Source: an uncultured cyanobacterium (lineage in GTDB: Bacteria > Cyanobacteriota > Cyanobacteriia > CAKZMO01). From it: a DNA stretch of 64,000 nt. The notes under the pieces are model-generated. The model was given only the letters and a program-made list of their open reading frames with translations. It ran no database searches and was not told where the DNA came from. The stretch lies in NCBI GenBank assembly GCA_963719515.1, contig CAVRCJ010000011.1, positions 256,001 to 320,000 of the forward strand, written 5' to 3'. A program made the position numbers and the translations under genes. Every line of letters begins with the position of its first letter. Position 1 is the stretch's first letter. Positions 1 through 64,000 of the stretch are shown here, in pieces.

Positions 1-2817
1 ACAACAGTCCTACCTCTGACCATTACGCCCCTAGTTGTAGCTAGTATTGCGGGCTACACCATCATTCAGCGGGACAGCACCCGCGACCTGAATGCCCAGC
101 TCGCGAGTCAGGTTCTTTTGGCCAAGGACCTGGTGGACGACACCATTGACCGAGACACCAACCTGACCCAAAACGTTGCCCTAAATCCTCTGGTGCAGAG
201 TCTGGCCAAAGCCTCTAGCGATATTGCCGTCGAGCAGGATTTGCTGGAGGTTCCGGCTGAGGAGCTAGAAACCCGCTTTTCCCAGTCGAAAGTGTTACAG
301 GCTGACCAGGGCTTCAACGATTACCTCGCGCGGGTTGCAGAAACGGAGGGCTTTGCAGAGCTGATTGTAACAGAGCGCAACGGCCTCAACGTAGGCTATA
401 GCACGACGCCGTCGACCTTCGGCCAAGCGAGGGACCAGTGGTGGCAGCAGGGCCGCGCCTCAGGGCAGTGGGTAAGCGACCCGGAGTACGATGAGTCCAC
501 AGACACCTTCGGATTCACCGTCAGCAACCAGATTAAAGACTCCCAAACCGGAGAATTCCTGGGCGTCATCAAGGGCTTTTTCCCGGCAGAGGTGTATGAC
601 GATCTGGCTGAATACCTGCAAGACAATGGTATTGAGGGGTCTCAGCGGGTAGAAATCCTAGACTCAAGCTCGGGGCGGGCGATCGTAGTCATTGACGACG
701 GAGGGACACAGCTTCCCGCCAATGCGGAAGATGCGTTGGAGACCACAGGCGGACGGGTCGTCGGTGAAATTGCCGCAAAGCTCGGCGAGCTAAATCGACA
801 GGGGGAGGGAGCTAACCTAGAGGTCTTTGCAGCGAGCCTAGAGGAAGACTACCCCGTCGGCAACCTGACGCTGACAACGCTGGGCGGAGTTGGAGAAGAG
901 GACAGCGGCTCTGACCCCGTGCTTTCCTTTGACCTAGAGGGCAAGCGATTCACCTTGGCCGCCGCCTCTGCTGTGGACTGGGTCTCCATATCCTCCATGG
1001 ACCTCTCTGAAATTCGAGCCCAGGGCCGCAGCCTGCTCTTTATCTTTGCCCTCATCGGGCTGGTGCTGGCGGCGGTTAGTAGCGTATTTACCATTGGTCT
1101 ATCCCGACGGCTCTCCGAACCCCTGTACAGCCTCTCCGAAAGCGCCCGCGAAATGGCCACCGGAAACCTGGACGTGACGGCGCAGCTTCAGGGCACCTCC
1201 GAGACCCAAACCCTGGCCCAGACCTTTAACGAGCTGGTGCGTAGGGTCAAGGGATCTCTGCTAGAGCAGACCCGCAACGCTGAGGAAGCCAACCTGCTGG
1301 CGTTCGTTACCGGTGCAAAGGTTGACTCTGAGGAAGATCTGGCGGCGATGTTTGACCAAGCGACTCAGCAGGCCCGAAGCATTTTGGAAGCTGACCGCCT
1401 GGTGGTCTACCGCTTTAACCTCGAAACCTGGAATGGCCGCATCGCCTCTGAGTCAGTAGAGGGCAGTCAGCCCAGCGCCTTTGCCCAAGGACTCGATGAT
1501 CCCTGCATTCCAGAAGCCACCCGCAGTAAGTATCTCAACGACGGCCTCTACCTGCACAACAATATCAGCGCAGCGCAGCTCCACCCCGAACATCTGGCCC
1601 TACTGGAAAATCTTAAAGTGCGATCGGTGCTGGGCACCCCCATCATCAGCCAAGGTCGGCTTTACGGACTGCTGATTGCCCACCACTGCAGCGCGCTCCA
1701 TACTTGGCAGCCTTCTGAGATTAGCTTCATGAAGCGAGTCGGACAGCAGCTAGGTCTAGTGATCGAGCGGATTACCCTGCGGGAGCAAACGGTGCAGCTT
1801 GCAGAAGAGCAGCGGCAAATTAAGGAAACCCTACAGCGGAATGCGCTGCAGCTGCTGATGGACGTTGACCCGGTGAGCGAAGGGGACCTGACGGTGCGGG
1901 CAAGAGTAACGGAGGACGAAATCGGTACGGTTGCAGACTCCTACAACGCGACAATCACCAACCTCAGAAAGATTGTGACCCAGGTGCAGCTGGCGGCCCG
2001 TCAGGTGGCCGACACCACAGTGGAAAGTGAAGCGTCGGCCCAATCGCTGTCAAAGTCTGCAATGCGGCAGGCGCAGGATATTTCTGAGGCCCTAGACCGA
2101 GCCCAGGAGATGGCTAACTCAGCCCAGCTGGTGGCCACCAACGCGGCTAAAGCAGGAGAAGCGGTGCAGGCTGCCGCCCTGACGGTGCAAGAGGGTGACG
2201 ATGCCATGAACCGTACGGTAGACGGCATTCTCGGCATTCGCGAGACGGTGGCAGAGACGGCGAAGAAGGTGAAGCGACTGGGGGAATCGTCTCAAAAGAT
2301 TTCCAATGTGGTCAACCTGATTAGTGGATTTGCCGCTCAGACGAACATGCTGGCGCTGAACGCCTCAATTGAGGCCTCCCGCGCCGGTGAGGACAGCAAA
2401 GGCTTTGCGGTGGTCGCGGAAGAGGTGCGAGAGCTGGCTCGTCAGTCGGCGGAAGCAACCACGGAAATCGAGAAGCTGGTGGCCGACATTCAGTCGGAGA
2501 CCAACGAGGTGGTCGTGGCGATGGAAACCGGTACGGAGCAGGTGGTTTCTGGAACGAAGCTAGTGGATGAAACCCGCGAAAGCTTGAACAAAATCACCGC
2601 AACGAGCCGGCAAATTAGCGAGCTGGTGGAATCGATTACCCAAGCAACAGTCGTTCAGACCCGGGCCTCTGAAGCGGTGACCGACGTCATGACCAACGTG
2701 GCGGCGATCGCCACCCAAAACACCGAAGAGGCGAACAAAGTTTATGGCTCCTTTGAAGACCTGAACAGCGTGGCAAAAACACTGCAGTCTGAGGTGGATC
2801 GATTCAAAGTGAGCTAA
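1..2817 (+). CDS. Methyl-accepting chemotaxis/phototaxis protein (TM, Cache-like periplasmic domain, TM, HAMP, GAF, HAMP, MCP signal); 5' partial
   Basis: Frame is open from base 1 ([22 protein letters not shown] = first TM). Contains GAF with DPCIP motif and MCP signature [31 protein letters not shown]. PixJ/PilJ-like. Confidence 0.93.
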
Positions 2818-2972
2818 GGCCCCCTTTGGGCTGTGAGCTTGACCTAGCCGTTTTAACTCCAAAAACGGCTGGGCCAAACTAGGCGTACCGGCTGTACGCC
2901 CTTGACGGTATTACCGCTTGTCGGCAACCGCGACTGGCGTTCTCGCTCCTCTAACTTTTTCCAAGTGCTGCT

Positions 2973-5900
2973 ATGGCGATTAATTCTGACATCCGCGACC
3001 AAGCCTATGAGTTTTTTGTTGAAGAGGCTCCTGAACTCTTACAGACGATTGAGTCTGGATTGTTGAGTCTGCGGCAAGAGCGCGATAAGAACACTATCCA
3101 CAGCATTATGCGGGCGGCTCACTCTCTCAAGGGTGGGTCAGCCAGCGTCGGATTAGACGCGATTAAGACAATTTCTCACCGAGTAGAGGCGATTTTTAAG
3201 TCGCTCTACAGTGACACCCTCACGATCGATTCAGAGCTTGAAACTCAGCTGCTCGCGGCCTATGATTGCCTAAGAATTCCGCTCCATGAGCTGTTCGAGA
3301 CAGGGCAGTTTGAGACGGAAGCAGCGTTAGACACCGCAGAAGAAGTTCTAGCGCCGCTCGAAGTTCGCTGTTGCGATGCGATTGCAGAGACCCGAGATTT
3401 CGTCCCCGGTTCTGCGGATCTGGGCGTCAATATGGCGATCTCCATCTTTGAGGTGGATGTGGCAGAAGGAATTCAGCGACTGGAGATGGCGCTGGCCACT
3501 ACCCCTGCTGATATCGGAGCTGAGCTGCGGGCCCAGGCTGAGGTGTTTATCGGATTTGCTGAACTACTCAACCTATCTGGCTTTGCCGCCATCGCCCAGA
3601 CAATCCTTACGGCCATCAATGCCCGCCCCTACCGAGCGGCTGACATCGCGGCGCTTGCCATCGAAGACCTGAAGGCTGGCCGCGAGGCGGTGCTGCAGGG
3701 AGACGCCGTGGGCGGGCAGCCCTCGCCGGCCTTGCTCGATATCACGGCTGGCGCTGTCGATGAGCCGCTGGCAGCGACGGACCTACTGGATGACGCTCTA
3801 GATCTCGATCTGCTGAGCGACGATGCCCTGAATGGCGGTCTACTAGACGGCGATCTACTAGACGGCGATTTACTGGATAGCGACTTCTTCGGTGGGGAGC
3901 CACTGGATGGAGAGGTCCTGGATATTGCAGTAGATATCGACGCTCTGCCCAGCGCCCCATCCGATACCCCTGACCTAGCCGGCGACTCAAACGTCGGCGT
4001 AGACCTTGACGCATCCAGCAGCGACGCCCCAGAGGCTGAGCCGGGCCGCGAGGCAGGAGATCAACACGCCTGGAGCCGCTTCATTCTAGAGTCAGCGTCC
4101 GAGCCGGCAGAGGCTACATCGGCTGGCGCTGATGGGGAAGACGAATTGGCCTTGGACCTGTCAGACCCGCTGACAGGTGAAGCCCTCCCGCAAGAAACCT
4201 TTGAGCCCTCGAGTGGCGATCGCCATCCGGGAGAGTTGAACCTGGAGGCAGCTGCGGATAGCGCAGTCGGTGACGCTGCAGATGCCGCTGAGATGGAGGT
4301 TGTTGAGGCGGATGCTGTTGAAGTGGATGGTATTGCAGCCGACAGCGTCGTGGCTGACAGTGTAGACCAGACCAGCTCATCCCCCCCTACCGCCGCGAAG
4401 CCCTCCCCAAAACGCAGACCTAGCGCCAAAGCCATAGCGCCCAATCTTACCGTCCGCGTCGATACCGAACGGCTGTCTCGGATGAACAACCTGCTGGGTG
4501 AACTCACCATCAGCCGTAACGGACTGGAGCTGCAAAACACGCAGGCTCAGCGGGGAACCCGTGAGCTGCAAAAGCGTTTCCAGCGGTTTCAAGACGCGGT
4601 GGAAACCATTCGCTCTTTCTCCGACCAGCTCCTGCTTCGGGATCAGCACCCGACGGGCCGCAGAGCGCCGTCAAACGAATCATCTGCGGCGTCCGGAGAT
4701 TTGCGGGGCGACTTCGACGCCCTAGAAATGGACCGCTACAGCACGCTTTACGCCCAAACTCAGCTGCTGCTGGAGGAAATTGTGCAGCTAGAGGAGGCGG
4801 TTGAGGACGTCTCGCTATTCACCCGGCAGTCTGGCCAGATGCTGGGCCGCCATCGCAAAATGCTCTCTAGCATGCAGGACGAGCTGATGTGGGCCAGAAT
4901 GCTGCCCATCGGCACCTTGCTAAATCGCTTCCCGCGCATGCTGCGCGATTTGTCTAACCAGCATGAAAAGCCGGTGAGGCTACAGCTGACAGGCGCTGAC
5001 CTGCTGGTGGACAAAGTAGTCTTAGAGAAATTGTACGACCCCCTGCTGCACCTGTTGCGGAACGGCTTTGACCACGGCATCGAACCCACTGCCGACCGAC
5101 AGCAGGCCGGCAAACCTGCGGAAGGTCAACTCTCGGTGACGGCGGTTTACCGAGGGCGGCAGGTGATCATCGAGGTGAAAGACGATGGCCGCGGTCTCAA
5201 CGGCGATCGCATTCGACAGCGGGCCGTTCAGATAGGACTGCTGCCTGAGTCAGAAGCACAGCAGATGAGCGACCAGGACCTGCACGAGCTCATTTTCCAG
5301 CCTGGATTTTCAACAGCGGCGCAGGTGAGCGATCTGTCGGGCCGGGGTGTGGGTCTAGACGTGGTGCGAGAGCAGGTGCGAGACCTCAACGGCCGCGTCA
5401 GCGTTGCCTCCACCCTAGGGCAAGGGACCGCGTTCACCCTTACCCTACCGCTAACGCTGACGGTGCTCAATTTGCTCATCTGCTTCGTCGGCTCTACGCC
5501 GCTGGCCTTCCGCAGCAGCGGCATTGTCGAGGTCACCATTCCCAAACCTGGGCAAACCTCCCAGGCAGGCGACGAGCTGTTTCTCCATTGGCAGGGCAAG
5601 ACGCTACGGGTCTACCAGATGTCTGACCTGCTGTCCTACAACTGCCTGCTTCCCGAAACGCCCCCCAGCCGGGTCCTGTCTGCAGTACCGTCGCCGTCAG
5701 ACTGGGCCTCTCCCATGCTAATTTGGCAGCGGGAAAAGGAAACCATTGCCATTCAGGTTGACCGCTTGGTCACAGAGCAAGAGCTGGTCGTCAAGCCCTT
5801 TGGCCGGGCGATCGCACCGCCGAGCTATGCCTACGGCTGCACAGTCTTGGGGGATGGTAGTCTCGTACCGGTGATTGATGGTCTTGTTCTTCTAGACTCA

Positions 5901-6389
5901 ATATTTGCCCGCTACCAGGACGCCGGCACGATTGTAGAGGCGTTAGAGCAGGCCGTCCGCACCACGGCGCAGCAGGACACCGTACAGATCACAGAAGCGG
6001 TGACGTTACTCGTGATCGACGATGCGGTAACCTCCCGGCGCACCCTAGCCCTCTCGCTGGAGCGGGCAGGCTACCGGGTGCTTCAGGCGCGGGATGGGCA
6101 GGAGGGCGTAGAGCAGCTAGGGCAAAATCCGGACGTTCAGCTGATCGTCTGCGACGTCGAGATGCCGGTAATGAACGGATTTGAGTTTTTGACCCACCGC
6201 CGCAAAACCCCCGAGATTACCACTATCCCGACGGTAATGCTCACCTCTCGAAGCAACGACAAGCACCGCTGGCTGGCCAAGCAGCTCGGCGCGACGGACT
6301 ACTTCACAAAGCCCTATCTAGAGCAGGAGTTCCTGAAGGCGATCGAGGTTCACCTTGAGGCTACTGAGGAAATGGCCGTGGTGCGGTAG
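2973..6389 (+). CDS. Hybrid CheA-like histidine kinase/response regulator (Hpt, acidic linker, HATPase, CheW, REC)
   Basis: Hpt RAAHSLKG, HLLRNGFDHGIE N-box, DDGRG, SGRGVGLDVV, C-terminal receiver CDVEMP; follows the MCP. Confidence 0.95.
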   Translation: MAINSDIRDQAYEFFVEEAPELLQTIESGLLSLRQERDKNTIHSIMRAAHSLKGGSASVGLDAIKTISHRVEAIFKSLYSDTLTIDSELETQLLAAYDCLRIPLHELFETGQFETEAALDTAEEVLAPLEVRCCDAIAETRDFVPGSADLGVNMAISIFEVDVAEGIQRLEMALATTPADIGAELRAQAEVFIGFAELLNLSGFAAIAQTILTAINARPYRAADIAALAIEDLKAGREAVLQGDAVGGQPSPALLDITAGAVDEPLAATDLLDDALDLDLLSDDALNGGLLDGDLLDGDLLDSDFFGGEPLDGEVLDIAVDIDALPSAPSDTPDLAGDSNVGVDLDASSSDAPEAEPGREAGDQHAWSRFILESASEPAEATSAGADGEDELALDLSDPLTGEALPQETFEPSSGDRHPGELNLEAAADSAVGDAADAAEMEVVEADAVEVDGIAADSVVADSVDQTSSSPPTAAKPSPKRRPSAKAIAPNLTVRVDTERLSRMNNLLGELTISRNGLELQNTQAQRGTRELQKRFQRFQDAVETIRSFSDQLLLRDQHPTGRRAPSNESSAASGDLRGDFDALEMDRYSTLYAQTQLLLEEIVQLEEAVEDVSLFTRQSGQMLGRHRKMLSSMQDELMWARMLPIGTLLNRFPRMLRDLSNQHEKPVRLQLTGADLLVDKVVLEKLYDPLLHLLRNGFDHGIEPTADRQQAGKPAEGQLSVTAVYRGRQVIIEVKDDGRGLNGDRIRQRAVQIGLLPESEAQQMSDQDLHELIFQPGFSTAAQVSDLSGRGVGLDVVREQVRDLNGRVSVASTLGQGTAFTLTLPLTLTVLNLLICFVGSTPLAFRSSGIVEVTIPKPGQTSQAGDELFLHWQGKTLRVYQMSDLLSYNCLLPETPPSRVLSAVPSPSDWASPMLIWQREKETIAIQVDRLVTEQELVVKPFGRAIAPPSYAYGCTVLGDGSLVPVIDGLVLLDSIFARYQDAGTIVEALEQAVRTTAQQDTVQITEAVTLLVIDDAVTSRRTLALSLERAGYRVLQARDGQEGVEQLGQNPDVQLIVCDVEMPVMNGFEFLTHRRKTPEITTIPTVMLTSRSNDKHRWLAKQLGATDYFTKPYLEQEFLKAIEVHLEATEEMAVVR

Positions 6390-6492
6390 GGTGCCCTGGC
6401 CGGGCAGAGACACAGCGTGCCCGCGCAGCGTCAGCTGGGGCCAGCAAATGCGGCAGACCCGGTAGAGTAGAGAGGTCGCTACAGCTATCCGC

Positions 6493-7902
6493 GTGAGCAA
6501 TCCGATTCTCGACCTCTCTTACGACCCTGCGTTTGAATCTTTAGGTGATGATTACTTTGACATCGTTGCCGCCGCCGAGTTTCCCCAACATATCCTACGT
6601 TTCCGTAGCGATCGCCTGCTGCCCCTGCTGGGCCTTGATCCTCAGCAGGTGAGCGACGAGAATTTTATCGAGGCGTTTGGGCAGTTTCGAGAGCGATCGC
6701 CCCTGTTGGCGATGCGCTATCACGGCCACCAGTTCGGCGAATACAACCCCTACATTGGAGACGGGCGCGGTTTCCTCTACGGTCAGGTCCGGGGCACCGA
6801 CGGCGAGCTCTATGACTTGGGCACTAAGGGCTCCGGGCCCACCCCCTATTCGCGGGGCGGCGACGGGCGGCTCACCCTTAAAGGGGGGGTACGAGAAATC
6901 TTGGCTTCGGAGGCGCTGCATCGCCAAGGGGTCAGAACCTCGCGAATTTTTAGCCTAATCGAGACGGGAGACAAGCTGTGGCGGGGCGACGAGCCCTCGC
7001 CAACGCGGGCCTCAGTAATGGTGCGGCTCAGCCGCAGCCATATTCGCTTTGGCACCTTCGAGCGGCTCCACTATCTCGGTCGCCCTGACCTGGCGCGTCA
7101 GCTCTTAGACCACGTCGTGGCGACTTACTACAGCCATCTGGAGGGAAAAGACGCCTACGAGCGCTTCTATGACGAGCTCGTGCAGCGAACCGCTCAGATG
7201 GCGGCGGGGTGGATGGCGGCAGGCTTTTGCCACGCGGTAATCAACAGCGACAATATGTCGATTACGGGGGAGAGCTTCGACTACGGCCCCTACGCCTTCA
7301 TCGCCACGTACGACCCCAAGTTCACCGCGGCCTATTTCGACTACCAAGGCCGCTACCGCTACGGAAATCAGCCCTTGGCCTGCCGCTGGAACTTGCACAT
7401 GCTGCAGCTGGTGCTCAAAGCGGTGATTCCGGTAGAGTCGATGGAGTCCAGTCTGGGGGACTTCGAAATGCACTACCAACAGGCCTATCGGGAGCGCATG
7501 GCTAACCGACTGGGGCTTGCGCCAACATCGCTGACCGTAATGACGGCGCTGGTGACTGCAACGACGGAGATGCTGCACCAAACGCAGGCCGGCTATCACG
7601 GCTTCTTCGCTGACCTGCGTCACTCCTTTTCATTGGATTGGAAGGGGTCTAGCGAGGCGATTTCCACCGCCCTGTCACTCCCCGATCATCCTAGCGTTCA
7701 AAAATGGGCCGAGCTATATCATTCGGCGCTGCTGCAGGAATCGGATTCTGGGGCAATACCGGCCCGACTGGTCCGGCACAATCCCAAAACGGTTCCCATC
7801 CGTCCCAAAATTGAGGCCGCCTGGGAACCAATTGTTGCTGAAGATAACTGGCAGCCGTTTTACGCATTGCTGACCCACATCTGCGAGGAAGACAAGCTTT
7901 AA
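6493..7902 (+). CDS. selO: Protein adenylyltransferase SelO/YdiU family
   Basis: [47 protein letters not shown] motifs. Confidence 0.92.
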
Positions 7903-7954
7903 AGCAGCTAGCACCGTTCCGTCAGAGACGCCTCTCGAAGCAGGACGCACCCCA

Positions 7955-8494
7955 TCAATCCTTGCGTGGGAAACCGGAAACGTCCTGAAAGCTAGCGTTA
8001 GAGAAATCCCGGTCGTCTTTGGGAATGACGCTCAAAGTAGCATCAGTTTCTAGAATTACCCACTGGACTTCTTCAAGGTCGATAAGTCCGTTTTCGCGAA
8101 CTGCTGACATCACTTCACTAGGGGTAACGCGCTCTTGCCTCAAGGCGTCATGAATAAGCTCACCCTTATGAACGAGCAGCGTTGGACGTGCCTTGACAAG
8201 CCTCGCTAGCCTCTTAGAGAAAAGGATTCTGCTTGTGAGGAGGTACTGCGCCCCCAAAAGAATAGCAATAGCGGTGATTGCCTCGACAAACGATACGCTG
8301 TCGATCACGATGCCTGAAGCCGTTAGCGCGCCAATGGCAACTGTAACAATCCAGTCAAAGTTGTTCATTTGGGAAGTGGCTCGCTTTCCGGTGATTCGAA
8401 TCGCCAGAATGACGGCAACGTACATGATGGGAGCGACTAAGATAATTTCAATAACGCCTTCCCAACCGTCAAAAAATGCTTCCAGTAGGTCCAT
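7955..8494 (-). CDS. DUF421/YetF family membrane protein
   Basis: GKRATSQMNNFDWIVTVAIG and ILETDATLSVI motifs; 3 TM segments. Confidence 0.85.
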   Translation of the reverse strand: MDLLEAFFDGWEGVIEIILVAPIMYVAVILAIRITGKRATSQMNNFDWIVTVAIGALTASGIVIDSVSFVEAITAIAILLGAQYLLTSRILFSKRLARLVKARPTLLVHKGELIHDALRQERVTPSEVMSAVRENGLIDLEEVQWVILETDATLSVIPKDDRDFSNASFQDVSGFPRKD

Positions 8495-8711
8495 CGAGAG
8501 CGTCCTTTGTAATGTTCAAGCACTCCACCCTAAAGCACGCTTCAGACTTTAGGCGGCTCTATGAGGATGCCTTGCAAAATCTTGTCGACGGCGCTTGAAA
8601 CGAAACCGCGGCAAGAAGAGCTTCGGCCAATATACCTGCTGATCAGCGGCATGATATCTACCTGTGGGTAGGAGGAAAGCCTGCGAGTGAGATAAAAGGG
8701 CAGCGCCCTGT

Positions 8712-9752
8712 TTAACCTATGGGCAATAAATCTAGGGCCTGCCGCACCACCTCACTCCCGGCCCCCGCCCGGCAAGAGTGCTCCGTTAGGTGACGCTTCC
8801 AAGCCTTGCTCCCCGGCTGCCCCGTGAACAGCTGCAGCATGTGGCGCGTGATTTTGTTCACCTTAAACTGTCCTGCCCAGCGCGCCATCCACTGGTCAAT
8901 ATAGGGCAGCATTGCCTCCGCCACCTCTCGGCGCGATCGCCCCATGGAGCTGGCTACCCCTTGCGGCTCATCCCCAAAAAATTCTTCATCCACCGTGGCA
9001 AATAGATAGGGATTGTCGTAGGCTGCCCGCCCCACCATCACCGCGTCTACCTGCTGGAGCTGCTCGCGCACCTGCTCCAACCCCGTGATGCCGCCGTTAA
9101 TCTCAATCGCTAGGTGAGGAAACTCCCGCTTCAGCCGATGCACATCGCCATAGCGCAGCGGCGGCACGGTGCGGTTTTGCTTTGGGTTAAGTCCCTGCAG
9201 CCACGCTTTACGAGCGTGTACCGTGAAGTGATGACAGCCCGCCGCCGCCACCGTCTCCACAAAGTGGGCCATATCCTCGTAGCGATCGCGATCGTCGATG
9301 CCAATCCGGTGCTTCACGGTCACGGGAATCGGCACGGCGGCTTTCATCGCGGCCACGCAGTCCGCTACCCGCTCCGGCTGCCCCATCAGACAGGCCCCAA
9401 AATGCCCATTCTGAACGCGATCGCTGGGACAGCCCACGTTGAGGTTAACTTCGTCGTACCCCCTGTCGTAAGCCTCACGGCTGCAGTAGGCTAGGTCCTG
9501 CGGGTTATCTCCCCCCAGCTGCAGGGCCAAAGGCTTCTCTTCGGGCGAGAACCCCAGCAGGTAGTCGCGATCGCCGTGGAGAATGGCTCCGGTAGTCACC
9601 ATTTCTGTGTACAGCAGGGTGTGCCGGGTGATCTGCCGCATAAAGTAGCGGTAGTGGCGATCGGTGCGGTCCATCATTGGGGCAATGCTCACCGGGTAGG
9701 GGGCGGTGAGGGAGCGAGGCAGCGCCCGCTGAGGTAAGGCAACAAAAGTCAT
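8712..9752 (-). CDS. dusA: tRNA dihydrouridine(20/20a) synthase DusA
   Basis: SIAPMMDRTDRHYRYF, NLNVGCPSDRV, HARKAWLQGLNPKQNR. Confidence 0.93.
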   Translation of the reverse strand: MTFVALPQRALPRSLTAPYPVSIAPMMDRTDRHYRYFMRQITRHTLLYTEMVTTGAILHGDRDYLLGFSPEEKPLALQLGGDNPQDLAYCSREAYDRGYDEVNLNVGCPSDRVQNGHFGACLMGQPERVADCVAAMKAAVPIPVTVKHRIGIDDRDRYEDMAHFVETVAAAGCHHFTVHARKAWLQGLNPKQNRTVPPLRYGDVHRLKREFPHLAIEINGGITGLEQVREQLQQVDAVMVGRAAYDNPYLFATVDEEFFGDEPQGVASSMGRSRREVAEAMLPYIDQWMARWAGQFKVNKITRHMLQLFTGQPGSKAWKRHLTEHSCRAGAGSEVVRQALDLLPIG

Positions 9753-9755
9753 GAT

Positions 9756-11565
9756 TTAAGGAGAATTCGACGCTGGACGAGCTTTGAAGTAGGCCTCCAG
9801 CACCTCTTGAACGATAGGGGCTGCCAAAGCTGAGCCCCCGCCGCCGGAGTTCTCCCCAAAGGCTACCACCACGATTTCAGGGTTTTCGTAGGGGCCGTAG
9901 GCCCCAAACCAGGTGTGGTTCTCGCGGGGCTGGTCTTCGGCGGTGCCGCTCTTGCCCGCTAGCGGAGGCATGTGGGCGACGTTGAGCTTACGGCCCGTGC
10001 CGCTGGTGATTACCTGACGGAGGCCCTGCTTCAGCACGCGCACCGTCTCATCAGAAAGGCCCAAAGGCTGCCGCCACTGACGACTGGTATCGGGGTCTTT
10101 ATAGAGGTGAGGAATGACGCGATCGCCCCCGTTAGCGACGACGGCAAACATCACCGCCACCTGCAGCGGCGAGGCCTGTAGGTAGCCCTGGCCAATAGTC
10201 ATGTTGATGGTGTCCCCGAGATACCAGGGCTCATCGAGATTCTCCAGCTTCCAATCTTCGTCAGGCACCAGCCCAGCAGCCTCTTCCACCGCCAGCTCGA
10301 TTCCCGTTTTCTTCGCCAAACCCGTAGCGGCGGGTCCATTCAATCAGCGGCTCCTCCCCCATGCGCATGCCGGTTTGGTAAAAGAAGGTGTCGCTGCTCA
10401 TAGCCATCGCCCCCTGGAAAGATAGCGGTCCGAACCCCGCTTTGTTCCAGTCCCAAAACTGAATGCCCCCGGCTTGGATATAGGGGTAGGTTTGGAGCAC
10501 CGTGCGCGGTGAGAACCGGCCCGACTCGATGGCGGCGCTAGTGGTAACAATTTTAAAGGTGCTGGCGGGGGCGTATCCCTGCAGGGCGCGGTTGACGAAC
10601 GGAAACTCCAGGCTTTGGAGTCGGTTCCACTCCGTGCTGGTGATGTGGGTTGAGAAAATATTGGGGTCGAAAGCCGGGCGGCTGACCATCGCTAGCACCT
10701 CCCCATTTCTGGGGTCGATGGCGACTACTGCACCTCTAAGATCCCCTAGAGCCTTTTCAGCCGCCTGCTGTAGGGGAATATCGAGGGTCAGCTGCAGGTC
10801 GCGGCCCGGTTCGGCGGGCTTCTCGCTCAAAATCTGCAGCACCTGCCCGATGCCATCCACCTCGATTTGGCGACCGCCCCACTCGCCTCGCAGGGTCGTC
10901 TCAAAGGCCGATTCGACCCCCATCTGACCGACAACATCTCCCAGGCGGTAGCCCTCGTCAGCGAGATCGACGAGCAGCTCGTCGCTGATCTCTCCGGTGT
11001 AGCCCAGCACGTGGGCGGCGAGGTCGCCGTTGGGGTAGATCCGCTCCGTTTCCGCCTCCACCTGAATTCCCGTCAGCTCTGGCTTGAACTCCATCAGCGC
11101 CGTGAGCTGGGCAGGGGTGATGTCGCGGGCGATGCGCACCAGCAGGGGCGAATTGTATCCGGCCTGCTCTAGCCGCTGCCGGATGTCCTCAGCAGGGATA
11201 TCGAGAATCTCGGACAGCCGGGAAAAGATAGGCTCCCAGTCCACCTCTTCTCGCTTGATAGGCCAGAGGTAGACGGAATAGGACAGCCGATTTTCGACGA
11301 GCGCCTGACCATTGCGATCGAGGATGCGCCCCCGCTCCGGCGGACGGGGCAGCAGCCGAATGCGATTATCTTCGGCAAGCTGGTGGTTGTAATCACCCTG
11401 AAGCAGCTGTAGGTAAGCCAGTCTACCGCCAATTCCCCCCAGCAGCAGCAGCGTCGTAATAGCCATGGCCACGACCGATTGAAACTGTTGACCGACGGTG
11501 CGGCCAGTCTCCCGGGGGGTACGGCTGTGATATTTGGTTCGGGTGGGAGATTGACTAATTGCCAT
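9756..11565 (-). CDS. mrdA: Penicillin-binding protein 2 (MrdA), frameshifted near 10312 (probable sequencing error)
   Basis: ORFs 10261-11565 (STFK, SSD) and 9756-10343 (KSGT) join into one PBP2 when one T of TT at 10312-10313 is removed: YGFGEKTGIEL. Confidence 0.88.
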
Positions 11566-11712
11566 TGAGACTGATTGCCGTGGGATTTGGCAGCAAATCC
11601 CTGATTTGGATTATTATGCTGCTCTAGACTCAGCTTCATTCAGGCTGAGCGACAGCGTTTCCGTGCGATCGCGATCAGCCGATGGATTTTGTAGTCTTGC
11701 CGTCTGCGTAAG

Positions 11713-11899
11713 GGTTATCTAGCGTAGCGGTTATCTAGCGTAGCGGTTATCTAGCGCAATGGTATCTGCTGTAACGGCCCTTCACATAGTGCTGCTAAAC
11801 ACTGAGTGTAGCAATCCTGAGTGTAGCAATCTCGGCAGCGATTCGGTACGATGCATCTACTAAGATCAGGCCAGCTTTAATAGATCAGGCCAGCTTTAA
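11713..11899. repeat. Three adjacent short tandem duplications (16 bp x~2.75, 15 bp x2, 19 bp x~2)
   Basis: GGTTATCTAGCGTAGC 11713-11756; CTGAGTGTAGCAATC 11802-11831; AGATCAGGCCAGCTTTAA(T) 11863-11899. Confidence 0.9.
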
Positions 11900-12091
11900 A
11901 GCGGGAACGTTGTTAGAGTCGCTGTCGCCCCGCAGAGCGTCGCCGGTTCGGTACTGCCCCCAAAGTCTAGCCCTGCTTCCCTCCCCCAATGAACCCATGA
12001 AATCCCTAAACCCTCTGACACGCTCAGCGCTGATGCTGATTTACCCCCTTCACTTCACCTAGGTCAGTCACCAAGCCCAGCTAAAAATACT

Positions 12092-13204
12092 ATGTCCCAA
12101 ACCGCTGTTCGAGATGGGCTGACGCAGGCCAGCCGCGCCACTCCAGACGTTGAACTTCGCAAAGTCTTTAAGGTTTTTGACGACGACACCGCCGTTCGCG
12201 GCGCTGATTTAGCCATTCAGTCAGGCGAATTTTTTAGCATCCTAGGGCCTTCAGGCTGCGGAAAAACGACAACGCTACGGCTGATTGCGGGGTTTGAGGC
12301 CCCCACGGCGGGAGACTTACTCATTCGCGGAAAATCTGTTGTCAATGTTCCCCCCTATCGCCGCCCGGTGAACACCGTTTTCCAAAGCTATGCCCTGTTT
12401 GGCCACATGACGGTTTGGGACAACGTCGCCTTTGGGCTGCGGATTCAGCGCCAGGCCAAAGCTGCGATTCGCGATCGCGTCGATGAGGCCCTGAGGCTGG
12501 TCAAAATGGAGTCCTTTGCCCGCCGCCACCCGAGCCAGCTCTCGGGGGGGCAGCAGCAGCGGGTAGCCTTGGCGAGAGCGCTGGTAAATCGCCCTGCAGT
12601 GCTGCTGCTGGACGAGCCGCTGGGGGCATTGGACCTGAAGCTGCGCAAAGAAATGCAGATGGAGCTGTCGCACCTGCACCGGGGTCTAGGCGTCACCTTC
12701 GTGATGGTGACCCACGACCAGGAAGAGGCCCTGAGCCTCAGCGATCGCATCGCCGTTATGAACAATGGGGCCATTGAGCAGGTGGGTAGCCCCACCGAGA
12801 TTTACGATCGTCCCAGAACCGCCTTCGTAGCAGACTTTATCGGCGACACCAACCTATTTAGGGGGCGCGTCCAGCAGGGCGACAGCGCTATGCTCCAGGT
12901 TGTCACCTCCACCGGATTGTCAATACTGACCCAGGCTCCCGCTGCTGGCGCTGACGCCGCCGTAGTCGTCAGTATTCGCCCCGAGTCTATCCACCTAGCC
13001 TCCCACCCCCAAGACGTGAAAAACTGCTTTGCGGGCCAATTGACGAACGTGATGTATCTTGGGGCCCACGTTCAGTATGTGGTCAAACTTGACTCAGGCG
13101 ATCGCCTGCAGGTGCTGCAGCCCAAGGGGACGGAGCTGCTAGACCTGCATTCTCCTGTTTACGTCTGGTGGCGTGAAAGCGATAGCCTTACCCTGGCAAC
13201 TTAA
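12092..13204 (+). CDS. potA: Spermidine/putrescine ABC transporter ATP-binding protein
   Basis: [34 protein letters not shown]-terminal TOBE-like region. Confidence 0.9.
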
Positions 13205-13368
13205 TTTTTGCTCGTAGATTTATTGACAGAGGCGAATCCAGGCTTGATACTCCTTAACATCAGATTCGAAATTGCGGGCCGTCTGTTGTTCCCGCTTGGC
13301 CCGTTCACGTCAACCCGTTCACGCTGATCCACTCACGTTAAAGATTTCTCAGGAGGCTGTCGTTCGCT

Positions 13369-14532
13369 ATGACCAGAAACCCCCGATATCCTAGCCGACG
13401 GTCGCGTCGCCTGACCCCGACGCGGCGGCGGTTTTTGCAGCTCTCTGGCGCGGCACTCTCTGGAATAGCTCTGGCGAACTGCGGACGCACGCTTTCCGAC
13501 TCGCCCGGTGACTCGGAAGACCCCGCCTCTACAGAGGGCGCAGCGGAAGCAGGGGCCGACAAGGACACCCTCTATATCTACACTTGGGCCGACTACGTAG
13601 ACGAAGGTCTGCTGGCCCTGTTCACCGAGCGTACGGGCTACGAAGCCGTATCCGACGTCTACGACTCGAATGAGACCATGCTGGCACGGCTACAGGCCGG
13701 GGGCGGGGAGAACTACAGCATCATCTACCCCTCGGACTACATGGTGCAGGAGATGATCGGGCTGGACTTGCTCAGCGAGCTGGACCCCGAGCAGCTACAG
13801 GGCATGGACAAGATTCGCGAGAAGTGGCAAGACCCGGTGTACGACGGGCAGAACCGTCACAGCGTGCCCGTCAGCTGGGGCACCACGGGACTGCTGTTTA
13901 ATAAAGCTGAGCTGGGCGACGCCCCGGATGACTGGGACTACCTGTGGGACAGCACAGATGACATTTCGGGCCGCTTGACCCTGCTGGACGACATGCGAGA
14001 AACCTTAGGGGCCGTCCTCAGGTCTCTGGGCTATTCCTACAACAGTACAGACGAAGGCGAAATCGAAGAGGCCTACGAGCGGCTGCTGGAGCTAAAGCCC
14101 GCGATTACCGATTTTCAGTCCTTTGGCTATGAGGACCAGCTGCTGGGGGGCGACCTGCTGGTAGTGATGGCGTACTCGGTAGATGCGATCGCCGCGACCC
14201 TAGAGGACGAAAACTTAGAGTACATCGTCCCCAAAAGCGGCTCGTCGGTGTGGACCGATACCATGGTAATTCCCAAGAGCGCCCCTAACTCCGAGGCGGC
14301 CTACGCCTGGATGAACTTCATGCTCGATCCAGAAGTGGCGGCCAAGGCGGTAGACACCCTGTACTTCGCCACGCCCAACCAAGCGGCCTACGACCTGCTG
14401 TCTGACGAGCTGAAGGAAAACGAAGACCTGTTCCCGTCTGATGAAGTGCTCGACCAATGTGAGGGCATTGCTCCCGTCGGCGATGCGACCCAGCTGTATG
14501 AGGACTACTGGACCCAACTCACAAGCGCCTAA
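13369..14532 (+). CDS. potD: Polyamine ABC transporter substrate-binding lipoprotein (PotD/PotF family), Tat signal
   Basis: TRRRFLQ twin-arginine plus LANC lipobox; YTWADY, YDSNETM, PSDYM, WGTTG, WTDTM. Confidence 0.88.
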   Translation: MTRNPRYPSRRSRRLTPTRRRFLQLSGAALSGIALANCGRTLSDSPGDSEDPASTEGAAEAGADKDTLYIYTWADYVDEGLLALFTERTGYEAVSDVYDSNETMLARLQAGGGENYSIIYPSDYMVQEMIGLDLLSELDPEQLQGMDKIREKWQDPVYDGQNRHSVPVSWGTTGLLFNKAELGDAPDDWDYLWDSTDDISGRLTLLDDMRETLGAVLRSLGYSYNSTDEGEIEEAYERLLELKPAITDFQSFGYEDQLLGGDLLVVMAYSVDAIAATLEDENLEYIVPKSGSSVWTDTMVIPKSAPNSEAAYAWMNFMLDPEVAAKAVDTLYFATPNQAAYDLLSDELKENEDLFPSDEVLDQCEGIAPVGDATQLYEDYWTQLTSA

Positions 14533-14553
14533 CTAACTCGCGCCTAACTACCC

Positions 14554-15723
14554 ATGCCCCACCGCGCCCCCCCTTCCCGCTTCCGGCCTATTCACTCTGG
14601 GCCTTCTTCAAGCCGCCCCAGCCGCCGCCACTTCCTGCAGGGCTCTGCCGCCGCCCTCTCGGCGATCGCCCTGTCCAACTGCAGCCGTCAGCTGTCCGAC
14701 GTCAAGGACGACGCCTCGGCTCCGAAAGGTGAGGCGGCTGGCGGCAAGGCGTCCGGGACACTCAACGTCTACACCTGGGCCGACTACAGCGACGAAGATC
14801 TGGTGGCCGAGTTCACCAAGGAAACCGGCATCGAGGTGACGATAGATATCTACGAGTCGAATGAGGCCATGCTGGCCAAGCTGCAGGCCGGGGGCGGCGA
14901 CAAGTACAGCATCATGTACCCATCGGACTACATGGTGCAGCAGATGATGGGTCTAGAGCTGCTCGCTGAACTCGACCCGGACCGGCTCAAGGGGCTAGAT
15001 ACGCTGCAGCCCAAGTGGGAAGACCCCGGCTACAACCCCGGCAACACCCACAGCGTTCCCGTGAGCTGGGGCACCACCGGTTTGATCTATAACGCCGACG
15101 CGCTCACCAACCCTCCTCAAGACTGGGACTATCTGTGGGACCAAAAGGGCCGCCTGTCCCGCCGTATGACCCTTTTGGACGATATGCGGGAGACGATGGG
15201 GGCAATGCTCAAGTCCCTGGGCTATTCCTATAATGAGACAGACCCCGACAAGCTGGAGGAGGCCTACGAGCGTCTAGTGGACCTCAAGCCAGCGGTGTCT
15301 TCGTTCAAGTCCTTTGGCTGGGAAGACCAGCTGTTTGGCGGCGACAGCCTGCTGGCAATGGTCTACTCGGTGGATGCGATCGCCGCCACGCTGAAAAGCT
15401 CAAAGCTCAAATACGTCATTCCAGAGAGCGGCTCTTCGGTGTGGACGGACACCATGGTGATTCCTGAAGGTGCTCCCAACGTGGATGCGGCCTACGCCTG
15501 GATCAACTTTATGCTGACGCCCGAGGTGGCAGCGGCGGCGGTGGAGCGACTCAAGTTTGCTACCCCCAACCAGGCGGCCTTCGACCTAGTGTCCAGCGAC
15601 CTAACCGAAAACAAAGACCTGTTTCCACCTCAGTCCATCCTCGACAAGTGCGACGGCATTGCTCCAGTAGGGGACGCCATCGACCTCTACGATCGCTACT
15701 GGACCCAGATCAAAAGCCTATAG
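14554..15723 (+). CDS. potD: Second PotD/PotF family substrate-binding lipoprotein, Tat signal
   Basis: SRRHFLQ plus LSNC; same motifs as the upstream paralogue. Confidence 0.88.
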   Translation: MPHRAPPSRFRPIHSGPSSSRPSRRHFLQGSAAALSAIALSNCSRQLSDVKDDASAPKGEAAGGKASGTLNVYTWADYSDEDLVAEFTKETGIEVTIDIYESNEAMLAKLQAGGGDKYSIMYPSDYMVQQMMGLELLAELDPDRLKGLDTLQPKWEDPGYNPGNTHSVPVSWGTTGLIYNADALTNPPQDWDYLWDQKGRLSRRMTLLDDMRETMGAMLKSLGYSYNETDPDKLEEAYERLVDLKPAVSSFKSFGWEDQLFGGDSLLAMVYSVDAIAATLKSSKLKYVIPESGSSVWTDTMVIPEGAPNVDAAYAWINFMLTPEVAAAAVERLKFATPNQAAFDLVSSDLTENKDLFPPQSILDKCDGIAPVGDAIDLYDRYWTQIKSL

Positions 15724-15732
15724 GACGCTAGC

Positions 15733-17192
15733 TTGGCCCATCGAATTCTCATTTGGTACCGCAACGACCTGCGGCTGCACGACCACGAGCCAATTACCCA
15801 GGCCCTCAAGGCCGGAGCCCAGGTGGTGCCGGTCTACTGCTTTGACCCCCGCCAGTTTGGCACCACGGCATTTGGGTTTGCGAAGACGGGGCCGTTTCGC
15901 GCCCGGTTTCTGCGGGAGAGCGTGGCAGACCTGCGGCAGAGCCTGCGATCGCTAGGGAGCGACCTGGTGATTCGCTGCGGGGAGCCCGAAGCCGTTCTGC
16001 CCAAGCTGGTGCGCGAGCTAGGCATCAGCAGCGTCTACTTTTACCGGGAAGCCACTTCAGAAGAGACGCGGGTGGAGGCAGCGCTAGCCCAGGCGCTAGC
16101 CCCTCTGGGCGTCAAGACGAAGTCTTTTTGGGGCGCAACGCTGCACCATGTAGACGACCTGCCGTTTGATCTGAGCAAGCTGCCGGATCTATTCACCCGC
16201 TTTCGCAAGGCGGTAGAGAAAGAGTCTACCGTCTACCCCACTTTTCCTCAGCCCGATGGGCTCACGCCCTTACCCGACGTTGACCCTGAGGCGCTGCCTA
16301 CTTTAGAGAGCCTGGGCGTCGAGGCTAAAGCCCCAGACGAGCGGGGTGTCCTGGACTTTGAGGGAGGGGAGACGGCGGGGCAGCAGCGCCTGGGGGACTA
16401 TTTCTGGCAGCAGGATGCACTGCGCCGCTACAAGCAGACCCGCAACGGCATGCTGGGGGCCGACTATTCTTCTAAGTTTTCGCCCTGGCTGGCCCTGGGC
16501 TGCCTGTCGCCGCGCTACATCTACGAGACGGTGCAGAACGTATGAGACCGAGCGCGTTGCCAACGACTCCACCTACTGGCTGGTGTTTGAGCTGCGCTGG
16601 CGCGACTACTTCCGGTTTGTGGCTCTCAAGTATGATGACGCGCTCTTTCGCCCCTCCGGCATTCAGGGCATTGAGATTCCTTGGGAGCACGACTGGGACC
16701 GCTTCGAGCGTTGGCAGAAGGGGGAGACGGGCTTTCCGCTGGTGGATGCCAATATGCGAGAGCTAGCAGCTACGGGCTTTATGTCTAACCGAGGGCGGCA
16801 AAACGTCGCTAGCTTTTTGACCAAAAACCTGGGCATTGACTGGCGGATGGGGGCCGAGTGGTTTGAGTCGCGCCTGGTAGATTACGACGTGTGCAGCAAC
16901 TACGGCAACTGGAACTACACCGCTGGGGTCGGTAACGATGCGCGCGGGTTCCGCTATTTCAATATCCCCAAGCAGTCGAAGGACTATGACGCCAAGGGGC
17001 ATTACGTGAAGCACTGGCTGCCGCAGCTGGAGCGAGGTGCCCGCGAGCAAGGTGCACGAACCCTGGAAACTATCGGCAGAGGAGCAAAAGCACTGCGGCG
17101 TGAGAATTGGGGTTGATTATCCCAATCCGATTGTGGACCTGTACAAGTCGGTGAAGCACAACGAGCGGCTTTACAACGAGGCGGTGGGGTGA
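15733..17192 (+). CDS. DASH family cryptochrome, two frameshifts (about 16537 and 17029; probable sequencing errors)
   Basis: [62 protein letters not shown]. Removing one A and one G gives a continuous frame ending ...YPNPIVDL...EAVG* at 17192. Confidence 0.88.
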
Positions 17193-17330
17193 GCCGGAGT
17201 TCTTTACCTCAGTTTGATGAAGTATGGGGCGATTCAGCAGCGGTCTATCGGGCGTTCGTGGAGGGTGGCGACTATTCACAGCCAGCACTTCTGCGTTTGA
17301 TGCCCAATTTCTAAAAGCAAGACTTCGGGA

Positions 17331-17564
17331 TTGAACAAAGCAGAACAGCGATCGCTGTTTGAGTTTTTGCAGAAGTTTGAGGTCTGCCATCTTACAGAAG
17401 CCACGTCCAGACAAGCGATCGCGCTAATGCAGGCCTATACGCTCAGTCATGGGCTAAAAATTCCAGATGCATTGATTGCAGCTGCTGCGATCGCGAGCGG
17501 GATGACACTGCTGAGCAAAAATTAACGGCACTATCGCGTTATGCCTAGCCTCAAGCGGCTCTAG
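17331..17564 (+). pseudogene. PIN-domain (VapC-like) toxin remnant
   Basis: SHGLKIPDALIAAAAI...LLSKN*RHYR; lacks the N-terminal DT motif; premature TAA at 17523. Confidence 0.65.
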
Positions 17565-17575
17565 CATCCCAAGAA

Positions 17576-18067
17576 TTATTCTTCTAAAGCAATCAGCAGC
17601 TTGCGAAGCAGGGTCGCCAACTCATCTTGGTCTGTCCCCTCTAATGGGCCAAGCAGACGGTGCATATTTTCAACGTGAGCCTCGACCGCCGTCTCAATCA
17701 GGTTAAAGCCCTTCGGCTTCAGCTGAATCAACGTGCCCCGGCGATCGCTGGGGTCCGCAATTCGCTCCACTAGATCTGCTTGCTCTAGGCGATCGACGCG
17801 GTGGGTCATGGTGCCCGAAGAGACCATCATGGTGTTGAACAGCTCAGTGGGAGAAAGCTGATAGGGCGCTCCCGAACGGCGCAGCGTTGCCAAAACGTCA
17901 AACTCTCCAGGGCGCAGGTCAAACTCCGAGAAAGTGGCCTGCACAGAGCGGCTTATATATTTAGAGACTCTCGCCAGTCTGCCGACGATGCCCATAGGAG
18001 AGGGGTCTAGGTCGGGGCGCTCTCGCCGCCACTGTATCAAAATCTCATCAACTGGGTCGGAGGCCAT
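17576..18067 (-). CDS. pecS: MarR family regulator, PecS/UrtR subfamily
   Basis: DPVDEILIQWRRERPDLD N-terminus, EFDVLATLRRSG, SGTMTHRVDRLE; divergent from an EamA exporter. Confidence 0.82.
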   Translation of the reverse strand: MASDPVDEILIQWRRERPDLDPSPMGIVGRLARVSKYISRSVQATFSEFDLRPGEFDVLATLRRSGAPYQLSPTELFNTMMVSSGTMTHRVDRLEQADLVERIADPSDRRGTLIQLKPKGFNLIETAVEAHVENMHRLLGPLEGTDQDELATLLRKLLIALEE

Positions 18068-18100
18068 CGCGATGCCTTACCTAGAGGTTTCGTATCGACA

Positions 18101-18197
18101 ATCTTAACATTGAGACAAAAGATAAATCTTGACGCAGAGTTTCTTGATATCGAGACATCTGCTAGAATCTTCGCATAGAGTTTCTTGACATCAAGAT
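18101..18197. promoter_or_regulatory. Array of imperfect palindromes (consensus about TCTTGAnnTCAAGA), probable PecS operators
   Basis: ATCTTAACATTGAGAC, ATCTTGACGCAGAGT, TTCTTGATATCGAGAC, ATCTTCGCATAGAGT, TTCTTGACATCAAGAT in the pecS-pecM intergenic region. Confidence 0.7.
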
Positions 18198-18201
18198 AAT
18201 C

Positions 18202-19059
18202 ATGACGCGCCCGACCCGCCTTTCCGACATTCTGATAACGGCCCTTGCCCCCATATCCTGGGGCACGACCTACGCGGTCGCCACCGAGTTTCTCCCCCCT
18301 AACCATCCGCTGCTGGTGGCCGCCATGCGCACTTTACCCATCGGCCTACTGATGACGCTGGGCAGGCGCAGGCTTCCTCAGGGCCACTGGTGGTGGCGCA
18401 TTTTTGTCTTGGGAGCGCTGAATATCGGTGTCTTTCAGGCACTGTTGTTCGTGGCAGCCTACCGACTGCCGGGGGGCGTGGCGGCGACGGCAGGAGCGAT
18501 TCAGCCGCTGCTCGTCGTGCTGTTTGCTTGGCTAATTTTGAGCAACCGGCCCACAAAGCTGGCGATCGCCGCAGCCGTTGCCGGTTTTGTAGGAGTGGGT
18601 CTGCTAGTGCTGAGTCCCGAAGCGCAGCTAGACGGCCTCGGCGTTGTAGCGGCATTAGGTGGGGCTATGGCCATGGGCGTAGGAACGGTGCTGGTCAAGC
18701 AGTGGAAGCCACCGGTTTCCCTCATTACCTTCACGGCCTGGCAACTCACGGTGGGCGGGCTGCTGCTGCTGCCGCTGGGCCTCATCGTTGAGGGACCGTT
18801 TGAGACGCTTTCAAAAACAAACCTATGGGCCTTCGTTTACCTGGGCCTGATCGGCACAGGGCTTGCCTATGCCCTGTGGTTTCGCGGTATTGACAAGCTC
18901 AGCGCCGCGGCAGCCGCCTACCTGGGCTTGCTGAGTCCACTCGTCGCCACCCTTGTTGGTTATGGATTTCTTCAGGAAACGCTATCGCCGGTGCAGCTCA
19001 CCGGCATTGCCGTGGTGCTCGCCAGCGTTCTAGTGGGGCAGCAGGCTGCATCTCAGTGA
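18202..19059 (+). CDS. pecM: EamA/DMT family exporter (PecM-like)
   Basis: TALAPISWGTTYAVATEFLPP, AAYRLPGGVAA; about 10 TM segments. Confidence 0.85.
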   Translation: MTRPTRLSDILITALAPISWGTTYAVATEFLPPNHPLLVAAMRTLPIGLLMTLGRRRLPQGHWWWRIFVLGALNIGVFQALLFVAAYRLPGGVAATAGAIQPLLVVLFAWLILSNRPTKLAIAAAVAGFVGVGLLVLSPEAQLDGLGVVAALGGAMAMGVGTVLVKQWKPPVSLITFTAWQLTVGGLLLLPLGLIVEGPFETLSKTNLWAFVYLGLIGTGLAYALWFRGIDKLSAAAAAYLGLLSPLVATLVGYGFLQETLSPVQLTGIAVVLASVLVGQQAASQ

Positions 19060-19136
19060 TTACTCTCCGACCGGGGGCGCTCCCCCGTATGTTTGGTTTT
19101 GGCTACAGGCTTACTTTCAGATTAAGGCAAATTATC

Positions 19137-19550
19137 ATGGCTCAAATTCAGCACATCAATCCCGATCGCTTGGGCAATCCCACCCATTATGGCTTCAACA
19201 CCGTCGTCATTCCCCCTCTCGACAGCACGCTAGTTTTCATTGCGGGGCAAGGGGGACGAGACAAAGCGGGACACCTGGCAGACGACTTTGAAACTCAGCT
19301 CAAGCAGGCGTTCGCCAATTTGCGCACGGCCTTAGCTGCCGCCGGGGCCACTCCAGAGCAGGTGGTGAAAATTACGGTGCTGACGGTGGACCACAATGCT
19401 GACAAGCAGCGGCTAATCTCTGCTGAGCGCAACGCCATGTGGCCCAATGAGCTAGGCAAACCCGCCAGTACGCTAATTCCGGTGCCTCGTCTAGCAGGAG
19501 ACGGCATGCTGTTTGAGATCGATGCGATCGCCGCCATTCCAACGCCCTAA
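19137..19550 (+). CDS. RidA/YjgF family protein
   Basis: VFIAGQ, PASTLIPVPRLA, FEIDAIA; ATG at 19137 preferred over the ORF-track start. Confidence 0.85.
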   Translation: MAQIQHINPDRLGNPTHYGFNTVVIPPLDSTLVFIAGQGGRDKAGHLADDFETQLKQAFANLRTALAAAGATPEQVVKITVLTVDHNADKQRLISAERNAMWPNELGKPASTLIPVPRLAGDGMLFEIDAIAAIPTP

Positions 19551-19593
19551 AATTCGCCGTAAACCGTTTAATTCTTTTAGGAGTACTAAACCC

Positions 19594-20238
19594 ATGACCC
19601 CCGATCAAATTCTTCAAACCCTCCACTGGCGCTACGCTGCAAAGAAGTTTGACCCCAGCCGAATGATTCCAGACGAGGCTTGGCAGGCCCTGGAGCAAAG
19701 CCTGGTTCTCGCACCGTCCTCCTTCGGTCAGCAACCCTGGAAGTTTTTCGTTATTCGCAACCCTGACCTGCGCCAACAGCTCCAAGAGCAAGCCTTCAAT
19801 CAGACTAAAGTTACCGAGGCGTCTCACTTGGTTGTATTAGCGGCCAAAACCGACATCGGCGATCGCGACGTCGATCGCTACATCGATCGCGTCTCTGAGC
19901 TACGCCAAACCCCTAAAGACCAGTTAGAAGGGCTTGAAAACGCCGTCAAAGGATTTTTACACAACCCTCCATTCCCGCTGCAGCCCAAGTCCTGGGCGGC
20001 GCGGCAGGTCTACCTGGCTCTGGGCTTCTTTATTTACAGCGCGGCGCTGCTGGGAATCGACGCCTGCCCCATAGAGGGGTTTATGCCCGATAAATTTGAC
20101 GAGATTTTGGGATTGCCGGAGCAAGGCTACTCGGCAGTCGTGCTGTGTGCCGTAGGGTACCGGGCTGAGGATGACTCCCTAGCCGCAAAGGCTAAGGTTC
20201 GCTACGCCACTAAAACCGTAGTGCAGTATATCGACTAA
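19594..20238 (+). CDS. NAD(P)H-dependent nitroreductase (NfsB-like)
   Basis: WRYAAKKFD, LAPSSFGQQPW, GIDACPIEGF; AGGAG RBS before ATG 19594. Confidence 0.88.
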   Translation: MTPDQILQTLHWRYAAKKFDPSRMIPDEAWQALEQSLVLAPSSFGQQPWKFFVIRNPDLRQQLQEQAFNQTKVTEASHLVVLAAKTDIGDRDVDRYIDRVSELRQTPKDQLEGLENAVKGFLHNPPFPLQPKSWAARQVYLALGFFIYSAALLGIDACPIEGFMPDKFDEILGLPEQGYSAVVLCAVGYRAEDDSLAAKAKVRYATKTVVQYID

Positions 20239-20301
20239 GCGCAATACTTTGCGTTGGGCCTATGGGGCGGCGATCGCCCCAGCGCAAAATCTTCGGAATA
20301 T

Positions 20302-21150
20302 TTAGCTTGTCCCTGAAAACGCTTTTGTAGCCGGTCCCGTCATATATAAGTGGTTGTTCTCCCCCCACTCAACGTCCAAGTTCCCGCCCGGCAGCTCGAC
20401 GGTCGCGCGGCGATCGCTTTTCCCATTCAGCACCGCCGCCACCAAAGACGCGCAGGCCCCCGTGCCGCAGGCCAGGGTCGCCCCCGCACCTCTCTCCCAC
20501 ACCCGCATCTTTAAGTAGTCCCGCGCCACCACCTGGATAAACTCAGTATTGGTGCGCTGGGGAAAGGTGGAGTGGTGCTCAAACTGAGGACCGATGGCCG
20601 CTAGGTCGATAGCCTCGGCGTCATCTACAAAAGTGATGCAGTGAGGATTGCCCATGCTCACCGCCGTGACGCGCCAGGTTTGGCCGGCCACCTCTAGGGA
20701 GCAGTCCACCGCCTTCTCGTCAGGGGCCACCAGCGTCGTCGGCACGTCTTTTGCAAGCAGAATCGGCTCCCCCATGTCGACAGTCACCTGACCATCCCGG
20801 CGCAGGGTGGGCCGCATGATGCCCGCTTTAGTATCAATGCGGTAAGTTGGCTCTGCCGCCGCATCCGCCCCATCCACATCGGCGATGAAGCGGGCCAGAC
20901 AGCGGATGCCGTTGCCGCACATCTCCGGCTCGGAGCCGTCAGAGTTGAAGATACGCATGGCGTAGTCGGCGTCTTGAGCCGGCAGGGCAAAAATGACGCC
21001 GTCTGCTCCAATGCCAAAGTGGCGATCGCACCACCGAATGGCGTCCTCCGGCGTTAGGCCGGGTTCAGCCTGCTGGCGATTATCGAGCAGAATAAAGTCG
21101 TTGCCGAGACCGTGATACTTAGCGAAGGGTTGCGGCATGTTGTGAACCAT
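20302..21150 (-). CDS. dapF: Diaminopimelate epimerase
   Basis: [35 protein letters not shown]. Confidence 0.96.
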
Positions 21151-21242
21151 GTAACTGTGCTCCTATTCGATGCCCCTACTGGGAGTATTCTGATACATTT
21201 GTGAGCATTAGCCGTACATGCCATCAGGCCGAAGTGTGACCT

Positions 21243-21464
21243 ATGACGACGACTCGTGAGTTCAATACTGATTTGCCCAGTGTAAGACAAATTCAAACCT
21301 TCATTCGCGAGGAGCAAGAGGTAGAGCTAAAGCTGGCCACTAACGATCTGCTGACGGGGAAGATCCGGTGGCAGGACGCCAACTGCGTTTGCCTAATGGA
21401 CCAGTACAACCAATCCACGCTGATTTGGCATCAGGCGATCGTTTTTATCAAGCCAAGGCTTTAA
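21243..21464 (+). CDS. hfq: Cyanobacterial Hfq-like RNA chaperone
   Basis: LPSVRQIQTFI...ELKLATNDLLTGKIRWQD Sm-fold; divergent from dapF as in other cyanobacteria. Confidence 0.88.
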   Translation: MTTTREFNTDLPSVRQIQTFIREEQEVELKLATNDLLTGKIRWQDANCVCLMDQYNQSTLIWHQAIVFIKPRL

Positions 21465-21965
21465 GCGCGAAGTCTATAGCTTTCAAAAGAGCTGCAAGGT
21501 TAGGAAATTGACTCTAAGTGTAGGAGCGGTGAAGCAGGACAACAAAAGATACTGCACTAAGCGGCAAAACTTAGCGAAATAGACAGTGCTCGCCGCAGGA
21601 ATAAGTACTGCTTCGTGCTTTTTTTGACCTTTTAGAGAGGCTTTTGGCGGCAAAAAAGTGAAGAGTTCTGCTTAAAAAGCAGCATAGGTCTGCTGTCTCT
21701 AATGCTTGAGGCTAGAGGGTTTTTCCCAAAGACTGAAAGTTTATCGTGACTTTGCAGTTTAAGCTCTCCATATTTATGCGGAGTTCATTGATTACCTTGG
21801 GGTATGGATTAGATTAGATGTATAGAAGGCTACGGACTCAAGACATTATCTGTGGCCTTCTCCACTCTCGGATTGGTTGAGTTATTGCCGACCAACAAAC
21901 CGAATCCAGGGATGCATCTTTAACAGTCTTGACACCCAAAGAACAGTCAATTCCCCGGAACATAA

Positions 21966-22148
21966 ATGAACACCTTTTCGACTCCTCGCTCGCACCGCCG
22001 CAGCTTTGTTCAACTGACCTCATGGTTCGGCCTTGCCGCAGCGCTCGTTATCATTGCCGACTATCAGCCGCCTGAGCAGCAGCTGCCCCCGAACGATTAC
22101 CCGCCGACGACGGCTATGGGCCAGCCGGTTGATCTGACGCTAAGCTGA
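21966..22148 (+). CDS. Small hypothetical single-TM protein
   Basis: 60-aa ORF with a basic N-terminus, a hydrophobic segment and a Pro-rich tail. Confidence 0.4.
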   Translation: MNTFSTPRSHRRSFVQLTSWFGLAAALVIIADYQPPEQQLPPNDYPPTTAMGQPVDLTLS

Positions 22149-22352
22149 GCGCCACACCCAAACATAAATAGGGGCCACCTGTCTACATCAAAATTAGAGC
22201 AGCGCGATCGCCAAGCACAAGAACCAAGCAACGACGAGACTAGCTAACGACACATCTGTGCGAGGCCGCGAGAAACAAAACCCTTATTCCGCAGGCATTG
22301 AGCCGAGAGACGAGCTGATGCCCTTCTACCACCCAAACTTCTAACACTCAAA

Positions 22353-24281
22353 TTACGAAAGATTGTGAATCGTAATAGGCTCTACCGCATCAGCCAGATC
22401 AAATCCGAACACTTTGGCATAAAAGTAGAGTTCCACATCCAGTGCCCGCTTAATATTCTCTGCCTTGCGAAATCCGTGCTGTTCGCCTTGAAATAAGACG
22501 TAGGCCACCGGCAGCCCCTTTTCTTTTAGGGCATCTACCATGACTTCTGCCTGATTTGGGGGGACAATCTTGTCTTCGTCCCCCTGCAGAAAAATGACTG
22601 GACAAGCCAGCTGATCTGTAAAGTGGATGGGCGATCGCTCTACATAGCGCGCCCTTTCCGCAGGGTAAGGGCCAATCAAGCTATCTAAATAGCGAGACTC
22701 AAACTTGTGAGTGTCTTTCGCTAGCGCTTCAGCATCGCTGACGCCATAGAAACTAGCGCCTGCCTTGAAAGTATTGCGAAAGGTGAGGGCCGCGAGGGTG
22801 GTATAGCCGCCCGCGCTGCCGCCATCAATCAGGAGACGATCGCCGTCAGCTTTGCCTTTATCCACCAGATACTGCGCCCCATTGACGCAGTCGTCCACAT
22901 CCACGATGCCCCAGCTGCCTTTGAGCCGCTCGCGGTACTCCCGGCCGTAGCCCGTACTGCCGCCGTAGTTCACGTCCAAAATCGCAATTCCCCGACTTGT
23001 CCAATACTGAATGCGTGGATCTAGCGCCGTAGACGTCGCGGCGGTAGGCCCCCCGTGAATCTTGACCAGCAGCGGCGGTAGTTCGTTCTCCGCCGCGACA
23101 AAATCCTGGTTTTTGGGGGCGTAGTAAAAGCCGTAGGCGGTTTTCCCTGCCGTTGTCGGAAACTCAACTGTCTCCGGTTCCGAAAGGTATCCGGGATCTA
23201 GCTCGATTTGGCTGGATCGCCTCAGTTCGTGAGTTTCCCCAGTCTCTAAGTCGAGCCTCACCGCCGCGCTAACGCGGGTTGAAGCCGTGCCAATAAAGGC
23301 CGCGCCCTCAGCATTCACCTGCAGTCCCCCCAGGCCGCTGTAGGGCACCTCAATCGGTTTAAGCGTCTGAGCGCTGGGGGTTAGCTCGGCAAACTGCTGC
23401 TTGCCGTCCTCAATGTAGGTACAAAGCAGGCTGTCAGCCGATCGAAAGCCGTAGGTCGACATGCGGAACACCCAGTGGGGCACCCCAAACTCAGCCGCGC
23501 GAGGGCAAATAGCGTCAATGGACCCATCTCCTGGGTTCCAGCGGTAGAGGTTCCACCAGTTGGTGCGATCGCTCACAAAGTAAAGCCGTCCATCGGGCGA
23601 CCACTGAGGCTGGACCACGGCTTCGCTGCGGCTACCGGCAACACGCTTGGCGGATCCTAGTGCCCCCGTCTCATCAATAGAAACAACCCACAGCTCCGTA
23701 CCGTCCCAGGGCATATCGGGATGATTCCAGCTGATCCAGCTGAGCTGAGTGCCGTCGGGGCTGAGGCGGGGAGAAGAGTAGAAGTCGCTGCCGACCACCA
23801 GCACCTGCTCCACTCCGTCCGACAGCGCAATGCCAACGAGAGTATTGACGGCTTCTCCGTCACCGCTGTGGTCCTCACGGACGCAGATCAGCCGCTGGCG
23901 AGCGGGGTCAAGCACCGCGTCGGCATACCGACAGCCGGTGTTGTCGGCGGTTAAAGGCGTAGGAGCGTCGCCAACAACCTGCCGGTAGAGCCGCTGGTCA
24001 GCATAGTTGGAGAAGTAGACAGTGCCCTGCTCAACGATGTAAGCGCCGCCGCCGTACTCATGCACCCGCGTGCGGACGTTGAATTCTGGCGGGGTAACGT
24101 CAAGAGGGCCGCTGGGCGATTGCCGGACGACCACGTAGCGTCCTCCTTCAGAAGGACGCCCCTCCAGCCAATACAGGTCGCTGCCGTCTAGCCGCACCTC
24201 CCCTAGTCGTATCGTGTTAGCCACAATCAGATCAGAGGTGATGGGAGATTTCCAAGACCCGTAGGGTGCAGTAGTCGCCAT
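22353..24281 (-). CDS. S9 family (prolyl oligopeptidase/acylaminoacyl) peptidase
   Basis: APYGSWKSPI, HGGPT, GGSAGGY nucleophile, QGDEDKIVPP, EQHGF. Confidence 0.93.
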   Translation of the reverse strand: MATTAPYGSWKSPITSDLIVANTIRLGEVRLDGSDLYWLEGRPSEGGRYVVVRQSPSGPLDVTPPEFNVRTRVHEYGGGAYIVEQGTVYFSNYADQRLYRQVVGDAPTPLTADNTGCRYADAVLDPARQRLICVREDHSGDGEAVNTLVGIALSDGVEQVLVVGSDFYSSPRLSPDGTQLSWISWNHPDMPWDGTELWVVSIDETGALGSAKRVAGSRSEAVVQPQWSPDGRLYFVSDRTNWWNLYRWNPGDGSIDAICPRAAEFGVPHWVFRMSTYGFRSADSLLCTYIEDGKQQFAELTPSAQTLKPIEVPYSGLGGLQVNAEGAAFIGTASTRVSAAVRLDLETGETHELRRSSQIELDPGYLSEPETVEFPTTAGKTAYGFYYAPKNQDFVAAENELPPLLVKIHGGPTAATSTALDPRIQYWTSRGIAILDVNYGGSTGYGREYRERLKGSWGIVDVDDCVNGAQYLVDKGKADGDRLLIDGGSAGGYTTLAALTFRNTFKAGASFYGVSDAEALAKDTHKFESRYLDSLIGPYPAERARYVERSPIHFTDQLACPVIFLQGDEDKIVPPNQAEVMVDALKEKGLPVAYVLFQGEQHGFRKAENIKRALDVELYFYAKVFGFDLADAVEPITIHNLS

Positions 24282-24397
24282 AGAAGTAAGCCGGGGTTAG
24301 AGGGGATGAGATTGACGCGCACGTCACGCCTATTGTAATTTTTCCGGATAGGCCATGACCTAGGCGAAGACTGTAATGGTAGATGCACCCTGATTCG

Positions 24398-24430
24398 GCC
24401 CTGAATGGATTTTCCGTTCAGGGCCTTTTC
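24398..24430 (+). terminator. Rho-independent terminator-like hairpin
   Basis: GGCCCTGAATGG-loop-CCGTTCAGGGCC followed by TTTT on the + strand. Confidence 0.55.
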
Positions 24431-24541
24431 TGTGTCTTTTACCAGGTCCCATCTCGATTGCGGGCGATTCAGCTTTTCACGAACAAGGGGAACAGCACGC
24501 TGCTCCCCTACAAATTTCACGCCCTATATTCGAAGCGTCAC

Positions 24542-25756
24542 CTAATGCTGGTGGTCTTGGTGAGAGTGGTCATGGCTGTGTCCATGATCGTGGCCGTGAC
24601 TATGCCCATGATCGTGACCGCCATTGTGGTCGTGGCTGTGGCTACGGTGCTGCTGCGCCTGGTGCGCCGCCAGCGCCCGGTTTACAGACATCGACTGCTC
24701 AGAGAGTAGCTCCTCAATGTGGCGATCGGCCCAGGACGCCGCCATGCGCATGAACTCGGGGTGGTCGTTGGCGCAGTCCATCTGAACGTAGGTCACTTCA
24801 GGATGCTGCTTACGCAGGTTCTCGATGATGTGCTCTACGTCCAGCAGGGTCTCGTGGTTCTCGGTGGCAAAACCGATGGGCATGAACACCAGCGACGTGG
24901 CTCCAAGATCAATCAGGTTACGAGCCGCCAGATCGGCGTTCGGCTGGGTCCATTTGATCATCGGAGTCTGGTGGTTAAGCCAGCCCACCGACACCAGCGG
25001 ATACTTGTAAATCAGCTCTTGCCGCACGCTCTCGTATAGGGCCTGACTTTCATCAATCCCAGAGGTAAAGCCCTTAGCTTCGTGGGGACAGCCATGGTTC
25101 ATCAGCACGATGCCGGTCTGGGAGGGCAGATGCGCTACGGCCAAGTCGCGGTGAATTTTCTCCTCTACCATGCGGGCCATCAGCGAGATGTAGGCCGGCT
25201 CGTTGTAGAAAGAAGGAATGTAGCGCGTCCCTTTGAGCCAGTGCTCTGGCCCATCGGCGAGGCTGGCCAAGGCGCTGTTCACCTGTTCCACTGCGATGCC
25301 GCTGGTAAAGATGGAGTCGACCACCAGCAGCGGGTAGATCAGCAGCTTGTCAAAGCCCTGGTCACGGATCGTCTCTAGCACCTGATCGGGGAGGTGAGGG
25401 GCGCAGAAGTTGAAGGCCTTGAACACAGAAACGCGATCGCCCCAGTTCTGCTTAAGCTCCTGCTCAATGCCGGCCCGCTGGCGCTCAAAAATAGCGTTGT
25501 GGGGAGAAATGAAGTTGCCGTGCTGGTGGCTCCACTCGTGCAGGTCGAACATCGCCAGCAGCTTAGCCAGAGGAGGGTAAATCCAGGTGGGAACCGGAGC
25601 AAACTTAGCCGTCAGCAGATTGAGAGCCTGCTCGTTGTAGTTTGCGAAGTCTTCGTAGCTCTCGACTTCGCCATAGCCCATTAGCAAAACCGCAACACGA
25701 TCCTGTGCGCTGTTGTCGGGGGCCATTGATTGTGGAGACTCGGGAGAAACAACCAC
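24542..25756 (-). CDS. Ferrochelatase-family chelatase with His-rich C-terminal tail
   Basis: VAVLLMGYG, IYPLL, NHGCP, PIGFATENHETLLD; C-terminal HSHSHDH repeats; no CAB domain; GTG start with AGAGG upstream. Confidence 0.85.
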   Translation of the reverse strand: MVVSPESPQSMAPDNSAQDRVAVLLMGYGEVESYEDFANYNEQALNLLTAKFAPVPTWIYPPLAKLLAMFDLHEWSHQHGNFISPHNAIFERQRAGIEQELKQNWGDRVSVFKAFNFCAPHLPDQVLETIRDQGFDKLLIYPLLVVDSIFTSGIAVEQVNSALASLADGPEHWLKGTRYIPSFYNEPAYISLMARMVEEKIHRDLAVAHLPSQTGIVLMNHGCPHEAKGFTSGIDESQALYESVRQELIYKYPLVSVGWLNHQTPMIKWTQPNADLAARNLIDLGATSLVFMPIGFATENHETLLDVEHIIENLRKQHPEVTYVQMDCANDHPEFMRMAASWADRHIEELLSEQSMSVNRALAAHQAQQHRSHSHDHNGGHDHGHSHGHDHGHSHDHSHQDHQH

Positions 25757-25883
25757 GCGTGAACCTCTTGGCAAATTTTCCCTCGTAGTCTAACATCCCC
25801 CCTCAGGGGACATGGCAGAACGTGACGCTTCATCACGGGACTGTATAATTTCTTGACGTGGAATGACAGGCCAGCGGCCAGGT

Positions 25884-26672
25884 TCAGCCGATGACGTGAT
25901 AACCATTAAGAGATTCAGCTGAATCTGACGCCTCAGCTGGGTATAGGGTCGCCGTTAAATACTGCTGCTTGACCCGCAGCAGTTTGCGGGCTGCCGCCAT
26001 CAAATCATCCTGAATAAACGTAGGCTGAAAGCGCGCCAGGTAAGCCCGACTGCGAATGCCACAGGTGAGGGCGACGGTGGAAATTTCTAGTCTGCGCCCC
26101 GCCAGGATGTCGGCCTCGGTGTCGCCAATCATCCAGGCGTGGTTGGGAGGACCGTAAATTTGGCAATACTCGCTCCAGCATCGCTTGAGTAAATCGGTTT
26201 TGTAGTCGGCGCTGTTGATGTAGGCGGCTCGCTTCTCCGGAGTTCCCAAAACCCGTTTGAACAGATGGGCAAGTCCATGCTCCTCAAGCAAGGACACGAC
26301 CTGTTCCTGATAGCGCAGCGTCACTAGCATCAAGTAGACATCCCGCTCATATAGCAGCGTCAACCCTTTTTTGGCGCTGGGGTGGAGGCAGTCGTGGTGC
26401 AGCAGGTCGGGGTGGTTAACGGTTTCCTCGACAAGCTGAAAAAACTGATCCATCTGGTGGGGCCTGACACCAGATTGCTGAGCAATATCCTTGTCGGGAA
26501 TGCGGTGCTGTTTGAGATACCAAAATCTAGCCTTGGTCAGCGGCTTCGTTGAGGGTTTATCAAGGCTCTCTAATGCACGACGATAGGTACTGTAGTAGCG
26601 ATCGGATACGTCAATAATGGGCCCATCAAAATCGCAAAAAACGGCAAACTTAGGGCATGGGGTGGGGATCAC
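25884..26672 (-). CDS. HAD family hydrolase
   Basis: FCDFDGPIID motif I, WMIGDTEADI motif IV; start uncertain (ORF is open to 26771). Confidence 0.85.
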   Translation of the reverse strand: MIPTPCPKFAVFCDFDGPIIDVSDRYYSTYRRALESLDKPSTKPLTKARFWYLKQHRIPDKDIAQQSGVRPHQMDQFFQLVEETVNHPDLLHHDCLHPSAKKGLTLLYERDVYLMLVTLRYQEQVVSLLEEHGLAHLFKRVLGTPEKRAAYINSADYKTDLLKRCWSEYCQIYGPPNHAWMIGDTEADILAGRRLEISTVALTCGIRSRAYLARFQPTFIQDDLMAAARKLLRVKQQYLTATLYPAEASDSAESLNGYHVIG

Positions 26673-26973
26673 ATTGAGCGCTCTTGAACGGTGAGTAGCA
26701 GGAGGCGACCAGGCCTGAATAATTGGGCGTGGCGCTCTCGCTGAGCAACATACCCTAACCAATACTGGCATAAACTTACAGCGGCGGCTCTTGCGATCGC
26801 GCTAGCTACACCATGTCTTAATTTTTAGGGCATGGGGAAGGGCTGTGGCGCTAGGGAGATGACGCGATGGAAGACGACTGGCATTTTCCCCACAGGTTAC
26901 CCTAGAGTTAGCTCATTTTATTATCAGATCGACCGCGTTCAGGTTTGTTTAGTCGTTAGCTGAGGATGTTGTT

Positions 26974-28068
26974 ATGGTGGCTGCCCCCTCCAAATCCCAA
27001 GGGTCCATTCAGTCCATTGAGTCCTACTTGGGCAAAGAAGCCGAAAGCCTGCTGACCCATCAGGCCAAAGTCTCTAAAGATTTGCTGCATCTACCCGGTT
27101 CCGACTGGATTGAGCGCATCTTTTTGCAGAGCGATCGCAGTCCGCAGGTGCTGCGCAGCCTACAGCAGCTCTATAGCGCCGGGCGGCTGGCCAACACGGG
27201 CTACCTGTCTATTCTACCGGTGGACCAGGGCATCGAGCATTCAGCCGCCGCGTCGTTTGCCCCCAACCCGATGTACTTCGACAGCGAAAACATCGTCAAG
27301 CTGGCGCTCGAGGGGGGCTGCAACGCTGTAGCGACGACTTTAGGGGTGCTGGGCACCGTCTCTCGCCGCTACGCCCACCGCATTCCCTTCATCGTCAAGC
27401 TCAACCACAGCGAGCTGCTCACCTTCCCGAACGAAAACAACCAAATTTTCTTCGGTTCGGTTGAGCAGGCCTGGAACTTAGGGGCCGTGGCCATTGGAGC
27501 GACCATCTACTTCGGCTCTTCCGAGTCGAATCGTCAAATCCAAGAGGTCAGCCGCGCCTTTGCCCGCGCCCACGAGCTGGGAATGGCGACGATTTTGTGG
27601 TGCTACCTGCGCAACGACGCCTTTAAGCAGGACAAAGACTACCACCTGTCGGCTGACCTGACGGGTCAGGCCAACCATTTAGGGGTCACTATCGGGGCGG
27701 ACATCATTAAGCAAAAGCTGCCCATGAACAACGGCGGCTATCAGGCGGTGGCACAAGCCACAGGGCAAAAGTATGGCCGTACGGATGAGCGGGTGTACAG
27801 CGAGCTGTCAAGCGATCACCCTATTGATTTGACCCGCTACCAGGTTCTCAACTGCTACGCAGGCCGAGCTGGGCTAATCAACTCAGGGGGGTCATCGGGG
27901 GAGAGTGACTTTGCCGAAGCGGTGCGCACCGCCGTCATCAACAAGCGGGCGGGGGGCTGCGGCCTGATCTCGGGGCGGAAAACGTTCCAGCGTCCCTTTG
28001 AGGAAGGCGTCAAGCTATTCCACGCCATCCAAGACGTCTATCTCTCATCCGATGTAACGATTGCCTGA
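26974..28068 (+). CDS. fbaB: Class I fructose-bisphosphate aldolase
   Basis: [29 protein letters not shown]. Confidence 0.95.
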
Positions 28069-28245
28069 CATTTATTGTTCCAGTTCAGTCGCTGAAGTAC
28101 CCTAGTTTGGACGTGATTTAAATATCATTTAAATAGGCTGCAGCACAGCGCAATGGCGTTACCTAAATCCCACGGTATCGGCCTGGAGCTGTGCTGCAGT
28201 GCCTTTCTAGGGCGGCGATAACGATTTAGGAGCAGGGTAATCGAC

Positions 28246-29409
28246 ATGATGTTGGCAGCACGACTGGAGCAAGTTCAACCCTCATTGACGCTGGCAATCA
28301 CGGCTAGGGCGAATGCCATGAAGGCTGAGGGTAAAGACATCTGCAGTTTTACCGCTGGAGAGCCCGATTTTGATACCCCTGCTCACGTGCGTCAGGCCGC
28401 CAAGCAAGCCCTCGACGACGGCAAGACACGCTATGGCGCGGTGGCTGGGGAGCTAGGTCTACGGCAGGCGATCGCCCGCAAGCTACAGCGCGACAACGGG
28501 TTGAACTACTCCCTCGACAATATTGCCGTCACCAACGGCGGGAAGCAGTCGCTCTACAACTTGATAATGGCGACCATCGAGCCTGGGGACGAGGTGATTA
28601 TTCCTAGCCCCTACTGGGTGAGCTATCCCGAGATGGTGAAGCTTGCCGGCGGGACACCGGTCATCGTGCCCACCACTGAAGAGACAGGGTTTCGGATCAC
28701 CCCAGCCCAGCTGCGCCAGGCGATTACACCCAAGACCAAGCTGTTTGTTCTCAACTCGCCGTCCAACCCCACCGGTATGGTCTACCCCCCGGACCACATT
28801 CGTCAGCTGGCTGAGGTGGTGCTAGAGTCCAACGCTTGGGTTGTGTCGGACGAAATCTACGAGAAGATTCTCTACGATGGGGCGCAGCATCTGAGCATTG
28901 CCGCCGCCCATCCGCAGATGCGCGATCGCGCTATCATCAGCAACGGCTTTGCGAAAGCCTACGCCATGACCGGCTGGCGCATCGGCTATCTGGTGGCCCC
29001 CCCGTCTATCATCAAGGCCGCGACCACCCTTCAAGGGCACAGCACCTCCAACGTCTGCACCTTTGCCCAGTACGGGGCGATCGCGGCTTTAGAAGAGTCT
29101 CAAGACTGCGTAGAGGAGATGAGAGCAGCCTTTGCCGAGCGGCGACGGGTAATGCTCGAGGGCATAAACGCCATGCCCGGACTCACCTGCCTTGAGCCTA
29201 ACGGCGCATTTTACCTGTTTCCAAGTATCCAGGAGACCGGCCTCTCCTCTCTGGAGTTCTGTACAAAGCTCTTAGACTCATACCACGTCGCCGGAATTCC
29301 CGGCATTGCTTTCGGGGCTGACAGCTATATTCGCTTATCCTACGCCACCGGCCTCAGCGAAATTCACAAAGGATTAGAGCGGCTGTCGACCTTCGTTCAA
29401 ACCCTGTAG
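28246..29409 (+). CDS. aspC: PLP-dependent aminotransferase class I (aspartate aminotransferase)
   Basis: [34 protein letters not shown]. Confidence 0.88.
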
Positions 29410-29502
29410 ACAATTTCCGCTTCCTCAAAAACTGTCACTAAACTTCCGCCAGAGTGGTGGGGGTTCCCTACTATAAGAGACCCGTTTACAGCGCTTAGAA
29501 CA

Positions 29503-29919
29503 ATGATGATTAGACTCTGTGCCCTCGCTGCTAGCACCCTCATACTGCTGCCGCTGCCTGCTTGGGCTCAAACCGAAACAGAAGCGGGTAAGACCCAGTT
29601 TGAGCTCTTCGAAGAAATTTCGTTTTCTGACCCCAACGTGGTCTCTCAGGGCGTCTTAGCGGACATCGAGAGCGATCCTAACTTCGTCGGGGACTTTCAG
29701 GTTATTTTTGACAGGGCGTTCAATATTCTAGAGGGCTACACCCTGGTGCAGCGAGGGGGATATTTCCCGGAGAATGCAGGTATTTCTCGGGAGCAGCAGC
29801 TGACCGCGACTCAGGCAATCTACCACGTATTTGAGCTAGAGAACGGCAACCGACTGACGCTGTACCGCTCGCCGACCGAAGATACCTCACGCTATTTTAT
29901 TCAGGAACTGCCTGAGTAG
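29503..29919 (+). CDS. Hypothetical secreted protein
   Basis: Signal peptide (LPAWA/Q); 138 aa. Confidence 0.7.
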   Translation: MMIRLCALAASTLILLPLPAWAQTETEAGKTQFELFEEISFSDPNVVSQGVLADIESDPNFVGDFQVIFDRAFNILEGYTLVQRGGYFPENAGISREQQLTATQAIYHVFELENGNRLTLYRSPTEDTSRYFIQELPE

Positions 29920-30022
29920 AAGCGGCTCTAAAGGGCCTCAAGCCTAAATCGCCCCAAACCTAGGGCAGCCAGTCCAACGCCGAAATAGTGGCAGAATAGC
30001 GGAGGTCGTTTCGGTCATTCCC

Positions 30023-30688
30023 ATGCCCTCCATCACCCACGTGATTTTTGATGTCGACGGGCTCCTCCTTGACACGGAGCCCCTAATTGCGGCGATCGCT
30101 CAAACGATTGCGGAGCGGTACGGCAAGCTGTTGGACCGCGATACGCTGGTAGAAACCGGTGGCCGCAACGCGCGGGATTCTGCCCGCATCTTGATCGACC
30201 GGCTGGCGCTGCCCCTTACCCTAGAAGCGTACCTGGCGGAAAAAGCGGTGCTGGTGCAGCAAATTTATCCCAAAGCGAAAGCCAAGCCAGGAGCGCAGGC
30301 GCTGGTGCAGCACCTGCAGGCACAGGGCATTCCCCAGGCGATCGCCACTAGCTCAGCGCGTCACCACTTTGAGCTTAAGAGCCAGGGACACGCCTGGTTT
30401 GAGCTGTTTGACTGCGTGGTGACGGGAGAAGATTCTGCCGTTCGCGCTGGCAAGCCCGCGCCGGACATTTTTTTGGTGGCGGCAGAGCGTCTGGGGGCGT
30501 CGCCACCCAATTGCCTGGTCATAGAAGACTCCTTAGCGGGGGTGACGGCGGCGAAAGCGGCGGGCATGAGGGTGGTAGCAGTGCCCGAGCTGTCAGAATA
30601 CGCTGGCCAGTACGGTGAGGCTGACCGGATCTTGACTTCCCTAACAGAATTTAGGCCCCAAGACTGGGGGCTACCGCCGCTGCGGTGA
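30023..30688 (+). CDS. HAD-IA family phosphatase
   Basis: IFDVDGLLLDTE, ATSS, GKPAPDIF, EDSLAG. Confidence 0.9.
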   Translation: MPSITHVIFDVDGLLLDTEPLIAAIAQTIAERYGKLLDRDTLVETGGRNARDSARILIDRLALPLTLEAYLAEKAVLVQQIYPKAKAKPGAQALVQHLQAQGIPQAIATSSARHHFELKSQGHAWFELFDCVVTGEDSAVRAGKPAPDIFLVAAERLGASPPNCLVIEDSLAGVTAAKAAGMRVVAVPELSEYAGQYGEADRILTSLTEFRPQDWGLPPLR

Positions 30689-30703
30689 TTTCAGAGTGCA
30701 GCG

Positions 30704-32188
30704 TCAGCCGTCCAGCTTCTTTTTCAAAAGCTGATTCGTAAGCTTCGGGTCTGCTTTACCCCGAGACTGCTTCATCACCTGACCCACAAAGAAGCCCAGC
30801 AGCTTAGTTTTACCGCCGCGATACTTCTCTAGCTCGTCGGGGTGAGCGGCAATCACCTCATCGATGATAGGCTCGATGACGCCGGGGTCCGACACCTGCA
30901 CCAGACCTTTCTTCTCCACTAGGGCCTTGGGCGAACCCCCTTTTTCCAGCAGCTCAGGCAGGAGATCTTTCCCGATTTTGTTGCTAATCGTTCCTTGATC
31001 GATCAAGCCCACCAGCTCAGCCAGCCCCTCAGGAGTAAGCGCCAGCTCCTCCACGGCCTGCTTTGTCTTGTTGAGGTGTGCCCCAATATCTTGGGTAATC
31101 CAGTTGGCTACTAGCTTGGGGGTCCCTCCTGCTGCGACAGCAGCTTCAAAGTACTGCGCAATGGAGGCATCGTCTGTCAGCACCCGCGCATCGTAGGCCG
31201 ACAGGTCTAGCTCCCCTTCGTAGCGAAGTCGCTTTTGGGCAGGCAGCTCGGGCAGCTCCGATTTCCACTGGTCACGCTGAGCATCTGACACCTCAATTGG
31301 CCCCAGATCAGGTTCAGGGAAGTAGCGGTAGTCGCTCGCCCCTTCCTTCGTGCGCATCGTAGACGTCTGCTGCGAAGACTCATCCCACAGCCGCGTCTCC
31401 TGGATGATCTCTTCTCCGGCCTCCACCGCCGCAATCTGCCGCTCAATCTCGTAATCGATGGCGCGGGCGATCGCGTTGAAGGAGTTCATGTTTTTGATCT
31501 CCACCTTGGTGCCAAACTTCTCTCGGCCCACGGGACGCACGGAGATATTGACGTCGCAGCGCAGCGACCCCTCCTGCATGTTGCCGTCGCTCACCCCTAG
31601 GTAGCGCACGATGCGCCGCAGCTCCTGGGCGTATTCCGCCGCTTCTTCCCCAGAGCGGATGTCGGGCTCGGAGACGATTTCGACTAGGGGTACGCCTGCC
31701 CGGTTGTAGTCCACCAGGGAGAAGGTAGACCCCGCAAGGCGATCGCTGCCGCCATGGACTAGCTTGCCCGCGTCTTCCTCCATGTGCAGCCGGGTGATGC
31801 CGATGCGCTTACGCTTAGGACTACCGTCCTCGTCCATCAGCTCAATTTCTAGCCAGCCGTGCTCGGCGATGGGCAAGTCGTACTGGGAGATTTGATAGTT
31901 TTTAGGCAGGTCAGGGTAGAAGTACTGCTTGCGGTCAAACTTGCTGTAGGGGGCGATTTGACAGTTGAGCGCTAGCCCTGCCTTTACGGCGTATTCCAGC
32001 ACTTTTTCGTTGAGAACAGGCAGCACCCCGGGCAGCCCCATGCAGATGGGGTCGATGTTGGTGTTGGGGTCGGCCCCAAAATCGGTGGGGCTGGTGGAGA
32101 AAATTTTGGTTTGGGTGCTGAGCTGGCAGTGGGTCTCAAGACCAATGACGGCTTCGTACTCGGTTTTGGCAGGGGCAGCGGTGGTCAT
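30704..32188 (-). CDS. gatB: Asp/Glu-tRNA amidotransferase subunit B
   Basis: [39 protein letters not shown]. Confidence 0.97.
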
Positions 32189-32294
32189 AAGCGCGGCTCG
32201 GCTAACGTCGGCAGGGCCTCTATTATAGCCCGTTGCCGATAGAGATAATGCGAGCGGAGGCAGTCGTAAGAGGAAAGGCCTCTTTGCTTACCGC

Positions 32295-33269
32295 TCAGGT
32301 CTGAGTCGTTGCCGCTTTCGCCCCCGCCCCAGCTCGGGGCGCTTCCGCTCGCACCGCCCGAAACATCCCAAACCGACACAGCCCCGCACCAAACGCTAGC
32401 CGCATCAGCAGCAGCGTCGGCACCTCTCGCACCGACTTCAAAAAGCCGGTCACCCCGTAGCGTATCCAGCCCTGGGGCTTGATGATTCCCTGCCAAATCG
32501 TATCGAGCCAGGAGGGCAGCGTTTCAGCGGTCCAGTCGGCGGTCACCACCTCGCCTTCTACAAAACCCGTCTCCTCCAGGCGTTCCGCAAACCCCTCAAT
32601 GCTCGAGAATGCCGGGTGCGCCCACTGGTCCAGCAGCTGCCGCATCACCGGGCGCTCCCACCCATTCAGCGGCACCTGGCGATCGTCCCGCTGGTTCCAA
32701 TCCGCCACTACCAGCACCCCGCCTGGCTTCAGCACCCGCAGCAGCTCTCGGGCAAACAGGGCCTTATCCGGCATGTGCGGCCCCGCCTCCACAGACCACA
32801 CCACATCAAAGCTGGCGTCAGGAAACGACAGCGCCATGGCGTCGTCCACCGCAAACCGCGCCGTCACCCCCTCTGGCGTTAGCGCCTGGGCTCGGCTCAC
32901 CTGGCGAGGGCTGATGGTAATGCCCGTTGCGTCAAAGCCATATTGCGCCAGGATACGGGTGCTGCCGCCAATGCCGCAGCCCACGTCTAGCAGGGTTTTT
33001 CCAGAAGGTAGCTTATCCAAACCGCCCCAGCGCACCATCTCATGGACAAAGTCAGACTTGGCCTTAAGGAAGTCTTTTTGGCGCGGCGGTGAGCCGTAAT
33101 GCCCCAGGTGAATATGCTCTCCCCAATAAAACTCGAGAATGCCGTCATCAGTCCACTGGTCGTAAGAAGCCGCCACCGTGTCGGAAGACTGGTAGCGACG
33201 GGCGGTGATCAAGTAGAGGGCGATGCCAGCGGCAGGGAGGCCAAGAAGGAGGGCTAAAACGAGGCTCAT
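32295..33269 (-). CDS. SAM-dependent methyltransferase, MPBQ/MSBQ (tocopherol/plastoquinone) type
   Basis: GILEFYWGEHIHLGHYG, LDVGCGIGGS, WSVEAGPHMPDK. Confidence 0.85.
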   Translation of the reverse strand: MSLVLALLLGLPAAGIALYLITARRYQSSDTVAASYDQWTDDGILEFYWGEHIHLGHYGSPPRQKDFLKAKSDFVHEMVRWGGLDKLPSGKTLLDVGCGIGGSTRILAQYGFDATGITISPRQVSRAQALTPEGVTARFAVDDAMALSFPDASFDVVWSVEAGPHMPDKALFARELLRVLKPGGVLVVADWNQRDDRQVPLNGWERPVMRQLLDQWAHPAFSSIEGFAERLEETGFVEGEVVTADWTAETLPSWLDTIWQGIIKPQGWIRYGVTGFLKSVREVPTLLLMRLAFGAGLCRFGMFRAVRAEAPRAGAGAKAATTQT

Positions 33270-33434
33270 TGCGGTGCTGCTTTAATATTTCTTGATAATG
33301 CTGTTTATTATTGTGGAAGCTGACCCAGACTTTAGCAAGGACAAATCTAGTCGCTATTGAGCCGAGCTGGCACCGCAGCCCACTCGTCTTCTAAGATTCA
33401 GTCAGGCCAATCCAGCAGCTAACCCCTTATCCTA

Positions 33435-33818
33435 GAGAACGGAGAGAGGAGGCGAGGTGGTTGCGGGCCGTCAGGCCTGAGGAAAGTCCGGGCTCCCCAA
33501 AGATCAGACTTGCTGGGTAACGCCCAGTGCGGGTGACCGTGAGGAGAGTGCCACAGAAACATACCGCCAGCGGGAGGCATGAGGATACGTCCTTTTGCCT
33601 TTGCGGGTAAGGGTGCAAGGGTGCGGTAAGAGCGCACCAGCAGCATCGAGAGGTGCTGGCTCGGTAAACCCCGGTCGGGTGCAAGGTCAAGGAACTACGG
33701 TTGGTCTTTTACCAGTTCCACTCTTGAGAACCGCTTGAGGCGTGCGGTAACGCATGTCCCAGATAGATAACCGCCCTCCGTTAGGAGAACAGAACCCGGC
33801 TTATGTCCTCCTCCCTCT
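33435..33818 (+). ncRNA. rnpB: RNase P RNA (type A)
   Basis: GAGGAAAGTCCGGGC, AGTGCCACAGAAA, GGTAAACCCC, AGAACCCGGCTTA conserved blocks; ends approximate. Confidence 0.96.
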
Positions 33819-33939
33819 ATATCTTTGACATACGGTTTTTCCGAAGTAGTGCAATGTGCGACTCATTTTGACCGCGAATGATGCCCGCAAGCTTCAGCTG
33901 TGGGCACTGATGGGTCACGTTGAGAATTCCTGTGACTGC

Positions 33940-34361
33940 GTGACATACTCCCGACGCTCATTCTACGAATAGAGCGCGGGCTTCTTGGCTCGCGCACCAC
34001 AAATGAATGGGTGCCGCACAAGAAAGTTTCCTGCTTCTCCTGGTCTTGTCTAGCCAAACAGCAAGCTGTATGACCCCGATTAGATCCCATCCACAGGCAA
34101 TTTATTTTACGTCTAGGCAATGACCAACCCCAGACAGACTACTTTTTTGAGCTTCCTTTCTTCCAAAAACTGTGTCGCGTCACCGTTATGTTTTCTATGG
34201 GTGATATTTTTCTCGACGAACACTTTGGAGGGGTGGAAAACCTTGCAAACAGTTGATATGTATACATTCTAGCATGAATAAGGATTGTTCGCCTTTGGCT
34301 CACGCGCCTTTCATCCCGACGCTGATGCTGCGCATACAGCGCGGGACTTCCCGTCTAAGAG
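33940..34361 (-). mobile_element. Non-autonomous IS200/IS605 mini-element 1 (left end, promoter, omegaRNA-like right end; no protein)
   Basis: Right end GAAG-hairpin-GTCAC; left-end hairpin after TTAA; 198-bp block and left hairpin shared with 36215-36663. Confidence 0.78.
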
Positions 34362-34401
34362 TTAAACCAGGGCTCTACGCGGCACCTTTAGGCTCTATTC
34401 A

Positions 34402-35767
34402 TTGACGCTCTCCATCTGACCCTACGGGTACAGATGGAGATTCCTAGATTGCAGGGGAGGTAACCCTTAACCCCTAGCTAGGCATCTCCACGGCGCGTCC
34501 CGCCGCTGTACATCCACGCTGCATGATTACCTGAGCAGCGGCTACATCGCGATTTGTTGTGTAACCGCACTCAGGGCAGCTATGCAGACGCTCCGATAGT
34601 GGTTTTTAACCCGTTACTGTCTGACAGCTCGGGCAGGTCTGACTTGTTAGGTTGGCATCCACTTCGGCATAGAAAACACCGCGTTTCCAGCACACCCACT
34701 TAAGGATGCGAAGAAACTCGCCATGGGCTGCATCTAAGGTGTGCTTCGAGAACATGCCCCTAGCCCACACCTTGAAGTTCAGCTTTTCAGCAAACACCAT
34801 CCCAACGCCATCACACAACCGATGCGCCAGTTTGTAAAACCAATCTTGGCGACGATTGCGAATATGCTCATGCAATAGTGCAACTTTTTTGTGTGCTTTG
34901 TACCAGTTATTCGATCCTTTGACTTTGTGACTTGCTCGTTGTTGCAGCAATTTCAGCTTGCGTTGGAGATTCACAAAGAACTTAGGGGACTTGACTAACT
35001 CACCGTCAGAAGTTGCAAGATAGCTCTCTAACCCGACATCAATACCGACTGCTCTGCCGTACGGCTGCACTTCGGGTACTTCGGCATCAGACTGAAAGGT
35101 GAGCATCACATACCAGCCTGACGCTTTCCTGAGTACTTGAGCTTGCTTTAGTTGAAAGCCATCTGGAATAGGACGCGATAGTCTCATTCTCACCTATCCA
35201 ACACCCGGCAATTTAATGCGATTACTCTGAATAGGATTAACGCCGAGCTGGGGAATAGCAACGACCTCATTCGACCTTGCTTCTTGAACCGAGGGAAGCC
35301 GTGGTTCTGCTCCCACATTGAAACAAACGCTTTTTCCAGACGCCTCAACGCCTGTTGGAGCATCTGAGCGTTGGCCGCTTTTAGCTCAGAGATTTTCTTA
35401 CGAGCTTGAGTTAGAGCTTTGCACTGACTAGCAAACGTGGGTCTAGACGTATCGACGGGAATAATGTACTCACCCCGCAACGAGCAACTATCTATTTTGC
35501 ACGACCTGGAGCGGTACCAATCTTTGCGCTCAGCCAAAGCATAGTTCCACACTCCACGAGAGGCTTCTAACCACTGCTCGTAAAGCTGAATCTGCTCTTT
35601 GTTGGGGCGAAGTCGATATTGGTACATCAGGTTTAACATAGATATATCATAGCAAATCTAAAAATAGGTATGGCGCTTTTTAGATATTGTTCGCCTGTGG
35701 CTCACGGACTTGCTTCATCACCCCCCAACCGCTACGCGGTATAGGCGGAGCACTGCAAGTCATATGG
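34402..35767 (-). mobile_element. IS200/IS605 family element, tnpB-only (IS1341-like), decayed
   Basis: Right end GAAT-hairpin-GTCAA at 34402; left-end hairpin at about 35715-35750 following CTAC; contains a tnpB pseudogene. Confidence 0.85.
34474..35639 (-). pseudogene. tnpB: RNA-guided endonuclease TnpB pseudogene
   Basis: YQYRLRP HTH, GFPRFK, GIDVG, FAEKL, TSQTCPSC..CPECG..RDVAAA; frameshift at about 35250, in-frame stops at 35194 and 34606. Confidence 0.9.
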
Positions 35768-35891
35768 GTAGGATCTAAAAGAAATTTAAGTTTTGGTTAC
35801 ACCGCATCCCCGCTCACGCGTCGTATACGCAAGCAGGTGTGCAAAATATATGGAACCCATACTTCACAGGAGGGCGGACTTTTGAAGTCTA

Positions 35892-35964
<73 letters not shown>

Positions 35965-36214
35965 AAACGCACAGCATAGGCTGTATCAGCGCGGTACTCT
36001 ATACTAGCAGAACTCGTAGCTCTCTAGACCGTCACCGAGACTAGATTAACTTTTTTTGGGCGGCGACCAGCAGATATCGCAGCGATAGGCAAGCTGAGAA
36101 TACTCTTGCTGGGCCAAGTCGGCGTTGGTCATCATTTTGTACAGAGAGCCCTCTCCTGCACGGAGGTTGTTGGATTGGCCATATAGCCCCGTAGCCAGAT
36201 GCAGTCTTGGGAAA

Positions 36215-36663
36215 GTGACATACTCCCGACGCTCATCTTTTAGATAGAGCGCGGGCTTCTTGGCTCACGCACCACAATTTAATGGATGCCGCGCAAGAAG
36301 GTGTCCTGCTTCATCTGGTCCTGTCTAGTTACGCAGCAAGCCGTGCAACCCCGATTAGATCCCATCGACAGGCGATTTGTTTAATGTCCAGGCAATGACC
36401 AACCCCAGACAGTGACGAGTATTCAATTTCCAGCTACGTTTTCTACCGTCTGCACTGTTCACCAGCCAAGGGCTGTACGTTTGTGTCACGATAGCAGGCC
36501 GCCGCCATGAAATAGTTTGAGCTTGGTTCAATTGTACCCTTTGCTCGCCTCGGCGCTGCCCTTAATTGCCGCCTTCGGCATCCAGTCAAGGGCGCACCTC
36601 GACTCGCTCGCTTACATCCCGACGCTGATGCTGCGCATACAGCACGGGGCTTTCACGAACTAG
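36215..36663 (-). mobile_element. Non-autonomous IS200/IS605 mini-element 2
   Basis: Same right end/omegaRNA-like block and left-end hairpin as element 1; different middle; follows TTAG. Confidence 0.78.
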
Positions 36664-36829
36664 CTAACCTCACCGCCAGCGCTACAGTTGCAAAAGGGGC
36701 TGCATCGTTTTTTAGGGTTCCTCGCTCTTGCACGCTGTGCGCAAAAGCGAGGCAAGGCTTTACTAGGCGACTTACCGGAGACAGTGCTACTCCAGCTCTC
36801 TGAAATCTACATTAAGCCAAAACTTTTTT

Positions 36830-37468
36830 ATGCCCTCCGGCCACACCCACGATCGCATTACCCTTTGGAGCCTACCGGCTGTGGCAGCAGCGAGCCTGTG
36901 GGCCACCCGCAGCAGCAGCCTCACCCTGGCGATCGCGGGCGGCTTTTTGTTTGGGGGCTTGATGCTGGGGCCAGACCTCGACACCCGCTCCATTCACCAT
37001 CGCCGCTGGGGGGCGCTGCGGTGGATTTGGGTGCCCTATCGGAACAGCATCTCTCACCGATCGCCCCTGTCCCACGGACCGGTAATCGGCACCACCATTC
37101 GCGTCATTTACCTGCTGGTGGTGGCGGGGCTAGTCATTACGGCTGTTCTAGCTGCCGCCAACGAAGTTTTGCGCCTGGGCTGGACCTGGATGGCTTTTGG
37201 GCGCGTGATGTCCACAGGCCTAGTGAGCTATCGCCCCACCCTGATTGCCCTTGCTGTGGGCCTCGAGGTGGGAGCTTTGGGCCACTACACCGCAGACTGG
37301 GCGCTCTCTAGCTATAAGCGAGTGCGCAAGCAGTATCCCACCTTGGGGTGGCGGGCGCTGCTAATTCCCTTTAAGCCCTCAAAGCCCTCAAAGCCCTCAA
37401 AGCCCAAGTCTGCTAAGCGGCGCTCCGCTACAGCTTCCAAAAAACCGCGAGCCCGCAGGCGGCGCTAA
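36830..37468 (+). CDS. DUF2227 family putative metal-binding membrane protein
   Basis: MPSGHTHDRITL, GPDLD, HRSPLSHGP; KPS x3 repeat in a basic tail. Confidence 0.88.
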   Translation: MPSGHTHDRITLWSLPAVAAASLWATRSSSLTLAIAGGFLFGGLMLGPDLDTRSIHHRRWGALRWIWVPYRNSISHRSPLSHGPVIGTTIRVIYLLVVAGLVITAVLAAANEVLRLGWTWMAFGRVMSTGLVSYRPTLIALAVGLEVGALGHYTADWALSSYKRVRKQYPTLGWRALLIPFKPSKPSKPSKPKSAKRRSATASKKPRARRRR

Positions 37469-37487
37469 GCGTTCTTAAGGACATGGC

Positions 37488-38360
37488 ATGATTGAAGCTG
37501 TACCGCCCTTATCAGCGCCCAGTATGACCCCACATCCCTCAGATAGCCCCACTGACCCAACGCTGAGCGCCCTCCAAGAGCTAATCGACGTTGTCGCTCA
37601 GCTGCGATCGCCCGAGGGGGGCTGCCCTTGGGACCTAGCCCAAACACCTCAAACCTTAATTCCCTACGTGATTGAGGAGGCCTATGAGGTGGCCGACGCC
37701 TTAAAGCAGGACGACCCGGACCAGATTGTAGATGAGCTAGGAGACCTGCTGCTGCAGGTGGTGCTGCAGGCTCAAATTGCCCGCGAGGGCCAGCGCTTTT
37801 CTCTGCAGCAGGTGGCTGAGACGATTACCGCTAAGCTGATCCGGCGGCATCCCCATGTGTTTGGCGACGCGGCGGTGGCGGGGGTGGATGAGGTGCGGCA
37901 AACCTGGGAGGCTATTAAAACGCAGGAAGAGGCCAGCACCGAGCCGGGTAGGGAGCGGCTGTCCCCCCGCCTAGAAAAATACGCGCGATCGCTGCCGCCG
38001 CTGCTGGCCAGCCTCAAAATCTCAAAAAAGGCGGCAGATGTCGGATTTGAGTGGGAGAGCGTCGACGGGGTGTGGGACAAGTTTCACGAGGAGCTAGGGG
38101 AGTTTGAGCAGGCGCTCAAACAAGAGTCGGCGGCGCGGCAGCAGGAGGAGATTGGCGACCTGCTGTTTACCGTGGTGAATCTAGCCCGGTGGTATGGTCT
38201 CGACCCCACTCAGGCGCTGGAGGACACCAATCAGCGCTTCGTGCGCCGGTTTGCGCGGGTGGAGGATGCGGCGGGACAGCCGCTGTCGAATTTTTCAATC
38301 GAGGCGTTAGAACAGTTTTGGCAGGCTGCTAAAATCGCGCTGCGTGAACCATCCTCATGA
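37488..38360 (+). CDS. mazG: Nucleoside triphosphate pyrophosphohydrolase MazG
   Basis: GCPWDLAQT, IEEAYE, ELGDLLLQV, KLIRRHPHVF; start may be ATG 37524. Confidence 0.94.
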   Translation: MIEAVPPLSAPSMTPHPSDSPTDPTLSALQELIDVVAQLRSPEGGCPWDLAQTPQTLIPYVIEEAYEVADALKQDDPDQIVDELGDLLLQVVLQAQIAREGQRFSLQQVAETITAKLIRRHPHVFGDAAVAGVDEVRQTWEAIKTQEEASTEPGRERLSPRLEKYARSLPPLLASLKISKKAADVGFEWESVDGVWDKFHEELGEFEQALKQESAARQQEEIGDLLFTVVNLARWYGLDPTQALEDTNQRFVRRFARVEDAAGQPLSNFSIEALEQFWQAAKIALREPSS

Positions 38361-38529
38361 CCTAGCATCGGCGGAGCACTCAGGCTCCAAGTAGGTCAGT
38401 TGCTAGGGCAAAACGAGTTTTCGGATGAAATACGGGTTGCGTAGATGGCTAACCCATGGTGGAATGGTCAATACGGTGCGCCGTGCTTGTCATGTTCTAC
38501 GGGGCGTGGCAGCGAGGTTTAACCACCAA

Positions 38530-38896
38530 GGGGGCATGGCGGAATGGTAGACGCTACGGACTTAGAAAACTGAGCCTCGACGGAGAAATCTGCCGAGTGG
38601 AAGCTCTCAAACTCAGGGAAACCTAACCCGACTCACTAGCGCGTAGCTAACCAGCGATCGCTACTCGGTATGGCAATCCTGAGCCAAGCCGACTGATGCA
38701 ATGGGTAGATGACGCTATTGGCCCAAAGCAGACGACGTCGGAAGGTGCAGAGGCCCGACGGGAGCTACCCTAACGTAAAGCCGAGGGTAAAGGGAGGGTC
38801 CAATCCTCGACGCCTATGGCGGCAGCGAAAGCTGCGGAGAGGGTGAAAATCCGTTGGCCCTAATAGGTCGTGAGGGTTCAAGTCCCTCTGCCCCCA
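38530..38896 (+). tRNA. tRNA-Leu(UAA) interrupted by a group I intron
   Basis: Exon 1 38530-38563 (GGGGGCATGGCGGAATGGTAGACGCTACGGACTT); exon 2 38846-38896 (AAAATCCGTT...GTTCAAGTCCCTCTGCCCCCA). Confidence 0.95.
38564..38845 (+). ncRNA. Group I self-splicing intron (trnL-UAA type)
   Basis: Inserted after anticodon U and ends in G; AAACTCAGGGAAACCTAA, GGCAATCCTGAGCCAA, AGGTGCAGAG, AGGGTCCA core elements. Confidence 0.93.
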
Positions 38897-38926
38897 TCCA
38901 CCATCGACACAACAGCTGACGGCATT

Positions 38927-38964
38927 GCGATCGCCCCTAGAAGACTAAGGGCGATCGTATTTTG
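38927..38964 (+). terminator. HIP1-containing hairpin after tRNA-Leu
   Basis: CGATCGCCC...GGGCGATCG followed by TATTTT. Confidence 0.5.
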
Positions 38965-39356
38965 CGAGCTAAACCCACTTCGTAATAGAAAGCGGCGTGC
39001 TGACGCGCATGCCCAACCCCGACAGCGATCGCCCTAGGGCGTGACAGCGATCGCTGACTACCGCTCTTGAGTGCGGTTTACTAGTATCAGTAAATTCACC
39101 GTAATATAGAACTTGTGTCCGGGCATCTTCCGAAGACTAGGTGCCTGTGCTGGGTATATCTACGTATTTGATTACCCATTTGGCCTGTGGCTTTAAGCGG
39201 TAGCGTCCGGAATCCTAAAGGATGGCGCTGTTGCCAGATGACAGGGCAAGCAATGACATCGTCGGGGAAGCGCCCCTAAGCGGCGCAGCATGCATCAACG
39301 TTCGGTCTTATTACAAGCTGACCTAACTAGGGGCATCACGCTAGAAGGATACGCAC

Positions 39357-40850
39357 ATGATGGTTACAGACGACATTGACGCAACCGAGCAGGGCATCAA
39401 CCCGGTTAAGGTTGACCCATCCCAGTCAAAGCAACGCAAAAGAGTAGAGCGCCACAGCAAGGTGGACCAGCAGTCTCTAGCCGCTGCTCAAAACGCCATC
39501 TTTCAATATTTACTGAGCATCGTCAAAATCTGGCCTTCAGAAAATGTGCTGGATGAGTTTAAGCATCTGTTTATTCGCTACGGCGACAGCCGTAAGTCGT
39601 TGGACTCGCCAATAGGGTCGGACCTATTAGCGGTGATGCAGCAGCTTCTTGCAGCAAATCAGGAGAAGGAATTTAAGAATACGCTCAAGCGATCCTGCTA
39701 CATCTTAATCAACAACTGGGACATCAACCGCAGCCACGATTCGATCAAAGACCTGATTCAGCTCTTTTCTGACTCCAGCATTCGCAGACCGTCAAAACAG
39801 CCGCTGATCAACCGGCTGCGGCGATGGCTCCAAAATTTCGTGACTAGCGCCGACTTTAGAGAGCTGACCCTGTTTGCGGCCCGATATGACGACTTTGAGA
39901 AGCTTCACTGGAGTCAACGCTACACGTCGTACCTGCTGGTCTCTCAATACGTCAATCTCACAAACTCCGTCGAGCAGCGAGAAGCGGCTCAGGCCATGTC
40001 TCAAAAGCTGCGCAAGCGGTTCAAGACGGACCTAGCGCTCTACACGGCGATCTCGGAGTCTACGGTACTAGACCGAGAGAGCGATCGCATCAAAGATCCA
40101 ACGGTTCTTGGCGATGACAGCTTACAGCTCATTAAGCGCATTTTGATGTGCTACGGGCCGTTTAGCTACGAGAATCTGGCCAGTATCTTCTGCAAGCAGA
40201 CCCTGGGCTTGGGCTACGAAAAATTTAAGGACTGCCTAAAAACCTATTTGCTGCGATCGCTGCCCGATGAAACCCTGTCGCCGACGATAGAGCGCTACAT
40301 TGACGAGAAGCTCTCGACCATCTACACCTCCTACAGCGATAAGTCCGTCAACGAGGCGCTGCTGCTGCGCACCTGCAACCGCATGATTGAGTGCCTCACC
40401 ACCGAGGACCACGAGAATCCTTCCGATACCTTTTTGTGGCTCGTTGCCCAGGGCAGTCCGCTGACCACGGTGCTCATTTTGCTCAAGCTCTTGCTGATCT
40501 GCCGCAACACCCGCACCCATCTAGAAGCCCGAATTGCCGATCTAATTCGCCATTACGAGAGCTACCCCGAGGAAGAATGTCGTGGGGTGATTGACTTCTT
40601 CGAGATCTTTAACATCACGATGACCGTCTACGGGGAAGACATCCGCTATAGCCTAGTCAGCATCGACGGCAGCGGCTCCTCTGCGTCGACCTCCTTGGAG
40701 GCCTACCGAATCTTTTCCCAGGTCAAGTCGCCTCAGCCAGACAACCTAGATGACAACTCAGATCGCGGCCCGGCTGATGCCTTAATCGACCACTTCATCA
40801 ACGACTTTATAGAGCATGAGTCTACGCTTCCACCTGGTTCAGACAGCTAG
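39357..40850 (+). CDS. Conserved cyanobacterial hypothetical protein
   Basis: 497-aa helical ORF with F..TLKRSCYILINNW and RYTSYL motifs I recognise from filamentous cyanobacteria; function unknown. Confidence 0.75.
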   Translation: MMVTDDIDATEQGINPVKVDPSQSKQRKRVERHSKVDQQSLAAAQNAIFQYLLSIVKIWPSENVLDEFKHLFIRYGDSRKSLDSPIGSDLLAVMQQLLAANQEKEFKNTLKRSCYILINNWDINRSHDSIKDLIQLFSDSSIRRPSKQPLINRLRRWLQNFVTSADFRELTLFAARYDDFEKLHWSQRYTSYLLVSQYVNLTNSVEQREAAQAMSQKLRKRFKTDLALYTAISESTVLDRESDRIKDPTVLGDDSLQLIKRILMCYGPFSYENLASIFCKQTLGLGYEKFKDCLKTYLLRSLPDETLSPTIERYIDEKLSTIYTSYSDKSVNEALLLRTCNRMIECLTTEDHENPSDTFLWLVAQGSPLTTVLILLKLLLICRNTRTHLEARIADLIRHYESYPEEECRGVIDFFEIFNITMTVYGEDIRYSLVSIDGSGSSASTSLEAYRIFSQVKSPQPDNLDDNSDRGPADALIDHFINDFIEHESTLPPGSDS

Positions 40851-40902
40851 AGCCTAGATCGCTAGAGACAACGCCTCGCTGCCGGACAGCCGGCGGGCAG
40901 GG

Positions 40903-41634
40903 CTACGCCGCAGTTTGGTAATTCACAATCTTGGCAAAATCGGCGGGCTTCAGGCTTGCGCCCCCCACCAACACGCCGTCAATCTCGGGCTGCTGCATAA
41001 TGTCGTCAATATTCCCGGGCTTAACCGAGCCCCCGTATTGAATGGTGACGTCTGATGTCAGCTGCTTTCGAATTAGCCCCGTGATGCGGTTTGCCTCGCT
41101 GACCTCACAGGTTTCCCCGGTACCAATGGCCCAAATCGGCTCGTAAGCGATAATCAGATGGTTCTGATCGACCCCCTGTAGCGCCTCTTTCAGCTGCCGG
41201 GTGATGACCTGTTCGGCCTTGCCATCGTCGCGCTGCTGCTTGGTCTCCCCTACGCAAAGAATCGGCATGAGCCGCGCCTCTTGGGCTGCCCGCAGCCGCA
41301 GGTTGACGGTTTTGTCGGTTTCACCGAAGTACTGCCGCCGCTCGCTGTGGCCGACGACGACATACCTCACCCCCAGCTCGCAGAGCATGCTGGCAGAAAT
41401 CTCCCCCGTATAGGCTCCCTCGCTCTCCCAGTGAACGTTTTGCCCACCCAGCTTAACCCGGCTGCCGTGCAGGTTTTTGGACATTGCCGTCAAGGCAGTG
41501 TACGGGACGCAAAGAACGATCTCCCGATTGTCTGGCGTACCGTCCAAATGATTGAAGAAACTAATCAGGAAGTCTAGCGCTTCCGATTGAGTCTTGTGCA
41601 TTTTCCAGTTTCCAGCTATGACAATATTTCGCAC
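40903..41634 (-). CDS. tpiA: Triosephosphate isomerase
   Basis: [30 protein letters not shown]. Confidence 0.97.
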
Positions 41635-41953
41635 GAGTCGCTTCAGGGGTAAATGTTCAACGGTCTATCTAGACGAATCCTACCGTTTGAGCTGCTTGAG
41701 AAGCAATTCGAGGCACAACTCTTTGGGTTCGGGGGCTGAGATAGTCATCATAGAGAATCGGGGCGGCGGCTTGCGGCCAACTAAATAAATCTTTGTTCCA
41801 AAAGTGTGGGAGACTAAATGTCGATTGCGACTGTGGCGTGCGACTGTGGCGGCACCTTGAAGCAGGTCTAGTTGACCTAGAGTAGCTGCGCCAGCGGCCC
41901 TGGCGGTCAAGAATCGCGGTCTAAATAGTGAATGCATAATTAAGGGCGGTCCC

Positions 41954-42274
41954 ATGACAATTCCTCTGTTAGCATCCGGTTTAATCGATGGGATTTGTGC
42001 GTTCGACGTTATCAGCTGGAGTGTGCATCAGCTCCATGCAGCCGCAGTCCCGGATTTGGTTAGTCTTAGCACGGCGAATCTAGCTCACGGCCACGGCCTT
42101 GCCGCCGATGCTTCATCCACCGGGGGGCTCGTCTTCGCGCAGTATTTCGAGACCGACGTCTTTGCCGACACTCGCGCCTGGTGGAGCGACTTTGTCAGTT
42201 CTGGCAAGATCTGGACGCTTATCTTCGGCATGGTCTTAGGCTACCTGCTGCGGGCTTTGACCTCCTACGGCTAA
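41954..42274 (+). CDS. Small cyanobacterial membrane protein, hypothetical
   Basis: C-terminal FVSSGKIWTLIFGMVLGY TM motif. Confidence 0.6.
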   Translation: MTIPLLASGLIDGICAFDVISWSVHQLHAAAVPDLVSLSTANLAHGHGLAADASSTGGLVFAQYFETDVFADTRAWWSDFVSSGKIWTLIFGMVLGYLLRALTSYG

Positions 42275-42388
42275 GGTTTTCGCGAGCCCCCTTCGCGGTC
42301 AATTTCATCCTCAGGCGATCGCCTCGGCCCGCTCCATTTTCGCGCACCGTTTCCCCCAGCTTTCCTCTAACCCCGTAGCGGCCTCGTT

Positions 42389-43786
42389 ATGATACAGCCC
42401 CAAACCTGGAGCCAGCGATTTGAGTCGGCGCTCCACCCTGCAATAGCTCGCTTCAACGCCAGCATCGGCTTCGACATCGCCCTGCTGGAGTACGACATTA
42501 CCGGTTCCCAAGCCCATGCCAAAATGCTGGGCCACACCGGCATCATTTCAGCGGAAGAGGCGGAGCAGCTGGTCTCGGGGCTAGAGCAGGTTCGCCTTGA
42601 GCATCGGACTGGGCAATTCAATCCGGGCACCGACGCCGAGGACGTACATTTTGCGGTGGAGCGGCGACTGACCCAGCTGGTGGGGGACGTGGGCAAGAAG
42701 CTGCACACGGCGCGATCGCGCAACGACCAGGTGGGCACCGACACCAGACTCTACCTGCGGGACCAAATTACCGATATTCGTCAGCGGCTGATGGCCTTTC
42801 AGCAGGCCCTGCTGCAGCACGCCCATCAGCATGTGGAAACCCTCATTCCGGGCTATACCCATCTGCAGCGGGCTCAACCCTTGAGTCTGGCCCATCACCT
42901 GCTGGCCTATGTGGAGATGGCGCAGCGAGATATCGAGCGGCTGGGGGACGTCTCTCGGCGGGTCAATATCTCGCCTTTGGGGAGCGGAGCGCTGGCGGGC
43001 ACCACCTTTCCTATCGATCGACGCTACGCCGCCGAGCTGCTGGGCTTTGACGGCGTCTACGCCAACAGCCTAGATGGGGTGAGCGATCGCGACTTCGCCG
43101 TAGAGTTTTTAGCGGCGGCAAGTCTGGTGATGGTCCACCTGTCGCGGCTCTCAGAAGAGCTGATTCTTTGGGCGTCTGAGGAGTTTCGCTTCGTGACGCT
43201 GACGGACAGCTGCTCTACCGGGTCGAGCATTATGCCCCAAAAGAAGAACCCGGACGTTCCCGAGCTGGTGCGGGGTAAGACGGGGCGGGTCTTTGGGCAC
43301 CTGCAGGCGATGCTCACCCTGATGAAAGGGCTGCCCCTGGCCTATAACAAAGATCTGCAGGAAGACAAAGAAGCGCTGTTTGACGGCGTGCAGACCGTTC
43401 AGGGGTGCCTAGAGGCCATGACCGTGCTGCTGCGAGAGGGCATCGTGTTTCAGCCCCAGCGCCTCAACCAGGCGGTAACCGAAGACTTTTCCAACGCGAC
43501 GGATGTGGCCGACTATCTGGCGACGAAGGGGGTGCCCTTTCGGGAGGCCTACAACCTAGTGGGGCAGGTGGTGAAAACGAGTTTGGCAGCGGGCAAGCTG
43601 CTCAAGGACTTGACCCTAGAGGAGTGGCAGGGAATTCATCCGGCGTTTGAGGCAGATATTTATGAGGCGATCGCCCCCCGACAGGTGGTGGCGGCCCGCA
43701 ACAGCGAGGGCGGCACCGGCTTCGAGCGGGTGCGTCAGGCGCTGCAGAACGCCCAGTCGCGGCTTGAGCAGGCCCAACACGACTAA
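42389..43786 (+). CDS. argH: Argininosuccinate lyase
   Basis: [34 protein letters not shown]. Confidence 0.97.
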
Positions 43787-43963
43787 TTCTTGCGAAGGAT
43801 TAACCTAGGTTACTAGTTGTTACTTTGTGCGGCTTCCCGACCCTACTGGGCCGGGGAAGGTCTCTATGCTAATAACAAGAGCGCAAGGGATGGCCCTGAA
43901 GGGCTCCCCGCAATATGTTTCTCTAACCCCATTTCCCCAACACCACTGTTACCCGGCACAACA

Positions 43964-44488
43964 ATGACTCAGCACTGGACTCCCTCCACCAGCAATTCCT
44001 ACGTAGGCAGTAGCGCCCTCGAAATCACTGCGCCCGATGCTCCCAATTGGCAGCGCCTCATTTTGGTAACCGCTGTTCTATGGCTTGGCGCTAGCTTGGC
44101 CCTAGACTTCGTTGTCATGCCGACCCTCTACACCTCGGGCATGATGACCGACGCCAGCTTTACGCCCATGGGTAACACCCTGTTCTCTAGCTTTAACCAC
44201 GTCGAGGTCATCTTCGCAGCCCTGCTGCTGACGGGGACTCTCGCCCTGCACCGCCACGCCCCGCGGGCAGGCATCCAGGCGATCGCGGTAGCCGCTATGC
44301 TCTTCAGCCTCGGCCTCTTCTACACCTATGGCCTCACTCCAGACATGATTGCCCTAGGTGCTCATCTCAACCTGCTGAAAACCACAGGCATTCCCCACAG
44401 CATGGACGTAATGCACGGCGAGTACTTTGGCTTAGAGCTGGTGAAGCTGGGCCTGGTGATGGGCCTGGTGAAGCTGTCTCAGCGCTAG
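43964..44488 (+). CDS. Hypothetical 4-TM membrane protein (DUF4149-like)
   Basis: Hydrophobic segments, LDFVVMP, FNHVE, MHGEY; ATG 43964 preferred. Confidence 0.7.
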
Positions 44489-45528
44489 AGCAGCACCTCG
44501 CCTTTACCCAGCACTACCTCCCCCAGCGCCCAGGCCTTGATGCCTTGACCCTGTAGCTGGGCGATCGCCTCATCGGCAGTTTCGGGAGGCACAAGCACCA
44601 CAAACCCAATTCCCATATTAAACGTGCGCAGCATCTCGCTCCGCTCCACTCCCCCCGTTGAGGCGATCCAGTCAAACAGCGGGGGGATTTTCCATGGTTG
44701 GAGCCGGACTGACTGCCCTGGACCCAGGCAGCGAGGCAGGTTTTCGGGTAGGCCGCCGCCGGTGATGTGGGCCATTCCCCGCAGGGCTATGCCAGCTTGC
44801 TGAAGCGCCAGCACCGGCTTGACGTAAATTTGGGTGGGGGCGAGCAGCACCTCCCCTACCGTCTGGCCTCCCTCGCTGGGAAAGCCGCTGGGGCGATCGC
44901 CCAATCCCACGCCCGCCGTCTCCAGTATCTTGCGCACCAGGCTAAACCCATTGCTGTGGACGCCGCTGCTGCCCAGAGCGATCGCCACATCCCCCAAGCG
45001 CACTTGAGAGGGGTCCAAAATCTGGGACTTCTCGACCACACCAACGCAGAACCCCGCCAGGTCATACTCCTGCGGCTGATAGAATCCCGGCATCTCGGCG
45101 GTTTCTCCCCCCAGCAGAGCGCAGCCCGCCTGCCGACAGCCTTCGGCAATGCCCTCCACGACCTGGGCGAGCTGGGCGGGCTGCAGCTGACTGGTGGCGA
45201 TGTAGTCCAGGAAAAACAGCGGCTGTGCGCCGCAGGTGAGCACGTCGTTGACGCACATCGCCACCAGGTCTACGCCGACGGTGTCGTGGCGGTCGACGGC
45301 GTGGGCCAGCTTTAGTTTGGTGCCGACACCATCGGTGCCGCCCACGAGCACGGGCTGCCTGTAGCCCTGGGGAAGCTCAAACAGGCCGCTGAAGCCCCCC
45401 AGCTGGCCCAATACCTCAGGGCGGTGGGTGCTAGCAACGGTATCTTTAATGCGCTGCACAAAGCTGCGCCCGGCCTCAATATCGACTCCGGCCTGTTTAT
45501 AGTCCATGGCAAATTGCGTCTGCGGCAT
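44485..45528 (-). CDS. purM: Phosphoribosylformylglycinamidine cyclo-ligase
   Basis: [42 protein letters not shown]. Confidence 0.97.
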
Positions 45529-45678
45529 ACATTCCGCAATTGTATAGCAACTGTTCTGGTGGGTTAGACCACTTGCTCGTCATATTTCTCGCTCTGTCGC
45601 TAATGTGTGGGGCAATGAAGAAAACCGACCGCCGCACCCTACAATGGTGAGGTTTGTCAACACCCCCATGGGCGCCCC

Positions 45679-46407
45679 ATGAAGCTATCCGTTTTCCACA
45701 CCCCTGAGCTAACCCCCGCCAAGACGATGCCAGACTGCGCGATCGCCATCGACGTTTTGCGGGCCACCACCACCATCGCTACGGCCTTGGCCCATGGCGC
45801 TGAGGCGGTGCAGGCCTTTAGCTCTATCGATGCGCTGCTAAAGGACAGCGAGACCTGGCCCGCCGATAAACGCATCCGCGTTGGGGAACGGGGTGGGGCG
45901 ATGGTGGAAGGCTGCGACATGGGCAATTCTCCCCTGGACTACCGGCCCGAGCGCGTGGACGGCAAGCGAATTTTTTTGAGTACCACCAACGGCACCCGCT
46001 GCCTGGAGCGTATTGCGCCCGCGCCCACAGTGCTGGCAGCGGCGCTGGTCAATCGCCACAGCGTGGTGGCCTATCTGCTTGAGCACCGCCCTGAGACCGT
46101 GTGGCTGGTGGGGTCAGGCTGGGAGGGCAGCTACTCCCTAGAAGATACGGTTTGCGGGGGGGCGATCGCCGCAGCGCTGGCTGAGACCGTGCCGCTGACG
46201 GAGCTAGCCGCCAACGACGAGACGGTGGCGGCGATCGCTCTGTATCAGCAATGGGAAGCGGACTTAGGAAAGCTAATGCATCACGCCAGCCACGGGCAGC
46301 GGCTGCTGCGCCTGGAGAATCAGGCAGATTTGACCTACTGCGCCCAGCTCGACACCCTAGACGTGCTGCCGATGCAGCGTGAGCCCAAGCTATTGAAAGC
46401 GGGCTGA
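45679..46407 (+). CDS. comB: 2-phosphosulfolactate phosphatase family protein
   Basis: [29 protein letters not shown]. Confidence 0.9.
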
Positions 46408-46617
46408 GCGACCAGACTATCGAGTGGGCCGGTTGGCCGCAGGGCAAGCCAACAGCCATAGCCTTGGAGTTGGGCTACGCCGTCGCTAAATCCAACCGAT
46501 TGAACTATAGCTTTGGCCCCATTTCTTAGGACAATGTCGTGGGCTCGACCCTTGACATAGCATAGGCAATGCGGCGCGCAAATGACCTGATGCTTAGGGC
46601 ATTTACTATATTGCCAG

Positions 46618-47133
46618 CTACAATCGACAGCGCTGGCCATCTGAGGCGGTCTGACCATCGCCACAGCCGTCCCCCATCTGGCGCTGGGCCATAATCGCGT
46701 CTAAGTCGGGGCGGCCCGTGAGCGCTAGCCGCTTATCTGCCCAAAGCTCGTAAACCTTGTCAACTATCGGGCGAATTACGGGCCACCGGGTCGCAGCGTA
46801 GATCCAGCCCATGCCCAGCACGGCATAGACGCGGCGAAACACCTCTACGTTTCTGACCACGCTGCCGTCGGGCAAAACGGCGTGAATACGCCCCATGGCG
46901 GTTTCAAAATCGACGCCGCCGTTCTCTTCCGGGCTGTAGTCTTCCGCCGCGATATCGACGAAGGCCACTCGCCCTCGCCCGCCGTCGCGCTTTTCGAGAA
47001 AATTGACCTCTCTCAGGCACAGGGGGCATTCCCCGTCGTAGAGAAGCTTGATTTGCCAGGGGCGATCGCCCTTAGGCACGCTGGCGGTAGACGAGTCGGG
47101 CTGTACTGTGTTTGGTGCCATCGCTTTGCTCAA
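46618..47133 (-). CDS. DCC1-like thiol-disulfide oxidoreductase (DUF393)
   Basis: LLYDGECPLC DxxCxxC motif; AMGRIHA. Confidence 0.88.
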   Translation of the reverse strand: MSKAMAPNTVQPDSSTASVPKGDRPWQIKLLYDGECPLCLREVNFLEKRDGGRGRVAFVDIAAEDYSPEENGGVDFETAMGRIHAVLPDGSVVRNVEVFRRVYAVLGMGWIYAATRWPVIRPIVDKVYELWADKRLALTGRPDLDAIMAQRQMGDGCGDGQTASDGQRCRL

Positions 47134-47207
47134 TAACCTACTGCTGGCTTCTACAAAATGAAGGCCAGCTTCTAATAGTTTAAGAATTGTGAAGGCATTA
47201 AGCTAGG

Positions 47208-47909
47208 TTAAACCAGCATTCGCTCTAGCGCGTTGATGTCGAGTAGGCACAGCACGTCGCGCTCGCGGAGGATGAGGGACTTCTTTTCTAGCTTGTTGAG
47301 AACCCGCGTCACCGTCTCGCGGGCCAAACCGCTGAGGCTGCTGATCTCCCGGTGAGGCAAATTCGGAATCTCGATGCCCTGCAGCCCCTGCTTGCCCTGC
47401 CCATCCGCCAAAAACAGCAGAATGTCCACCACGCGAGAGGTGCTGTCCGACTCCCGCAGCCGCAGCCGCCGGTTGACCTGCCGCAGCCGGCGGGCCATGA
47501 GCTGGGCAAGCCGGATACCGGACTGGGGCTCAGACTGAATCAGCTGCACGAAGTCCTGTGAGGGCAGATTGCTGATAATTGTTGGGGCCAGGGTAATCAC
47601 GTCGGTTGAGCGCGGCACCTCATCGAGGGGGGCCATCTCTCCAAATAGCTCACCTTTTCCCAAAATATTGAGCGTCACCTCTTTTCCATCGATATTATAT
47701 GTGCGAATTTTTACCCACCCCTCCAGGATGAAGTAAACCGAATTTCCCCAGTCATTCTCCAGAAGAATGACCTGACCCGCCGGGTGCTTGCGCGTTACAG
47801 CATGAGCTGTCGCCCGCTCAACCACATCTGCGGGAAGACCTGAGAAGAAGGGCGCAGAGCGGATCAGCGAGCTGTCGTGAATATCGCGGGGATTGAGTTT
47901 GTCATCCAT
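47208..47909 (-). CDS. Crp/Fnr family transcriptional regulator (cAMP receptor protein-like)
   Basis: FGEMAPLDEVPRS cNMP cassette; HTH SGLARETVTRVL. Confidence 0.9.
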   Translation of the reverse strand: MDDKLNPRDIHDSSLIRSAPFFSGLPADVVERATAHAVTRKHPAGQVILLENDWGNSVYFILEGWVKIRTYNIDGKEVTLNILGKGELFGEMAPLDEVPRSTDVITLAPTIISNLPSQDFVQLIQSEPQSGIRLAQLMARRLRQVNRRLRLRESDSTSRVVDILLFLADGQGKQGLQGIEIPNLPHREISSLSGLARETVTRVLNKLEKKSLILRERDVLCLLDINALERMLV

Positions 47910-48137
47910 CAGAAACTTATCCCTATCCTCCGGGAATTGTCCAAGGCATCATACAGAGGTCCTCAACCGCAGATCTAAAATAGAAGATCTAAAGCTGACT
48001 CGGTACAAACCTGCTAGGCCTTGATTTTAGCGCCCCTCAGAGACGTTAGTAAAACAAGCCCCTAGAGACGAAGAGGATGGGTCTATGGGATAGCGGTGCG
48101 GATGCCTTTAAGCATCATGGCTTTAGCGGCCCGCAGC

Positions 48138-49337
48138 CTAAGGGACTTCTGACACCGGCGTCCCCTGCAGTTTCTCTAAGATTAACTCTGGTCCAGCGAT
48201 GCTATCGACTTCTAAATGACGCGATCGCTGCTTAGACAGTTCAAAGTAGCGCAGTTTAGAGGCGACCTCCTTTAGAAAAGGGGCTGAGTTTGCCTCTGTC
48301 AGAGAGGCCTTGTCGATCGACGCGGGTTCAGGCCAGTCTATGTCAGCGGCGATGGGTTGCCAGGTTACCCAGCATAGGCCGCCCAAAGCTCCCAGCATCA
48401 GCGTGGCGTAGCCCGTATAAAGGTGTGCCGGGCGCAAGTAGGAGGAAGACGGCGCTAGGGGCGGTGACATGGAGCGATTGCGCCCGGTAGCAGAGGACGC
48501 CAAAGGGGTATCGCGCATTAGCGGAGGGATTTCTAGCCCCAGAGCGCTGCAGAGGTGGCGCACAAAGCCTCGAACGTAGATCGCCTCCGGCAATTGATCG
48601 GTTGCGCCGTTCTCAATGGCGCGAATATGGTAGTTAGGAACGTGAGTGGCACGATGGAGCTGATCGGTGGTGAGTCCACGCTGCTGGCGCACCTGCTTGA
48701 GAACGGCCCCAACCTCCGCCAGGGTGGATGCCGACTCTAGCTCCAGTTGGTGACGCTCGCAATCGGCGGCAGGGGGTACCTCAGAGAAAGAATCCAGGCT
48801 GGTTTGCACCGGGGTATCGTCTCTAGCAGCAATTTCGGTTGCGCCTTCAACGGCATCAGCTGCAGTCTCACCGGAAAATTCAAACGGGTTGGGAGCAGCG
48901 GGGCGATCGCTGACGGCGCTAAGGACCGGGCTGATGGCTGTGGTCGCAGGTTGTGGCTTTTGTGGAGAGGACTCAGCAGCGGGCCCCGAACGAGACGCTG
49001 AGTCTTCCGAGTTGACCTGGCTCACAACAAGCTGGCGTAGCGTCAGCCGAATTGCCTCTCTCCCCAGAGCGCTTGCCAGCTGCGAAACCAGCTCCTCATT
49101 GTCCTTCAGCTGGTGCTGAAACCAGCTCAGTATTTTTCTGTAGACTTTACTGTCTTGAAACTCAGCTTCGACTTGGCCAAAGAGCTGCCGGAGATCACCG
49201 GGTGACACGGCAATGCATGCCGTTTTACCGTCATGCAGATAAGATGGGGATGCCTGTAGTGCTGTCATCGCAGTGGTTCTCCTCTGTTGCACATCAACTC
49301 GTCGGCTGCTGGATGCCACCACTTGTGAGGATGCCAA
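48138..49337 (-). CDS. RodZ-like HTH (HTH_25) domain membrane protein with N-terminal extension
   Basis: VGAVLKQVRQQRGL...IRAIENG..LPEAIYVRGFVR plus a downstream TM. Confidence 0.75.
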   Translation of the reverse strand: MASSQVVASSSRRVDVQQRRTTAMTALQASPSYLHDGKTACIAVSPGDLRQLFGQVEAEFQDSKVYRKILSWFQHQLKDNEELVSQLASALGREAIRLTLRQLVVSQVNSEDSASRSGPAAESSPQKPQPATTAISPVLSAVSDRPAAPNPFEFSGETAADAVEGATEIAARDDTPVQTSLDSFSEVPPAADCERHQLELESASTLAEVGAVLKQVRQQRGLTTDQLHRATHVPNYHIRAIENGATDQLPEAIYVRGFVRHLCSALGLEIPPLMRDTPLASSATGRNRSMSPPLAPSSSYLRPAHLYTGYATLMLGALGGLCWVTWQPIAADIDWPEPASIDKASLTEANSAPFLKEVASKLRYFELSKQRSRHLEVDSIAGPELILEKLQGTPVSEVP

Positions 49338-49631
49338 ACGCTACGGGCTACCTACAGACTGGTACCAATAAGCACCAAACGATAGCTTTCAAAAGATCGT
49401 TACAGACGATTCGGTAGCCCCACAGAATTAGCGCTGTCCAACGACACCAGACGACGTAATTGTTATCGTCTTCAGGTGAGTGGAACAGCGCTCCGGACAA
49501 GAACACAGTTTTTTACGTCTGTCGCCTTCGGCCACCCTTAGGTGGCCTTATGGTGATGTATTGAGCATGTGGCCAAAATCCAATGCAGGCAGAGACGCCC
49601 CTAATGGCATCGTTTACCCACAACCTTTAAC

Positions 49632-49814
49632 CTACGTATTATGAGACTCACTTTCAGAAGGATAGGCTACGTTCCAACAGCGGTCGAGGTGCTCTAGCTG
49701 GTAGAGCTTCCAGTAGATAGAAGGCCGCAAAATCAGAGGACAGGTTTTGTCCAAAATCGGTTGATTTAGAAACTTCCATAGCGGAAACCGAAGACTTTCA
49801 GAGCTATTATTCAT
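49632..49814 (-). CDS. Small hypothetical protein
   Basis: 60-aa ORF with FPLWKFLNQP...LDRCW pattern; hairpin GGCCACC-CTTA-GGTGGCC downstream. Confidence 0.55.
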   Translation of the reverse strand: MNNSSESLRFPLWKFLNQPILDKTCPLILRPSIYWKLYQLEHLDRCWNVAYPSESESHNT

Positions 49815-50197
49815 AAGACGTCAGCACATAGATATTAAATCTGTATACAAGAGCACATCGACTTTCTCCAGACTGGGGAAGAGTTTTTCCCAAACGGAAA
49901 ACCCCGTGCCCCGTAATGAGTTCGGTTTAGATGCTGCTATATGAGACTACACAAACTAACCTTTCCTAACAGTCTAGTTTTTCGAATAGAATGTTCCGGA
50001 TATTGCTGCATCTACCCTGAATCCACCGGACCGAGCTGCTAGGTCTAGAATGTTCGTGGTGAGCCCTACAGGCTTGTCTCAACTCTCTTAGCTTGCCCGA
50101 GCTTGCCTAAAATTTAATATTGAAATCAATAAAACTCGCGGCGATACTGTGACGTCGCTATGAATTTGTGACAACCTCTTTGCCTGAGCCGACACCA

Positions 50198-50440
50198 TCA
50201 GCCTTCTTCGGCAAGAATCTTGTCCTTAGAATCTCCCCAATAGGCGCTGCAGGTCCAGCACTCTTTTGCCCCTTGGGATTTGACCGACCAGCGATAGATC
50301 ACTGATTTTGGCTCAACCCCAACCTCTAAGAGCTTTGAGTCCATGTAGTACCGCATCTTTTGCTTCTCCATCTCCTTTTGACCAGGGGGGAGTCGCTTGT
50401 CTAGGGTTCGAGGTAGATGAGCTTGAGTAGGTTTTGCCAT
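50198..50440 (-). CDS. Small conserved hypothetical protein
   Basis: 80-aa ORF with GGAGG RBS. Confidence 0.7.
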   Translation of the reverse strand: MAKPTQAHLPRTLDKRLPPGQKEMEKQKMRYYMDSKLLEVGVEPKSVIYRWSVKSQGAKECWTCSAYWGDSKDKILAEEG

Positions 50441-50503
50441 GGGGCACCTCCAGATAGTCGCTAAAGATTACGGTACAAGGCCGCGATACTCCGTGAAAAG
50501 CAG

Positions 50504-51562
50504 CTAGGGGCTGTAGATTCGCAGGGGATTGTGCTGCGCATCAATTTCGACCACCCAGTCAACGTGCTGCTGGTCCCTCAGCAGCGGCGTAACGAACAGC
50601 TCAGGGTGTAGCGCCCGCCAAAAATAGAGGACGAAGCGATCGAGTTCCGTATCGTCCATTCCCGAGCGCCCCGCCGCCGCCATCGACTGCTCAGCCTCAC
50701 GCCGCCACTGCATGCTCAGCTTATAGTTGGCGGGGTATAAGACAAGGAGACGATCGAGCTGGTCCCAAAGCGGAAGATAGGCTCGCAGCCACTCGTTGCT
50801 GTCGCGGGCAAAGGCGCGATCGCGCTCCGTTTCGATGGGCCAGGGCGCTGCGTCAAACCGCTCGGGCGGGACGGGACGCGCCCCCACGAACCAGCCTTCG
50901 AGCAGCAGAATACTGACCCCTTCAAAGGTCTCAAACCCCGCGCGATCGCCTTGCCCGCCGCGAGCAGATTTGTCAAACCGAGGCACGGTAACGGCGCACT
51001 CTGCTCTGAGGTCCTCTAGCACAGACAGGACTAGGTCTACATCGTGAGTTCCGGGGGGACCCCGCCAAATCAGCCTCGGGTCCGCCTGCTGGAGCTGGAG
51101 CCTTTCTGGGTAAGTCTTGTAAAAATCGTCAATGGAAACGCGGCACACCTTGTGTCCCAACTGGACCAAAATTCGCGATAGGATAGTAGTAAGGGTTGTT
51201 TTACCGCTGCCCTGAACGCCCAAGATGCCCTGAACGAGGGGACGTCCGGCCTGCTGCTGCTGGTCAGCAATCCACTGGGCTAGAGGCAGCCAGAACGTCC
51301 ACAGGACGCTCAGCGGGCCGTGGGACCAGCCCAGCGTTTGCTGGCAAAACTGGTCAAAGTCTGGGTATATTTTCCTCAGCAGACGCGATCGCACCGCAAT
51401 CGCATCTATCGATTGCGGTGCAGGCAAAAAGGCTTGGCAAGTGTCTGGATGGGCAAGTGAGTAGTTCACCAGGCTCTGCCGGTGGCTAGTCTCGGCATCA
51501 GGGGTCTCGCTACCAAGGCAATCCCGCAAGAGTTGGTCTAGCTCTGACAGATATGGTGCCAT
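50504..51562 (-). CDS. D-glycerate 3-kinase (plant-type GLYK)
   Basis: GILGVQGSGKTT, SIDDFY, RGPPGTHD, PRFDKS..GGQGDR, EGWFVG, WRREAE. Confidence 0.85.
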   Translation of the reverse strand: MAPYLSELDQLLRDCLGSETPDAETSHRQSLVNYSLAHPDTCQAFLPAPQSIDAIAVRSRLLRKIYPDFDQFCQQTLGWSHGPLSVLWTFWLPLAQWIADQQQQAGRPLVQGILGVQGSGKTTLTTILSRILVQLGHKVCRVSIDDFYKTYPERLQLQQADPRLIWRGPPGTHDVDLVLSVLEDLRAECAVTVPRFDKSARGGQGDRAGFETFEGVSILLLEGWFVGARPVPPERFDAAPWPIETERDRAFARDSNEWLRAYLPLWDQLDRLLVLYPANYKLSMQWRREAEQSMAAAGRSGMDDTELDRFVLYFWRALHPELFVTPLLRDQQHVDWVVEIDAQHNPLRIYSP

Positions 51563-51567
51563 GGCGC

Positions 51568-51912
51568 TTAGCTTCCTAACTTGAAGGCTTCAACAAAAAG
51601 GCCGTAAATTAGCCCCAGCTTGACCGCGTTGACGACATCGAGGATCAAAGGGCGAGGCCGCTGCCCTAGGCGCGCAAATTGCCCGCTGTAGATAAGCCAG
51701 CTGCTGAACTCAATTAGCGCGAGTAGGGCGACCGCAACGAGCACGTCCCAGTCGGCGTTTTGACCCGTGACAGTGGCCGCTACGGTGGCCACAAAGTTGC
51801 CGAACAGCAGCCCAATGACAATCAGCGAAACCCGCCGCCAGGGGTTACGCAGCCACTGGTTAAGCTGGCCCAATAGGGCAATCGTCAAGCGGTTAAGTCG
51901 GGTATCTTGCAT
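51568..51912 (-). CDS. ycf20: Ycf20/DUF565 family protein
   Basis: MQDTRL, NPWRR, GLFVEAFKLGS. Confidence 0.9.
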   Translation of the reverse strand: MQDTRLNRLTIALLGQLNQWLRNPWRRVSLIVIGLLFGNFVATVAATVTGQNADWDVLVAVALLALIEFSSWLIYSGQFARLGQRPRPLILDVVNAVKLGLIYGLFVEAFKLGS

Positions 51913-52019
51913 AACGCAGGCGCTTGGACAACGCAATAGCTGACACAGCGCAGACCAAGGCAGGCCAGACGCGCTGTGCTCCTCATTTTAGATTGAAATC
52001 AGTGCATCGGGAGAGTACA

Positions 52020-52748
52020 TTGACTGAGGAAAAACTGGTTCATCACTCCATATCCCCCAAGGCGCGATCGCTTCTTTTGGGCATGCTCTATGGGGCTACG
52101 GCCGTCACCCTGCTCGGCCTAGCGGTGGTGCGCCCCATCCGCATCTCTGTTGAGCAGTCGCCAACCCTAAGCGATCCGATCCCCGAGCAGCCGGTACCTG
52201 AACAGCGAGAGCGTCCAAGCGACAGCGAAGGCGACAGCGACAGACGCGAGCTGCAGTTGCCTCAAAGCGCCATCGAACAACCGGCAGGCACCGCGCCGCT
52301 GCCCTCACGAGACGAGACTGCGTCCAACGCGATCCCCTTAGAGACAGCGCCTGTAGAGGGCTCCGGCGCGCAAGCTTCAAGGCCAGGTGATGCCTCAATA
52401 GGAGCGCTCAGGGTCAGCAATCAAACCACCCATGCCGTGCGCGTGGCGCTGTTGCCTCAGGGAGAGATCAGCCAGAGCGAAGGTGAGCAAACTGACCTAT
52501 TCAACGAGCCTGTGCATTGGGACTTTGCGCCAGGAGAGGGCAATATTCAAGGGCTGCTACTATCCTTGCCAAACGGGCAGCAGACAATCCAGTCGGGCGA
52601 CGTTTTGGTGGCCTTTGCTCAAGACGGCTCCCAGCGCTACTGGGGACCGTACATCGTTGGCGTCACGCCGCTTCCGGTGTGGCAAAGCAGCCTCGGCGAA
52701 TGGCAGCTCACGCTTCAGGCTCCGGTTAGCTCTCCACCGGCCCAGTAG
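52020..52748 (+). CDS. Hypothetical membrane-anchored protein
   Basis: TM, low-complexity linker, then GALRVSNQT..HWDFAP..YWGPY domain; start uncertain (ORF is open from 51924). Confidence 0.7.
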   Translation: MTEEKLVHHSISPKARSLLLGMLYGATAVTLLGLAVVRPIRISVEQSPTLSDPIPEQPVPEQRERPSDSEGDSDRRELQLPQSAIEQPAGTAPLPSRDETASNAIPLETAPVEGSGAQASRPGDASIGALRVSNQTTHAVRVALLPQGEISQSEGEQTDLFNEPVHWDFAPGEGNIQGLLLSLPNGQQTIQSGDVLVAFAQDGSQRYWGPYIVGVTPLPVWQSSLGEWQLTLQAPVSSPPAQ

Positions 52749-52822
52749 TCCGCCGTGTTTCGATTCAGGCTGTTTCTCGCTACAGTAGACGAGTTCTTTC
52801 GTAGCGCAGCAGATTAGTCGCC

Positions 52823-54673
52823 GTGGGGCATCTCTTGAAACCCGCTAAGCTTTTGTCACCCCGCAGCCTGAGGCTGTGGAGCTGCTTAGCCTGGCTGGCT
52901 ACGGTGTGCGGCGCTGCGTTTTTGTGGAAGCTGGGATCAACGGGATTGGTGGACGAGACAGAGCCGCTGTTTGCGGAGGCGGCGCGGCAGATGCAGCTGA
53001 CGGGAGATTGGGTAACGCCCTACTTCAACGAGGCGACCCGGTTTGATAAGCCGCCGCTGATCTACTGGCTAATGGCGATCGCCTATCAGATTGGTGGGGT
53101 GAGCGCCTGGACGGCTCGGTTGCCCTCTGCCCTAGCGGCGGTGGGGCTGACTTTTATGGGCTTCTACACGCTGCTGCGGTTTGGCGCGGCGGGGCTGCCG
53201 GACGCGACGGCGCAAAGTGATGGGCCGCAGCGGCAGCCCTCAGCGCCACCAGAGCTAGCGCCAGAACTAGCGCCAGAGGCAGCGCCAGAAACAGCCGACC
53301 TACACTGGGGGACGGCGCTAGTCGGGGCGACGGCGATCGCCTTCAACCTGCAGACCGTGGTGTGGGGGCGTACGGGGGTGTCAGACATGCTGCTCGTGGG
53401 CTGTATGGGCAGCGCCCTGTTCGCCTTTTTCTTGGGGTACAGCCAGCCCCAGCGCCCCGCTGTGCAGCGGGGGTGGTTCGTCGCCTTTTACGTTTTGGTT
53501 GCCCTAGCGGTGTTGACCAAAGGCCCGGTGGGGATCGTGCTGCCGGGGCTGATTATCGGCGGCTTTTTGATCTACTTGAGGAACTGGCGGGCCCTGCGGG
53601 AAATGCGGCCTTTGCTGGGGATGGCCCTGGTCTTGGGGCTGACGCTGCCCTGGTACATCCTAGTGATTCGCGCCAACGGCCAGGACTACATCGACAGCTT
53701 CTTTGGCTACCACAACCTGCAGCGGTTCACCCAGGTGGTCAACAACCATGCTGCGCCCTGGTACTTCTACTTTCTGGTGGTGCTTGTGGGCTTCATTCCC
53801 TGGTCCCTATACCTGCCCTGGGGGCTTTTACGGCTGCGGGCGTGGCGGCCCCAGGGGTGGCGTCAGCAGCCGCGCCACCGGCAGCTGGGGCTGTTTGCTC
53901 TGGTGTGGTTTGCGGCGGTGTTCGTCTTCTTTACTCTGGCGGTCACCAAGCTGCCGAGCTACACGCTGCCGCTGCTGCCCGCCGCTGCCGTGCTGATTGC
54001 TCCACTGGGGGAAAAGGGTAAAGGTGGGGATCGCCCTGGCCGCGACGCCGGACTGCGGCTGAGCGGCTGGGCCAACACGCTGTTTATGCTGGTGCTGGCG
54101 GGGATGGTGTGGCGGAGCGCCCCCTGGATGGGCAACGACCCCGCGATGCCGCGCCTGCCAGAGGCGATCGCCGCTTCCCGCATCTTGTGGTGGGGCGGGT
54201 TGGGATGGCTGGCAGCGGCAGGGTTGAGCGGCTGGCTGACCTGGCGGCGAGGGCTAAAGCGCGACCCCAGCGGCTTCTTGCCTCAACTGTGGTGGTCCAA
54301 CGTGCTGGGGTTCGGCGTCTTTTTGCTGTTTACCCTACTGCCGGCCCTAGACCTGATGGACGACCAGCGACAGCGCCCTCTGCGGCAGCTGGCTGACACC
54401 GTGGCGACAGCCTCTCAACCCGGCGAAGAGCTGGTGATGGTGGGCTTTCAAAAGCCCAGCCTGGTGTTCTACGCCCAGCGGCCCGTCACCTATATCTATA
54501 CCCCGGCAAAGGCGATCGCCCATCTACGGCGGGGCGGGCAGGGATCGCCTCCAACGGCGCTTTTAGTGGGTCAGCCCGATGAAATTGCCCGTCGCCTGAC
54601 CTCTGACCAGTATGAGACTATCGCTGAGGCGGGAACCTATCAGCTCGTTCGGGTCTATCGAAATCGATTGTAA
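52823..54673 (+). CDS. ArnT/PMT-like GT-C glycosyltransferase
   Basis: DETEPLFAEAARQM, RFDKPPLIYW, LTKGPVG, TKLPSY; multiple TM. Confidence 0.9.
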   Translation: MGHLLKPAKLLSPRSLRLWSCLAWLATVCGAAFLWKLGSTGLVDETEPLFAEAARQMQLTGDWVTPYFNEATRFDKPPLIYWLMAIAYQIGGVSAWTARLPSALAAVGLTFMGFYTLLRFGAAGLPDATAQSDGPQRQPSAPPELAPELAPEAAPETADLHWGTALVGATAIAFNLQTVVWGRTGVSDMLLVGCMGSALFAFFLGYSQPQRPAVQRGWFVAFYVLVALAVLTKGPVGIVLPGLIIGGFLIYLRNWRALREMRPLLGMALVLGLTLPWYILVIRANGQDYIDSFFGYHNLQRFTQVVNNHAAPWYFYFLVVLVGFIPWSLYLPWGLLRLRAWRPQGWRQQPRHRQLGLFALVWFAAVFVFFTLAVTKLPSYTLPLLPAAAVLIAPLGEKGKGGDRPGRDAGLRLSGWANTLFMLVLAGMVWRSAPWMGNDPAMPRLPEAIAASRILWWGGLGWLAAAGLSGWLTWRRGLKRDPSGFLPQLWWSNVLGFGVFLLFTLLPALDLMDDQRQRPLRQLADTVATASQPGEELVMVGFQKPSLVFYAQRPVTYIYTPAKAIAHLRRGGQGSPPTALLVGQPDEIARRLTSDQYETIAEAGTYQLVRVYRNRL

Positions 54674-55615
54674 TTGGGGCCATCCCTGTTCTATGAGAGC
54701 ACAACGCCAGTGAGAGAAAATATTCAACGGCTGACGGACAATCTGGGCCAGACTATCGTGGGCAAGCAGTCGGCGATTCAGCTGGTGCTAACGGCCCTGC
54801 TCTCGGGGGGGCACGTACTGCTGGAGGACGTACCGGGGGTAGGCAAAACCCTGCTGGCAAAGTCCCTGGCCCGCTCCATTGGCGGGGTGTTTAAGCGGGT
54901 ACAATGTACCCCGGACCTGCTGCCCGCCGACATCACCGGCACCAATATTTGGAATCCGCAGACGGGGCAGTTTGAGTTTTTGGCGGGTCCGGCGCTCACC
55001 AATATCCTGCTGGCGGATGAAATCAACCGCGCTACGCCGCGCACCCAGTCTGCCCTGCTGGAGGTGATGGAAGAGTATCAGGTGACCATCGACGGGGTGT
55101 CTCATCCGGTGCCTCGCCCTTTCTTTGCGATCGCGACCCAAAACCCCATCGAGTATCAGGGGACGTTTCCGCTGCCTGAGGCGCAGATGGACCGCTTTGC
55201 CGTCTCGCTAGAACTGGGTTACCCCTCAGAGGCCGAAGAGTTAACGCTTTTGCAGCAGCTGAATCAGCGCCGCGAGGTGGACCTCAAGCCCTGCCTATCG
55301 CTGCAGGATGTTGCCGAGCTGCAGCAAGCGGCGCAGCAGGTGCGCATTGAGCCTCACCTGCAGACCTATTTGCTGACGCTGGTGCGGGCCACCCGTGAGC
55401 GGGAGGACGTGCGCTTGGGGGTGAGCCCTCGGGGCAGCGTGTCACTCTATCGCACGACGCAGGCGCTGGCGTTTTTGGAGGGCCGGGATTACGCAATCCC
55501 CGATGACGTGAAGCGGCTGGCTCCCCATGTGCTGGCCCATCGTTTGATTCCTGATGCGGGGCGGCTGGGGCGGCAGATTGTGGACGATTTGCTGGCGTCG
55601 GTGCCGATTCCGTAG
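54674..55615 (+). CDS. MoxR family AAA+ ATPase
   Basis: LLEDVPGVGKT, RVQCTPDLLPAD, DEINRATPRTQSALLE, ATQNP, LPEAQMDRF; start may be GTG 54710. Confidence 0.93.
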   Translation: MGPSLFYESTTPVRENIQRLTDNLGQTIVGKQSAIQLVLTALLSGGHVLLEDVPGVGKTLLAKSLARSIGGVFKRVQCTPDLLPADITGTNIWNPQTGQFEFLAGPALTNILLADEINRATPRTQSALLEVMEEYQVTIDGVSHPVPRPFFAIATQNPIEYQGTFPLPEAQMDRFAVSLELGYPSEAEELTLLQQLNQRREVDLKPCLSLQDVAELQQAAQQVRIEPHLQTYLLTLVRATREREDVRLGVSPRGSVSLYRTTQALAFLEGRDYAIPDDVKRLAPHVLAHRLIPDAGRLGRQIVDDLLASVPIP

Positions 55616-56551
55616 CGGTAGGGGGTAGGCGATCGCTTGAGTCGTTGTAATCACGTTGCACTGTCAAGCTTCACTACTGGGATCACAAGTGTGGCGATCG
55701 CCGCTTTATGTGAGATAGGTGACTCTTTACATGAGGCGGCTGGCCTCTCAGGTGTGGCTGGCCTCGCTTTGTGTGTTGCTGCTGTCATTTCAATCGTGGG
55801 CGATCGCATGTCAGGTGTCATGGTTGATGCTTTGGGTGGCGCTGCTCTCATCTGGCGTCTCGTCGGACTCGCGTTTTGTGTCGTTGGTGAGGGTTTAGGT
55901 GTGGGCGATGTCTTCCAGGCGGACTTGAAGTATCGTTGGTCGCCGTTTGAGCGGCGTCTGTGATAGTTCAGACAGCAATTGCGATCGCCGTTGAATCATA
56001 GCGTTGCACCTTTACGTTATTTGAGGATAAGCACCTCGTGCTCAATACACCCGCAGGCAAGAACCGAAGTGTTGAGAAGGCGTAAAGGGCACGAAGCATG
56101 TGATCGCAGAGGCTATATGTGACGGCATTACCGCAATGCCTGTACTAATCAAGCGCACTGGCAAAAGCAATCGTGCTTTGATGGAGGGCACACTGTGAGG
56201 GCGATCACTCCGTAACAAAGTACACTTGCCTATCATTAATCTGACAGCGACAAAATAAGGGCAACTCCCATAGGGCTTCAAAATGTCCCCACCTGACACG
56301 GTCAGCACCCAATTCACCAGTACTTCTGATGATCAAACAGAGCTAGAAAATGGCAAAAGTGTATTTTTAAGTGAGATAACTGCCTTCCGTAAGAATAAGA
56401 TAGGCAAATTACGTGCCATAAATCACTGGTGGAACATCACCTTTACCGTAGCTGGCATTACTTTCACACTCTTAGTGACCGTGCTCGGCATCGTTGATAC
56501 AGATAACAATGCCACTTTAAAGAATTGGGTTAAACTTGGCATTGGTTTGTC

Positions 56552-58162
56552 GTAACCGTCCCTGGAGGATGGTTCTAAGCCGCCAGCGCAGGATTCACCA
56601 GTAGCGGCTTATCGTCAGGGCGAGGGTTGTCATCTGGAATCAGCGGCAGTAATGAAGGCGGTGCTAATCCTCCTCTTGCCGCCCGGCAAGCTTGTGTGAG
56701 GAACTCGAGCAGGCTACGCTGCTGCGCTTTTAACGAAGCACTCACCGTCAGCATCCTGGCCACGAACTCGCTACCCGCTTGCGACTGCGAGCCAAAGCTG
56801 GTGCGCCGCCAGATTACTGCTGGTCTCAATGCTCGCTCTGCTGCATTGTTGGTCGGCTCGACGCCAACGGTGGTGACAAAAGTCCACAAAGCAGGCTCCA
56901 CTTTGAGCAGCATGCGGCAGGTGCGCACGGTTTTGGCGAGCGGCGTCTTCTCGCCTTGGGCAATCGGCAGGGCCGCAGCAGCTTCTAGCTCCGCTTTGAA
57001 GCCTGCACGCAAGTGTCTGACATGGAGAGCAAACTGCTCTCTGGTGAGGGTGCCATCACGCACCCGATGCCACCAGCGGAACAAGCGCCGCTCTCGCCTC
57101 AGCAGCGCTTCGCCAATCTCCTTCGACGCGCCGCTGCGCTGGGCTATCGCCGTCAAGTCTCGTTTAAGATGTGCCCAGCACACCTGCCATTGGTCTAGTG
57201 CTAGCCACTGGTAGGCGCTGTAGCGGTCTGAGATAACGATGCCCTTGAAGTTCTCCCCGATGTGGGCTTTTGCTGTCCCCTTCGAGCGAGAGAGCGCTAT
57301 CTCGAAGATGCTCACTAGAGGAGTGGCCAACACCCACAGCCAGCCTTTGCTCTTCTGGGCATTCTGGCCATCCCGATTCCCCTGAGTGAAGCTGGTCTCG
57401 TCACTATTGACCACAGGCTGAGATTGCACATAGCGTTTTGCTTCGGTGACCGCCCCGCTTACCGCTGTACTCATCTCCTGGCGCATCCGCCCCACCCCAC
57501 CTCGCGATAGCCTAACGCCAAACAGTTCTTCCATCAGCGCGCATACTTGCCGGTGGCTCTGACGGTAGGGTCCGCTCAAGAGCCCGACGATAGCCGTTAG
57601 CCGCTCCCCATACCCCGATGCAGCCACCCCTTGCGGTAGCGCTGCCCTCGTCACACCCCCGCAGTGCTCGCAGCTGAGCTTGTGCAGTTGGTACTCCACT
57701 ACCTCTGGTAATACGGGCGGCACTTCTATCACCTGATGCCGCTCAGGGCGCTTCTCCTCTCCCCGAAGCCCTTCCCCGCAAAAACCACACACCTCCGGCT
57801 TCACCTGATGCACCGCGCTGCAAGCCTCTGGAGGATACAGCTTGCGCACTCGCCGAGCCGCTTTGGGCGTCCCCTCGCGCTTGGGCGCTCTGCCCTTCTT
57901 CTTTTCCTTTATTTGCTTGCCAAACCCATCCGAGGAGGGCGGCCTAGACGAATTCTGCGAGTTCTGCTTGATCTGCTCTTCCAATGCTGCCAATCGCTCA
58001 CTGAGTACCGTCACCAGCAGTCGCATACTGGCAGGGCTGGCCTCCCAGTCGCTTTTCGGAATCTTGACCCCGGCGATCTCAATGTCTTCACTCATGTCGC
58101 CAATTTACCTGAGTGCGATCCCGGCAATGCCTAAGCCTTCCTTAAATCTCTGGGACGGTTAC
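56552..58162 (-). mobile_element. IS66 family insertion sequence (single-ORF type), 1611 bp
   Basis: TIR GTAACCGTCCC / GGGACGGTTAC; 8-bp TSD GGTTTGTC at 56544-56551 and 58163-58170. Confidence 0.95.
56575..58095 (-). CDS. IS66 family transposase
   Basis: NSQNSSRPPSSD, CxxC zinc finger, SDETS, SDRYSAY, CWAHLKR, PTNNAAERALR. Confidence 0.95.
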   Translation of the reverse strand: MSEDIEIAGVKIPKSDWEASPASMRLLVTVLSERLAALEEQIKQNSQNSSRPPSSDGFGKQIKEKKKGRAPKREGTPKAARRVRKLYPPEACSAVHQVKPEVCGFCGEGLRGEEKRPERHQVIEVPPVLPEVVEYQLHKLSCEHCGGVTRAALPQGVAASGYGERLTAIVGLLSGPYRQSHRQVCALMEELFGVRLSRGGVGRMRQEMSTAVSGAVTEAKRYVQSQPVVNSDETSFTQGNRDGQNAQKSKGWLWVLATPLVSIFEIALSRSKGTAKAHIGENFKGIVISDRYSAYQWLALDQWQVCWAHLKRDLTAIAQRSGASKEIGEALLRRERRLFRWWHRVRDGTLTREQFALHVRHLRAGFKAELEAAAALPIAQGEKTPLAKTVRTCRMLLKVEPALWTFVTTVGVEPTNNAAERALRPAVIWRRTSFGSQSQAGSEFVARMLTVSASLKAQQRSLLEFLTQACRAARGGLAPPSLLPLIPDDNPRPDDKPLLVNPALAA

Positions 58163-58534
58163 GGTTTGTCAGGCGCTGCTGCAGTGGCATCACAGTCGGC
58201 AAATAGCGAGTTCCGCGTGCGTAACAAGGCCAGGGAATACACTAGGGTTGAGGCACAGGCATGGATTCTAGAGCACAAGGTTCGCCGTGCGAAGGCTGCT
58301 GCTGATCTTGAAGAGTGCCATGAAGAGTTCTATAGATTAGTAAATAACACAGCTAAAGCGGAAATAGCCTGTGATGAAGATGGAATCTCTTCATAAGTCA
58401 TGCATTCTTGAGAATCATTTAGAGAGATGTAGACTATTTTGAGCAACTTGAGTGAAAAGGCTTCTAATATCGGAACCTCTTATCTTTTTGTTAAGCCAAA
58501 CGATCGAGATTGACTTCAGGAGTCTACAGCTATC

Positions 58535-59893
58535 ATGAGTGATTTTGAGCCTAAAGAGAAGGCTTACGTGGCATTTCAGGGCGGCGGAGCATTGGGAGTA
58601 GCGCACTTTGGTGCTTGGCAAGCCATATCCGAAAATTTCGAGATTGTTGGTGTTGCAGGAACGTCATCTGGATCAATTGTTGCCGCCCTATGCGCTGCAG
58701 GCTTTTCTGCTGAAGAAGCATTTGAAAGATTTCAAATTGGGTTGCATGAATTTGTAGAGCATAAGAATCCAACTTGCTCAGCTCTCAACATTGCATTACG
58801 GATGCTGCTTGGTCTAGATTCTTCTAGCGACGGCCATAGATTTCAAAATTGGCTAGAGGATCAATTAGAGGATTCTCCATTAGGCAAGCGCAAAGTCAAA
58901 TTTAGAGAATTCAAAGATGAGTCGAAGCCTTATATTGAAATCATTGCCTGTGATTTGAACAATCCTAATGAGCCTGTAAAATTCTCGCCTTATAAAAGCG
59001 ACTGGAACACTCTGTCCGATGCTGTTCGAGCCTCCATCTCTCTACCCGGCTTTTTTGGCATTCAGCGGCTAGGAAATCGAGCGCTTATTGATGGCGGCTT
59101 TATATGCAACTTTCCTATGGAGTCAATTTACAAGCGGGCAGCTCAAGAGGACTGTGCACTTATAGGTGTGCGCTTTAAAAAAGAGAAACGCTCATCCAAT
59201 TGGTTTAACTTGCGGCATGTTTTTTCAAGAAGCTATGAAGTATTAATGGCCAATAGCAGCCAAGTATCGGAGGAGATTAGAAGCTATTCAAAGCATGCAA
59301 TTATTGAGATTGACGATTTAGGTTTTAATCCATTAGACTTTAACTTAAGTCAAAAAAAGACTTGCTGCCTAAAGTCGGTGGGCGAAGATGCCGCAAGAGA
59401 GCAATTGACCAAACTCCAAGACCGGCTTGACCATATAAAGCTTCAGTTGCTGGCCCAACTTTCTCCTGGCGAGCGTGCGGCTGTTATACAAGCGCAGCAG
59501 TGGTTCACGAATACTGCAATACCGGAACGCGAAAAATACTATACTGATATACTAAACTCTAATCAGCTCCACAGCTTACGGTTGACTGATCGAGATAAAG
59601 ATGATTTTGATTGGGAGATCAGGAAATATTTGATGCGAATATCTGAATCCTTGATCGACCTGAAAAGCCTTAATATTGTCGCGGAAGAATCTTCTTTACC
59701 TTCGCTTGAAACGATAGGCATTAGCATTAAGAATCATAAGACGATTTCGCCATCTATTCGCAGCCAGAAAATATATGATGTGGTATTTGATTCGATCAAA
59801 GAAGATATTCCTGACTATCTAGGTTTCAAAGACCATATTGTAGAGCGCTTAGAGTACTTACAAAGGGCAATCGGTAGATGCCTTAAACCTTGA
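58535..59893 (+). CDS. Patatin-like phospholipase with uncharacterised C-terminal domain
   Basis: FQGGGALG, GTSSG (GxSxG), VRASISLPGFF, IDGG; about 155 extra C-terminal residues; AT-rich. Confidence 0.9.
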   Translation: MSDFEPKEKAYVAFQGGGALGVAHFGAWQAISENFEIVGVAGTSSGSIVAALCAAGFSAEEAFERFQIGLHEFVEHKNPTCSALNIALRMLLGLDSSSDGHRFQNWLEDQLEDSPLGKRKVKFREFKDESKPYIEIIACDLNNPNEPVKFSPYKSDWNTLSDAVRASISLPGFFGIQRLGNRALIDGGFICNFPMESIYKRAAQEDCALIGVRFKKEKRSSNWFNLRHVFSRSYEVLMANSSQVSEEIRSYSKHAIIEIDDLGFNPLDFNLSQKKTCCLKSVGEDAAREQLTKLQDRLDHIKLQLLAQLSPGERAAVIQAQQWFTNTAIPEREKYYTDILNSNQLHSLRLTDRDKDDFDWEIRKYLMRISESLIDLKSLNIVAEESSLPSLETIGISIKNHKTISPSIRSQKIYDVVFDSIKEDIPDYLGFKDHIVERLEYLQRAIGRCLKP

Positions 59894-59901
59894 AGAAAAG
59901 C

Positions 59902-60150
59902 TTAGCTTGAGCTTAGGTCTTCAATTTTAACCTTTAGTGTGTGCAATTGACTAACCCGATGATAGAGAAGACTTCCTTTCCCCTCTTGCTCTAGCAAGTC
60001 AATATTGATACCCAAGCCTCGTAGATCATCCATTGTCTGCTCAACTGCCAAAAACAGTGCAGTCCTTAGCTCAGAAGGATCAACTTGCATAATTTCATCA
60101 TAGGATAGGTTACAGAGATGATGAATATCATTTGGAGACAGTCGTGCCAT
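59902..60150 (-). CDS. Hypothetical 82-aa protein convergent with patatin
   Basis: ATG-initiated ORF in AT-rich DNA with helical composition; no motif recognised. Confidence 0.55.
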   Translation of the reverse strand: MARLSPNDIHHLCNLSYDEIMQVDPSELRTALFLAVEQTMDDLRGLGINIDLLEQEGKGSLLYHRVSQLHTLKVKIEDLSSS

Positions 60151-60303
60151 AAGTACAAAGCAGTAGTTTCTTAACTACTGCTTTATTCGAGACCCGTGAC
60201 GCTAATCCGGAGCAATAGTTTTCCCGGAATATAAAAACAAGCTTCTCCTTCTCTTGAGCGAGCTATTTCTGATATTTTTCACGATCTGACTTGTGCTTTC
60301 CTA

Positions 60304-61506
60304 GTACTTAGCCACAGTGATTACGACGGGTCATGGTTTGGGTAGAGACGAGCCAGCTTGGTTCTGGCATCAAAAACCGAAAAGCGCCAATCAACGGTGG
60401 CCTTGGACTGGTTGCGTTGCTCCTCCCAAGCAGCGGTTTGCTCAGTCAGCTCCTCAATGGAAGGGATGCGGCGATTCAAGCACTGCCTTGAGAGGACCGA
60501 AAACTCCAGCTCGACCATGTTCAGCCAACTCCCATGCTTTGGGGTGTAGTGAAACTCGAGACGTTCGAGAATTCTCAAAGCCTCATCAGGCGCAAAACTT
60601 TTGTAGAGCGAAGCGGGGGAGTGGGTGTTGAGGTTGTCGAGCACAACATGCACCAGATGGGCTTCGGGAAAAAGAACGTCAACCAGATACTGCATGCACA
60701 TAGCGAAGTCGTAGCCAGTGCGCTGCTCGGTGACCTTGAGGTGACGCCAGCTCGCTAGCGGCTGAAAGAAGCCGAACAGATTGCAGGTGCCCTCGCGCTG
60801 GTATTCATAGTCGTAGCGTTGCGGGTGACCAGGCGCACATGGCAGCGGAGTGCGCGTTTCGCTAATCAGCTGGCAAGGACGCTCATCGAAGCAGACCACC
60901 GGCTCTATCGGGTCGTAGGGCCGAGCATAGAGCTCTAGGACATTCTCCATCCGCCAGATAAAGTCGGCTCCCACGCTCGGGAAACACCACTGCTCCTTCA
61001 GCCAAGGCTTGAGCTGGTTTGCTTTAAGGTCCGTCTGACCGTCTCATCTGAGATACTCTCGACCACCTGTATCTCCACCAGCCGGTCGGCCAAAAGTTGC
61101 ATGGTCCACTCATTGCGACCCTCGGGCGGCTCGCTGCAGGCCGTTGCCACCAGAAATGCCTCAGCTTTGCCATCGAGCTTGCGGCGGCCACCTGGCCTAG
61201 GACGCTCGCTCAGCGCGAAGTCAACCCCACCTTCAACAAACTTCTGACGAGTCCGATGCACTGTGGAGACGCTGCTGTGCAGCATCTGGGCGATCGTCTC
61301 ATCGGCTTGGTCTTCGTTGGCCAGCAGTAGAATCTGAGCTCGTTTCATCTTGCGGGCCGCAAGTTGACCACGGCGTGTCAGTTGCTCAAGTTCGTTTTGC
61401 TCTTCTGGTGTTAGCGCTACCTTGTATTTGTGGGCCATTGGACCGATAACTATGGGACAAAATGATTCTCCCATAGAGGCCTGTCATATCTTGTGTGGTG
61501 GAGTAC
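60304..61506 (-). mobile_element. IS630 family insertion sequence
   Basis: Ends TA|GTACTTAGCCACA... and ...TGTGGTGGAGTAC|TA (imperfect TIR, TA duplication). Confidence 0.9.
60321..61438 (-). CDS. IS630 transposase in two ORFs joined by a -1 frameshift (about 61020)
   Basis: OrfA HTH (RAQILLLA, PPEGRNEWT, SDETVRRTLK); OrfB DDE (CFDE, VLDNLNTH, TPKHGSWLNMVE). Confidence 0.88.
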
Positions 61507-61834
61507 TAGCCTCCGTATGTGGCCCTCAAGGTGCTCCTTTTGCAAAAATAGCCTCTTGTGTTCGCTCTGTAGATTTTAGACTGAGATTGACTGAAGCCGC
61601 TTTCTCAATTTCATAAGTATCTCTAAATAGGCTGCGCATACCATTCATAGTTTACTTGTGCTATTCGAACGATACGAACAGTTTTGATAATTTGCTGAAA
61701 TAAACTTTTGAGATTTCTCTTGCCTGCTTATGGAGTAGCTGAATTCTGAATTCAAAATCCTAGCTGAGGGCAAATCCCCCATAACTGAACGACATATTTA
61801 TTCTGATAAGCTCTAATGGGTATCAGAGCCTGTA

Positions 61835-62692
61835 GTGCTGAGCTCTAGAACCTCAAAAGTTACCAACCCCAACTCCCCAGTACAGCTGTGGAACCTGCTC
61901 AACGGCCAGCCCAGCCGTCCCATCGGCCACTGGAAGCTGGGCCGCTTCAGCCGCCTCGCCCTCAGCCCCGACGGCAAACTCCTCGCCATCGGCGGCACCG
62001 TCATCGAGCTGTGGAACCTGAAAACCGGAGAATGCCTAGGTGAACTCGGCAGCCTCTTCGGCCACCGCGACATGTCTGCCCTCGCCATTAGCCCCGACAA
62101 CACCATGCTGGCTAGCACCAGCCTCGGCGAAAGCCCCTTCAACCTGTTCGACTACAGCATTCGCCTCTGGGATCTGACGGGTCTAGGTTCTCCCCCTTGG
62201 CATTCGCGCAGCGTGTCCGAAGGACGTAGGGGAGCTAGAGGGGGTCCACTCCACACTCTCAAAAGCCACCCCGCCCGCGTCCGCGCGCTCACCTTCACCA
62301 CCGACGGCCAAACCCTGCTCAGCGCCAGCCAAGACGGCACCCTCAAATCCTGGAACCCCCAGACCGGAACCCCAAAAACCACCCTCAACCAGCCCGGTGT
62401 TCTCCGCGCTATGGCTCTCAGCCCCGACGGCCAAGTCGCCACAGGCCGCCCCGATTCCGCTACAGGCCCGTCGAATGGCCCTGTAAACGCCATAGCCTTT
62501 AGCCCAAACGGCCAATACCTCGCCACCGCCCAAGGCAGCACACTCACCGTCACCGACGCCGAAGGCAGCTCAACTTCCCTCACCGAGCACCGCGCCAAAA
62601 TTCGCGCGATCGCCTTCAGCTCCGACAGCCAACACCTTGCTAGCGGCGATGCCAGCGGCAATGTCCGGCTGTGGCGATTCGATCGCGAGTGA
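61835..62692 (+). CDS. WD40 repeat protein, probably N-terminally truncated
   Basis: Repeated ALSPDG..LAS...IRLWD units; begins mid-repeat at a GC discontinuity. Confidence 0.7.
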   Translation: MLSSRTSKVTNPNSPVQLWNLLNGQPSRPIGHWKLGRFSRLALSPDGKLLAIGGTVIELWNLKTGECLGELGSLFGHRDMSALAISPDNTMLASTSLGESPFNLFDYSIRLWDLTGLGSPPWHSRSVSEGRRGARGGPLHTLKSHPARVRALTFTTDGQTLLSASQDGTLKSWNPQTGTPKTTLNQPGVLRAMALSPDGQVATGRPDSATGPSNGPVNAIAFSPNGQYLATAQGSTLTVTDAEGSSTSLTEHRAKIRAIAFSSDSQHLASGDASGNVRLWRFDRE

Positions 62693-62784
62693 AGTCTTCC
62701 AGGTCCCGGCGTTACAGATAGGGAAAGCGGGGGCAAGCTTGTTAGCATTACAGGTAGAACAGCCGTTGCTGAAGAGGATTTGCT

Positions 62785-63069
62785 ATGACCCCACAACTTC
62801 AAGCCGCCATAACTGCCATCCAACCCCTGTCTCAAAAAGAGCGACAGCAGCTTCTGCAACTCCTCGTTCACGATGCAGCTCCCCAAGGTAATCTTGAAAT
62901 TCTCAATATGCAGTTTTGGCAGGGCTTCACGCTGGAGCAGTTGACGGCACAAAGCTCTCCTACCGCTATGAAAGACCTTGGAGATTTTGCTGTTGATTTT
63001 TGGCCTGAAGACGAATCTGTAGAAGACTTCCTTGCTTTTCTTCGACAGCAACGACAAGAGGCAGCTTAA
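62785..63069 (+). CDS. Putative antitoxin of type II TA pair
   Basis: 94-aa ORF with acidic FWPEDESVEDFLAFL tail directly upstream of a PIN gene. Confidence 0.7.
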   Translation: MTPQLQAAITAIQPLSQKERQQLLQLLVHDAAPQGNLEILNMQFWQGFTLEQLTAQSSPTAMKDLGDFAVDFWPEDESVEDFLAFLRQQRQEAA

Positions 63070-63075
63070 TCCGCC

Positions 63076-63477
63076 GTGGCCATAGTTCTTATTGATACCG
63101 ATGTTGCCTCCTTTCTCTTCAAAGGCAGCAATTACGCCGAGCCATACATCCCATTACTGGACGATAACAAGTTAGCGCTGTCGTTCATGAGCATTGCTGA
63201 GCTATTTCAGTGGGCGATGGTGCAGCAGTGGGGCGATCGCCGTCTTACCCAGCTAGAAGAATCTTTCGGTAATTACATCACCATCCCAGTTGATCACCTC
63301 CTTTGCAAAAGCTGGGCGCAGGTTCGCGCTAGTCGAAAACGGACTGGTCGGCCCATTTCTCCTCAAGATGCTTGGATAGCAGCAACAGCCCTACGCTATG
63401 ATCTGCCGCTGATTACCCATAATGCAAAAGATTCTATAGGTACTCTAAACCTACGGCTGATGGCCCCTGAGGCTTAA
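63076..63477 (+). CDS. vapC: VapC-like PIN domain toxin
   Basis: LIDTDVAS, SIAEL, DAWIAATAL, THNAKD. Confidence 0.88.
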   Translation: MAIVLIDTDVASFLFKGSNYAEPYIPLLDDNKLALSFMSIAELFQWAMVQQWGDRRLTQLEESFGNYITIPVDHLLCKSWAQVRASRKRTGRPISPQDAWIAATALRYDLPLITHNAKDSIGTLNLRLMAPEA

Positions 63478-63676
63478 AAGCGTTATCAACGTCTTGCATT
63501 GCGGCTCAGCTCTCCACGGTTGCGATCGCCCCTCAAATGCTGTAATCTCATCTCGGCGCTCGGACGCAAGCGCGCCCCGGTTGTGTTATCCCCACAGCCG
63601 AGACGCTAACCCCGCGCTCTGACATCGGCAGAAGCGAAGGCTACCGCCTAGTGTATGGCTTCCATGCACCTCCTTG

Positions 63677-63800
63677 TTGACGTACTCCCCGCCCTGAAGA
63701 GCGAGGATTCCGGGATACCGGCGTAGAATGCAGGCAAGCCTGTCTTACACCGTAGGGGCATGGCAGCGCCATGATACGTGTCTAACGTCCTGGAAGGCCC
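63677..63800 (-). mobile_element. Orphan IS200/IS605 right end (omegaRNA-like remnant)
   Basis: Minus strand GAATCCTCGCTCTTCAGGGCGGGGAGTACGTCAA. Confidence 0.65.
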
Positions 63801-63940
63801 CCATCCCTAACCCTTCCCCCGATTCCGAGGGAAGAGAACCAAACTCCCCTCTCCCAGCGTTGATACCACTGGCGAAATATTTCGTAATCGAGCTGTACGC
63901 CTTCGAGGCCCCCTAACCCCCAATTCTGGGGGAACCGGAG
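63797..63940. repeat. Cyanobacterial C/G-rich palindromic intergenic repeats
   Basis: CCCTAACCCTTCCCCC..GAGGGAAG..CCCCTCTCCC and CCCCCTAACCCCCAATTCTGGGGGAAC. Confidence 0.55.
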
Positions 63941-64000
63941 CAGTGGCCATACTATTCGCGGCTATTGACTTTAAGGAGTTCTAACCTCTCTGAAGTCCCC

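Follow-up and report, generated by a model that had tools for sequence, protein, structure and literature searches.

A patatin lipase joined to a phycocyanin-alpha-derived domain, with small partner genes, in a candidate defence cassette of cyanobacteria

The window analysed here, a 64-kb stretch of DNA from an uncultured cyanobacterium, contains 81 copies of HIP1 (GCGATCGC) against a chance mean of 1.8, and it raises the question of what is encoded in its single 6.6-kb interval without this motif (55988-62606), which ranks among the four longest of the genome's 7716 gaps. An initial annotation, having placed a HIP1-free, AT-rich island at about 55990-62600, proposed there a defence module made of a SLATT-like two-transmembrane (2TM) protein, a patatin fusion and an orphan small protein. 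The absence of HIP1 was borne out, and the AT-rich character holds for the non-IS parts of the gap (40-45% GC vs. 61% in the left flank) but not for the parts at 56-63%, namely IS66 (59%) and IS630 (56%), which together make up 2.8 kb of the gap, and a WD40 fragment with a host-like 63%. The convergent 82-aa ORF, IS630, the WD40 fragment and a PIN gene are all present as had been described. The features are the following:

56283..56551, + strand: 5' part of the 2TM (SLATT-like) gene, split by IS66 (read-through vs. intact homologues)
56552..58162, - strand: IS66 element, transposase 56575-58095 (8-bp target duplication, 56544-56551 and 58163-58170)
58171..58396, + strand: 3' part of the 2TM (SLATT-like) gene (read-through, homologue comparison)
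58535..59425, + strand: residues 1-297, patatin phospholipase domain with intact catalytic motifs (Pfam, motifs, structure comparison)
59426..59893, + strand: residues 298-452 of the patatin, globin domain derived from phycocyanin alpha (profile, structure comparison, tree)
59902..60150, - strand: ORF3, 82-aa helical protein, predicted binder of the phycocyanin-like domain (conservation, co-folding)
60263..60304, - strand: 3' part of ORF4, a small coiled-coil gene (48 codons overall), split by IS630
60305..61509, - strand: IS630 element (flanked by duplicated CTAG sites at 60301 and 61506)
61510..61614, - strand: 5' part of ORF4, in-frame stop at codon 13, 61576-61578 (profile match)
61863..62692, + strand: WD40 gene without its 5' end, right-hand flank, outside the module (comparison with congener G001)

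Two of the four cassette genes are interrupted in this genome, and therefore the copy is probably inactive. When IS66 is removed, the 2TM gene reads through as the frame of 164 codons that had been announced, ending 138 bp before the patatin start and carrying one stop, and it is 51-60% identical to the intact genes at loci L002 and L024-L027. The IS66 has a second, identical copy on contig C8, and its ends are start or stop points of metagenome contigs with other flanks; four DNA sequencing runs were mostly IS66-bearing, with no intact allele found in them, and no RNA run containing the locus was listed. A promoter scan gave 14 weak sites, none of them decisive.

The module consists of four genes, with the 2TM gene and the patatin facing two small helical ORFs, ORF3 and ORF4; the earlier three-gene version had overlooked ORF4. 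All four genes occur in the same layout at five of the six other loci with a full-length patatin, which upholds the proposed co-occurrence of the 2TM gene, the patatin and a small ORF, and not one of 40 loci that carry other patatins has this layout. At locus L005, the patatin and ORF3 adjoin housekeeping genes, with no 2TM gene within 1.8 kb upstream. Sequence comparison shows all four genes to be under purifying selection (pN < pS in every pair). Occurrence is rare and patchy (1/61 and 3/401 genomes); the full-length patatin was not found in the plasmids searched, nor were the patatin or a 2TM relative in the viral contigs searched, and targeted literature searches did not find the module in print. 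The WD40 and VapBC genes, formerly listed along with the module, are ruled out as members, as the other module loci lack homologues of them. The WD40 fragment shares 77-88% identity with a longer WD40 gene of congener G001, and the same site in a congener holds NACHT-HEAT-TIR cargo.

The lipase part of the patatin matches Pfam PF01734 (E 2e-25, 90.6 bits vs. a cut-off of 27.7), and its GGG, GxSxG and DGG motifs at residues 16, 42 and 186 are intact, as the initial annotation had read them, and invariant in 22 sequences, making a membrane-destroying effector role plausible for this putative lipase. The fold aligns with PlpD (Z 28.0, rmsd 2.7, 245 aligned residues) and is near to those of CapE and CapV (Z 26.5 and 24.9), the CBASS lipases (NF041079; PDB 8zr9, 9iom) with which it shares the intact glycine-rich loop and the catalytic Ser and Asp; sister patatins are fused to AAA_35, EAD7-like or TIR domains. 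This proximity, together with the description of SLATT proteins as predicted nucleotide-responsive pores (PMC7159879), favours the earlier alternative, in which sensing would fall to the 2TM protein or to a nucleotide signal from outside and the patatin would act like CapV, to which we nevertheless give the faintest credit of all the explanations considered. The CBASS lipase model NF041079 gave 20.8 bits, far from reaching its cut-off of 200, and no CD-NTase cyclase gene was found in this region of the window or in the neighbours scanned at L002, L005, L025 and L027 (L024 and L026 being short contigs). The previously noted lack of a CD-NTase, SLOG or NTPase sensor also stands: at the loci examined, the module encodes neither a cyclase nor a SLOG protein or an NTPase. 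Where CapV/CapE go with a cyclase gene, this patatin has its phycocyanin-like domain and the small genes that accompany it.

The 2TM protein itself speaks against the same alternative, as no homologue of it was found in the stretches examined at 20 other loci where the C-terminal domain is fused to a head; because it is confined to the patatin sub-lineage, its suggested role as a sensor is unlikely. Of its two claimed membrane segments, the first is strongly hydrophobic (peak 2.1), but the second is weak (0.9). The SLATT assignment is tentative: four of five intact homologues match Pfam SLATT_5 at E 0.001-0.05, below the cut-off, but a relative (P0086) exceeds it with 39.1 vs. 29.5, and through such relatives sequence similarity links the 2TM family to SLATT. 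With the SLATT 2TM effectors (PF18160, PF18181, PF14015) it would share a helix, two membrane segments and C-terminal helices, the weak Pfam matches falling in the right region, whereas the usual SMODS/SLOG partner gives way here to the patatin fusion, no SMODS or SLOG gene having been found beside the 2TM gene.

The initial annotation had also offered the patatin C-terminal domain as a sensor, and it is still the best candidate, but its origin had gone unrecognised: it derives from phycocyanin alpha. This is the best match in a PDB profile search (E 1.1e-5), the top eight structural matches are all phycobiliproteins (Z 10.4-11.4; best rmsd 3.1 over 124 residues), bridging proteins exceed the PF00502 cut-off and so link the domain transitively to phycobiliproteins, and in the tree it attaches on the CpcA side. 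PF00502 does not match the domain of the window directly, and 4 of 21 members match it below the cut-off; Foldseek with the isolated domain returned a list dominated by phycobiliproteins, with no E < 0.001. The domain has an identity of only about 10-17% with solved phycobiliproteins, so that it may have ceased to pass for phycocyanin. Phycocyanin alpha (CpcA; PF00502) is its closest relative by sequence and has the same globin-type phycobiliprotein fold, but CpcA possesses a chromophore Cys, an X helix and a longer helix F region; the CpcA match begins at residue 38 by sequence and at 21-46 by structure, the N-terminal X helix, and with it the X-Y hairpin, being absent. Unlike CpcA, moreover, the domain is fused to enzymes or adaptors, with no phycocyanin beta-subunit gene found at the module loci.

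In another reading, the domain would bind a bilin or tetrapyrrole non-covalently and, as a sensor, inform the fused enzyme of the state of photosynthesis. A role of this kind has been proposed for GUN4, which is itself found in fusions with kinases, caspases, trypsin and TIR (PMC7159879), and the bilin-binding Asp87 position is indeed acidic in 31 of 41 domains. Against it, the chromophore-attaching Cys84 is kept in 0 of 41, a bulky Phe standing in its place in 35 (also the residue in the window's domain), Arg86 is kept in 2 of 41, the helix F region is shortened, and the convergent partner genes would be left unexplained; we hold this sensor to be quite improbable.

The domain forms one clade across all the heads to which it is joined, lying C-terminal to TIR (6 loci), EAD10 (7), trypsin, CHAT, PNP, HTH and TM (2), or standing alone; a word search for longer fusions gave patatins only, the other fusions coming from the genome search, and a word search for short stand-alone forms found none. 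We define a cyanobacterial domain family, formerly unannotated, that comprises at least eight architectures and is accompanied by two small partner proteins; in it, a light-harvesting protein has been reused as a regulatory module, even if its trigger differs from the one we propose below. The heads are those of conflict systems (PMC7159879), and because of this set of heads we infer a defence role. In the modular conflict systems whose effectors can be swapped and which use EAD adaptors, GUN4 fusions among them (Kaur et al. 2020, PMC7159879), the shared heads include TIR, trypsin with Trypco1, PNP, caspase-like and EAD10, with a SLATT neighbour; compared with those systems, the present module has no MoxR-vWA or NTPase core, and its constant part is the phycocyanin-derived domain plus two small convergent genes. 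The words "phyco" and "patatin" are absent from the main text of PMC7159879. PADLOC gave no full system match, as had been expected, its models yielding weak phospholipase matches only (E 1e-7 to 8e-6), apart from a weak match of SduA to a 2TM fragment. A linkage of homologues to defence islands did not appear in a small neighbourhood test, which set 10 fusion loci against 9 loci taken arbitrarily from those genomes, with PADLOC matches in 10/81 proteins (6/10 loci) vs. 17/94 (6/9 loci) and hence no enrichment.

The small genes follow the domain. A convergent pair is present at 13 of 21 fusion loci, the ORF4 profile matches 8 of 183 small ORFs at fusion loci vs. 0 of 1701 at 75 control loci, and the 5' part of ORF4 is a genome-wide profile match (E 0.0018). 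ORF3, far from being an orphan, is conserved in the cassette and is predicted to bind the domain at helix E and the following insertion: co-folding scored 0.77 vs. 0.00 for the best control, the mark applied being reached by 116 of 157 solved pairs vs. 2 of 215 mismatched pairs, and the runs share at least 87% of contacts with partner pLDDT of at least 80. The tightest modelled contacts use an insertion present in only 4 of 21 patatin domains. Two identities were rejected, namely ORF3/ORF4 as NblA (PF04485) homologues (hhalign probability <0.3% in all four small-protein groups) and ORF3 as a phycobiliprotein fragment (sequence probability just 1%); neither ORF has profile likeness to phycobiliproteins, a PDB search with ORF3 returned a designed helical repeat only, the ESM Atlas had no usable match for ORF3 or the C-terminal domain, and the phage genomes searched had none for either.

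Predicted binding by ORF3, and partners that accompany the domain across heads, would also suit an abortive module of the toxin-antitoxin type, the domain being a mere docking site for unstable small inhibitors, with no NblA link, and the effector being freed once infection or stress halts inhibitor synthesis. The domain's strong divergence from phycocyanin, with Arg93 retained in 1 of 41, and locus G590, where the domain sits on an antitoxin-like protein within a toxin-antitoxin cluster (the tail called by eye), point the same way. Most type II pairs, however, are not on opposite strands, as the putative inhibitors are here, the head swaps include EAD10 adaptors without an enzyme, and it would remain unexplained why an antenna subunit was recruited and retained through many swaps. 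We rate this explanation as unlikely, though to be taken seriously.

Our preferred reading, held tentatively and at somewhat less than even chances, is an anti-phage guard, in which the small partners on the phycocyanin-like domain would hold the lipase off until the arrival of a phycobilisome-degrading factor such as phage NblA. ORF3 and ORF4 would be the inhibitors of the patatin lipase, their complex with the domain would mimic the phycocyanin alpha/beta pair, NblA-ClpC would strip or degrade them, and the freed lipase, aided by the SLATT-like membrane protein, would destroy membranes and abort the infection. A little more doubtful is its extension to the whole family, as an immune bait built from a pigment-less alpha-domain clade, capped by stand-ins of the beta N-terminal hairpin and firing on cyanophage NblA attack, with lipase, TIR, protease, nucleosidase or NLR-adaptor outputs. 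The integrated decoy domains of plant NLR receptors are alike in that an immune protein incorporates a copy of what the pathogen targets; they differ from the present system, which is bacterial, effector-fused and equipped with separate small partners, and whose decoy role we infer. Cyanophages encode an NblA that directs phycobilisome degradation (PMC12695635; PMC11477984), degrading the host antennae and aiding the phage (PMC12695635).

Host NblA is present in this genome and in 38 of 41 genomes searched. It rises under nitrogen starvation, and therefore an NblA bait would have to avoid misfiring. Its frequency, like the lack of defence-neighbour enrichment, would also fit a non-defence stress module, in which host NblA or free phycobiliprotein subunits would switch the lipase on for membrane remodelling or cell death in chlorosis; to this we assign a very low probability, given the very patchy spread, the IS damage here, the neighbours of mobile type (a coupling protein and an integrase), and the TIR, EAD10 and PNP heads that point to conflict.

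The literature searches made found no host counter-measure to cyanophage NblA in print, and enzymes built on a copy of phycocyanin are a direct, testable candidate for one; if the family-wide bait is true, this would be an immune family guarding photosynthesis itself. The intact cassette is available in named strains (Microcoleus sp. FACHB-1515, L002:3540-5958), and an nblA-deleted cyanophage has been described.

The patatin cassette of the window belongs to a family that is real and conserved, apparently undescribed, and whose function we infer. The window is cyanobacterial, with 81 HIP1 sites against a chance mean of 1.8 and phycobiliprotein genes elsewhere in its genome, and the stretch 55988-62606, one of the four longest among the 7716 HIP1 gaps of this genome, has none; its non-IS DNA is 40–45% GC versus 61% on the left side. 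The initial annotation had described such a HIP1-free, AT-rich stretch, with a 164-aa gene split by IS66 ahead of an intact patatin and a convergent 82-aa ORF facing it, and the sequence bears this out: the 164-codon two-transmembrane (2TM) gene, once IS66 is removed, ends 138 bp before the start of the 452-aa patatin, whose motifs are intact, and the 82-aa ORF (ORF3) lies convergent to it, 8 bp from its stop. A further small gene, ORF4, is present yet disrupted, its codon 13 being a stop and an IS630 having inserted into it, and this copy of the cassette is likely inactive.

Further features of the window
56552-58162, IS66, with an 8-bp duplication and an identical copy on contig C8 of this genome
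62186-62249 and 63674-64000, short multi-copy repeats occurring on many contigs, the first in frame inside the WD40 gene
62785-63477, PIN toxin and intact antitoxin-like gene, an insertion separate from the cassette
31739-36929, second HIP1-free gap, which spans 5.2 kb and is probably a further foreign island

An alignment of 22 patatin sequences (21 drawn from 58 matches, excluding the self-like match, one partial and the fusions), when searched against collections of genomes and metagenomes, gave 46 patatin loci, six of them with the full-length protein (L002 from Microcoleus sp. FACHB-1515, L005 and L024–L027). A 2TM homologue, 51–60% identical to the read-through protein, lies upstream of the patatin at five of these six (at L027 a deacetylase gene separates the two), and convergent ORF3 is found at all six, so that the homologues do co-occur, a point that the initial annotation had asked to have checked; ORF3 was a direct tblastn match only at L024 (41%), the others being placed by position and alignment at 18–24%. 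ORF4 (47–51 aa) is the second small gene at five of the six, the L005 sequence ending before that point. With profiles built from the positive loci, neither 2TM, ORF3 nor ORF4 was found at the remaining 40 loci, where the patatin has no such C-terminal domain as in the full-length protein. In every pairwise comparison of all cassette genes pN was below pS, and dN/dS was 0.04–0.50 in the unsaturated comparisons. The cassette is rare: counting this genome, the patatin is found in 1 of 61 genomes, and the 2TM family and the C-terminal domain profile in 7 and 3 of 401, respectively. The 2TM protein is SLATT-like, below the cut-off. A close 2TM homologue without patatin (L056:7327-14046, G222) is followed by PLD-like, UvrD and PD-(D/E)XK genes, and sister patatins (L003, L004, L006–L009, L011, L012) join the same N-terminal domain to AAA_35, EAD7-like or TIR, often with a second AAA_35 gene next.

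A profile of 21 C-terminal domains had phycocyanin alpha as its top PDB sequence match (E 1.1e-5), with phycocyanin or phycoerythrin chains in 15 of 20 rows (E up to 10). Of the eight phycobiliproteins of this genome, CpcA scored highest against the domain; two further profile-found proteins exceed the PF00502 cut-off. The predicted fold (pLDDT 88.5) matched phycobiliproteins in all of the top eight structural rows (Z 10.4–11.4; best rmsd 3.1, 124 aligned), other globins following at Z 10.1 and lower; because such values are modest for helical folds, it is the sequence evidence that decides the assignment. A 65-row tree, built without L122, groups 40 fusion domains in a single clade (100/96); where CpcA parts from allophycocyanin and the beta chains (100/99), this clade falls with CpcA, although branches are long. 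The domain descends from a phycobiliprotein but is not a light-harvesting subunit, and it has diverged far from phycocyanin: chromophore Cys84 is retained in none of 41 domains and Arg93 in one, and position 87 is acidic in 31. A GUN4-like tetrapyrrole sensor is a rival reading of this domain.

Across 401 genomes, a widened domain profile gave 159 matches, mostly ordinary phycobiliproteins; besides the patatins, its loci comprise 20 fusions or solo forms plus 8 CpcA, a tally of matches with a locus that leaves out a few further long-frame matches.

Heads fused to the phycocyanin-like domain
TIR, 6 loci
EAD10, 7 loci (L122 assigned because it is nearly identical to L121)
trypsin with Trypco1, 1 locus
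CHAT, 1 locus
PNP, 1 locus
HTH, 1 locus (weak)
TM, 2 loci (by eye)
solo domain, 1 locus
L104, domain preceding an antitoxin-like tail

The EAD10 fusions carry no enzyme, and one (L144:1514-9923, G203) is flanked by two EAD10-NACHT-HEAT genes, which fits a sensing role. One of these two genes has HEAT repeats of the PBS-lyase type, a class related to phycobiliprotein-binding lyases. The CHAT fusion (L138:5319-11999, G018) lies immediately 5' of genes encoding a DrmD-like helicase and a type IIG restriction-methyltransferase. The L104 protein (L104:1408-2312, G590:C90; 206 aa) has a PF00502 domain (E 8e-17) without the chromophore Cys and, by eye, an antitoxin-like tail and an overlapping short PIN-like gene, within a toxin–antitoxin cluster; it is possibly an NblA-degradable antitoxin.

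Of 21 fusion loci, 13 (some 10 of them independent) have a convergent pair of 44–63-aa genes after the fusion, three have a lone small gene, and five, including one truncated where its contig stops, have none. The ORF4 profile scored at least 8 bits in 8/183 small ORFs at fusion loci versus 0/1701 in 75 control loci, and the two genes of the pair, proximal and distal, appear to be paralogues (96.8%, with caution for coiled coils). When co-folded, the window domain and ORF3 scored 0.77 (best control 0.00); the threshold mark was attained by 116/157 solved and 2/215 mismatched pairs, which is a rough guide here given our own alignments; runs shared at least 87% of contacts, with partner pLDDT of at least 80. 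The modelling supports ORF3 as a putative binder of the phycocyanin-like domain. In the model ORF3 touches one face of helix E (CpcA positions 86–101, by alignment from the PDB profile search), which we take to be the face receiving the X-Y hairpin of the beta subunit in phycocyanin, and a 17-residue insertion found in 4 of 21 domains. PMC4553884 states only that alpha–beta pairing requires X-Y and Asp13.

Interchangeable heads (TIR, protease, nucleosidase, lipase, EAD10) on one constant domain follow a pattern that PMC7159879 ascribes to conflict proteins, and the family quite probably has a conflict role. According to the review PMC7966870, NblA hands phycobiliproteins over to ClpC and binds subunits of both types, alpha as well as beta, with the N-terminus of beta among its binding sites; active NblA is encoded by cyanophages, as PMC12695635 and PMC11477984 report. 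Since the heads swap in conflict style, the EAD10 fusions fit sensing, NblA attacks phycobiliproteins and cyanophages carry it, we infer a guard model: the small partners would cap the decoy domain and hold the lipase silent, NblA-driven attack would release the lipase, and the SLATT-like protein would aid membrane damage. That NblA is the trigger is a tentative proposal, somewhat short of even odds. Against it, this genome has a host NblA, which a guard would need to ignore, and the domain has drifted far; the small partner proteins themselves were unlike NblA. Rivals are plain toxin–antitoxin release, in which no NblA is invoked, and a chlorosis module. Also against the guard model, neighbouring PADLOC matches were not enriched (10/81 at fusion loci vs. 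17/94 in controls, a small sample with promiscuous models). A CapV-like design is a further rival; the cassette protein is also a patatin, yet it is not CapV. In the open full-text literature (as distinct from subscription journals), we found no description of patatin– or effector–phycobiliprotein-like fusions, although the domain tables of PMC7159879 may list the domain under another name; the text of PMC8195603 had no matching term, and matches in the supplements searched were limited to names of organisms and to patatin neighbours that are unrelated.

In the congener G001, the island site (L164:1153-6626, G001:C335) holds an MNT-HEPN pair, Uma2, NACHT-HEAT-TIR and a full WD40 gene, and VapBC was not present there. 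Uma2 and NACHT-HEAT-TIR before the full WD40 gene mean that the site swaps cargo, and the full gene at the same site makes the WD40 of the window a clipped flank. The second IS66 copy (G000:C8:24214-30065) adjoins another IS66-like ORF and a gene whose 351-aa product matches PF00502 weakly and is missed by the decoy-domain profile.
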